A stretch of DNA of 64,000 nucleotides, taken from Monocercomonoides exilis PA203. Lineage: Eukaryota; Protista; Preaxostyla. The stretch spans positions 744,001 through 808,000 of the forward strand of contig LSRY02000021.1 in NCBI GenBank assembly GCA_001643675.2, written 5' to 3'. Under the pieces are notes generated by a model. It was given only the letters and a program-made list of their open reading frames with translations. It was not told the origin of the DNA and searched no databases. Shown in pieces: positions 1 to 64,000 of the stretch (within the stretch, counting starts at the first letter, position 1; every line of letters begins with the position of its first letter). The position numbers and the translations under genes were made by a program.

Positions 1-3000
1 GCGCTGCTGCATTTCGGTTTGCGAATTCTGCTTGCGAGCTGAGTCTGTTACCGTCGTTTGCATTTTTGAAGGAGCTGACATTGGCTTCGCAATCGTATGT
101 TTTTGGTGCTGCTTCGCAGGGGCAGGCAACAGAAGTGGGCTCTTCTTCGGTTAAAAGTCGTGAAATGCTTGTTTCGGTGTCTGTTCCATCAACATTTGCG
201 AACATAACGTTTTTGCTGAACCATTCGATTGGAAACAGGGCATCGTTCATATCGTTGCAAAGTGCGACTCTGTCGTTAACCAGCTGCTCGATTGGAAAGA
301 CATCTGAGACCGAGTCCATTGAATACACAGCTGTGATGGCATCTGGTGGGGTGCTAACAGTCACTTCGCTGTCGGTGGCTGCTGACCAAGCGCTTTCGTT
401 CAGTGCGCCAATGCTTCTGCTGAGTGGAAGTGTGGTGTGCAATTTGTTTGGTGCAACTCTGTCGAGCATTGCGACAACCGGTCCTCAGAGCTTCGTTGAA
501 GCAAGCTCGTCTGGGCTGACCAACATCACCAACTGTTCGTTTGGTGGGTTCTCTCTTGCGAAGCGTGGGATGATACACAGCGAAAACGGTGGCTCGTTGT
601 ATGTTGGAGGCTCTTCATTTGCAGATGTGAGCCTTTTGAACGGAAACGGGTCGTGCATCGATTTTGCAGCAGGAGAGGATGCATTTCATTATGTGACAGT
701 TTTCAATTGCTCGTTTCAGGGATGTTCAGTGCTGAATAATGGGCAGTCGGGAGGAGGAATATTTGCCTCTCTGAAAAGCAGCTGCGAGCTGTTGATAAAT
801 TCGACAAGCTTTTTATCGTGCACAGCGCCTTCAGAAATGCTGAGTGGATTCGGTGGAGGCATTTCGTTGTTTGCTCTGCAATCTGATGCATCGTTTGCGA
901 TTGATGCGCCTTCTTTTTCGGATGAGCTTCCCAACAAAGCGAAGTGCGGGAATGATATTTTTGTGTCTTCTCCTGACCTTGCATCGAGTGTCAATAGGGA
1001 ATCATTCTGCTTCTACGACGAGCAGAATCCGTTTTCTGCTGCTTCGTGTGTGGGAATTGATGAGAAAGGGGGAAATTTGATGATTCCTCTTGTGTGCTAT
1101 TTGAGATCATTTTCTGATATTATTTACATTTCAGCCGAGGGAAGTGATGTGCCTGTCTGCGGGTATGTTGACTTTGGATGCCGGACACTCGGCTTCTCAT
1201 TTACTCGGCTGCCAGGAAGAAAGAAAGCTGTCACGATAACAAGCGAATATGCTGTTGGAGAAAGCTGCGTGCTGAGTGATGCAAATGGATACAGCATTTC
1301 TGGTCTTGAAACGAAGACAAGACTGAAAATGGAGGGAAACGAGACGCAAGCGATGTCTGTTATGGAGGTCAGAGCAGCAGTGTTCTTTTCGTGTTTCTTC
1401 ATTGAGATGGCGTCTTCTCTTCATTCGACGAAAAGTGCAGTATTTTATGTTGCAGATTCAAATGGAGTGCTTGAAATTGAAAACTGTGAGTGCCAGCCAG
1501 AATCTGGGGTCTCCTCAATCTCCTATTGTTTATTTGCAGCCAAGACTGGAAAATTGGTGGTGAATGGATTCGTCATGAGCAACGTGCAGTTCTCGGCAGG
1601 CGCAGCTGTTGTGGTGAACGAGTCAGGAGCATGTGAAATAATGAGCATGATATTTGAAAATGTCACGTCCAGTGCAAATGGAGAAATAATGAAGTATTCT
1701 TCGACTGGGGAGATGAATGTCAACAAAAGCCACTTTTCTTCTTCAATGGAATCAACATCCTCTATAATCTTTGATGAGGACGGGGCAGTGTTGTGTGTGA
1801 GCAACACAACCTTCTCTGAGATTGGCCGATCGGAAGGGCAAGGCGGGGCTGTTGAAGGGGTTGTGGGAGATGGATGCCGAATGGTGCTGGAAGGAGTGGT
1901 GTTTCTCAATTGCTGCACCGAGGACGGCTGTGGAGGAGGGTTGGGGCTGAGTGTGTCAGGAACAGGACATCTTGAAATGGGGAAAGAGGAGTTGAATTCA
2001 GTCTTTAAGAGCTGTGCAGCTAAAAAAGGCAACGGAAATGGAGGCAAAGGCGGAGGGATTTTCATCAGATTCAGCGGCGAGGTGTTTGATTATGTGATTT
2101 GCTGCACAATTTTCGGAGCAGAAACAGAAAAGAACGAAGCAGAGGAGAAAGGAGAGAATATCTTCATTGAGGGAGACGATTTGAGCAGAATTGTCACACA
2201 ACAGCGTTTTGAAGTTGAATGCGATGTGAGCAAGGAGAAGCACAACGAGTTTGTGGGATTCGACAGGAACGCAGACAAGCACGTTCCACTTGCTTCGTTT
2301 CTGTCAAATTGGACATCACCTGTGTTTGTAAACAGCGAGGAAGGGGCTGATTATCAGTCGTGTGGCTTTTCGTGGTATCCGTGCTCCTCCATCGTATACG
2401 CAGCAGAAAACCGTTTTGCGGGTGGTGTGGCAGCTGTTTGCCTTGAGCCTAATTTTTCGATTGCAGACAAGCTTGTATTGAGCGCAATGCCGATGATCAT
2501 CAATGGTGTTTCGAAGCCTGAAAGAGTGAACATCGCGGCAGATGGCAGAGAGAGCGGAAATGGACTTGTGATTACGCAGAACGAAGTTGCAATCAGCTGG
2601 CTTGAATTTTGTGCTCCGTGTGAGTTTTTGCATGTTCAGAGGAAGAGCCTTATTCTTTGTGCTGGATCGAAGTTAGTTGTTGAGGGGTGCAGCATGGTGA
2701 TGCAAAGCGGCAATCCAAGCTATCGGTTTTTGCTGATAACTTCTGGAAGCGTGAAACTGACTGGGTTTAATCTGAACTCCATAGAATTCAAGGAAGCGCC
2801 AGCGATCGAGCTGGTTGGTGCACAAGCAAGCGGAGTGTTTGACAGGCTGCATCTGGAAAGTGTCAACACAACATTTGAAAGCGGCGGAGTTATTTTTGTG
2901 TCTTCGGCATCGGCAGCTCATATCGAGAATTCGACGATAAACTTGACATCCCTTCTAAGCCAAACAGCGATTTGTGTGAAGGGAGGAGCTTCGCTGACTC

Positions 3001-6000
3001 TGAAGAAGAGCAACTTCAGCGAGGTGAACAGGACAGAAGGAAACGGAGGAGCGGTTGTGGGAGAGGTGGACAGCGAAAAGCGCATTGAGATCAAGGAATG
3101 CAACTTTGCCAAGGTTATGTGCTATCATACAGGAACAAAAGGAGGAAGCATGCTTATTTCGGTGGCGAAAAGAGGAACGTTTCTGTTTGAGAAGAACTGT
3201 GTGAATGAAAGCAGGGTGCCGGGGATTGACGGGCTGGGAGGGGGTCTGCACTTGACGTTTTCAGATGTGGACTTGACGTATTCGATGAAGTTGGATGAAT
3301 TCAACAACAATGATGCGCTGCTGGGGAAGGATGTGTATCTTGTGTGCACGCTTCCGCGGAGGATGATCAACCCGTTGCTCTGGAGCGGGTCTGCGAAAGA
3401 TGGGAGCGAGTATGAAAAGACGATGTGGGTGCTGGATCCGAGCGATGCAGAAATGAACATGTCGCTTTTGAGGTTTTTGTTTCCGTCTGTCGACGATATT
3501 GTGTTTGTTGACGACGGGCTGGGGCAGGTTGAAGCGGGATGCGGAAGCAGCGTCAAGCCTTGCAAGGAATTGAGTTTTGGGTTCACGCAGTTGGGAACAG
3601 AAAAGAACATTCTGCACATCACATCATTGGCAAAGCTGGAAGGGGAAATCAAGCAGAATCTTTCGTCGCTGACGATCAGAGGGGAATCTGTAAAATCAGA
3701 CATGATTGTGGATGGTGGCGGGTGCATATGCGTGAGCGACGGAGACTTGTCGACTCAGCTGACCATGCAGAATATCCGCTTTGCTTTTGCCACAAGCGCT
3801 GAGAGCCCGCAAGACGCGCTGATTGTTGGGAAAGTGGGGAGCATATTCCTGATTTCGTGTGATGTCTCAAAAAGTGCAGATGCTCAAATCTCCAACATAA
3901 AGCAGAGCATCTTGTGTGGAAAGGGAAGCACGATAACTCTGACTTCTGTGATATTTTCAGAGCTGGCGTTTGAAGCGGATCAAGCGATCTGTGTGATGCA
4001 GTCTGGTTCCTTGATTATCAGTGGCTGCACTTTTGCATCAATAAGCACAAGCAAGAAAAGTCTGATTGGAGGGATGGAAGGAACATGCATTGCAATCAAC
4101 AACACTCAAATCAGCGAATGCTCGTCAGAGTTTGGAAGTGTTGCGCACTGGGAAAATGCGTTGGAGGTTGAGATCGTAAATACCTCGTCATTTGCGAATT
4201 GCTCTTCAGAAAAAGACAACGGCGGGGCAGTTAATTTGATTTTCTCGAAGAATTACAGACTTACGATTGCTGATGTTTCGTTCAGCAACAACTCGGCAGA
4301 CGAAGAAGCGAAAAACGGAGGAGCCATTTTCGTGCAACTGAGCCAAGATCTGGATGAAGCAATTGAATTCTCATCGTTGCATTTCCTTGGAAACAAAGCA
4401 CATCATGGCAAAGACATGTTTGTTGCATGTGCCGATCTGAATCGAACAGTCCTGCAATCAAGGTTTCAGTTTCCTTTGGTGAATGAGGAAGGCAAATTGA
4501 TTGTTGATTTATTTGGAAGAGACGAAGCGATCACAAACAAGGAAGCAGTCAACCTGACACTGTTTTTGTTGAAGCTGCAATCCTCGAGCATTCATGTGTC
4601 TGCTGCAGGGCATGATTATTTGGGGTGTGGGAGCGACGAGTATCCGTGCAACACCTTCTGGAGAGGATATATGAACATGGACAAGACGGGATCAGATCAA
4701 AAGCTTTTGACTGTGGATGCTTCGACAGTTGTGCAAAACACCTACGATGTAAGCTCGTTTTCTATCATCCCGGGATATGGAAGCGCCCGATCGACGATTG
4801 TCGTGAAGAGTGACCTGGAGTTGTGCACTTTGGATTCCATATTTTTGAGTGCAAAAAGTCTGTCCATTCAAAACATGTTGCTTTCTATTCCAACTTCGTT
4901 TACTCCGCCTGTTAATAATCTGCTGAGATTAAATCCGCTCAGCACTTTGGAAACTCAGTTGGCAGTGAAGGGCTGTGTGTTTGAGTGTTCATCTGGATCT
5001 TGCATTGATTACATCTTGATTTCGTCTGCGAAAGGGCGAGTGGAATTGTCAGACTGCACTTTGCCATCTTTCTCGTCTGGTGTGATTCCACTCGATTTGT
5101 CTTCTTCTGTTCTGATCAATGGAATGAACTTCACCAACATTGTGTCTGCATCCAGTGGCGAAGGTGGAGTTGCGAGGGTGGAGCTGAAAGAAGAAGAATC
5201 GCTGAGTATTAACGGAACGAAGGCAGAGGGATGCTCGTGTGCAGGAAATGGAAGAGGGGGAGCATTCTTTGTGAAGTGTTCAGAATCTCTGCTGCCCGCA
5301 CCTTTTGTTTTTGGAAGCGAAATAATTCTGGCAGATAATGAAGCCATGATTGGGAAGAACGTATTTGTTGCGTCGAGCGACCTGAATCGAACAGTCACAA
5401 AGAGCACTTTTGCGTTTCTTGCTGAAAAAGCCAAGACAGATTGCACACTCTTCTGTGGAAGTGACGCAGTGCATCGCGATACCGATCTTTTGCGGTTTTT
5501 GTGTGGGTACAAGGACAATGCGATTTTTGTCTCTTCGAATGGGTTCGACATTGCCAGATGTGGAAGTGAAGATGATCCGTGTGAATCGTTCTGGAAAGGG
5601 ATGGTGCAAATAGAGCGTTCTTCTCAATCAAAGGTAATAACAGTTGATGATTCGACTTTTGTGCGTGATGCATTTATTGTATCGAATTACACAATAGTTT
5701 CATATTCAGCATCGCCTGACGAAGCGAGAAAGGCTGTTGTCGAGTTCCAGAACAAAACAATCAACGATGGAGAGCCGTTTCTGACCAATTCTGTGAGGTT
5801 GGCGCTGGAGAGGTTGAGACTTAGAATTGCAGAACATTTTGATGGCTAGGCGAGCTCCATTGTTCACAGCAAGGAAGGCATCCTTCTTGTGAAGATGTGC
5901 TCGTTTGAATCGAAAGGGCTGATGGAGGATTTGAGCAAAGTGCGGTTTGTGACAGTCGAAGGAGGAGAGCTGGCTGTTGATGATCTGACAATAAGCTCCT

Positions 6001-9000
6001 CCAACTTTGCTGAGAACATATTTGCAGTGAATAATATGGCGCAGTTGTGCACCTTCACGAGCTTATCGGTATCATCGCTGAATCTGTCAGATGGAAGTAT
6101 TTTTTCACTTTCTTCGTCAATCGGGCAGGAGACAAAGCAAAACAGCAACTGGAGATGTGATTTTCGAATAAACGAATCAACGTTCTCTTCCATTGCGCGT
6201 GTTGACGATGGGTCTGGTGTTGTATTTTCTGGGATCAACAACATTGATCTGAAAGTGGATAAGACGGTGTTCAGCGATATTAAGGCTGAGTGCAGCATGA
6301 AAGGAGGAGTCATGCTTGTTTCACTTTTGTCTGAAAACTCGTTCAAGATGAGCGATTCGACAGTCACGCGATGCTGCTGCTCGAGCAACGGAAAGGGGGG
6401 AGGAGTTTATTTGGCAGCAGCAACAGCAGGAAAACTGGATTTCCTGTTCAGCCGAGTGAACTTTACCGCGAATACAGCGTTTGTTGGGAACGACATCTTC
6501 ATTGAATGCCACAACATCACTGCGCAAATCAACGAAACGCAGTTTGGGTTTGATGTTGAGAAAGTGACAGACAAAGCGAAAGCGATTTTTGGGATTGACA
6601 AGACCGATCACACAGCAGACACGAACCTTCTTGATTTCATCACGATTTATCGAGCAGACACGATCATCGTCAGCTCTGATCCGTCAAGAAATGGCAAAGA
6701 TGACAGACAATGCGGGACGCAATATCTGCCGTGTCTTTCGATTGATTATGGTCTTCTTCATCTGTCGAATAATTTTGTGAGCCAAATGTTTGTGGACAAA
6801 GCATCATATCTTGGCAGCGAAGTGAAGATAATTGAAATGGGAGTGACATCTCGAACAAAGGCGCAATGCGTAATTGAAGTGCAGTCAAATATTCCACAGC
6901 ACGAATTGACGCTCATATCAACAGCTGGCTCTGTGTCACTGAGCTATCTTCGCTTTGTTTTTGGAGAGGAATTTGTTTCTTTCCATTCAGCATTTCTTTG
7001 CCCAGAAACAGGCGTTCTTGAACTGAGCTGTTGTGCATTCACCTCAGAAAGTGATGGTTCTGCTCAAGCTGTTCCATTTCGTCTTATTTCTGTCAATAGC
7101 TGCAAGTGCACAGCTTATGAGGTTTCCGTGTCCTTCTTGGTATTTGTGTCTCCAATATTTCATGTTGCAAGCTCTGGTGATATGAAGATAACTTCTTCGT
7201 CCTTCTCTGAGTCAAGTTTTGAAGGAAGTGTGGCAGAATGTGGAGAAGACTCTGTTATGCAGATTGTATCTTCATCTTTCACGAGCATAAATGTTACGGG
7301 AAGAAATCCGATGCTTTCGTTTATTACAGCAAATGAAGTGAGCATCGACAATTGTTCGTTCGTTTCCTGCTTATCAGGCACTCAGAGAGGGGGCATTGTG
7401 TCATTGTTGTTGTGCAAGAATGCAACGATCGATAAGTGTTTGTTTGATGGATGGAAAGGGGACAATAAAAGCGATGAAAAGAGGAACACACAGCCGGAAG
7501 AGATCTGCCGATGGAATGGGTCGTTGGTTGATATTGCTGGAACAAGAGCAGCAATGAAGGACACAGCGATTGTGAATTCAACGGAAGGAGGAATGTCGAT
7601 TTGTGGTGGTGAAGTGAGTGTGGAGAAAGGCGAATATTATGGGAACAGCAAAGCCATTGATGGATTCCTTTCAGCCAGACGAAATATCATCTGTGAAAGC
7701 AACGGGCAACTGGTGATGGTAAGCTTGAAAGGAGGAGATGGATTGCTGCCAAACACTTCGCTGTGGATATTAAATGAAGGATGCAAGCTGTTGGGGATGG
7801 CTGCTGAAAGATCATCTGAGTTCTTTATTCCAACGCTGAAGTCAGTTGAAACAACTCAAAAAGAGGATACAGTTGAACTGACTTTCAGAGGGACGCTTCT
7901 TCTGCCGTGCAATCTGGGATTCCAGATTGTGTTAAAAATAAACAATGTCAGCTCAATCGAGACTCACACTTTTGCGGAAGATGAATTTGTTTCTGAGGAA
8001 GAAGTCCGTGGAAAGATTGATTCGTCTTTGATAAGCTCTGCTCCAACAGAAGCAGAAGTGGCTGTGTGCATATTGTTTGGAAATGTTTCAAATCTGTCGA
8101 CAACAGAATCTTTTGTTCTGAAGAACAGAAGTGAATCAAAACCAAAAGGAGATGAAAAAATTGTGAAAGGGGAAAATGAAGTGAAATCTTCATGGGCATT
8201 GATTGTGATAATATTGCTTGTGATAATATTATTAATTGTTCTGATAGGATTTATTTTGTTTGTTGTTCGATGGAGGAAAGTGAAGGAAAGAAATGAGGAA
8301 TTGCAAGAAATTGTGAATGACACAGTGAAGAAGGATCCCAAAGCATTTGAGATGGTGACAATGGAGATGTCTCCAGAGGAGCAGTGGAGGAGAGCTGAGA
8401 GGGAAGCTGAGAAGAAGAATGAGGAAAGGATAAAGAAGAGGGTGTTTGAAAAGACACTGGAACATTCAGAGTCATCGGAGCATCTGTTGAGTGAATGTGG
8501 ATCAACAGAATATATCCTTGGAAGAGATTCAGACAAGATCCCTGAATGGGCATTGGAAAAGGTTGAAGAAGAAGAGATTCAAAAGAGAACACCTTCACCA
8601 TCCATCTCATCCACCTCATCCACCTCAACAACGGATACAACTGATTCAGATTCCACTTTTATCCGACCAGAGAGTATGTGTCCAACAACTTCATCAATGT
8701 CGAATCTGGTGGATGCAATGGCCTGCTCATCCCCACATGAGAAGCTTATTGTGGATCTGAGGGATTCACTGTTCATGTTGCTTCATGGAAGAAACAAGAC
8801 AAAGGAGATGGCAATTGGCACTCTGCAGGAGAGGGAACAGACAACTGCCCAAATCCTGTTTTGGGTGGCTAATCTCGCACTGCACTCGTTTGATGAAATG
8901 GAAAATCCACTTCAGTCATTATCCAATCTGAGCCCTCACATTATTTTATTCTCAGAGCATATGGTGATATGCATTGTGATGCATTCTGACTTCTCATCTG

Positions 9001-9548
9001 ATGATTCTGACTCGTCGTCCATCTCTTCGTCAACTGTTGTCACATCTGCCAGTGATAATGAGGAGGATGATGATCTTCCTTCTTCTGCGTTTGAGGATGA
9101 TGATTATTACAAAAAGGAGTGTTTGAGATGGAAGGCGCCAGAGCTGCTTCTCAACAAGAAGATGGAAGCAACCAAGGAGTCAGTCGCATTCTCAATTGGG
9201 ATAATGCTGTGGGAGTGTTTGACACTGGCAATCCCGTTTGGAGAGTATGAGGCTGAAACAGCTGGACAGAAGATTGTGAATGGAGAAAGACCAGACATAG
9301 CGTGCGTGAGTGGATCAACACTCAATCGTCTTGTATCTGTTTGCTTTTTCCAACAGGTTGAGCAGAGACCAAAACTTTCTGATGTAAAGAGAGAGCTAAT
9401 CCAACGATTCCCTCCAGGTGCTGTTGCGCTCACAATGTCCGATGCTGTTGACTATGAAGCGGAAAGCGGAGACTGCAAGAGCGGAGAAGAGGGAGAAGAT
9501 AGTTCAAATGCAACAATTCGAACAGTTTTTGTTTTGCAGCGGTACTGA
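1..9548 (+). CDS. Giant intronless receptor-like protein (Pmp-like beta-helix/Cys repeats, single TM, C-terminal TK-like pseudokinase); 5'-partial; interrupted by one in-frame TAG at 5847-5849
   Basis: ORFs 66-5849 and 5889-9548 share a frame, which is open from the window edge. Repeated GGA[IV]/FxxN and D..CG....PC motifs. TM WALIVIILLVIILLIVLIGFILFVV at ~8190-8268. Kinase C-lobe RWKAPE...FSIGIMLWECLT..IPF...RP. Confidence 0.85.
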
Positions 9549-9885
9549 AGGAAAAGATCTGGAACAGTTAGCACTTCATTATTATTGAATGTCTTTCCGA
9601 TTGATGGTTTCTATTACTCAAAAAGAAATTAAATTTTTTTTGTTGAAGATTCATTGATTTCTTTCTCACTTTCCTGATATTTTTTCCCTTTTTTCAAAAA
9701 GGATATTGGATTATCTTTGCTTTGGCACAGGTAATTTGACAAAGACTAAATTTCTTCGAACTTATAAAGCAAAACTGTTTTTCTAAACATTTTGAAAAAT
9801 GGAAATGGATGTTATCATTTCAAATTCATATGTGAATAATTCGTAATTGTTCCATGAAAAGTTAAGTCTAGCTCACAAACGCAGA

Positions 9886-10632
9886 TCAACAATGAATTCG
9901 ATTGATGACTAAAGTTTTAAAAAGAATTTGTTGATGCTTCACCATACAAGTGTAATTCTGTAGATAAAGAACAAAGAAAAAATGGAATGAAATTGTTTTC
10001 AATTCAATACTTTCGTGATTTCTAACAATTTTCTCTGTTTGGATAATATTCAACAATTTCAAGTCTTCAATAAACGAACAGATTTCAATAAAGAGGGCTT
10101 CCATAAATTTAATAACTGCACTTTTGCAAGAACAACGCTTTGATATTCGTTGAAGTGATTGACTTTTCTTCAACAGAAAAATAAAGTTATTTTTACTCAT
10201 GTTCCTCCTGGAAAAAATCAAATCCAATAACGAATGATGCAATTCGTTTTTATATAATTATATAAAATTTAAATACTTCATACAACACTTAGGATTTTTA
10301 TTATCTCATTTATTTCATCAAATTCTTCGCGATGAAAATGATCATGTGAAAGAACTTCCATGCATTTAATAAGCAAAATCAAATTTTCTTCCTGACTTTC
10401 TAAATTCTCAACTTCTTTAGTGATAAGCTGCAGCATTTGAATTTTTTTCTCGCGATTGCAATCCGAAGAAAAAATCTTCATCAAAATTTGCATATCTTCA
10501 TCTGAAATGTTGAAACAATTGGCATTGAATGAACAACTCTTTAAACAACAACAATTTTACACCTTGTGTTGAATCAAAATATTTATACTTATGTATCGCT
10601 TGTCTGGCTGCTTTTCTGACTGAAATTTTCAT
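9886..10632 (-). CDS. Hypothetical helical protein, multi-exon; 3' end uncertain
   Basis: ATG 10632 (MKISVRKAARQ...) joins ORFs 10278-10493 and 9886-10242 through plausible GT-AG introns; no recognisable motif. Confidence 0.4.
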
Positions 10633-10689
10633 GAAAATAAAATAAAATGGTGCTTTTGATCAAGATAATCAGAAATTTTGCTTTTTCGG

Positions 10690-13600
10690 ATGATTCCAGA
10701 ACAAATATTAGTGAAAGATGATGAATTTTTATCATCAAATCACAAGAATTTGATTATGAAAAAGCTAGACATTCAGTATCCTTTTCTTCTAAATGCACAA
10801 ACCATTGCTAAAACAGATGAAGGATTGCTTATTGAGTTTCCTCCTGTCCAATGTTCAATGAAAGAAATTCTTTCAGTCTATGAAACGCAGGAGCTTCCAT
10901 TTGCAATGCCTGTGTGCATTTCTCCTTTTTCATATTTGACTAAATAATCACTTTTAAGAGCTTAAAATTCTTCTTTGCAGAAATGCTTCTCGCAGTGCAT
11001 ACATTGAAGACAAATAAAATATGCCATCCAACTTTATCTCCAAGCACCGTGTTCCTCGATAAAGATGGTTCTTTAAGAGTTGGTTTGCTTTTCTTTTTTT
11101 ATTCTTTTGTTCATAAAAAAGTTTAAACCACATTTTCCAGCATTTATTTCTAAAGAAACATTGGTTGCCATTCCTACGTTGTTAAGTGATGGAGATGAAT
11201 CAGCTGCAGCATATTACAGGCGTCAAGAGCAAATGGACATCATTGGTATTGCATCAATAATTGGGCAACTGACAACAATGATGCAATCAACAAAAGACCT
11301 ATTATCAAATACTAAAAATAGTGATGTAACTGTTTCGAATATGGACGTTGAAGAACTTGACGGTCAGTGTGAACTGTTAAATCTTCTTCAATCGTTATTA
11401 ACAATTGATGAAGATAATAATGTATGCTTTTTAAGCGCTTGATATGTTTTTATAAATCGGCTATTAAATTTTAATGAAATGACACGTTGATTCATTTTAA
11501 AATATTTTCAAAATTGGAAATTGATATTTTGTTCTGAAAAGCCAACAGCTTTCGATTTACTTCAGGAACCGTTATTCCAGCTTGTGATTGTCAGTATTCG
11601 CCACAAAGTATTAGCAGAAATGCAATCAGCTCTCGAAAGTATAGAAAAAGAGAACGAGATTATTGAAACAATTTCCTCTGAAAAGTTTGAATTTTTTCTT
11701 CTACAAATATTTATTTAGCTTATTCGTTTGTTTGCAATGATATGATTTTTTATTCATTTTGCTATTGGAATAGAAAAATGAAAGAACTTTTGCAAATGAG
11801 CGAGATTGTAAATTCTGTAATGAAAGAGACCATTCGTAGAATGAGCATCGAAGAGCAGAAAGCGGCCGATGCTTTAGATGAAGGCGATAGAAAAGAAGAT
11901 GCAAATGAAAAGAAAGAAGAAGCAAAGGAAAGCAGTGCAAAGCAAGACAGCAACAACGAACAGCCACCAATTGAAGATGATGAAAAAGCAGATCCTGAAC
12001 AGGATTGGAACAATCTTGAAGTTGATTATGAGTGTGTTATTCATTATTGCAAGAAGTGTAATGTTAACTATGTTACTGACTAAAAAATATGTATTTGTAT
12101 TTCATACATAACAACAATAATAATTTGCTGTTATTGTTGTTATTTCTTGGAATTGACTCCAAATGTTGATATCTATCTGAAATTTTAGGATGGCAGAAGC
12201 GCTGATGGGGATGTGCGAGATGGACCAGCTACTGCTGATGAACACAATGAAACCAGATGCTGCCACTCTGACCCCTCTCAAAATGCGGTTTCTGCTCACA
12301 TGCTTGTCTGAGAATGGTCTGGATTTCCACTCAAACAGCACAGATGCCTCTGAGCAGGCTGAAGCGCTGTCAACTTCTCCAGGTTCCCAGCCATCTTCTG
12401 CTTCTTCTGCTTCTTCTGCTTCTTCTGATTCTGCTGCTGCATCGTGTGAAGGAGCAGCGGATAAAAGGGCATCTGCTCTGACATTCACATACAGGGCGCT
12501 TGAGTGCTTGTCCACTTTTGCGCTTTTCCCATCTGCTGTGTTTGTGACTGCTGTTCTGCAGAGAGGCCTGCTGCTGATTCTGGATGCACTTCCAAAGGTG
12601 CCTTCGCTCATCCGGCAGAAGATGATCCGCTTGTTGGGTGATTTCCTGAAGATTGAGCCGATTCGCGAGGGGATGATGAGTGTTGACTGGGATGTGGTGA
12701 TTCTGGCGCTGCTGAGGCTGGATGGGGAATGTGCTGGGGCGATTGCGTATTGGTACGAGGCTTATGTGGAGGTGGTGCTGGTGAATGCGAACAGTGGAGA
12801 AGAAGAAGAGGAGGGCGAGGAGGAAGGAGGGGAAGATGATGATGAGGAAGATGACGAGGAAGATGTGGAAGGAAAGATTGAAGAAGAGAGCGATGATGAT
12901 AGGAATGAATCTTCGAAAAAAGGAAAGAAGCAAAAGAAGAAAAGATTGCCATGTGTTGAAAAGAAGAGAAGAGAAGCATTCAAAAAAGTGACTGAAATTG
13001 CAACAAAGCTGAAACAAACAGGGGCTGTTGAAATATTTGAAGGTTATTTCAAAACGCTTGTGGAAAAGAACAAAGAAATTGAAAAGGAAAAGGAAAATGA
13101 TAAAGAAAAAGAAAAAGAAAAAAATGAAAAGAAAAAAGCAGAAAATGAAAAGGATGCTGATGAGGCAGCAAAGAAAACAGAAGAAGACGCAAAAGACAAG
13201 AAAGAAGACCAAATCAAAGAATTTATCAGAGACGAGGAAAACTACAAGACTGCCTCTGCTCTTCGGAATGTGTCTCAACTGCTATGTGTTCTGCATTGCA
13301 TTCTAGGCGATTCTTCGATTAGAGAATATCTCAGCATCATTGAGAGCAATTTCTTCACTGCGCACACCATCGACATTCGCATTGTGGCTGCGCTTTATAG
13401 GCAATATAGAGACAATGGTTTGGAATGAAAAGACGCTTTATTATTTTTTTCATTGAATGTGTTAACTTTGTTTCTCTCGATTCACTTTTTTTTTATTCCG
13501 TTCAAATGTGTGTGTGATGTTTCAATTTATCCCTTCAGCCGATCTCCGTCTTTTCTTCAACTCCATCTCCGATCCCCAGCGCCTGTGCATTTTAATCTCC

Positions 13601-14565
13601 ACACTCTCCGGCATTCCCCAATGCCTCGCCCTGAAGTCCACCGCCGAACTTGCCCGTGCTCTTCCTCTTCTCCTTCCCCAAAAGCTGCTCCAGTGTGGCA
13701 TCTTGTCAAGCATATCTCCTCTTCTTCGCGCCAAAAGCGACGACAACGTGCTGTTTGCTGCTGCCCAGCTGCTTTCTCTGCTTTTGGACGCTGAACCGAT
13801 GGAGTTCATCCGCTGCACAGACGAGCTGACTGTTGCGTCTCTGGTGTCTGTCGCACTGACACATCCATCACCATCAGCAGCTGTTGCATTCTTCCCTCTC
13901 ATCACTGCTTTGCTGAGACAGGCTCCGCATCTATTCCTTCCAGTGTATCACCCGCCGCTTGTGGAGATTATCAACCGCTTTCTGCCTGCTTTTGCTGATC
14001 AGCCTGCTCGTTCGTCGCACCCGCTGCTGCTGGTCATCATCGAATCCGGCAAGCAGGCTGAGTTTCTGGCACCGCATCCACTGAAAGAGCAGATAGAGAC
14101 AAATGGGCTGTTAGGTTATTTGACATCGCAGTTGGCACTCACTTCTGCCTCTTCTTCTGCTTCTTCTTCGCATTCGGACAGCGGACGCATATTCAAGTTG
14201 TTGTGCCTGTTGGCATTGCACAAGGCCCAGCTGCTGCCTGAGCGTTTTCGCATCTGCCTGGCAGCGCTGGAGCCGTTGATCGGGGCTGAGACGTCGATGT
14301 TCAGGCGAATTGGAATCTACATCATTTTGTTTTTGGCTGAGGCAAAGGAAAATCATCGGATTTTGCTGGAGCATAATCTTGTCAGGCTCTCTGTTGGGTT
14401 ACTGGAGTGTGTTATTTAATGTCATCTAACTTGTTATGGAATTTGTTTTCTTTTATTTAACACAACAGTTGAATTTTGATTTTATCTTTTTAATTCAATT
14501 TGAGAATAAATATTTTCTTTTTTGGATTTCAATTTGCTTTACATTGTTAAAACTATATCATTTTC

Positions 14566-14609
<44 letters not shown>

Positions 14610-14937
14610 CGATGAAGATCCCGTTGTCCGTCTGTGTGCACTCCAAGTTGTGCATGTGTTTATGCTCTTCAAAGAAGAAGGAGTTCCCAAGAGCATTGAA
14701 GAGTCGAATGCGGCTATTCTTCTGCTGAAGCTGAAGTTGAGGCAGGACAGCGAGTCTGTCAACAGCCTGGCTGATAGGATTATTGCTGAACTTGCAGGCA
14801 GAACTGCACAAAAGGGCATTGCGGTGGTTGATAAGATGGATGAGGATGACAATCGCACTGAGAAGAAAGACGAGAGTGGGAATGATGGAACAACATCGGC
14901 AAGTTCAAGGGAGTATGAGGAAGACGATGGGAAATGA
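10690..14937 (+). CDS. Degenerate kinase-like domain plus ARM/HEAT-repeat protein (ULK4/Fused-like architecture), ~8 exons; start uncertain
   Basis: Spliced ORFs contain ICHPTLSPSTVFLDKDGSL (catalytic-loop-like, no HRD) and LLQSLL...PTAFDLLQEPLF (subdomain XI), followed by Leu-rich helical repeats (12190-14419) and DEDPVVRLCALQVV. Intron phases are consistent. Confidence 0.6.
14570..14607. repeat. poly-T tract at an intron acceptor
   Basis: Uninterrupted T run directly before AG at 14608-14609. Confidence 0.9.
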
Positions 14938-15424
14938 AATTGAAAGAATTTTTTTTATTTTTTAGACAGAATAGTGAAAGAAGAAATATTGGCAGGCAAT
15001 GCACTTCATTTTTCCAGTGGATTGAAGGGTATTATGAAGGAAATGTGATGCAATCAGGGGGATATTAAAAGATTAGCATTTGTTGAAGAAGAGGATCTTT
15101 CAAATAAATTTGATGAGAGTGATGTTCTTCATATCACTTGAAGTTTACGGGAAAAGCAACTTTCACAAAATCTGTTTTATTTATTTTGCATTGATTGATT
15201 TTTAGCTGCAAGTTAATTCATTTCACATTTCATTGCTTCACTTTGTTTAAATGGAGTAAAAAAAATGTGGTGTTCACAAAATAAATATCAAATAAGCCGC
15301 AAACCAGCAAAAGTTACAAAAAAACATTTTCAATTGATTTTATAAAAAAAACCAAATGAAGAGGAAAATGAGGAAACGAAAAAAAATGAAAGAAAGAAAA
15401 CAGTTCGTTTTCTTATTTTTGAGC

Positions 15425-17241
15425 TTAATGATACACATAATTCACAGCTCGGTTGACATTTCCGTTCGCCCTCACAATGGCAGGAAGTGCCTGAAACATT
15501 CATTGAAATAAATTTTTAAATAAATAATTGAATGGAAAAAAATTAAATGAAAATAAAATAAAATAAAGCTCTTTATTTTTTTCTAGAATGCATCATCAAA
15601 TCAAACCTGATCTGTTTCAATGCCCATCTGCCTCATCTTCTTCAGGCCTTCCACGCAAATGTCCACAAGCGACTTGTCGCTCAGGTTCTGCAGGAAATAC
15701 TCTCTGATCGACGCATCAGATTGGTCGGTGCTTGCTGGAAATGAGCCATACGGCGGAGAGCTAAATGCTCTATCGCTGGAAGCAGGCTGTGCGGAAGACA
15801 AGAGATACGGTGGGGTGCCTCGCTGGGCGCCTGCGTCAGAGTAGGACGGAGAGCTGGTAGAATAAGCAGGAGCAGCAGAAGAGGCCGAATAGGAGGGAGA
15901 AGCATAGTGAGGAGTGCTCCTGGTCGGCGATGCAGAATATCCTCCAGAAGCTGGGTAAGTTGGATAGGACACTGAATCTGCAGAAGAAGAAGAAGATGTT
16001 GAATAAGAAGTTGATCCGTAAGGCATTGAAGGGGTGCCAGACGTGATTGCAGGGTATGATGGAACAGCTTCCTTTGGTACATTTTGCCCGGGGAATTGCT
16101 TCGTCGGTGGAGGAAGTAACGTCACACGCTTTGCTCCTGTATCTTTAGCAGAACTTGATGGATATGAAGGATCAGACGACGAGGTTCGAGATGCATTCTC
16201 TACCAAATAGTCTGGCCGAGGGGACGAAGAATCAGATGGCTCGCGCTCGCTCCTGTTTCGTATTTTGGCTGTATGCTGCTCCCATATTTCTCTTCCAATT
16301 CTATTCAGCAATTCGTATTTCTTTCGATTAATGCACGAATCAATGGAGCGCAGAGTTTTATTGACATCTTCAATCAAAGCCCCATATGGATTGTGATGCG
16401 AAACTTCCCCTGAAAGTGCGTCAGGAATTCGCAGCATATCCAACGGATCCTCGCTCCGAGGATTGACTGCAGCAGGAGCAGCTGGATAGCGGCCAGGAGT
16501 CGTTTGAAATTGATTATTCTGGGGATATGTCATACTTGGGGCCACTCCATAGCCTGGCGATTGTTGAAGTTGAGGGTATGGACTAATCATCCCATGTTGT
16601 GGCATAGATTGAAATGATTGAGTTGATGGTGTTGCATAAGGAGGAATATTAGATATACGGTTTGGAGACGGAACCCCTCCAATTGGAATTGCAGGTGGCG
16701 GAGACGGTTTTCTCCTTAACCGATCTCCAGCATTTGCCGGAATTGGAGGGTAAGCAGCAAATGGTTGTTCTGCAACGTTGCGTGGTGGTGGAGAAGGAAT
16801 TCTCTTTAGCTTTGTTTGGCTTGGTCCGTCTAAAATACTTCTCATCTTTTCGACTACAAAAATATGTTTCCACAAAATTCACAAAACATAAAAATTAGAT
16901 GAAATACACACTTTGTTCACCAGTTGCCAGTGGAAGTGAAAGAATTAATTTCCCGTCTCTGTCTTCAATTGTAAATTCATTCTGAAAATATTTGTAAGAA
17001 CGAACTGTGATATTGCGGAGCAATCGTGAAGGTGTTCCTCCATTCAAGCGTATTTGAACAACCGCATCATTTCTGAAGCAACTAACTGTCAAATCCTGTG
17101 AATCAATTGATGGTTCTTTTTTTTTTATGAAAAAAATAAAAATGTTTAAAGAGATAATTCTTAAAAAGAAAGCTAAATCAAACTAGCTGATGGAGCAGAT
17201 GCAGATCTAAGAGTGACTTTAGTTTCAAAAGAATAAGACAT
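15425..17241 (-). CDS. Pro/Ser/Tyr-rich protein with C-terminal UBA domain, 4 exons
   Basis: The main exon end (VEGLKKMRQMGIETDQ) splices to a last exon at 15425-15490 (ALPAIVRANGNVNRAVNYVYH*), giving the UBA pattern MG...N.NV..AV.Y. Confidence 0.7.
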
Positions 17242-17419
17242 AAAACAAAAATAAGTTGATCTTAAGCCATACTACCTTATCTTCAAAACAAAATGAGCAA
17301 TGAATAAACTTTGGATGAAATAATTTAATACTAACAACTTTGAAAAAGAAAAAAATTTTTTATTTTTAAACCTTATTTTTTTTTTATCAGAATCAAATTT
17401 TACTTTTATTGGTGTTTTC

Positions 17420-20167
17420 ATGGATTGGGTGAAGAAAAAGGTATTTATAGTTATCCTTTATGGATTTACACAATTATTTTAAAACAGGTTACTCAAGTTA
17501 CAAACATTCAATTGCAAACTGTTTCTGTTCAAGAGATAACTTATTCACAAGAAATACGTGGGAGTGTTTGGTCCTTATCGCATGGGAGACTCAAAGTTTG
17601 ATATATTTTGTTTCTTCGTTTTTTTGGTTTTATTTGTTGTATTTTTTATTCAGAAGGACGACAAGCCAGTTTCTATATTTAATTGTAATGCTCCGAAGAA
17701 CACATCACAATCGAAAATTGCAGGTATTTTTTGGTTATTTCATGTTAAGTTCAATTATTTATGCTCAATTATCGGAAATTTGTAGTTAGAGGATTGCAAA
17801 AGATGAGAATAATGAAACATTCATCATTTTTGTCAGTTTTAGATGTTAGCGAAGGATTTTCGTCATGTCAATATATTACAGAGCATGCAGAGCCATTGGA
17901 ATCTATTAAAGATTCTCTTCATCCCGCAGAAATTGAATATGGTCTTTATAGTATAATTGTATGCTACATTTTTTGAAACTGCAAAATTCACTATGTTATT
18001 ATTTTAGAATGCTTTAAAATTCTTAGCTGGAATGAACCTTGCCGTTCTCAATATATCCGCTTCAACTATTTTTGTAACGGATTTGCGGGAATGGAAAATT
18101 GGAGCTTTGGAACTTTTAGTTGGAAAAGATGATGTTTCAGATTTGCTTTCTTTAATGACAAATGAGGAAAAAGCAGCATTTTCCGAAAACTTACCACCAG
18201 AAATGCGCAATTTTATGTTCTCTTTGAGTTCAGATGTAATTAATGCTCTTGGTTCTTGGCAAATTGGTTTGTAGAAGCAAATATTCAAGAGAATTTGTGT
18301 TCAAGAAATAAGATCAAATATAACAATTGAACAAAAATTGAATTTCTTTCCTTTTCGTATTAAAAAAATATCTTGAAATTATTTATCCTCCTCTGTTCGT
18401 TCACTATTAATTTCTTGGATATTCACATATATATGTGTATGAATGAATGCATGTTAATTTCCAAAGGCTCTCTCATCTCCAGTGTGTTTTCCGTGCCTAT
18501 GAGCACGCTGTCGTCGCCTTCTGCGCGCTCGGCGCTTCCTCCTTCCCTCCGCTCTGTGTACAACTCGATGTGCTCCTCCAATCCGAAGAGTCGCCCGCCG
18601 CTCTCGTTCCTGTCATCTGTTGATTCAGCCTCGTCTTCCCGCACTTTCGAATACCTTTCTCAGTCGCCGTCGTTCCAGTTCCTTTTGTTCTGCGACCAGC
18701 TGTCGCTGAAGGACGAGGAGGAGAAGAAGGAGATGTGGGAGTTTGTCTGAGTCTCATGTTTTAATGGAATTGTGAAATTGTTGTCTCATGATATTTAAAC
18801 TGTTTAGAAATAATAATGTTTATTTTTAAATTTTCTTTGAAGCCAAATTTTGAAATCTGGCTTTTTTATTTTATTTTATTTTATTTTATTTTATTTTATT
18901 TTATTTTATTTTATTTTATTTTATTTTATTGTTGATTTCTATTTTTCTGTGAAACAAATCATCTCTTCGATTCTTTCTTTTTTTTTTATTGTCAAACGAT
19001 GTATTTGTATATTTATTGATATTGATATTCCAACCTCTCAGAAATCTCGACCCAGTTATGGAATTTCTCGCTTCGAACTATTCAACGCACTTGATAGAAG
19101 AAAAGATACTTTGCTCGTTCCGCAGCAATTTGGAGATGCTGCCGTCTCTCGTTTCTCTGAACTTCTTCTTGCAGATTCTCTGTTGGATGGGAAATGACAG
19201 CAGCAAGCTAGATTCGAGCGAGGGAAATGACGAAGGCAAATATGAAGGAGCAGATGGGAAAAGAAAGAAACGAGGGGGCCAAGATGGTGAAGAGGGAGAA
19301 GGAGAAGAAGAGGAAGAAGATGGCGATAATGATGATGGCAAAAATAAAAATGATGAAGATGAAGAAGATGAAGATGAAGACGAAGATGAATTTGAGGATG
19401 GCTCAAGAGATTCACGTGGCAAAAGCACAAAAAAGTCAAAAGGGAAATCCAAATCGTCTTCTTCTTCTTCTTCTCATCGCTCGAAAACAAACGAAAACAG
19501 CAAAAATGTCTCCTTCCCTTCGCACAAGCCGCTTTCTCCGCCTGTTCTTTCTGTTCTCGCCCAGCTTTTTGCTGTCTCCACACCTGTTTCAGATGTGTCC
19601 AGGGTGAGCTCCGCAGTGAAAGTGGAGCTAGCTGGCTATTCTTCTCTGACGCAGGCGCGGAAAAGAGAGATGCGGTACGCTTTGCTGCGCGCCCTGCCGT
19701 CTTTTGCCTCGGCTCTTCCGGAGAAATTCGTTCAGGAGATGATTTACCCATTTTTTGTGTGTTGAATTTTGTCTTTGTTAATTTGAAGTCATGTGTTGAT
19801 TAATGTGTATTTGTTGACTTTCTTATTCTTTCTTATTCTTCACATTCTTCACATTCTTTCTTATTATCAACTGAAATTCAATTTGTGGTTGGTTTGTTTA
19901 TTTTTTTAACAAACGGCAATAATTGTGTGGATGTGTCAGGCAATCGGATTCAAAGACCCTTCGCCCGCAATTCGTGAGATGACCATCAGAGCTGTTCCTT
20001 TTATCATCAAACTGGTTTGAAATCATTCCCTTTGTGATATTTGTGCCGGAAAGTTAATATTTGGATGTCTTTTTTATTTATTTGTTTGTTTGGTTTGGTT
20101 TGGTTTGGTTTATTTTGTTTTATTTATTTCAATTGTTATTTTCACTTTAATGTTAATTTTCTCTCTT

Positions 20168-20238
<71 letters not shown>

Positions 20239-22327
20239 CAGTTAACAAAAAAACAAACCAATGAAGTCGCTGACCGACACTTAGTGTCTCTGCAGAGCGA
20301 CCCTAGCGCGCGCATCCGCGCCACTGTGGTCATCTGCTTTTCTCTGATCGCCGACTCCTTCGACAACATCACTAAGTCTTCCTCCAACGGCCTGACGATG
20401 CGCGAGGCGGTTCTCTCCTCCTCGTTCCACCACGCCCTGGTCGACAAGGACTTGGCAGTGAAAAAACACGCCGTCAGCGCAGTGCGGGCCAATCTGAGCG
20501 TGTTCTCTGCCAATTCGCTTGCGGCGAATCTGATTGCATCCTTGTCGCGTCTGTGTGTGTTTCCGACACCTGAGCACAGAAACGAGGAGCAGAAGATGGC
20601 TGCGGCAGAAATCAGAGTGCGCAGGAAGATGCTGCGGGACGTCAGAACTTCTGCGCTGGAGACGCTGGCTGAGGCGGTGGAGAGGCTGCAGATGCTAAGC
20701 AGAAAACAAGAAGAGGAGGAGGAAAAAAGTATTGTTGAATTTTTGAATTGGCTGATTTTTTTTTTTTTTTGACTTTTTATTTTATTTTATTTTATTTTAT
20801 TTTATTTTATTTTATTTTATTTTATTTTATTTTATTTTATTTTATTTTATTTTATTTTCGTTTGACATATGAAATTTGTTTTTGGATGTTTGTTTTGTGT
20901 GTTTTCCTTTGTAATGTCTTCTTTTATTGTTATTATTATTTCTTTTTGAAATGAATTATTAAAACTCCTCATGTCTGATATCTTTTATCCAACCTCAATA
21001 AGTGCCTATAATATCAAAAGTCAAAGAGCTTCCTCCTTCTTCGGATGCTTCTTCATCAAATTATTCGGATCAACGCCTATCTTCCTCTTCCTCTTCCTCT
21101 TCCTCTTCTCCATCTTCTTCTTCCTCTCCTTCTCCTCCTCCTCCTTCCTCTCCTTCTCCTTCTTCTGCGAGTGGTGCTTCTTCTTCCTTTTTCAATGTAC
21201 TTTCTGCTTTCGGAGGGATTATTGGCTCGAAAATACTGTCTTCCAATCAATCTCCTTCACACACACCGCAACCGTCTGCTCAATCGTCAGCCAATGGAAC
21301 TTCATCGCGCTCATCATCATCATCATCTTCTTCTTCTTCTTCTTCTTCAGTCACTTCTTCCACTTCATCGTATTCTTCTTCTTCTTCTTCTTCAAACACT
21401 CATTCACTTCAGCAGCCTTCACACACAGAGATCAGAACGATCACAGGCGCATATCAAAAGAGTTCTGCCAAGCCGAAGCAGTCAGCAGCTCATAAGCATA
21501 TTTCACTAAAATCCAAACAGAAAGGGCAAAATGGATGGGGCGATGATGATGATGATGATGACTTTGATGTTGAGAATGAAGATGGCGACTTTGACAACGA
21601 AAAAGACGAAGAATTGAATGTGAGAAGTGCTGTTTCGAAGAAAAGTGTATCAGGTTTTGATGGAAAGAGCAAAGGGGGATGGGATGATGACGATGATGAT
21701 GATGATGATGGCAAAGAATTTGGGAAAGCAATAGGAAAAAAAGCAAATGCAACACAGAATTATTTTTCTGATTTTGATGAGCCGAAAGCATCTGTATCTA
21801 AATCACATTCCGCACTAAAAGCTAAAAGCGGAAAATCAAAAGGTGGATGGGACGACAACGACGATGATGATGATGATAACAACGATAACTTTGATGGAGA
21901 AATCAAGAAAGAAGGTTGGGATGAAGATGATGCTGATGTTGATGCTGATATGTCATTTGGTTCAAAGCCATCGAAACAACCAGTGAAGAAAACGGTGAAG
22001 AACCAGAAATCGAGCTTTGGCTGGGACGATGATGAAGAGGATGACGATGATGATGGGGGCAAAGAAGATAAAGGTGATGACGAAGATGATGGAGGATTTA
22101 TGAGAGATAGCAAAAGCAGCAGAGAATCAAACAAGGCTAAGCAGAGCATCACGAAAACAGGAGGAAGAAGCAAAGCTAAATCCGGGTGGGACGAATCTGA
22201 AGGAGATGATGAAGAAGATGATGAGTTTGGAAGCAAGAAAGATTCGCTTTCATTGAAAAAAGGACCGGGAAAATTGGCAAAAACAAAAAATGATTCACAA
22301 AATTTGTTCAGCAGTTTTGGTTTATAG
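17420..22327 (+). CDS. SCYL1: SCY1-like pseudokinase (SCYL1/Cex1 family) with HEAT repeats and acidic Trp-motif tail
   Basis: Spliced N-terminus MDWVKKK...W.L..G..K...PVSIF, KMRIMKHSSFL, YITE..EPL, IEYGLYSI, IFVT..REWKIG. HEAT motifs GFKDPSPAIREMTIR and LQSDPSARIRATVVIC. Repeated GWDD tail. Confidence 0.85.
18867..18929. repeat. (TTTTA)n intronic microsatellite
   Basis: About a dozen tandem TTTTA units in a SCYL1 intron. Confidence 0.9.
20160..20239. repeat. (TC)n/(TTTC)n polypyrimidine tract before a 3' splice site
   Basis: Pure pyrimidine run ending in CAG at 20239-20241. Confidence 0.85.
20776..20858. repeat. (TTTTA)n intronic microsatellite
   Basis: Tandem TTTTA units in the last SCYL1 intron. 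Confidence 0.9.
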
Positions 22328-22918
22328 TGTGGTGGGAGTGTTGATAGAGGATTGAAACACATTTTTTTAGATTTGTCTAATCTATTTCTTTATTGAGACA
22401 AGCTGTAGAGTAAGTCTTTTTATATTTTCTATTCATCAAAAAAAGAAAAAAAAGAAGAAGAGAAAAAAGCCTGATACATTTGCGCTTATTATTGCAAATG
22501 GTGTCATTATGATAACTTTTTTGATAAAATATTGCGTCAACCTTCTAAATTTTTTTTCATTTTTCGGTTATTTTTTTTTCTATTTTTTGAATAAAAAGGT
22601 AAAATTCAATTTGAGGATTTGTTTTCTGTTGAAAATGATTTCTTCAAAATAAAAAAATCATTTATAATTCTCTTTTGTGTGAATTCAAAATATCAAAAAG
22701 AAATAATAAACAAAAAAATAAGCCAAAAAACAACATGAAACAAAGAACAGTACAACGATGCATTGAACGTATTTCTCTTGAATTATATCCAATTTGCTTT
22801 TGTTGAAAAAAGTGTTCATTTCTCATCAAACATCTCCATTCAAGTAATATCAAAAAGCATCTCCGTCAGTATGATAATCCAACTTGATGTTATTTTGCCC
22901 TTCATATCATTTAAAATT

Positions 22919-24103
22919 TCATTCGAACCCTCTAATTCCTCCAACCTCTTCCTTTGGTTTCAATCCTTCATCGCCTTCCGGTGCAATATCTTTCGCATCC
23001 TCATATTCTTCACTCTCCTCTTCATCGTTGTCTTCGTTCCCTCCGTTGTAATCGCTGTCATTGTCACCGTCTCCTCCCTCGTCGCTGCTGTCATCATCGC
23101 TTATTTCATAAGCAATTTGCGATTTCTTCCTTTTTCTGGGTCCAGTTACTTCCTCTTTAATAATAACATCCGCTTCTGATGAATTTTCTTTTTCATCTTC
23201 TTCATCGTCGTCAGCAACCATCCGCTCTTTGTGTTTAGTGCTCTTTCGAAGAGTTACTTGCTTCTTTTCCCTCTTCATTGCTCTGTTTAAGCGCCTTCTC
23301 TCATTTCTTCTTTTTCGTTTACGTTCAAGTGCATCTTCATCTTCAAGATATCCAAAATCGCCAAAAGAAGAAGAGGAAACATTGGATCCAAATCCTGTGG
23401 ATTTCAACCAAGATGGTACCGAAGAAGCGAATTTTTCTTTAGGGATCTTGTTTAATGCAAATAGAGGTGACAAATCAGATTCTTTATTTGCAGTTATTTC
23501 CTTCTTTGTTTCAGAAATTTTTTCATTATCACTTCTTTCATTCAATGAAATCTGAAATGATGGTATCGACCTGTAAACATTTGGCAGCTTCAATTTTTTC
23601 TCTCCGCGTTCATTGAAAACATCTGTACTTTGATCAATCGGGCGCTTCGTTCCTTTCATAACAAATGAATAAGGCTTTGAATGAAACGTAAATGAAACGC
23701 CACCATGGTGTTCTGAATTACACATATAATTTGAAGTTAATGTGTTTTTTTGAAGTAATTTATCATTTGTATCAGAAGCTATTTTTTCATCCGATGAAGA
23801 TTTAACTTTTTTTCGAAAAATTTGTTCTTTCCATCTTGTCATAATGGTGGTCGCATTCTTCACGATTATAGGATGGAAAGACATAGATACTGGATTTTTT
23901 GAAACAAATGCATCAACTTCAGGTGCGTTTGAAGTTGGTATTTTAAGTAATCTTGATCCGTATTTTTTTAAATTCGAACTTCGTTTTGCAACACCTCTCT
24001 CAATGTTAATCAGTTCTTTGTAATCTCCTAAAGATGATATAAGTTGTTGAGGATTTAAAAATGCTTTCACATATTTATTTTTTGGGGCGGATTTGAAATC
24101 CAT
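22919..24103 (-). CDS. Hypothetical 394-aa protein, probably nuclear (basic NLS-like stretch, acidic tail)
   Basis: Long ORF with ATG; RKRKRRNERRR and PRKRKK segments; no recognised domain. Confidence 0.65.
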   Translation of the reverse strand: MDFKSAPKNKYVKAFLNPQQLISSLGDYKELINIERGVAKRSSNLKKYGSRLLKIPTSNAPEVDAFVSKNPVSMSFHPIIVKNATTIMTRWKEQIFRKKVKSSSDEKIASDTNDKLLQKNTLTSNYMCNSEHHGGVSFTFHSKPYSFVMKGTKRPIDQSTDVFNERGEKKLKLPNVYRSIPSFQISLNERSDNEKISETKKEITANKESDLSPLFALNKIPKEKFASSVPSWLKSTGFGSNVSSSSFGDFGYLEDEDALERKRKRRNERRRLNRAMKREKKQVTLRKSTKHKERMVADDDEEDEKENSSEADVIIKEEVTGPRKRKKSQIAYEISDDDSSDEGGDGDNDSDYNGGNEDNDEEESEEYEDAKDIAPEGDEGLKPKEEVGGIRGFE

Positions 24104-24155
24104 TAATTAATTATTTATTCAAAATTCCGCTGTACGCTTGCAAGATCAAGAAAAA

Positions 24156-24572
24156 ATGGAACGTGTGCTATTTTGATGTTAATTTTAATAATTAAAGAAT
24201 CTTTTGAATTTCATTTATACTTTATCTTTTTTTCTATGATTATCTTAACGAATATTTGCGATTAACAATTGCCATCTGATGATATTTTATTATTTAGCTG
24301 AATACGAATATTTCGATCTTCTCCGTCTCCGTGGAGGAGGGAAAAAGCACAAGAAGAAGGTTTACACCACACCAAAAAAAATTAAGCATAAGAAGAAGAA
24401 GGTTAAGCTTGCCGTGTTGAAATACTACAAGATCCGTGATGACGGAAGCATTATTCACACCCGTCCAGAATGCAAGAACTGCGGTGCTGGTGTGTTCATG
24501 GCACAACATGAAAACCGTGTTACTTGCGGAAAATGCGGACTCACATACGCCACAGCAAAGCCAAAAGCATAA
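24156..24572 (+). CDS. RPS27A: 40S ribosomal protein S27a (eS31) with vestigial ubiquitin leader; exons 24156-24162 and 24298-24572
   Basis: [30 protein letters not shown] and C4 zinc finger [18 protein letters not shown], preceded by LRLRGG. Confidence 0.95.
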
Positions 24573-25198
24573 ACTGACTTCATTTCTTCTTTGTTGTTCA
24601 TGACTTTTATCAATTCATCGTTGAAAACAGAATGAGAACGGAGAATATTTCATAATTGTTTTTCTTTTGCAAAGAAAGCCTTCATTTAAGTGTTATAGAA
24701 ATAGTAATTGAAAAAATAAACTTTTGAGATCCAGTCATAAATACTTTAAATAAAATGCGATTTATATCTCCTGTAATACATAAAAACTGAACCTGATATC
24801 GTTTGAAGTGGTGTGCTTCGTGGAAATTATTGAAGATTATGTATTTTTTGTAAAGTTAAGCTCTTGTGAATATCGAAATGATTTTTTATGCAAAGTGGAT
24901 GATTTTTGTGCTTTTCTGTTTAAATATTTTCAATGCATGAATCATTTTGTGTATGATATTATTTATCTTTCTCGCTTTTTTCAAAGTTATGTTCAAGTTT
25001 TTTCTGAAAAATATTCTGTTCAAATTAAATGCATTTAAAATCATAAAATATCTAAACAGAGATGTTTATCGTTTCTAAAAAAAATGCAATAAGAAGAATA
25101 TATCAATCAGAAATATAAAAATTAATTTTTCGCTGAATGCAATTTTTGTGGAGAGATTGATCAATAAAAGCCATATTTTTCCTATCCAAATATTTGGA

Positions 25199-27610
25199 AT
25201 GTCAGATTCTGGTGAAGAGCAACAAATAACGGAAGCTGAACAGTTGGGAGAAGAAATAGAACATACTGAGGAGTCATTGTTATCAAAAATTACTGTTCCT
25301 GTTTGTTATTTTTATTTTTGTGCAGCATTTTCAAAAGATATTAAATTTCTTTTTCATCTCGTTCGATCAATTGTATGCTGAAACTTAACAACCGTAATAG
25401 GAGATTGACATACCAGCTATTAAAGATAGAATTCAGGAAATATTAAGAATACTCGTGAATTTTAAGCAGCTTCATGGTGATCGATCTCGCTCAAGTTACA
25501 TGGACGAATTGAAAGAATGCGTTAAAACATACTATGGTTATAACGACTTTCTTGCAGGAAAGTTTTTAGAGTTGTATTCTCCTCCTGAAGTTTGGAATAT
25601 TTGATATTTTTATGCAAATTTGGAAATTTTTTGGTATTTATTCAACATTGATCTTTTCAGGCAATTCAATTTTTAGATGCTCAAGAAAATCAAAGACCTC
25701 TAACTCTTCGAACCAATACACTGAAAACGCATCGTCGAGGTGTGTTATATTTAATTTTTATATTTGATATGGACTTTTCACTCAAATATTTAGAACTTGC
25801 ACGTGCTCTTATTAATAGAGGTGTTAACCTTGATCCATTGGGAGAATGGTCAAAAGTTGGTCTTGTTGTTCTTAGTTCTGATGTACCTGTTGGTGCGACC
25901 CCTGAATACTTAGCAGGACATTATATGCAACAAAGTGCATCTTCATTTACTCCTGTGATGGCTCTTGCACCTCAAGAAGGAGAAACAGTACTTGACATGT
26001 GCTGTGCGCCTGGTGGAAAAACTGCCTATATAGGTATTTTGTTGTATTTATCTTTCTTTAGAACTTTTTTTTTACAAATATTCATATTTATCAATATAAA
26101 ATACTTAAAACTCTTCAAACTGATTGGTATTGCAGCTGCTTTAATGAAGAACACTGGTGTTATAATAGCCAATGATGTCTCCAAAGATCGTCTAAAGGTT
26201 TTACAAATAAAAATAGTTTTCGATCGATTTCATTTTCATTAAATTTAATTTAATATTTTGAACAAATAAACTATCAATTTTTTTTGTAAGTCACATGTTG
26301 CCAACATGCACAGGATGGGTGTCAGCAACTCCATCACAGTCAACACAGACGGTCGTCTCCTTCCTCTCTCCTATCCTGGCTTTTTCTCGCGCGTGCTGCT
26401 TGATGCGCCGTGCACAGGGACTGGGGTGATCTCACACGATGCCTCCATTCGTGTGAAGAGAGAGGCGAAGGACGTTATCGTCTGCTCGCAGCTGCAGAAG
26501 GAGCTGCTGCTGGCGGCAATCGACTGCGCGGCTGTGGCGTGGGACTCGCCCACCGAGGCAGAGCTGAAAGGCTCAAAGAAGAAAGGAAAAGTTTCGGGAA
26601 AAGGGAAAGACGGAGAGAAAGACAAATCATCTTCAGTGACGACTTACTCAGATGGCAATGGCAGCTCTATTAAGATAGACAAGCAGGCAGGTATTATCGT
26701 GTATTCCACTTGCAGTGTGCTTGTGGAGGAGAACGAGGAAGTGATTGAATATGCGCTGAACAAGAGAGATGTGAAGATTGTTCCGACAGGAATTCCGTTT
26801 GGCTCGCCTGGGCTGACGTCGTATATGTCGTACCGCTTCCATCCGTCTCTTGCACTGGCTGTGCGGCTGTCTCCGCATAAGGAAAATATGGACGGCTTCT
26901 TTGTGTGCAAGCTGAAGAAGATGTCATCGGCGAAAGTGTCGAACCCGCTGAAGAAGCTGAACGAGGTGATGCAGGAAATGGCGGAGCGAGAAGAGAAAGA
27001 AGCGGAGGAGTTGAAAGGAAGAGGGAAAGAGAAAGAGAAGAGGAAAGTTGTGAAAGGAAAGAAAGAAGAAGGTGAAGGAGTAAAGATTGAAGATCCATCG
27101 CTTTCAAAGAGGAAAGAAAAGAAGAGCGGAAAAGAGCAAAAAGACGAAGTGAAAGAAGAAGGAACTTTGGTTGTTAAAGTGGAAGACAAAGACATAAATG
27201 ATTCAGAAAACAAAACAAAGAAAGAAGAAGGAGATGTGATTGCAAGTGCAATGAAAGTAGATACGAAGGATATCAAAGAAGAAGATGAAGGAATCAGCAG
27301 TGAAGATGAAGATTATGAAGGGGACGATGAAGACGATGAAGAAGATGGAGATGAAGATGAGGAGCTTTTGAAGTCGCTGAAACGCAGCAAAAATCAGCTG
27401 AACAAAGAAAAAGCGAAGCAAAGGCTGGCAAAAATGGCTTCAACAACGTTTGCAGAGTACAGAGCCAAAGAAATGAAGCACAAGAAGATGAAGAAGATTG
27501 CAAAGCTGAATGAAAGGATGAAGAAGAAGAAGAAGATGCTCAAAAAGGAGGAAATGATGAAAAAAGGGAAATTCATTCCAGGAAAGAAGCAGTTCCGACG
27601 CTCTGGATGA
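25199..27610 (+). CDS. NOP2: Nop2/NSUN1 large-subunit rRNA m5C methyltransferase, ~6 exons
   Basis: YYGYNDFL, RPLTLRTNTLK, LINRGVNLDP..WSKVGL, GATPEYLAGHY, LDMCCAPGGKT, VLLDAPCTGTGVI, VYSTCS, DGFFVCKLKK. Confidence 0.95.
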
Positions 27611-28089
27611 TTGTGGAGGAGCTAAACAAATCAAATATAAAAGACACCTCATTAATTCACCACTTCAACTTTATTTATATTATAAATAAATGATACTAAA
27701 AAAAATAATATGTTGAATATTGATTTCTCTTGATAAATGCTTAATAGAATATGAAATGCTCAAATCTGTTTTTTTATCTTCAGATGAAAATTTATAAATA
27801 CAATTCCAATGTTTGTTGCATCTTCAGCGCCTCATTTTCAACGAAACATCAACTGAAATATCATTGAAATGTTTTGGCAAAAATAATTGGATTCATAAAA
27901 TCTTATTAGCATCAAACATGAACTGATTTTTAACATGCGAACTACTTTTAGAGAAAATGATATTTATGAACACAAAAAATGATGCGGCTTGTTCAACAGA
28001 ACTCGTTTCGTTTTAATGCATCAATCTTGATATTTCATTCAAATGCACATAGCATTCAAGTCAGTCCTTAGGTAATACAAATGAAATCC

Positions 28090-28798
28090 TCAGGTTTGAT
28101 CTGGTGCTTTTTGATGGGTCATCTGAACAAATTTTGAAAAAAATGAAATTGTGATCCAATTCAAAATTAAGTTCAAAAGTTGATAGGATTTATTTAATAC
28201 CTGATAATAGCATGTCATGTACCCAGCTTCGTACCACTTATAAAGAAGCTTGGCTAATTCAGGATCTGGTGTGGGAAGAGAAATTGATGTTGATGAAGGG
28301 GAAAACGAAGATTGAGGAATCTGAAGGTTTTGTTGTTCGTTCTTATCTGTTCCACCTTGACTGCATTGGCTTTTTTCTGTGGGAATTTCGTCTTTGCAAC
28401 TTGAAGATTCAGTAGTTGATGAAGTTCCTTCATCCATTTCGAAAGATGTAATTTGTTTTTCTGGTTCGTTTTCCAAATTAAGTTTTTTTTCTGGCTGTTC
28501 GACTCTAAGTATTGAATCAATGTTGTTTTCAATTTCTTTTTGAAATAAAGGATTTTTGAGGTCATCGTCTTTATTCTGCAAGTATGTTTCAAAAAATGTC
28601 TTTTGTTTCTGCTCGTTTGCAGGAAATTCCATCAGGTACAATTCTTCTTCTACTTCATGCCAATTTTTATCAGACGTTTCTGAATTCTTTTGCGAATTTA
28701 TCTTTCGAAGATAAAAAAAATTTTTTTAAGATTTTTCAAATAATGATTCAAATGATGCAAAATTAATCTTTCATTACCATTGGATTATCTGAAATCAT
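28090..28798 (-). CDS. SMN: Survival motor neuron (SMN)-like protein without obvious Tudor domain, 3 exons
   Basis: C-terminal LAKLLYKWYEAGYMTCYYQ resembles the SMN YG-box (LxSWYxxGYxTGYY); an N-terminal Trp/acidic helix may be the Gemin2-binding site. Confidence 0.7.
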
Positions 28799-29052
28799 TT
28801 TTAAAAATGTTTTTATGATAAGATTATCTTCACATGGACGGCAATCCATTTTTAAGCTTGGTTTTTTTTAATTTTTATAATTATCCCTTTATAATAATTT
28901 GAAGTTGCATCAATATTATTTTTCATATTTCTTGTGACAATTAATTTGTGAAATACATTATGAAAATGATATTCCATGATCAAAAGAATGTAATGGTATG
29001 TTATGATCAAATTTTATTGAAAAATAAATTATAAAAGTGTACAAGCACTGCA

Positions 29053-31112
29053 ATGTCCGTTCAGCCCATAAAACTTGTATGCATTATTGGAAGCACTGGT
29101 ACAGGAAAATCTGCTTTTGCCATTGAATTGGCAAAGCGGATAAACGGAGAGATTATAAATGCTGATGCAATGCAGGTTTTGGCACATCAATTTATATTTG
29201 TGTAAAATTATTATCTGAATATTTTTTGTTCGCAGTGTTATGAAGGTTTACCAATATCAACAAATAAGCCAACTCTTGAAGAAAAGACAACTATCCCTCA
29301 TCATCTATTTTCTTTCGTGCCACATACTTCCGACCATCAAGCATTCACAATTTTAGATTACGTCAAATTAGTTGATGAAGTAATTGCTGATATTCAGAAG
29401 CGTGGAAAGATTCCAATTGTTGTTGGAGGAACACACTATTATATTGAAGCTCTTATCAAACGAGATATATTGGGTGCTGATTCACAAATTACGACTGAAT
29501 TTACAAATGAAGAACAAAAGTTGCATCGCCCTATTCATTATGGTTATTTTACGGTTTATCCATCTTCAACTTGTTTACCTGAAAGAAGGAAACGTCCAAA
29601 ACTTACAGAAACAGGGCTTCCAGTCGCTGAAAGTCTTTTAAAGTTGCAACATAATGAATCCAAACCTGAAAAAAGTGTTGTCAAATCACTTGTTAATTAC
29701 GACACATTGATTTTTTGGATGAATGCAGAATCAGATATTGAAAAACTCAATAACTCTCTAAATAAAAGAGTTGAGAAGATGGCTGAAAAGGGGCTAGAAA
29801 AGGAAGTTTTGGATTTTTATGAATTTGCTAAAAAGGAGTATTATGATAAGAATCCTTCTACGTTGGAACCAGATGCAATTTCTTCGAAATCGTCTGAAAT
29901 AGAAAAGCAAGTCGAGGCCCATCCAGATTTACCGTTAACAAGAGGAATCATGCAATCAATTGGATTTAAAGAATTTCTGCCTTTTTTGCAGCACAAGGAG
30001 ACGTTTGAGCAAGGAAAAGAAAGGTTGAAAGCGGCTACGTGCAAATATGCAAGAAAGCAGATCAACTGGATTACGCATCGACTGACTCCAATTTCATGTG
30101 ATGCTTCTTCTCACACTGAAATTGAATCTCAATCATTGCCTTCTTCTTCTTCTTCTTCTTCTTCTTCAAATTTGCTATCTGAAGAAGAAAATGCGGAGAT
30201 AGCATGTTCTTCTTCGACATCCTCAACAACAAATGATCACCGATTTAAAACTCCATCGTCTGACACCCCTTGGATCCTCTTTTCGTTAAATATTTTCGAA
30301 CCAATTTCTGACTTGCTCGATACAGCCACAGAAGTTACAAAGCATTTTTTCAGCAATACAATGAACGAACTTACAAACGAGCAGAAGGAATGTGCCGTTT
30401 GGAGAGAAAATGCCTCTGAATTTCAGTGCAAGGCGAAATCAAATGCAAGGAAATTCAATTCATCAACAGCGTCTTCCTCTTCGGGTGCTTCTTCTTTAAT
30501 CTCCAACTCTGCTTCTTCAACAATTTTGTCTGTTGACGTGTCACAATCATCTTTAGAAGAATCTCGATTAGAGGAAACGAATAAATCATCAAGTGATAAA
30601 AGTTCTGAAGAGAAAGCAAAAGATGAAACTTGTGGTGAAGAGAGAGAGAAACTAAAACCAGTCATTGGAAAACACGATTCTGTCATTTGTCACATTTGCA
30701 ACAGAACATTTTATGGACCAACAGAATGGGAATCTCATGTAAAAGGGTGTGCTTATAACAAATATGAGAAAGTTTTTTGTTTCGGAGAGAGTTTGTTATG
30801 ATTTGAAATCAGTGGAAGAATTGGCTTTTTTTTTTATTGGTTGTGTTCCTTTGCAATTATATTAATGTATTTGTTCATCTTTCTATTTTCAGGAGGCCTC
30901 ATCAAAAAAAGAAAAGAAATGCAAAGAAAAGAGAAGAAAATGAAGCGCAAAGATTGGCGAAAGCCCATCTTAGACAGGAAAGAAAAGAAAATTCTACAAA
31001 TAAAGTTAATTTTGAAATTGAAGATGAACCAAGTTCATCGGAATCAGGTGTTCAGCCAAGTGCATGTGAATTACCTGAACGCAGAAGTAGATACGACAAT
31101 GAAAAGAAATGA
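29053..31112 (+). CDS. TRIT1: tRNA dimethylallyltransferase (Mod5/TRIT1) with C-terminal C2H2 zinc finger, 3 exons
   Basis: [63 protein letters not shown]...WESHVKG..H. Confidence 0.95.
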
Positions 31113-33339
31113 GAAGAATCATTTGTGGATTCCTATTATTATTACCTGAATTCCATTTATTTTCAAAGATGTAAAAAGGTGCACGCCAAGATACCATGAA
31201 GATCTTAGAACTAACCAATTTTTTTTCAATTTGCCTTTGAATTGAAAAAATGAATTCAATTGAATTTTAAAGTTATTACAGTTATATTTTTTTTTTTTTG
31301 TGATTTTTTTTTATATTGCAGAATACTTTAAATTTTTTTTAAAATAAGAAGTAGTCTGACATTGAATAATTAAGGAATTAATATTTTTGTTTTGTAAATT
31401 TATGTTGGTAAAGCATGGATTCAAAGGGAAAATCATTATTAATTATCGCTGGTTTTGATATGCAAAAATGAAGAATGAAACTTTAACCTTTGAATGAATA
31501 TTAAAAAATATTATCTTTCGTTTTATAACATATTGGTGATTATTATTTATATCATCATTTCTCAATCAAAAATTTTCCTTTGAGAATAATCTTCAAATAT
31601 CAACAAAATCTCGCTGAAAAATGAAAAGGCTAATTTAAACATCATTTTCATTTCTTCAAAAACATTGGTTTATGAAACAGTTGTGATAATTTTAACTTCT
31701 GAATACAAAATTTCTTCCCAATGGCAAACAACCTTAGAAAAGTCAACACCTCCAAAAAAGTTATGAACTCCATAAATAATTTCCCATATCTCAATTTTAG
31801 TTTTTCGAATTAAATATTGTGCCTGAATCTATCATCTGTGACAGTTACTTTATTTGATTCATTTATTTCTTCTACGATGACATTTTTCTAATGTTCCTTA
31901 TTTGTTAATTGTCAAAATAAAAAATTATTATAATAAAAGTTCATTTTCCTTTATCTTATGAAATTTTGGTTAGAGGCCATTCTGTTTTCTCCTTTCTGTC
32001 ATTTAATCGATAAACAATTCATCTCAAAATTTTTGGCATTTGGATTATTATTTTTGAATAAAAATTTTTTCATTCAGTAATTTCAATTTAAAAACAGACC
32101 TTGAATATTTTTAAAATGTGCACAGAAAAGTGACAAAGAAATATCGTGATAATATCGTGATGAACGCATCTCAAACATTGGCTTTTGCACCAATTATTAT
32201 ATGTGTGATTATCTTTGAAATCATATCTTTTTTCGGGGTGTTGATTTTTCTAAGATTGTCAGTATTTTGAAAGAAAAATATATATTAAAAAGAGAGAAAG
32301 CATGATAATTGTTTTTAAAAACAAATGTTTTTTCCGAATCAAAGATAAAAATGCATTCGATCAGTCTTTTTTCTTTACAAATTTTTTTTATTAATATTCT
32401 TGAAAAATACTTGAACCGATATTTTTGAATGAAAAAATACGATTTCAAAAATAATCACCCATATATTTATTATTTGAATTAACTATTTCATGTTTTTAAC
32501 TTAAAACAACTTCAAAAACAACTCTCCGAAATTTTTTTGAAAAACCAAAAATAATTACACATTTAATGAAACACCAATTGATAAATAATGAAAAAAGTGT
32601 TGTTTAAATTTGAATGATAATTGGAGCTATCGATTCAGGATAAAAATTGATAGAAATTCAGGTTTTATTTGAAAATGATTGTTTTGAAAATATGTAATCA
32701 TCTTCTTATCATTTCTTGACAAAAACAAAATAATTAAATAATTGATTTTCTTCTCAATATTTTTGGAGGACAAGAATTTGTTCTATCTCTCCAACTTTTC
32801 ATAGAAATTTTCTGTTCAGCTGCCTATCACAATTAAAAAAAAGAAAAGAAAAGAAAAGAAAAAAAGAAAGAAAAAAAGAATAATATTAAATTACAAAAAA
32901 ACAAAATAAAAAAAAAAAAAAAAAAAAAAAAAAAATAAATAAATAAATAAATAAATTAATACCTGTTATATCGAAAAAAAATACATTTGCTATAATTTTT
33001 TCTAAAACAAACACTGACTATTTTTCAATCAAGTCTTTACATTTCGAAATCATGATGATTTAAAAGCGTGAATAAATTGTTGAAAAAGAAAAATGTGATA
33101 TATTTATCATCAAATAAAAAACAAAATAAAAAACCTTTTTCTTATCAAATGAATGAGTTAACAATATTTGAAGAACATATGAAGCACCAAATAACATCGT
33201 TGTTTGAATAAAATTTTGTAAGTTAAAAAAGAAAAAATGAAGAATAACTTCACATAAAGTCTAATATATCTTTAAGCAAATTATCATAAAAAGAAAGTAA
33301 ATAATAGCATTTTCAAAAACAAAGTTTTCAAAAGCAAGC

Positions 33340-36300
33340 TTAGATGGGCTCTGGTTTGTCAGAATCTGTAGATGAAGGAATGAATCTGACATATGCATCA
33401 TTCAAATCTGATGCAAAGATACTAACATCTGCAATTTCGTATTCAGATTTTGCGAAATACTCCTCAAGTGCGGTTTGTCTGTTCAGCATAACGATCACAG
33501 GCATCATATCTTCCGAGCAATAAACGCTGTGACAAGAGCCAGAATGAGTCAAAGCTGAACACTGTTGAATTTCATCTGGATGAAATGATTATTCCATTTT
33601 TAGAAAAAAGGATTATGCATCAACAGTCATAAAGAGAAACAAAAGCACATTACATTAACATATAAACATAATAATTACTGATAACATACTTCCGCTTGAT
33701 CCATCGACAGAAAGCTGAAACATGGCTGTTCCGCTGCCATGAGCAGTTCTCAATGAAACCAGTACGCGAGATGTAATCCTCGGAAATGCAGATTTTGCTG
33801 ACGTTGCACTTATTTTGATGTGATTGAAAAGTGCTTTTGGGTTAAGTTCCACTGTTGCCTGTTGGCGTTTTCCACCATCAGTGATCAGCCTTCCTGTCAA
33901 AAATAGTGAAACATTGCTATTTGATTCATTTTCATCCAATTCATTTGTATCGGAATTAACTGAAGCATCATTCCCAACGATCCCTTTCATTTTTTCACTG
34001 AATTTGACTTTTGCTCCAATTGGCTTCCCTCTGCCAATTGTGACAGTTGCATCAGCCATTGGCAAACTTCCCACTGACAACTTCGACTTCACTGAATGCT
34101 CAGCGGAATCTGAATTGACAGTCAACTTCTTTGCTCTGAGTTCATTTGTGATTTGAACTTTTCCTTCAGGCGACGCTGGCTCAATCAAAAGAGCCGAAGC
34201 TGATCTTTCTCCGTCAGCCAACTTTTGAGATATTCCAGAAAGAGTGAATCTGTTGGGATCAGAAGCCTGTCCAAACGAAAATTGGTTTGCCACAATTGCA
34301 GAAGATACATCACTCGATTCAGGAATAGTTATATCACCTTTGACATTCACGGTCTGAATAGTTGCTATTCCCTTTGCTGAATCATCAGCTTTTATGTGAG
34401 CACCTCCGCTCTGCTGTTGAATATGTTGCTCATCTTTTGATTCATTTGGAAACTCCTTGCTAACAACAAGTTCATTTGTCTTTAGCTTATTCTCCACTGT
34501 AACTTTATTCGCTTCAACTTGATCAACAGAAATTTGTCCGCAGCCTTTCAAGTCTCCTCCATTCAGATCAAGATCAACTCCATCCATTTCAAGCACTTCT
34601 GTTTCTGCACCGTGACTTGTCAAATGCAAAATTGGCTTCTCAGATGCTGGCGTGGTACTTTTTCCGACAATAATTGAAGATTCTGAACCAGAAAGAGTAA
34701 CTCCTCCAATGCTCATCTCTTGTTCAGGCGCCAACGTGTTCGTCACAAGCACTTCATCCTTTTCCAAACTCTGGATTCTCCCAACAGTCGCTGTGTTTCC
34801 ACTCTTTTCCACTGAATAAAGCAGTGCTGCTTTTGATGGATCAGAAAAGTCACTCAATTTAGAAGTCAAAGACCGATGAGAAGATTTTGGAACGTAAGGC
34901 AGCAACGGGAGATGCCCAACAGGATTCCAGTATTTTTTCCATTCATTGTTTGAGTGACGTTTGACTGATTGAGAGCGAGGCTGAAAAGACGAAGGAAGAG
35001 ATACCCCAAAAAATGCTCGTGTGCTTCGCTTTGGAGTTATTGTGACATATGCTGTTCGTTTGGCTCCATCTGCCAGATTTATAATAAAAAATTTGTTTGA
35101 AAGAAATTTTAAAAAGTTCAATGTTAAAAATGCAAATTCTTTCTTTTGCTAATTCAAAGAACGCAAACCTTGCTGCCCTTCAGTAACTACCGGTTTTGAG
35201 CTCACATGCAGTGTGCTTTTAATGTGAACCGTGCGTGAAAACGTTGGGAAAATGCCTCCGCAAATGATGATGCAGCAGATAACAAAGCAAAACAACAGAG
35301 AAACACAGAAAAAAATGGCAACAATTATGAGAATTATTCTTTCAGTCGACGTGAATTGAGAAAGAAGCGAGGAAACGTAGTTTGACAATGCAGAAGAAAA
35401 AGAATTGATAGTGGTTTTATGAAAAGAAGGTGAAGAAGGAAAGGGAGTGGAGAAAGATGCAGAAGCTGAAGCAGATTCGAATGCTGTCATATTATTTGAA
35501 GATAACGTAGATGAGTAACATGAACTTTCATGGGCATAATTTGCCATTTCTATCAGATCACATTTCTGGATTTCATCTTTTTGCACAAAAAATGCAGCTC
35601 CATTATTTTTTGAGGCAAGTTCTCGAAGTAATTCTCCATTATCTTTTCCACAGCCATTATCTACCTGAAGTTCATTTCCCGTTTCCGAAAGCATATCAAT
35701 ATCATTATTTTGCTTTTCATAAAGTGTTGTTTCATTTTCGTTTCTCAGTTGATTTTCTTGATTTGTCTCAATGCAACATATATTTAAGTTTGGATCATTA
35801 AGTTTTAAGGAAGAAAAGTCAAAAAAGGATTGAGCATCGTGAGTGTCGCGAAAACAACTTTCTAAAAATATTGATGAGTTAACAAATGGTAATTCATCTT
35901 GAGGCATCCACGTTGATTTTTCAGTAATTGCAAGGATCTTGCATCTTCTGTGCTTATCAATATTCTTTACACAGAGATGTTTCACAGCTTCGCGCAGAGC
36001 TGGTAAAAATGATGATTCAGTTGAAGGCAATGAAGTGCATGAAAGAGAAGAAATGCTTTTAAGTAAATGATCCTTTTGTAATGGCAGCATAAATGATAGA
36101 GGAACACGAATTTCAACAGTTGAAGAAAAAATAATTAATGCGCAACGATCATTTTCAGTAAAACTGTTGACAAAATTTGATAGCTTCTCATTCAATGAAA
36201 GTTGAACAGTTCTCGATTTCAACTGATAAAATGGATAAATAATTTTCGTATAAAGATAATCAAAGAACAAAAGAAAAATACCAAATTAACATCCAAAACT

Positions 36301-36449
36301 ATAACATAGTCAACGGAGCTGGAATCTTGAGTATTTGATTTGATAATCTTTTTGATGAATCAATAAGTTTTGAAAAACAGGATAAACTGAAACAAAACAA
36401 AAATGAGACAAACATTATTGCTAAACAAATGGCTGAACATAAACGCCAT
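33340..36449 (-). CDS. vWA-like domain + single TM + beta-rich fibre-like C-terminal region, ~5 exons
   Basis: Spliced DYVIVLD...DRCALIIFSS...LRELASKNNGAAF (vWA-like). TM IILIIVAIFFCVSLLFCFVICCIIIC. Phase-compatible introns join ORFs 35149-36270, 33655-35121 and 33340-33552. Confidence 0.65.
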
Positions 36450-36703
36450 TTTTCAAAAAATTATTCAAAAAATGCTCGAGCTTTTTATGGCAATCGCAAG
36501 TTCACGAACCTTCGCACAACATTCTTTCGCAAGACTATCAAGGAATAAAAATATGGAATATTTGCAAATTATTTGCAGTGGATAAACATGCTTAATGAAT
36601 TCGAATACTTGATTTATTCATGCTTAAATTGTTGTTCTCAGAATACCCATATCAAAAAATTGTTAAATATAAAATAACTTTTTTTCTTTAAAGACAATTT
36701 TAA

Positions 36704-39522
36704 ATGCGAACAGCAGTTCATAGGTGGAGAAGAAATGAAGACCCAGATGGGCTATATAATGAAAAGAATTTATATTATGTGAATGATTCATATTCTCAAC
36801 CTTTTTATGCTTTTCCTCCACCATCGTACCGACCCAGACGTCAGAGGCCTCGACAGCAGGCAAAATCAATAGGGATGCGTTTAATGGTTTGATGCAATAT
36901 GTTTTTTTAAAAATAGAATATTTGTATCTTCAACTTTTTTTTGAAAGGAAAAACAAGGATTTAAAGGTGGATCCATTGGAAAGCGTCGGAACACAACAAG
37001 CTCCTATACTCTTGAAACGCAAGCTTCTCATCCATTTTCTTTGTTGTCGGCTGCATCTGTTTCCAGTTCATTTTTCCAAAACAATTCAAGAAACGAACGT
37101 GCACCTGCAGATCCACTTGCAGCTCTCCAGGGAGCGCATTACGCTGGTGACACAACAGGTCTTGGATTCGTTGAGCAAAAACCACAGCGAACTGCAGAAA
37201 CAATTGAACTCGAAACGACAGTTGACATATCCAGAGCCATTCGATTAGAAGATTTACGCTTCAAGCTCCAAAAGGAGGGGGATGACTATCCAACAAGTTT
37301 TGCAAAATCTTGGGTCATTACAGATGAAGTGTGCCTTTTTTAACAAAAAAATTAAAAAAACATTATATATGCAAATTTATAAAATTTGAAACATTATTCA
37401 TTAACTGATAAAGAATCGTCCAGTTGTGAATGCAGAGACATATGGAGATCCACAGTTGGTGAAAAGATTATTTGATCTCAAGAGTGCGTTTGATGATGTC
37501 CCTCCGCCAGATTTCATCACAGCGAGAAATAGTGCTAACCCTTATGAGCGGATTGGGCGTGCAATATTTCAAAACAGAGCAGCCATGAAGATGGCTAATA
37601 TGGACTCATTGTTCGACATCATCAACGAGGCACGGCGCAAAATGGCATTTGCCTCGCCAAGCATCTCTCTTTCGACAGAATTGACACAATCACAAAGCTC
37701 TTTTTCCACCCAGCTGCCTCTGCGGTTTGCGGATATTTGTGCAGGCCCAGGGGGTTTCAGTGAATATATCTGCTGGCGGCAGAGAGGTGATGTCTTGGGC
37801 TTCGGCTTTACGCTGATTGGGGAGTGCGATTTTCAGCTGTCGAAGTTCTCACCCGAAGCACCACATCACAATTTCCACCCGATTTACGGTGTTCACAACG
37901 ATGGAGATATCACAAAAGAAGGGAACATTCGCTCATTTGAAGAAGAAGTCATGCGGCAGACAGATGGAGAAGGTGTTGATTTAGTGACAGGCGATGGAGG
38001 ATTCTCCGTTGATGGTGAGTTCAACCAGCAGGAGATGCTGATGCGTCAGCTTGTTCTGTGCCAGTTTCTGACAGCTCTGTCGGTGCTTCGTGATGGCGGC
38101 TGGTTTATGTGCAAAATATTTGATGTGTTCACAGATTTCACTGTGGAGCTGCTTTATTTGTGCTGCGCATGCTGCTTTGAGCAGATGTGGATTGTCAAGC
38201 CACTCACATCGCGACCTGCTAACTCAGAAAGATATGTTCTCTGCTCAGGGTTCAAAAAAAGCAGAGCGCGTGGAAAGAATGAAGGGACGAGAATGAATAA
38301 TGATGGAGAGACATTTGTCAGCATAATTGAGTATTTGCATTACGTAAATAACAGAATGAACGAAGGGGCAAAGACAGCTAACCTAAAAGAAAAAGAGGTT
38401 ATTCACATTTTGCCTGTCCACTCTCCTGACGCCTCACCTGAAGTACTTGCCTCTTCGAACTCCTCTAAGTTTCCCTCTGTTCCCGATTGGTTCAAAAAAT
38501 ACGTGAATCAAACGAATGTGCAGATTGGTATGCTGCAGAAGGAAGCACTGGAGCACATTTTGCACTACATCCGCAACCCTCATCTTGTGTCTGTAGATGC
38601 GAGGCCTATCATTGACACGTGCTACGAACGGTGGAAAATACCAAAGCGGCCTCCGGTCAGGAAAGAAAATGATTGGAGAGGACGAGGCAGAGGCAGAGGA
38701 AGAGGGAGAGGAAGAGGCAATGACAGAGATAGGGACAGAGGAAGATGGAGTGACAGAGACAGGGACAGGGACAGATATAGAGACAGAGATAGAGACAGAG
38801 ATGGATACCACGACTCTTCGTATGGCAGCAGATCGCAAAGTGGATTGAGAGGATATGCCTCAGAGAGAGAGATTGAAAGAGAGCACCAACATCGCAGCAG
38901 TTCTGATTATTCTGGCTATTCTAATTACTCAAGTCATACTGGACATTCTTATCATCAGGGAGACTCAATGCACGACTCACAGAGATTCGGAGGATCCAGT
39001 GAGATGCAGGAGAGGAGAGAGGAGAGAGACGAGAGAGCAAATGAACAAGGAGAAAAATCGAGAGAAGGTCTTGAAAATACGTTCAATTTGAATGAATCGG
39101 ATCAAATGGTCAAAATTAAGCCTTCGATTTATGCACAGGAAAGGCCGAGAAGCGAAGAAGAAATGGAAGAAGAAGAAGAACGGCAAAAAATGGAGAGGAG
39201 AAGGAAAGACGATGATGACGATGATGAAGGTGCAATGATGGATGTTAATGACTGGGATGATGACGAGGCGGATGATGATGCTGAGAAGAATGCAGCTTCA
39301 TCATCATCTTCTTCTTCTTCAAGTCGATCATCACATCACACTTCACATTCATCTTCACTTTTCTCTTCGTCTTCCTCTTCTTCAAAATCATCTGTGCTTG
39401 CCAATCTTCAGGCTCATCCAACACGCATCCAGCAATCTATGCCCACTTCACAAGTGCCTCTGACACTGGCTCAGATTGAAGAAGCGAAAGAGCGAGCAAA
39501 ACGAGCAAGAGGAAGAAGATGA
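36704..39522 (+). CDS. CMTR1: Cap1 2'-O-ribose mRNA methyltransferase with N-terminal G-patch and RG/RD/RS-rich tail, 3 exons
   Basis: Spliced SIGMRLM|EKQGFKGGSIGK (G-patch); ANPYE, FQNRAAMKMAN, FADICAGPGGFSEY, DGG, CKIFD, KPLTSRPANSERY (K-D-K-E tetrad). Confidence 0.93.
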
Positions 39523-40623
39523 GCAAAAATGGATTTAGCACATTTATAACAGTAGAAATAATTTTTGTTCGGATCGAAAAGTTCTGAAAGACAGAATATC
39601 ACAATAATTCTACTATAATAATCGTTTTTAGAATTTATGAACGAGAGAAATATATGGAGGATGTATTAAATGAATGAATGAAACCCAATCAAAGGCAAAA
39701 ATCATAAATCCAAATCTGAAACACAGAAATTTCAGTCTTTTGTGCCTTGACAATGTTTTATTTTTTATTCATTTTTGAACAATCCGCATATTTTTGACTG
39801 CACAATTTTATTTTTGACAATTCACTTTTTCTAAAACTTTAAAAAAAAAAAGAGAGAGAGAAAAGTTATGTCACTCCATTTTTCGTTGTAGCATCTTTTG
39901 AATAAAAATATCAACGCAATTAGTAAATAAAAATTTTAATAAAATGCTATAATAATGTTTAAAAAATAACTGAATGGTTAAAAATTTATGACTAATCAAT
40001 GAAAGAAATAAAACGGTTGATAAAACAATCAAAAGTTATGTTGAATAAAAAAAAGCTAAAAGTTCCAAAATACTTCAAGGAACCCCTGCTTTTCAAATAA
40101 AACGAGAACAAATCTACTTATATCTCTTGAACGAGATATCCAATGATAACATTTAATACTTAAAAATATATAAAAATTTAATAATAATAGTAATAAGTTG
40201 ATGATAACTATGAAAAAAAAAAGAAAGAAAAGAAAGATCAACTTCAAAAAAACATAAATATTTACAAAAGCAAACAAATCAACCACAACGATTAAAAAAA
40301 TCAATAATTGAAAATAAAAGCAAATCACAATTGAGAATTATAATTAGAGATACACCTTGCTTTGAAAATTGGACCAAATGCAAGTTAATACATATATTAA
40401 TATGAATGCATAAACGTATTAATATTTATATGCACAATCTTCGAAGTAAATAACAGCACAAGGCCAGGCAAATCTTTCACTTTGCCTTTGGAGCAACGGC
40501 CTTTCAACTCGCACGTACATCAAAGCAAGCATCTTCGGAGAATTAAATATTCAGTGCAAAAGAAATCATCATACTTATGTTAAATAATCGTTTTTATAAG
40601 ACAACATAAATGGATAAATATGA

Positions 40624-43600
40624 CTACGGATTAGGTGTAGCTGACATTGGAGAGGCAAGTGAAGGATTGCCAGCAGGAGAACGAGAAGAACTGTCCTCTG
40701 ATTTTTCATTGGCTTTCCTTCCTTCTTTGCCAACCTCATTCTCATTTACAGAATTTCTGAGCGAATTCACATCAGAATTTGACCTGTTCAAATTCTCTTC
40801 CATTCTTTTTTGTGTCCCCGCACTTGTTCTCTTTTCCTCAGATTCACTCTGAACAGACTCCGATGCGCCAGACTCAACAGGCTTAATACACACACACGAA
40901 GAGTACTGAATATGCGGCTTGCTGTCTTTCGACCTGCTCATACGCACAGCCGAATTGAGGGGTGATTCAGAGGCAGAAGAGTTGATTGATGGCATTGCCG
41001 ATGATGAATGTGCAGACGATGCTGCAGCTACAACTGAAGCCGATGCTGATCCTGATGTTGACCCTGCTGCTGGATGGCTCATCAAACCAGCAGAAGAAGA
41101 AGGAAAAGAGCGAGTTCTGTTTTTCGAGTTTGATCCATTGGCCATTCGAATATCACGCTGATTGTTTGCAGCAGAAGCTGCTGATCCAGCCACAAAATGA
41201 GAGGCAGACGGATAAGACGCAGAAAGCGAAACCTGATTGGATGAAGCAAGTGTCGCAATCTGCTTGCGAAGCTCAGCAATCATTCGATCTTTCGCTTTGT
41301 TGTCTTCAATCAACACTTGTGCCATCACATCATCGCTCTGTGCTTTTGATGCAATAGAGCCATTGGGCATAGTTGATCGCGTGTCTGTTGATGAATTGGT
41401 GTTGAATGATGATGATGATGATGATGTTCCAGCAGAAGATGCTGGAGTAGAAGAAGCGGAAGAAGAAGCAGAATTATTTCGTGAGGTGTGAGTAGCATAT
41501 GCCGTTGACAATGACGAAGGAGGAAGTCTTGAACGACCTGCTGGTGACAGAGATTTTCTGAATCCGGCTTGCCATTTTGACAATGAATCTTGTTGAGCCG
41601 AAGAGATTTCTCTACTTCTTCTTCTTCCAGCTGTCACTTCTCGTTCATCTCCATTTTCATTCTTCCTCTCTTGTTCTTGTTCTTGTTCTTGTTCCTGCTC
41701 TTGTTCATGCTCATGTTCGTGATCTTGCCCTTCTTCCCTTCTTCTTTCCCCAAACTTTGAAATCCCTTCTCTTCGCATCACCGGCTCCTCTCTCTCATCG
41801 CTCTCGCTGTCAAATGCTCCTTCATCCTGCGTCGCTGACTCAATCGCCGCCATCACAAACTCATCCTGGCCCCAACTCTCTGCCATTCGCCTTCTTCTTT
41901 CCAGTCTTCTTCTGCGTTTTTCCATCTTCGGACGTGAAGGAGGGCGTAGAATGCCTGCCATTGCTCCATAGACAGTTGCAGGCGGAACAACATTGTTTGG
42001 AGTCGGCTGGGAATAAGCAGACGAAAAGGGGGCATAATAACCCTGGTAGTATGAGGAATACGGATATGGATAAGCACCTGGATATCCAATTGGAGGAGGT
42101 GGTGGAGGAGGATAAATGGATTGTTGCTGCTGCTGTTGTTGTGCTTGTTGGAAATCATTCGGAGTAATTGTCTGAGGCTGCAGTGGAGTTAATACACCAG
42201 ATTGAGATTTCTGACGAGAATGCCCGCCATTTTTAGTGCTTCTTCTTCTATTTGATGCAGAAGACAAAGGACGTGGTGGGAAAGAAGAAGAAGATGAGGA
42301 GGAGGATGAGGATAAGGAAACGGGCTGAAGATTAGTTGAGAGTGGAGGTAACGTTGCCTGCACAGTTGCTTGTGCTGGCGTGTTTATTGCTGCCGAGTTA
42401 ATTTGAGAAATAGAAGGATAGCCAGATGACCATATCAAATGTGCTTGATCAGCAGAAGGCAAGCCAACAGGCACAGGCGAAGCTGAAGGGATTGGATGAA
42501 ACGGAGAGAAACGAGGATTCGCCTGGAGATCAATCGAAGACGAAGGACGAGATATGATTGGAGTCACTGACTGGTCAATCACACTCGGTGGAATTGTCGA
42601 ATGCGGCCTGTTCACATCTGGATTGGCTGTCACGAGCGTTGAAGCCTTTGGAATCACAGCTGATTTTGCTGATGCCAACGAAGACGATGAAGATACTGAA
42701 TGCAAGTTGGCATCGCCGTTCGCTGCGAGTCTGCGGTCAACGCTGTTACCCTCAGCTGCATCACCCACTGCTTCTCCTTCGCAGAATGTGCTTCGACTGC
42801 GGCATTCGCGATAAGGATCGCAACTGGAGCAGCTTCGAGAGACATCTTCATCCTCATCTGCACGCTGGCTTTCAGGATAGCTCATAACGCTGTCGCATCG
42901 TTCGCTTCGTTCCTCCAGGGAGTTGCACAAAAGACGCTTCATTCCTTGCTGGATGAAGTCGACATCACGACGCAATGCGTCAAACTCTCCGCTGATTGCA
43001 GATCTCCAAGTGTAAATGTCCTTCATCACATGTGCTTCCACATCCTACAAAAATGATCAAAAACCAAATATTTATATTTAAAAAAATATTTAAAAACGAA
43101 TTTTTAAATATATTAAATTTCAAATGAAATTAAACGTACCGGAACAGCTCCGTGATCCAATTCATTGTTTTCTGTTTTGGGCTTTCGACTTCTCACCACA
43201 CGCCCAGGAATCCCCACAACTGTGCAATCGTCATCGACATCTTTCAACACAACAGAGCCTGCACCAACTCTCACTCTGTTACCGATTGTGATGGGTCCCA
43301 AAATTTTTGCTCCATTGCCCACAACCACGTGTGATCCCAATGTTGGATGACGTTTTTGACCTTTTGTTCCTTTTCCCGTTCCTATTGTTAAAAAAATAAA
43401 AAATATCGCAATAATCCAATAAAATATTTACGAGTAAACCTCCTAATGTTACCCCTTGATATATGATGCAATTTTCACCAACTTCTACAGTTTCTCCGAT
43501 AACAACTCCACAACCATGATCAATAATTAGTCCTTTTCCTAAAATGCAACAATGCATACAGTTAATCATAAATATCAAAAGTTTTCTTTACAACAAACCC

Positions 43601-44060
43601 AATCGAGCTCCTGGATGTATATCAACACCAGTTAGAAATCTTCCTAAATATGAAATTATTCTTGGTAAATATGGAACTTTCCATTTGTGTAAAATATGAG
43701 CAACTCGATAAATCATAATAGCATGTAACCCAGGCCTAATATTTATGCAAAAATTTTCACATAGAAAAATATTTTATTTTCAAGGAAAATAATCCACAAA
43801 CATGCAAAGTAGCGCTTCAATATACGAAGATGTTGCTGGATCATAATCAAATATTGCTTTTAAATCTGATGGCAGAAATCTCTGATAAATTTTATTGAAA
43901 ATTAATTTTTCCGATTCGCGAAAAATTCCAATAAGCACACTAATTGATATAGGAAGCATGCGGCTATTAAAACGAATATCACCCCAAAGAAGCATTGAGG
44001 CAAAAGTAATAGAGTGTGGTAATTAAATGACAAGTGCGAAGACATGCTAGCAATGTCCAT
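40624..44060 (-). CDS. cysE: Serine O-acetyltransferase (CysE) with N-terminal hydrophobic segment and ~800-aa low-complexity C-terminal extension, 6 exons
   Basis: Spliced [78 protein letters not shown]|DVEAH, continuing in frame into ORF 40624-43041. Confidence 0.9.
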
Positions 44061-45363
44061 TTTACACAATTGATTTGAAAAATGAATGATCATAACCATA
44101 AGCATAGAGATTTAATGTCTGGAAAAACAAAAAATCCTGCCGGAGAAAAACATAGTGAATTATAAGAAAACATTCAAGAAGCAATGCTATTTTATGAATA
44201 AAATAGACATCGACCATTCGATTTATATAGCTTCTAAATGGCGCATCGAATGAAAAACTGTAAAATATTACCGAAAGGCCATGATCGAAACCATTTTAAT
44301 ATTAATTTTTTCTGGTTTCTCCGTTATAAACATGTTCTCAATAACTCCTTTTCTATTTCTTTTTGGTCAACATTATCAACTAACACTTTCTAGTAATGAA
44401 CTTAACATTGAAAATGCGAAATAAGGCATTTTGTCAAATAACAAAATTAGATCATTGATAATTTGTACATCCATTGAACATTCATGGTATTTGAATGAAC
44501 GACACATATGCATGGGGAAATAAATAAGCAAGAATGATGAACATGAAAATGCACGTTCATATATATATAATTTGAATAGATAAAAACAGATAACACAATA
44601 ACAAAACCATGTCAGAAAACACTACAGAAAACAATTTTCATCTTGTTATTTGCAAAAACACTCCCAACGTTAATGTGGAACAATTCAATCAAAGTAATTA
44701 AAAGAAAAATTTGAGCGTTGAGTGGGGGGAAAAAATCAAATCAATAAAACATAAAGCATGATAACAAGATAATAATCAATCAAAATAAATGAATATGATG
44801 AAACAGCAACAAAAAATAAATACATTTATTCGATCTCAAAATCTTTGAAGGTTATTCTTAAAGCGATAAAATACAAAAACAAACAAACAAATAGATAAAC
44901 AGGTAAACAAAGAAGAAAATATAACATTGAAATTATGGCTCATTTAAATGGAGAACAATAAAAAGCATTTCAAATATGAAGATTGATGAACTTACGAAAA
45001 TTTGTCTGATTGCACAGAAAAATTGAATATTGCACAGAAAGAAGAATAAAATATATTGAATAAAATATAATAATAATAATAAATAAATAAATAAATGATC
45101 ATTTCATGCAACAAATCAGCAGAGTCTTTCAAACAATTCAAAAGCGATTGTCAGAACACAAAAAAAAAAAATGCAATTAACAGCTTTTTGTTTCTTTTCT
45201 GTTAACATCAAATTGATTGTTAAAGGTTTTTAAGTTCTATTTCTTTTCTTTTCTTTTCTTTTCTTTTCTTTTCTTTCTCTTGGAACAAAAAAAATATCTT
45301 TGAGCATTTTTTTATTTACTTTTATTTCCATCTTCTTCACAACCATTTAACATCCTTGCACTT

Positions 45364-48300
45364 TCATTCAAAAACAATCATTTTTCTTTTGCTTTCTTGT
45401 TGCTCTTCGTTTCCTTCCTCCTCTTCCTCTTCTTCTTCGTTTTCTTCCTCTTCTTCTTCGGTAGCTCTTTCATTTTCTCCTTCTTCATCTTCACCTTCTT
45501 CACCTTCAACCTCCTCAACTTCTTCCACAACAACTTCTTCATCATTTTCGTTCTCTATTCGATTTTCGTTTTCGTTCTCTTCATATTCTTCTTCCTCCTC
45601 TTCTTCCTCTTCTTCTTTTCTATCAAAATCATTCTTCGACAAAGCATTTTCATCATCATCTTCTTCTTCCTCCTCTTCCTCCTCTTTCTCTTCCTCTTCC
45701 TCCTCTCCTTCTCCTCCTTCTCCTTCATACATATAGAATTCCTCATCATAATCCTCATATCCTTCAAACCTCAAATCTCCGTACTTCGGATGATACCCCG
45801 CCATCACATCACACACAGAGCAATCCAACTTCAATTTCTTAATCCATTTTTTAATCTTCTTCCTCTCCTTCTCTTCTTCCCTTCTCCTTCTCTCTCTGCT
45901 TTCGCTCATTTCTGCCTCATACTCCCTCTGCAGAATCGCTCTTCTTCGATTCCCTTCTTCTTCCTCCAGCTTCAGCTGCTCCGCCCTCTCCAGCTCCCTC
46001 ACCATCATCCGCCCGGCATTCTTTTCTCGTTCTCTTTCCAGTCTTTCTGCTCTTTCGGCTATCTCGTTTCTTATTATTTCTCTTACTCTTTCTCTTTCTC
46101 GTTCTTCACTTTCTTCTTCTCTTTTTTCCGCTCCTCCTTCTCCTTCTTCCCCTTCTCTTTCTCTTTCTCTTTCTCTTTCTCCTTTTTCTCTTTCTCTTTC
46201 TCTCTCTTTCCTTCTTTCTTCTTTTATCCTTTTCATCTCTTCTGATGTGCTCGGAACAAAATGCAGTTGACGAGGCGGTGTGTTGATGGGCAATCGAGTT
46301 ATCTGCCAAATCTTCAAGGGAAGGGGAATATAAAGTGAGAATGAAGAAGAGGAAGAAGAGGAAGAAGAAGAGAAGGAGGAGGAAGAAGAAGAAGAAGAGA
46401 AAGAAGAGAAAGAAGAAGAAACAGGTTTCAATGTGTATTGAATGGGGGTAGATGCAGGTGTGATGGCTGTTGGAGAGGAGGTGTGAATGTTCTGCTTCAA
46501 TGAAGAAGAAGAAGAAGAAGAAGAAGATCGAATTGAAAACGGAGAAATTTTGCTTTCATTCATCGGAGAAATCTGAAGAGGAGAAGATGCAGTTGAAGAT
46601 AGAGGAGAAAAAGAAGGGGAAGGGGAAGGGGAAGGGGAAGAAGAGAAAGAGGAAGGAAGAGGAGAAAGAGAAGAAGAAGAAGAAGAATGGTTGTTAACAT
46701 TTCCTTCATAAGGAGCAACAAATGACAAAGCAGAAGAAAATGATTCTGAAGAAGGCGAAATGGAAGCAGGGCAAAGAAAAGAAGCTGAATCTGATGGAGA
46801 TTCAGACAACATACTCAATTTATCTGCTTCTTCTCTTTCTCTTTCTCTTTCAGTTTCTTTCTCTTTCTCTTTTTCTTTTTCTTTTTCATTCCCTTTTTCC
46901 TTTTCAACTTCTCTTTCTCGTTCTCTCTCCTTCCTCCTCTCCTCCTTCCACCTCCTCCTCATTTCCTTCCTCTTCTCCCTCTCTTCTTTTCTCCTCTCCC
47001 TCTCCTCCATCCTCTCCCTCCTCACCTTCCTCCTCAGCCACTTCTGCACCATATACGCTCTTTCTTCCTTCACCGTCTCCTCAAACTTCACCAGCTGCAG
47101 CATAAACCCGTCGTTCGGCCGAATCTGCGGCCGTTCTGCTTTCACAGCAGCGATGATGTCGTTGAGGGTGAGGAGGAGGGGGCAGGTGCAGGCTGTGAGG
47201 AGAGAGAGCATGGAGGAGAAGGAGGTGAGCGTGGGGAGAGGAGGAGGAGAAGGAGAAGGAGAAGGAGAAGAAGAAGAAGAAGAAGAAGAAGAAGGAAGAG
47301 AAGAAAGATGATGATGATGATTATGATTGGAATGATTGTGATGTCTGTGTGTGTGATGATGGATATGATGATTGGCAAGTTGAAGAGAAGAAGAAGGGGA
47401 AGGAGATGGGGAAGAAGAAGGAGAGAGGGAGGGAGAAGAAGAAGGGAAAGGAGATTGAGCTTGAGATTGAGATGGAGAGGGAGAAGAATAGGAAGTAGAA
47501 GAAGAGGAGGAGGAGGAGGAAGAAGAAGAAGAAAGAGGAGAAGAAAAACGAGGTGTGAAAGAAGCTGGAGCATTTGATTGAGAACACACAGAAGGAGATT
47601 GGATGGAAGGGGAAGGGGAAAGGGAAGGGGAAGGGGAAGGAGAAGGAGAAGCTATTTGAGGGAAAGAGAGGCTGAGAAGAGGAGAAAGATTGAGATGGAG
47701 CAATGCTAATTCGTGGCTTGAGTAGGAAGGAGGAATGAAGAAAGAGGAGGAGGAAGAGGAAGAGGAAGAGGAAGAGGAAGAGGAAGAGGAAGAGGAAGAG
47801 GAAGAGGAAGAAGAAGAAGAAGAAGAAGAAGAAGAAGAAGAAGAAGAAGAAGGAAGAGGAGGAGGAGAAAGAGAAGGAGAAGGAGAAAATGATTGAGAAG
47901 GAGATTGAGAAGCAAAATCTGCAATCACTTGTGGATTGTTGACAACCAATGAAACCATTTCATCCAGCAATTGTTGTGTCAATTTGACAGAGTTAAACAG
48001 CTGCTCAGCTTTCACTTTGCCATCTTCTTCGTCTTCTTCTTCTTCTTCTCTTTCTCCTTTAAATTCTCCTTCTTTTCCATTCTCTTTTTCTCCTTTTCTT
48101 TTTTCTCTCATTTCCTTCTCTCCCTTCTCCTTCTCCTTCTCCCTTTTCTCCTTCTCTTCCTCCTTCTTCTCCTCTTCCTCCTCCTCCACACACACGATAT
48201 GCGCCTCGTGTGCAGTGAGGTTGAATCTGTAGAGGATGAATGCGACGGCCACAGCTGTTGAGCGGGAGATGCCCATTTGGCAGTGGACAAGCACACGGGG

Positions 48301-51262
48301 CTGCATTCCATAGGACTTGCGGGTGGAGAGAGGGATGGAGAAGGGAGAAGGAGAAGGAGAAGAGGAAGAAGAAGAGGAGGAAGAAGAAGAAGATTGATTG
48401 CGATTGGAACGTTTCTTTGAAGTAGAAAATGAAGAAGAGGAAGAGGAAGAAGATGAAGATGAAGAGCTTGTTGGAGTGGTTGATAGTTTTGGGGTAACAG
48501 AAAGTGAAACAGGGGCTGGAGAGGAGGACGACGTTGTAATGGCTGGCGGAGAAGAAGAAGATGGGGAGGATGATGATGATGATGATGATGGCAATGAAGA
48601 TGAGGAAAGGTCGCTATTATTTGTTGGTTGTAATGTGTTTGTTTGAGAAGAAGCAGAAGCAGAAGCAGAAGGAGAAGGAGAAGGAGAAGGAGAAGGAGAA
48701 GAAGAAGAAGAAGGAGGAGAAGAAGAAAATGGCTGGAATGCCGAGAGAGAAGAATGAGTCATATTCACAACAGATTGATTAGATTCATTGGCTTCTTTGG
48801 ATTCTTTGGATTCAGAAGTTAATTGGGAAGATGAAGAAGAGGAAGATAATGAAGAAGGAGAATGAGAGGAAGAGGAGGAGGAGGAAGAGGAAGAGGAAGA
48901 GGAGGAAGAGGAAGATGTTTGATTGTCTTTTAAAGAGATGTTATCCGATGAAAGTGGAGCAGGAGTTGAAGAAGAAGAAGAAGAAGAAGAAGAAGAAGAA
49001 GAAGAAGAAGAAGAAGAAGAAGAAGAAGAAGAAGCAGAAGAAGAAGATAAAGAAGAAGAAGAAGAAGAAGCAGGAGTTCTACTTATTCCCAATGATAACG
49101 GCACAGGAGATGGAGAAAGCAAATAAGGAGGAGGAAGGCGGCGAAGATGGAGAGGAGAAGGAGGACGAGATTTGATTGAGTTGGGCGATGAAATGGAAGA
49201 GTATGAACTGGTGAGTGAATGCGGTGATGTGCTTTGTTTGAAGGGAGAAAGAGAGGGAGAAGGAAGAGAAAGAGAAGAAGAAGAAGAGGAGGAGGAGGAG
49301 GAGGAGGAGGATGAATATAACAAAGAAGAGGAAGAAGAAGAAGATAAAGAGGAAGGAGAAGAAGAGGAGGAGAAAGAAGATAAAGAAGAAGAAGAAGAAG
49401 AAGATAAGTCCGTTGTAACATCAGAATTCAACAGCGACGCTGAATTCTTCTTGTTTCCCTTCAAAAAGCCAAAAGTGTTTAGAGATTTTGTGAAGAACGA
49501 GTATTTCTTTTTTGTGATTGGAGAAATGGAAGAAGGAGAAGACAAAGAAATGTATGAAGAGGAAGAGGAAGAGGAAGATGAAGTGGTAAAAGGAGAGGAA
49601 GGCTGTGAATGGCAGTGAAATGAGTCAGAGGAAAGGGAAGAGGAGGAAGAGGAGGAAGAGGAGGAGGAAGATGAAGAAGAAAGAGGAGAAGAAGATAATG
49701 GTGATGGAGAAGACGAAGGAGAAGAAGAACCAGAAGCAGAAGAATAAGAAGAACCCTCGTTCTTCTCCTTTTCTTCCTTCTCTTCCCTCTCCTTCTTTTT
49801 CTCTTCCTTCTTCTCCTCTTTCTTCCCCTTCCCTTCCTCCTCTTCCTCCTCCTCCTTCTTCTTCTCCTCCTCCTCCTTTGGAATACACGCCAGCATCCTT
49901 GTGAGCATGATCGACGTAGTTCTGTGTGTTGTGCCCAGCTGCTGCGAAAGCGACTGAATTCTGTCGCTTTCTGAGGAAGACGGGCGAAGCTGGTGGGAAG
50001 CGTGGGGCTGCTGATAGGAATAGGCAGAGGAGATGGAGAGGAAACGGGAGGAGGGGTTGGGAGATTTGAGTGGGTTGGGGGAATTAGAAGGAGTGGAGTG
50101 GTTGTGGGGGAGGAGAGAGGAAGAGGAGAGAGAAGGAGAGGGAGAGGGAGAGGAAGAAAGAGAAGAAGAAGAAGTGGAAGAGGAGGAAGGAAAAGAGGAG
50201 GAAGATGAAGAAGATTGCTTTGGAATATTCGAAAGAGAACTCTGTGGTGATGGCTGATTGGATTTGGGTTTGATGTCTTTTGAAAGTTGCTGGATTGGAG
50301 AAACGGAAGAAGAAGGGGAAGGAGAAGGAGAAAAAAGAGATGCAGAAGGAGAAAGAGAAAGAGAAAGAGAAGAAGGAGAAGGAGACGAAGAAGAAAGAGG
50401 TGTAGAAGAAGAAGAAGAAGAAGAAGAAACAACAGAAGCAGCAGAGTCTGTTGTTATTTCTTTTGATGGTTCAGAATTACTCGCAATTTCAAAGCAATTT
50501 TCAGATTTCAAAGATTTCTGAGTCAAAAATTTATGTTCATCTGCTTTTTGATTGTTTTCGTTGTTTGAAGCAGCGTCTTTTGAAGATTTATTGTCTTGTT
50601 CAATCTTTTCTGGTGTGTTTGCTTCAGATTGTGGAGAAGATGAGGAGGAGGAAGAAGATGATGATAATGAGGAGGAAGAGGAGGAAGAAGAAGAAGATGA
50701 TGATGATGATGAAGGAGAAGAGGGGGAAGAAGATGAATTAGAAGAAGATGAGGAATATGAAGAAGAGGATGAAGAGGAAGAAGGGGAGAAAGATCGAGAA
50801 AGAGGCGAAGAAACCAAACAAGATGTCGGTTGTGTCTGTAGCTTTTGTTGTTTTTGCTTCTTTTGCTTCTTTTGCTTCTTTTTCTGAACAATTCCCACTT
50901 TTTTGTATTTTGGCGCTTCATTCAGAAGAGAAGGAGATTTTGAATCAAAAACTTCTTCTTTTCCTTCTTTTTCTTTTTCTTCTTTTGAAGAAGAAGAAGA
51001 AGGAGATGATGATGATGAAACAGAAGAAGAAACATCAGAAGCATCAGAAGCATCAGAAATTGATTCGTTCTTTGAAATTGAAGAAGTTTCCAATGTCCGC
51101 TTTTTTCTCGTTTTTGGCGCAACAAACTTGTTTTGTGGTGATTGTATTTTGATTTCGTGTGATTCATTTGAAGATTCGGTTATTTCTGGTTTTTCTTCTT
51201 TTTCTGTCTCTTTTGAAGTGAATGATAAATTTCCTGAACTGTTTGCATTGTTGGAACAAGAA

Positions 51263-51294
<32 letters not shown>

Positions 51295-52701
51295 AGAAGA
51301 ATTCGATGTATCTGTTGTTGTAGTTGAAATAGAAGAAGAAGAAGAGGAAGAAGAAGAAGAAGATGATGATGATGATGACAACGTTGGCTGAAGAGATGCT
51401 AACATCGAATCTGCCGACAATTTTGAATCGCAACAAGAATCATTGTTTGACAGCACAGGAGAAATTGAATCAGAATGATCCGCCTCTGTTTCAACAGAAC
51501 ACTCTTCCTTTTTGTCTGTGGATGCCAAATTATCTGCAGATTGCAATGGCTTTGGTGACAACGGAGAATCAGTGCTCAAAGAAGGCAACTGTTTGAATGT
51601 ACTTAGAGAAATTTCAGTGGAATTCGCAGAATGTGTCGATGGAGTGTTTGGAGCGAGAGAAGCATTCATTGTTTTTGCTTCATTCTCTTCAGAAGGTTTC
51701 TTTTCAGTGTCAGGCAAGCTGACCTTGTTCTCATCTATTTGTGTTATCTCAGCAGAATCTATTTTTCTCTCTTCTTCTTTTTTATCTTCTTCTTCTTCTG
51801 CAAGCTTCGCACTCATTTTCATCTCTTCTTCTTCCTTCTGCATCCTCTCCTTCAGCCGCAGAAGCCATCGCTTTCTCCTCCTGAACATGCTCCTCCTCAG
51901 CCTCTTCCCGTATTTCTCTCTTTCCTTTCTCTCTCCCTGCAACAGCCCCAAAGGCAGCGCCGCATCCAAAAACGACACTGCCGGCCCGAAGTGGATGAAG
52001 CACCGCGGGCTGTCTTCCAGGCTCAGCCGCATCGTCTTGATGTGCAGCGGGACCGGATAGTCCACGTCTGTCGTGCAGTTCAGGATGTGCGTCAGCTTCA
52101 TCTTCTCACAATAGCGCAGTGTGTCCCCCTTCGGCGCTTCGCCCAGAAATAACCCTGGAAGAATCTCGTTTGGCACCCGCGTGAGCTTCAGAGGCGCGTC
52201 GCTTCGAAAGGGCTGAGAGTATTCGCTTTCATAATCACTCACGCATATGTAGTTATAGTGCAAATAAAACAACGAAAATGGATCTTCACAGATAAAAAGG
52301 TCATGTTTTGAACCAAAATCTGCAAAGATCGTTGTAAGTTCAAAAGGAAGATCCCCTGTTGAGAGGTAATGAGCAAAAAAATAATGATCACTGATAATAA
52401 ATGACAATGCGAAATATTACAACATACTTGTTTCTGCCCAACCAATAATCAGAAGAATTCGTCTTTCATCTGGAAATATTCTTGAAATTTCATTTTCATT
52501 TACCATTTTACGCATGTCATGTGAATCAACAGTCTCTTGTTTCTTCCTGCACGTGTGATAAGCATCAAAAAGATCAAAGTTTACAGATGAAACAATATGA
52601 GAATAATGAAAATTCTGTTTAGATCTGATATCAACTATCAAATGATGTTGTAAAATTCCAACAGTCTTGTTATAAAAATCTCTCGCACTTATAAATGTCA
52701 T
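45364..52701 (-). CDS. Rhodanese + dual-specificity protein phosphatase (MKP-like) with very large poly-Ser/poly-Glu insertions, 2 exons
   Basis: IVDIRS..F..SHI..SVN (CH2/rhodanese); PNEILPGLFLG, THILNCT, LEDSP; VLVHCQMGISRS; RPQIRPNDGFMLQL. Confidence 0.85.
45400..51380. repeat. Coding GAA/GAG-TTC/CTC trinucleotide repeat region (poly-Ser, poly-Glu)
   Basis: Alternating purine-only and pyrimidine-only tracts within the DSP ORF. Confidence 0.85.
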
Positions 52702-55204
52702 AATCTAGAAATTAAATATGTGGAAAAGTTAAAATAATCACGAAATAAAGCAATTAACAATTATTTTTATTAGAAATATATTTATTCACAAGTTTATTAA
52801 ACAAACGAGGTATATAGTGCAAATAGTTTTTTATTTAATGTTTCAATTATTAATTTGATTATTTGTTTGCTGGATGCCTCAGGAAAAAAAGAATAAACAT
52901 GATCTACATACCATATTGTTTTGTTTTCTGAAAAAAAAACTATCAAAACAAAAGTCATCATAATTACCAGACAAACAATATAAAGAAATCAAAGTGTGCA
53001 GTGAACAAAAATTATTTTCGATAATTATGCATAAAAAAAAATTAACGAAGATAAGAACAATTTTGGATTTTCATTATTCGTAAAAAAAATGGACATTGAT
53101 GAAATTACTGGACAAATTGTTTCAAATTCTTGTTCATTTGTAATTTGTTGTTAATTCTTTTCAAAATTTTTCAATTTCAAATATTTATTTGCGACAACAA
53201 TGAATTTTCACTATACAACAGGAAATTGCCTCACACAAGTTTTTTAAAAAAGAATTAGAATGAGTAATAATTTGAGAAAAAATAAAGACGTTTTGAAATC
53301 AGAAAATTTTTTTATTCATGTGACTTGATCAGTTTTGTTTGATTCCAATTTTTATAAATACTCTATTAGTGTGATTATTCATGAAATCATGACTTTTTTC
53401 GGAGCACAGATTTAAAAAATGTTGTTTGTCATTGAGAAGTGCTTTTGAATTCAAATTGAAAATTTCTCACAATTGTTTTTGATTGAAATGTATCAGCTGA
53501 ATTAAAGAAGAGGATGTCTTTTTTGAGCCTTTAAACTTTTCAGTGATCATTTGGGGGAAAATATGGACTTTCAAGCTTTTTATGCACAAAGCATGAAAAA
53601 ATTGTTTCACTCATAACATTTTTAAACTCAACCAGATTTCAAAATAAATTTGATTTTCATTACTGTGAGCAAACATCATTGATATTATAACATTATGATT
53701 TGTGACTTCAAATGAATTTCAAAAAATAAATCCATTTTTATTGTGTTTTTTGGAATCAAAAAAACAATAAAAAGTGCATAATTTTTCTTTGAAAATGCCT
53801 GAAGCTAAATATTTTGCCCCATTTAATTATACACAATGGAAAATTTTGAACCGAAAATAATGTTAGAAAAATAAAAATTGCAAAAATAATAACCCAAATG
53901 AAAGTAAAAAAGAAATAATAATAAAACAAAGTTATACAATTTTCCAAGCTTTTTTAACTATTCACGCCAGCATATGTGAAAATTTAACCAATATTTGAAT
54001 AAATAAAATTGACCAAAGATTCATTTCTATATTGATAATTTTTCTTCCTGTCAAAAGTGAATCGAAAAAATTTTTTGAAACATGTTTTTCTTCTTCATTG
54101 ACTTTGTGATAATTTAGGATGCACAACAAAAAGAATTTCAAAGAATGAAGTTTTTTTTTCAAGTGATTATTTTTGATAACATAACTTTTTTTGAGGTAAT
54201 TGTTTGATGGTTTTATGTCCTGACTTGTTAATTTTCATTCAGAAATAGATTTCTTTGAAATTTCAAAAAAGACAACGTTAAAGATGAGTGTTTGATTAAA
54301 TAATTTTTAAATTGAGTTTTTTCTTTTTTGTATTAACAAACACATGAAAAGTAATTAAGATATATTTGAAATATTTTTATGAAGAAATACGACAGAAAAA
54401 AATAACCACACACATAAAAAAAATAGTTGTCGAAAACTTCATCCATATTTGTGAAAATTGAAAGAAAATATATGTACTCTTTTATTTTTAATGATTGAAA
54501 AAAGAATGATGTTAAAAAAAAAGTCTATTGAATGTGTAACATTTTTTTTTTCCTAACCAAAAAGCAAATGAAGCGAAAAGTGTCAAATAAAAAATATTTA
54601 AATGTCACTTTTGGAAATCAGATTTTCATGAGAGATCATTTCGATAATTTAAAGTCATTGAAAGTTGTGTTTCAGTTTATTTCTTATACAACAAAATGCT
54701 GAACAGTTTGTTTCACTCCTTGAAGATCACATTTAAAACCTAAAAAATGAAATAAAGAAAAAGGAAAAAAAGCGAATTGAAAGATTGATTTCCTATAGGA
54801 AAAGTTATTTGTCCTTTTTAGAAAATCCGAAAACAAAATATCACACTTTTAATAATAAACCCAAACTTATTTATTGCTCAACTTTTTATTTGAAAATAAA
54901 CTTTTTTTTCCTCATTTTTCTAATTCGAAATGCCTTTAAAATACATAATTCTTTCCAAAAAATAAAGCAATATATTCATTTCATTTGAATCTTTTTATTA
55001 GCAACATTTTTCCGTTTTAAATGTCTTCTTTTTTTAAACGACTTTAATTTTTTATTATTTAATTATTTTGTTGTTTCCCCATTTTCCTATCGAGATTTGT
55101 GGAGTTTTTTTTAAAAACATACAAATAATTGCGGAACGATAGTTTTATTTATGAGCATGAACAATGAATAACTCCCGTGTGAATTTGCATTTCGATAATG
55201 AAAT

Positions 55205-57417
55205 ATGGGTAAGATCAAAATTTCGATGAATAAAGAACAAGCAAACGAAGAGCCAAAAGGCGAAAATGCTAATATAAACCCCTTTGTACAAAATCCATTT
55301 TTAGTGACACAAAATGCTCAGCCAGAATCTCCATTTGCTCCAGCCATTACCCCCAAAGGTGATGGATTTTCTTCAAGTTTATCGATCTCATCATTTCCAT
55401 TGGGTACTACACCTGCTACTCCACAAAATACTCCAATGGGGGGCATTATAGACTCTAAATTTAATCCATTTGCAACAGGTAAGCATATATTTTTAACTTT
55501 GGCATATCATTTTTCTGTTCAGGATCTTCATCTCTGAGTTTTAGTAAAATTATTGCTGATACATTTAAATCTTCAACAAATTCTGCTGCACTTGTTTTGG
55601 ATACATATTCTGAAGCAGCAAAGAAGAGGATCAGAGCAATAAAGAAATTGCAAATTGAATACGATAAATTGCACAGAGAACTTATTGAAGAACGTCAAAA
55701 ACTCATAGAACGATATCAGACAGAGTACAAGCCACTGTTTGAAAAAAGATCATCAATTGTCAATGGGACATATGAACCAAAGGAAGACGAATGTTCAGAA
55801 CTTATTGAAGCAAAGCCAGAAGAAATTCCAGAAACCGATATTGTTAAGCGTCCTGATGGAACGGATAGAGGAATTCCAGACTTTTGGTTCGATGCATTAC
55901 ATAACAGCGCATTTAAACGATTGATAACATCTCGCGATGATGAAATTCTTCATTATTTGGAAGATATTCATGTTGAAGTTTCAACTATCAAATCAGACAA
56001 AGAGAAGGAAAAAGATAATGAATCTTCAACTGATGCTTCAGATAAAAAAGGTGATGACATGAATGAAGAACGAGGTCTTCAGACTATTACTGCAATAATA
56101 TTCACTTTTTCAGAAAATCCATATTTCAAAAACGAAAAGCTTGCTCGTGTTATGCATGAAGAGCGAGCAGCTGTAGGAACAAACGGCAGCGAGATTTTAA
56201 GCGAAGGAACAAAGATTGAATGGAAAGCAGGAAAGAATCCAGGAAAGATAACGTTGGATGTTTGCATGGATGAAAGCGATGACGAGGATGACAGTGATGA
56301 TGACGACGAAGACAGCAGTGAAGACGGGTCAAATAAGAAGAAGAAAGGAAAGAAAGGGCAGAACGGAGGCAAAAAACAGCCAAAGAAGAAGAAGAGCAAA
56401 GCAAAGGCCAGCAACAGAGAGAAGAAGACGTACACAGTCCGATCGATGTTTGATATGTTTTTGTCTGACGAAGATTTGGCAGAGAAAGTTGGGACGATGG
56501 AGACTGAGGAGAACGACCGAATTGACAGCTGGAGGCTCATTCACAAGGAGCTCACAAAGAAGAAGGAGAAGTACCTGAAGGAGAGACAGAAGCGCAAGGA
56601 CGCAGAGAAAAAGAAGAATAAGAAGCAAAAAGCACAAGGAAAGGGTAAAGGGAAAGGGAAAGGCAAAGGCAAAAATGGCGTGAGTGATTCAGATGATGAT
56701 TCGGATTCTGACAGCTCAGCAAGCGATGATGAGGATGATGAAGACGACATCAACTGGGAGGAAGAGATTGGGCCAGAGATGGAAGACTACAGAGACAGCG
56801 AGCTTGTGTACATGAGGGTGAAAGAGGAGGATGTGGATTACGACTTGACAAGCAGAGACAGAATCGCGTCTGTGACTGAGTTTGTGAATGGGGCATCGAT
56901 TGCGCTGGCGGAGAGGGTGTATCCGAAGGCGTATCCATACTTCACAGGAGAAGAAGAAGACGAGGATGAGGATGATGAGGAGAATGACGATGAAGACGAT
57001 GATGACTTCTTGTTTGGCGATGAAGACGATGAAGATTTTGATGGAGATATGGATGACGATGAAGAATTTGATGGTGATGATGACGATGGAGATATTGTCA
57101 TTCAAGGTCCCAAAGGAAAGAAAGGCAAAAAGAAGGGCAACAAAAACGAGATTGACTTTGAGGAATTGATCAAACAGATGTCTGCAATGGGAATGGGACC
57201 TGGAGGCAAAGGCAAAGGCAAAGGGAAAAAGGGAGGAAAAGCAAAAATTAAGGAAATTGATACTGACGAGGACAGCAAAGACGACGATTCCGATGACGAT
57301 GACGATTCAGAAGAAGAAGTAGCAGCTGGAAAGAAGGGCAAAGGAAAAGCCAAAGGAAAGCAAGGAGGAGGAGACAAGAAGTCTAATGAAGTTCCTCCTG
57401 AATGCAAAACTCAGTAA
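55205..57417 (+). CDS. NAP1: Nucleosome assembly protein 1-like histone chaperone; intron 55479-55522; start uncertain
   Basis: PLFEKR..IVNG.YEP, GIPDFW, D.EIL.YL.DI, F.FSENPYFKN..L, GT.IEWK.GKN, P.A..YFTGE, acidic tail, C-terminal PPECKTQ. Confidence 0.92.
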
Positions 57418-57624
57418 TCAATATTCAATTACTTTTTCAATTCATTTTCACCATTTTTTATGAAAAAATCGGACAATCCATAATCAAGTATTTTATTTAA
57501 TTAGTATATTAAACATTAAAATTTGAAGATGCTCATTATTAACTTTGAGTAAATATGGAATAGCGATCAAACACATTGTTACGAGTTGTGGGAATTAATA
57601 ACTTTTTTCAAAAGTTTTTCCTCA

Positions 57625-59426
57625 ATGCTACTTCTGATATTTTTGTTTTTCTTTGGAACTCATGAATGCGCAAAAAATAAGAAGAACGTTTTATTGATAT
57701 ATACAGGAGGTTTTCAATTTCTATTTAGAGTTATACGAACAATTTAAATATTTTTTGATTTTTTAAGGAACAATTGGGTATATTTTTATCAATTATTGAT
57801 TTTCCTTTATTCGTCATTCAAATTTATTTATCTGTTAAATGGCAACAATTCATTTTGCAGAATGAAAAAAGGAGCAGACGGTTCTTATTCTCCGTCACCA
57901 GGCTTTCTTAAACTTCTTATGGACAACAATACACTATTTCAAGATGAGTCAATTCCTTCGTATTCGTTTCTTGAATACGATCCACTTCTCGATTCATCGG
58001 ATATGAGACCAACAAATTGGTTTATTTGAATTTTTGCAATTTTTCGTATTATTTTGATTAATGCAAATTCTTTTAGGATTCAAATTGCTCGCTCCATTCG
58101 TGATAATTACCAAAAGTATAATGGTTTTGTCGTTATCCATGGAACAGATACTCTGACTTACACTTCATCGGCTTTATCTTTCCTCCTCACAAACATCGAC
58201 AAGCCAGTTGTTGTAACTGGCTCTCAAGTTCCAATGGTCGAAGAATATAATGATGCTGTTAATAATCTTCTTGGGTCATTATTAGTGGCCTCAAATGAGG
58301 ATGTGAAAGAAGTCACAGTGTTCTTTAAAGACTTATTGATGAGAGGAAACAGAGCTGTGAAATACTCATCTGTAAATTGGGATGGATTTGCTGTTGGAGA
58401 CAAGCATTATTTAGGAAAGTGGAATAAGAATCTAACATTAAATAAATTGGAATTACTTCCAACTCAAAAGACACCCAGTGACTCGCTTGAAAGCTACACA
58501 GATGTTTCTTTAAATGTTAGGCTTGTCATGGTCTATCCAGGACTAAGTTCCAAAGCATATCTGCAAGCAACTTCAGATGCAGATGGAATTGTTCTTATTG
58601 TGTCTGCAAATGGGTTTGCTTTTTATTTATTTATATTTTTTTTTTTAAAAATTATGAAAAAAATATTATTTCTTTTTTGTTATTTAAAAAATTCTATTAA
58701 ATATTTCAGAACACTTCCAGAAAGTGACCAAGAACTTATGAAAGCAATCAGACAAAGAGCAGTAGATGAAAAGCGAATAACTGTTATTGTCTCACATTGC
58801 TTCAACGGATACGTGGGGAATATGTACGAATCGAAGTATGGTGCGATTGGCTTGAATGATATGACTCTTGAAGCTGCATACACAAAAATGTGTTGGCTTC
58901 TCGCCAGAAAAGATTTATGTTTGCAAATTTATTTGTTTCATTTCTTTCTATTGATCTTCATTAATTTTATTAAATTTGAATTTTTTTTATTAAAATAGCA
59001 TTTGAAGATCGACAATCCTTGATGAAGATGAATATTCGTGGAGAGATGCTGACTGTGCCACTTCGTTCACTTTCACATCCAACTCCAAAGCCATTTCCAG
59101 ACTGGGCTATTGCTGTGATCATCATAGGCGTGCTATTCGTTGTCGCTGGTGTTGTTGGAGCAGTCGTAATAATCATAATGAAGAGGAGAAAAGGAGCGAA
59201 TGGCAAAGGCAAAGGGTTCATGAAAGTTGAGCCCGCTGCTTTGCAAGCACCTCCGTCTGCCTCTTCTTCTGCAGAAACAATGAAAGGCTATCCAGACTCA
59301 CAAATGCAGCAGAGCTTGGAGATGTCTCAGCCTTCGCAATATGTTGATAGCGAACTCCAACAGCAGCCAAATGTTGTTGAACAACAGTTGCCAGTTGTAA
59401 CAGCATCGCAAAGACAATTCGTATAA
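57625..59426 (+). CDS. Type I (AnsA-like) L-asparaginase with signal peptide and C-terminal TM anchor, 6 exons including a 10-nt microexon
   Basis: Spliced VLLIYTGGTIGM, PLLDSSDM, GFVVIHGTDTL, KPVVVTGSQ, RGNRAVK, DMTLEAAYTK, NIRGEM. N-terminus MLLLIFLFFFG; TM WAIAVIIIGVLFVVAGVVGAVVIIIM followed by KRRK. Confidence 0.92.
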
Positions 59427-60410
59427 ATGGCTTAGCCTCAACGCAATTTATCCAATCACATGCAATCCGAATTTTTGGCTTCTTATTGGTTGCCTGTTTT
59501 TTGGAATTTCATGAATTGTTTAAGTTGAAAGTATTTAGAATATACACCTAGTTTTTGTATTTTCATGTTTTGCTTTGATTATTTTATTTTCTGTTCATAG
59601 AATTTTTATATAGGTGATGTTTTCGTTTTTCTGATAATTCATGAAAGCTTGAAAAGTTAGCGTTCATTTATCTTTAACGAGAAATAAAGCTTTTGCCATT
59701 ATGAAGGAAGGCTTTGAATTATTGAGAGTGAGGAGGAGATTATGAAGAGGGATAAACTCAGATTTAAGTTTTGATTATTTTGTTTTTAGTTTTTTCTTGT
59801 CATTTCAATAATTTTCGATAATTTCAAAATAATCAATTTTAATTTCAAAATGGAGTCAATATGTCAGAATGAAGAGAAAATTTAACATTTCATATGGGGC
59901 AAAATTTATGCAATTATGAAATAAACTGAGATTTGTTCCGAACTTTTTCTACAATCATTTCATTATAAATCAACCGTAAAAATACAAATAATTACGGAAA
60001 ATTTTAAAAATCGAGGAAAATATTTGCTGGAGAAGAATGGAACAAAATTCATAAAGAAAAATATTTTTTTCTATATTTTTATTCATGTGAGGGGCAAAAA
60101 TGCAAAATATGAATTTCTGTAATTTTGAACAATTATTATAGAAATTCAGGTTTATGTTTAATTTATAATGACATGAAAACCAAAAAAGTTTGGAAAAAAT
60201 GAAATATTTTTGCTTTGTTTCGAAATGCTTTCAACGAATAAAGCAATAAGAACCCTAAAGGTGCCTTATCACTTTGCTATTGCTCTTGTTTCAACAAAAA
60301 AGAGAATGAGGGAAATGCGAGATGAGTCAAGAAAATTAACTTACGAAAAAACATTTGCTTGAGAAAAAAAAGTAAATTGAAAACAAAAATTGCTTATTTT
60401 GAATGCCAAA

Positions 60411-63376
60411 TCATCCATATCTTGGTACGCTTTTTTTACCTTTGACAAGTTTCATTGCTGAATAAAATGCAACAGCGTCTGGCTGTTCTTTCATCAGCTG
60501 AGACCGAAACTCTTCTTCTTTTTGCTCCTCTTCCGAAAGATACTCATCGTTCTTGCCTGTTTGCGATGCCATTAAGAAGTGACTTGAAAGCATCCCGTTT
60601 CCGCTCTCCCTCGTCTCTTTTTCCTTCCAATCAGAAAAGCCCAGCAAAAGTTGCCTCTTTGCCTCCTCTTCTGCTTCCGTCACCACATCCACCTCAGCCT
60701 GCTTGAGCTTCAAAGCAGAGTAAAGCTGCTTGTACTCATCTTTCTTCATCGCAAGCGTCTTCTGCAGCTCGTACCACTCCGAGTCAAGCGCGCCGTCGCT
60801 GCTGCCCCCTCCTTCCATTTCCCTCTTTTTCTTCTCCACCGACTGAATCAAGATGTCAATCTCCCTCTTCTTCTCGTTCACTGCTATCGCCGTCTCGCGC
60901 GCAGACACCTTCGCACTGCGGCAGTTCTCCTTCACTTCTGCGATCCTCCGCTCGCAATAGCGCCCTTCCTGCGTCTCCTTCTTGTAGTACTCAAACAGCG
61001 CCGACTCGTCCGCAACATTCTTTCCGCCTGCTCTTCCTTCGCTGCCTGCTTCACGCTCCCTCTCCTTCTCCCGCTCGCCAAAGCTGCGCGCAACCACACG
61101 CGGTGTCGAAGACCCGTAAGGTGAGCGTGACTGACGGGACAGCGAGTCCGGAGAAGCAGATGGAGAGCTCTGCGAAGAGGAAGCAGGAAACGGCGAGGTT
61201 GCGGCAGAGCCAGCGGCTGAAGTCGAAAGAAGTGTCTGCTTCAGCAGATGCGACGGGGCGCCGTCCATTGCCAGCCCCATTCCGAAGCCTGACTGTTTGT
61301 CGACTTCGCCAACACCAGTGGGAGTGGGCGACGAAGCGGTCGACGCAGAATTCGATGAAGCAGCTGGGCTTTTCAAGTCTTGGGATATTAATTGGGAGCC
61401 TATTATGGACATATAAAGAATTTATTAACAATTAAAATTTGTTTAAATAATAATAATAATAATAAATCAATCAAAATGAGTTAAAAGCAAACCATCCAGT
61501 GCGCCTTGTTGTGCTTGCAACGCAACTTCGTGGATGGCATCCGCCTTCAGCTGCCGGGCGACTGTTTTGAAGGCATTCAGCATCTCTCTCAACATCTGAA
61601 TGGTTAACGGGCGTCGATGAGGTGTCAGTTTTTTGTCTTTGATTGCGGAAGTTGATGAAGGTGTTGTTGATCCTTTGTAGAGTTAATAAAAGTGTTTCAT
61701 TCATTTTTTTAAATAAAAAATGAAAATCCATCCCACAATTTCAAGAAGTCATCGCAATTATAATGTTACGAAGATTATAAAAAGAAACATATGAATAGAT
61801 AATTCAGAAAGATACAAAATATCAATGGTAAAAAAATAAAAACTATAAAAAAAACTCAAAAAGCAAACCCATTGCAGACGAGTCAACAACTGTTTCTCTG
61901 CTATCGTCGTCGATCCCCAGCAGCTCATCCGCATCAATTTCGCCGTCAATAAACAGCCGCACGTCTTCCGCCATTTCCTTCTGCTTCTGGACAGCTGCTG
62001 CCGACGTCAGCCCTGCCGAGTCCAAAGGCGAGTAGTTCACTCTGCCCCGCCCGCACAGCGCATCGTGCATCGCCAGCTCCATCTTCAGATCTTTGATTTC
62101 TCTCTGAAGCCTCTTGATTGTCTCCGCCCCGTCGGCGCCTTCGCCCAGCTGCATGCGGACGACAGCCTCATTCTCCACCTTCATCATCCGCTCTCCAAAG
62201 CGCAGCGACGACAGCGTCTCCTCTTTGTTCTCTTCTTCGCAGCGGATGTTTGTGATCAGCACTGTTCGGCAGCTTCCCCCCAGGGAGTTTCTCAAATACT
62301 GCGTCAGCTTGGACGACCGGTATGGAATGTGGTCTCTTCTCTTGTCCCCCAGCGCGACAATCACCTGCTGCAAGTACGACAGCGACTTGTTGATTGAGCC
62401 CGTTTCGCGGATTGTCGCCTCGCTTTCCGTCCTGTCGGGCGCTCTGCCCAACTTTTCAGACCCAGCCAAGTCAACAAGTGTAATGCTAGAAGCTTTTGTA
62501 ATGCCTCTGCTGTCCACCCTTGATTTCATTTCAAGAGCGATTGTAAGGACGCAATGGGAACGCGATGAGTTATGTCCCGAAGTTGATGAAGAAGTCATGG
62601 ATGATGGTGCAGAATGTGAATTTGAAAAAGATTTGATTGATCTCTGTCCATTTCCAGCAAAAAATAGCTGAAGTGCTTCCTCTTCAGTTGTTACAATAGG
62701 CTTGCTGATTCCTCGAACAAAAACATTTCCTAAATAATAAAATTTACTTTCAATAAGTATTTATCACTTCAAAAACAACAAAATACCATCTGAAGCTTCC
62801 ATAACTTGAGGATCCCCGAAGTACTCATCATCTGGATTTGGAGGTACAACACCAGATATTAAATCTCTTATCACTTCATTATATATTTCGAAATATATTA
62901 TCCTAACTGTAACTTCGATGTCAGAGCGACTTTCGATTTCTCGAAAAACTTCAGTGATGGCTCGTGGAATGATACCTCTATATTCAAAAGAGTCTTCACT
63001 CCCAACCATTGTGTAAGTCTTTCCTGCTCCTGTTTGACCATATGCCATGATTGTGCCTATTAACCATATGCGAAAGGATGAATATCAAAAATTGTTAAAA
63101 ATTGGAAAAAAAAAATTGAAAACCGTTATATCCTTCAAAAGCCGAAGAAATCACAGGCTTACAACACGTACTGAAAACATTCTCTTGAGTGGAATTGTGA
63201 AGAATTCCCGAGTAGATAAATGGATATCGATCAATAGTTGTTCTCAGATTTGCATCTTTCTTTGCTCCCCTGAAGACTAAATCTATTTCGCTATTTTCTT
63301 GATTTATTATAATGGATTCCGTTGCAAATGCATTTGTAGGTCGAGTTCTTGCGTAGACTTTGATAGTTTCTTTCAT
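60411..63376 (-). CDS. Kinesin-9 family motor (KIF6/KIF9-like), ~5 exons
   Basis: IKVYARTRP, GYNGTIMAYGQTGAGKT, EIYNE, SSRSH, LVDLAGSE, INKSL, HIPYR.SKLT, LKMELAMHD.L.GR, C-terminal PDAVAFYSA typical of kinesin-9. Confidence 0.9.
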
Positions 63377-63863
63377 AACTTTTGAACGGCTATGAAAAAT
63401 ATGATGGGAAAATCATAAAAAACCAATGGAAAACGAATAAAAAAGAAAAAATGAATTGGAAAAAAATGAAAAAAACGTCATTAGTTTTACTCAAAAATCT
63501 CATTATTTTATTTTCTGACAATTTTAATCATTTTTTCATCAATTAAAGAAATTGAATAATTTTTTTTTCTTTGACTTATTTCTAACTTAAGTTGGAATAT
63601 AGAAAATAACCCTGGATGACGTGAAAATTTTTTCTTTATGTCCGTCACAAATTTTCTACTATTTCATTTAAAAAAAACATGTGATTGAATAGGAATATTT
63701 GCTTCCTTTTCAGTCTGGCTTTCACGCTAAAAACTTGGCTCTGTATTCGATTATTTTCTATAATTATCATCTTTTCGGTTATATGTTCCTCAAAAACATC
63801 GGGGTTTCTTCATTTTTCGTCATAAACAATAAAAACTTTTACGTTGATTATTTCTCAACTCAT

Positions 63864-64000
63864 TCAGTTGCGAGTGTTTTGGCTGCTGAATAATATTATT
63901 TCTGAGGAGGCCAAAGATCCAGTCTGCTCCACTTCTGAGTTTTCCTGTGACCCTTCTTGGTAGGTGACTGCATCGGACATGGTGAGGATCACAGCTCCTG
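63864..64000 (-). CDS. 3' end of a second giant receptor-like pseudokinase family member (partial)
   Basis: The reverse strand reads GAVILTMSDAVTYQEG...TRN*, matching GAVALTMSDAVDYE at the C-terminus of the 1-9548 gene. Confidence 0.8.
   Translation of the reverse strand, partial: GAVILTMSDAVTYQEGSQENSEVEQTGSLASSEIILFSSQNTRN

Follow-up and report, generated by a model that had tools for sequence, protein, structure and literature searches.

Whether a eukaryote can dispense with the ubiquitin fold on the ribosomal protein eS31 (RPS27A), and what then becomes of the sequence left in its place, are the questions raised by one of the two eS31 genes of Monocercomonoides exilis. Reviews call the fusion of ubiquitin to eS31 universal among model eukaryotes (PMC8122580, PMC6332867), and describe ubiquitin sequences on eS31 that have drifted but still keep the fold (PMC8122580, PMC10457151). 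The gene discussed here occupies nucleotides 24156-24572 of the plus strand of the window, the whole 64,000-nucleotide stretch of contig LSRY02000021.1 that was analysed.

The collapsed eS31 gene and its paralog

The initial annotation had divided this locus into a 7-nt exon 1, a 135-nt intron and exon 2. The sequence reads so, and the spliced product is identical to a 93-amino acid protein already in the public databases, MONOS_5184 (KAH7823977.1; P0121). The region has the following features.

24156-24162, plus strand: exon 1, 7 nt (ATGGAAC), consisting of the start codon (24156-24158), a Glu codon and the first base of codon 3.
24163-24297, plus strand: spliceosomal GT-AG intron, phase 1, 135 nt (GTGTGC...TTTAG), 21% G+C.
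24298-24572, plus strand: exon 2, with the stop codon TAA at 24570-24572.
24298-24338, plus strand: remainder, after exon 1, of the ubiquitin vestige, aligned with ubiquitin residues 61-76; LRLRGG is encoded by 24321-24338.
24339-24572, plus strand: eS31 proper, with the basic N-terminal extension from GKKH, the zinc ribbon and the Pfam match (24414-24545).
22919-24103, minus strand: divergent neighbour ORF, 394 amino acids, which bounds the space upstream of the eS31 gene.
24104-24155, no strand assigned: intergenic stretch, 52 bp, which must house the shared promoter region and a short 5′ UTR.

The frame is free of stop codons from nucleotide 24300, and its translation gives 13 leader residues ending in LRLRGG followed by a typical eS31. 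With the contribution of exon 1 the full leader has 16 residues, and its LRLRGG end abuts the eS31 N-terminus, GKKH, directly. The product of exon 2 scored 77.3 bits with the Pfam family Ribosomal_S27 (PF01599), for which the cut-off is 22.3, and in the genome scan the score was 78.6 bits. Both the four-Cys zinc ribbon (Cys 61, 64, 79 and 82) and the K-rich N-terminal stretch are invariant in alignments A4 and A5. The β-grasp domain of ubiquitin or of a ubiquitin-like protein (Ubl), which takes up about 76 residues, is absent from the eS31 product, the leader having only 16. An AlphaFold2 model of P0121 was of low confidence in the leader (pLDDT about 57) and is uninformative on its structure. 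The GTGTGC donor of the eS31 intron is also used by the intron of the M. exilis genes encoding the ubiquitin-eL40 fusion (Ub-eL40).

A divergent start at 24103, leaving 52 bp, had been proposed, and the ORF at 22919-24103 confirms it. This neighbour ORF had no significant Pfam match; its C-terminal part is acidic and rich in Ser, Asp and Glu. The motif ATTCCG(C/T), which may be a promoter or initiator element, was read by eye 26 to 34 nt 5′ of the ATG of each M. exilis eS31 gene, as ATTCCGC at 24124-24130 of the window and at nucleotides 1129-1135 and 1075-1081 of the locus containing the other gene (L001). When the window region was scanned with Rfam together with six related loci, no relevant match was obtained.

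The other gene, located on contig 5 (L001; product P0001, MONOS_12978), begins with ATGGAAA; its intron, again phase 1 with a GTGTGC donor, has 210 nt, and its leader of 16 residues ends in MRLRGG. The paralogs differ in 47 of 91 codons, with 44 synonymous and 3 replacement changes. All three replacements fall in the leader but none in RLRGG, while the codons of the tail show four synonymous changes, a result that agrees with the earlier proposal that the tail is under selection. The 77-residue eS31 body, on the other hand, is identical at the protein level despite about 40 synonymous differences. When the leader alone was considered, dN was 0.18 and dS 1.8. No alignment was obtained between the introns and flanks of the two paralogs, so the copies are old and their silent sites saturated. 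The leader changes faster than eS31 and yet is clearly constrained at the protein level by purifying selection.

As the genome has two copies, the one in the window could be a decaying or silent duplicate, with the working eS31 being made elsewhere. The genome scan, however, found only these two eS31 genes and no third copy in the assembly, and both bear the short leader. Added to the identity of the eS31 bodies in the face of so many synonymous differences, this makes a silent duplicate extremely unlikely.

Distribution and conservation of the short leader

Homology searches were carried out using exon 2 or the identical public protein P0121 as query. Five short proteins were found at the top of the protein searches, and below them mostly ordinary Ub-eS31 fusions as well as scattered short entries that, wherever opened, proved to be gene-model artefacts or fragments. 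The relatives that share the short leader are Streblomastix strix (P0002, L027), Blattamonas nauphoetae (P0005, L028) and two metagenomic kinds (P0003 on L029; P0122 on L030 and L031). Their loci include a 7-nt exon 1 (ATG plus four bases), a phase-1 intron of 66 to 214 nt and a leader of 16 or 17 residues; no synteny was found between the metagenomic contigs and M. exilis. A profile search recovered in addition Paratrimastix pyriformis (P0273, L049), a free-living organism outside the oxymonads, in which exon 1 is ATGCAAATCG and the phase-1 intron has 205 nt. The Paratrimastix leader consists of 20 residues, starting with MQI, the start of ubiquitin, and ending in IRLDGG, so that the two ends of ubiquitin are preserved and the part between them is missing. 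The first nine bases of this gene are those of the M. exilis Ub-eL40 genes.

The leader is a true remnant of ubiquitin, as indicated by MQI in Paratrimastix and by a junction that stands before GKK(H/R)KKK exactly as in the Ub-eS31 fusions. The comparison of leaders across Preaxostyla that the initial annotation had suggested finds the short eS31 leader clade-wide and the M. exilis Ub-eL40 canonical. It also removes the concern about a local misassembly or deletion, since the paralog, Streblomastix, Blattamonas, the metagenomic relatives and Paratrimastix share the structure. The short leader is a trait of the clade comprising Paratrimastix and the oxymonads rather than a local accident, and the data point to an internal collapse of the Ub-eS31 gene that predates the split between them.

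Four other candidates for a short eS31, taken from a 50%-identity protein library, were rejected. In the case of P0268 a ubiquitin exon lies upstream; P0233 was called from a GTG start downstream of a divergent Ubl ORF; P0198, a Tara transcript, looks like a 5′-truncated divergent Ubl; and P0288, which is Paratrimastix-like, is a euglenid protein with a full Ubl. The same library includes P0255 (87 amino acids), an eS31 that starts with MGGKKHKKK, lacks a leader and has His-His and Pro-Leu-Ala features as in Paratrimastix. P0255 may come from a relative in which reduction has gone still further, or the call may be truncated.

The Streblomastix eS31 gene has an in-frame TAG and an in-frame TAA (L027, 3145-3147 and 3211-3213) where the public protein has Gln, in agreement with the known variant code of this organism. 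The first intron of the eS31 genes of Blattamonas and both metagenomic relatives contains a conserved block, GAGTGATGACGGGAC followed by GAATT (L028, about 3098-3128; L029, about 111-141; L031, about 140-170; L030, about 543-573). A looser version is found in the M. exilis contig-5 copy (L001, about 1274-1296), and the block is absent from the window copy. A TGATGA within it resembles a C box, but a D box is not consistently present and Rfam gave no match.

Many short eS31 entries in the databases are gene-model artefacts of the type represented by P0268 and P0233, and the M. exilis gene would be one more if a full ubiquitin exon were located further upstream, or were added by trans-splicing, with the mini-exon remaining unused. 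A six-frame scan of the whole assembly (82.3 Mb, 101 contigs) with the ubiquitin profile PF00240 gave 133 matches, none of them in the window or near the contig-5 paralog. The nearest ones on contig 16 are about 590 kb and about 410 kb away from the window eS31 gene, and for hundreds of kb around both M. exilis copies the scan gave no match. When M. exilis ubiquitin was compared by tblastn, at very loose thresholds, with the upstream DNA and introns of all eS31 loci, only the leader itself was found. These searches uphold the claim that there is neither room nor an exon for a 76-amino acid ubiquitin upstream or in the intron, as well as the claim that the fold was lost, the PF00240 domain being absent from the product and from the surrounding DNA. 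Moreover, seven loci from at least five organisms have ATG plus 4 to 7 nt, then GT, in phase with the acceptor; the divergent gene starts only 52 bp upstream of the ATG; and the public M. exilis annotation was polished with ONT cDNA (PMC8767320). An artefact is therefore very improbable, and as far as the sequence goes the evidence says that no ubiquitin exon for eS31 is hidden elsewhere.

A split ubiquitin, in which genomic matches to ubiquitin positions 1-59 would complement the leader, was also considered and rejected. One such match, when opened, was the first exon of a Rad23-like Ubl (L040, 297-485), with an end equivalent to ubiquitin residue 62. Several further genomic ubiquitin matches end at model position 57-60, and these ends may reflect an intron position common among Ubl-domain genes.

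All eight leaders compared (alignments A4 and A5) have Arg72, Leu73 and Gly75, in the numbering of ubiquitin, without exception. Position 74 is R, V, H or D, and the two metagenomic kinds, which have RLHGA, differ from the other six leaders in having Ala instead of Gly at position 76. The idea of a putative processing site kept under selection stands for the three invariant residues, but it has to be relaxed at residue 74 and in the lineage with GA in place of GG. The description of the leader as a stub that keeps only LRLRGG was correct for the tail and too restrictive for the rest, because the oxymonad leaders also share, N-terminal to the tail, an invariant Glu (aligned with ubiquitin Glu64) as well as an Asp and an aromatic pair; the Paratrimastix leader has Pro-Glu-Tyr in common with them as well. 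The codons for these conserved upstream residues differ between species, which indicates a constraint on the protein. In a junction census of 351 eS31 proteins, the L-x-G-G core was also kept where the Ubl had drifted, and Arg72 was usually lost there.

Possible fates of the leader

Considered as a whole, the observations may best be explained by a working eS31 gene with a collapsed ubiquitin whose leader is clipped after Gly-Gly, an explanation to which we assign about an even chance. The history of the gene is the part of this account that is shown: in the ancestor from which Paratrimastix and the oxymonads descend, the ubiquitin-coding part of the eS31 gene collapsed through an internal deletion, and left over were the first two to three codons of ubiquitin in a 7- to 10-nt exon, the phase-1 intron, and some 13 to 16 codons ending in R-L-x-G-G, fused directly to eS31. 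The fate of the leader is inferred. The short acidic, aromatic leader would be translated and act as a mini pro-peptide until a ubiquitin-tail-specific protease of the UCH or USP type clips it after Gly-Gly. Mature eS31 would then start with GKKH as in other eukaryotes, and its N-terminus would be freed in the A-site region of the ribosome.

The genome includes two canonical Ub-eL40 genes (full ubiquitin, junction LRLRGG, intron-free start region), canonical polyubiquitin arrays and at least 3 UCH genes, and the whole-genome scan for USP (PF00443) gave no fewer than 121 matches, so both the ubiquitin supply and the tail-specific proteases are plentiful. The USP matches together with the 133 ubiquitin-domain matches suggest a very large and unusual ubiquitin toolkit. 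Many of the USP matches are located inside uninterrupted open frames of 4,000 to 10,000 codons (e.g., C18:971861-973780 and C69:1943494-1944951).

The conserved LxGG pattern argues for cleavage of the leader, since the conserved residues are those that occupy the active-site cleft of deubiquitinases, LxGG with a free P3. The N-terminus of eS31 is found in the A-site region adjoining eIF1A, eRF1 and eEF2, and in yeast an uncleaved Ub-eS31 disturbs translation by interfering with initiation and elongation factors (PMC11274626). Against removal, cellular deubiquitinases need the body of ubiquitin, which they bind through an exosite; their turnover of LRGG tetrapeptides is very poor, and P1 must be Gly (PMC7477763). 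Peptides of this type without the fold are thus poor substrates of these enzymes. Also, the G-A-G junction of the RLHGA relatives resembles the one blamed for the lack of cleavage in Giardia (PMC8122580), and the residues conserved upstream of the tail would not be needed by a bare cleavage site. On balance we regard removal of the leader as roughly a matter of equal chances.

The same points can be read in favor of a leader that is not removed and forms a short acidic extension at the N-terminus of mature eS31, with the history of the gene unchanged. In Giardia the whole Ubl remains on eS31 without cleavage (PMC8122580), the second Gly is missing from the RLHGA lineage, and the upstream Glu, Asp and aromatic pair are conserved in the protein while their codons turn over. 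While eS31 is being made and imported, a retained leader might cover its poly-basic extension, and would in this way be a small-scale version of the chaperone function that has been suggested for ubiquitin. Retention leaves unexplained, however, why R-L-x-G-G, the residues of the protease cleft, is fixed from Paratrimastix to Monocercomonoides, and at the A-site end of eS31 the additional acidic peptide should hinder the binding of factors (PMC11274626). We consider retention plausible, although short of an even chance.

If the leader is instead clipped as in the preferred explanation, the freed 16-residue peptide ending in RLRGG could in principle be charged by E1 and conjugated, which would make it a micro-ubiquitin that has no fold and whose production follows that of ribosomes. 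This reading takes its support from Arg72, the discriminating residue for E1, which is invariant in the eight leaders and usually lost in divergent Ubl-eS31 proteins. In vitro, short ubiquitin-tail peptides can react with E1 (PMC6136576), which is no more than a lead. The fold needed for a ubiquitin-like modifier is absent from the leader, which places it outside that class, and we find such conjugation highly unlikely.

Significance and comparison with known systems

Full-text literature searches found no paper pairing S27a with oxymonads or Preaxostyla, nor one describing an eS31 that lacks its ubiquitin. The short eS31 proteins of M. exilis and its relatives had already been deposited publicly, with ordinary names. 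In nearly every other eukaryote eS31 is made with a complete ubiquitin domain, whereas Monocercomonoides and its relatives have a conserved leftover of 16 to 20 residues that ends in the cleavage motif. The clade, which has made ribosomes without the fold for a very long time, is a natural test of whether that fold is needed on eS31. It is also a natural system in which other questions become testable: whether the purpose of the ubiquitin on eS31 is that of a chaperone, a ubiquitin supply or a mere removable cap; whether R-L-x-G-G in linear form can be processed by a cellular protease when the body of ubiquitin is absent; and what minimum leader length supports eS31 production, with the RLHGA relatives as a built-in comparison. 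In addition, the short leader is a clean rare genomic change uniting Paratrimastix with the oxymonads.

The canonical fusion is represented by yeast Ubi3 and human RPS27A/UBA80. The M. exilis protein is like them in being the same ribosomal protein, in having Gly-Gly directly before the basic GKK..KKK, and in its LRLRGG tail. It differs in missing about 60 of the 76 residues of ubiquitin, so that the β-grasp cannot form, and the gene is unable to supply the cell with ubiquitin. In Giardia lamblia the Ubl of eS31 has, as Catic et al. (2007) are summarized in two reviews (PMC8122580, PMC10457151), lost the sequence of ubiquitin, kept the full fold and remained uncleaved. Both are metamonads in which the ubiquitin of eS31 has escaped conservation, and the G-A-G junction recurs in the RLHGA relatives, but the M. 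exilis clade lost the fold and kept the tail sequence. Coronavirus papain-like proteases and LRGG-AMC demonstrate that cleavage after L-x-G-G in a linear peptide is possible for an enzyme with the USP fold (PMC7477763), the pattern conserved in the leaders discussed here, although those are viral enzymes or artificial substrates and cellular deubiquitinases are very slow on such peptides. The FUBI-eS30 protein (FAU) of holozoans has a Gly-Gly-ended leader other than ubiquitin that must be removed by a USP (PMC8354635). It resembles the M. exilis protein as a ribosomal protein with an N-terminal leader ending in Gly-Gly, and differs from it in that FUBI is a complete ubiquitin-like domain. Archaeal eS31 has no ubiquitin domain, basic eukaryotic extension or Gly-Gly leader. 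The M. exilis form also lacks the ubiquitin domain, but it has the basic extension and the Gly-Gly leader, and it is secondarily reduced, not primitive.
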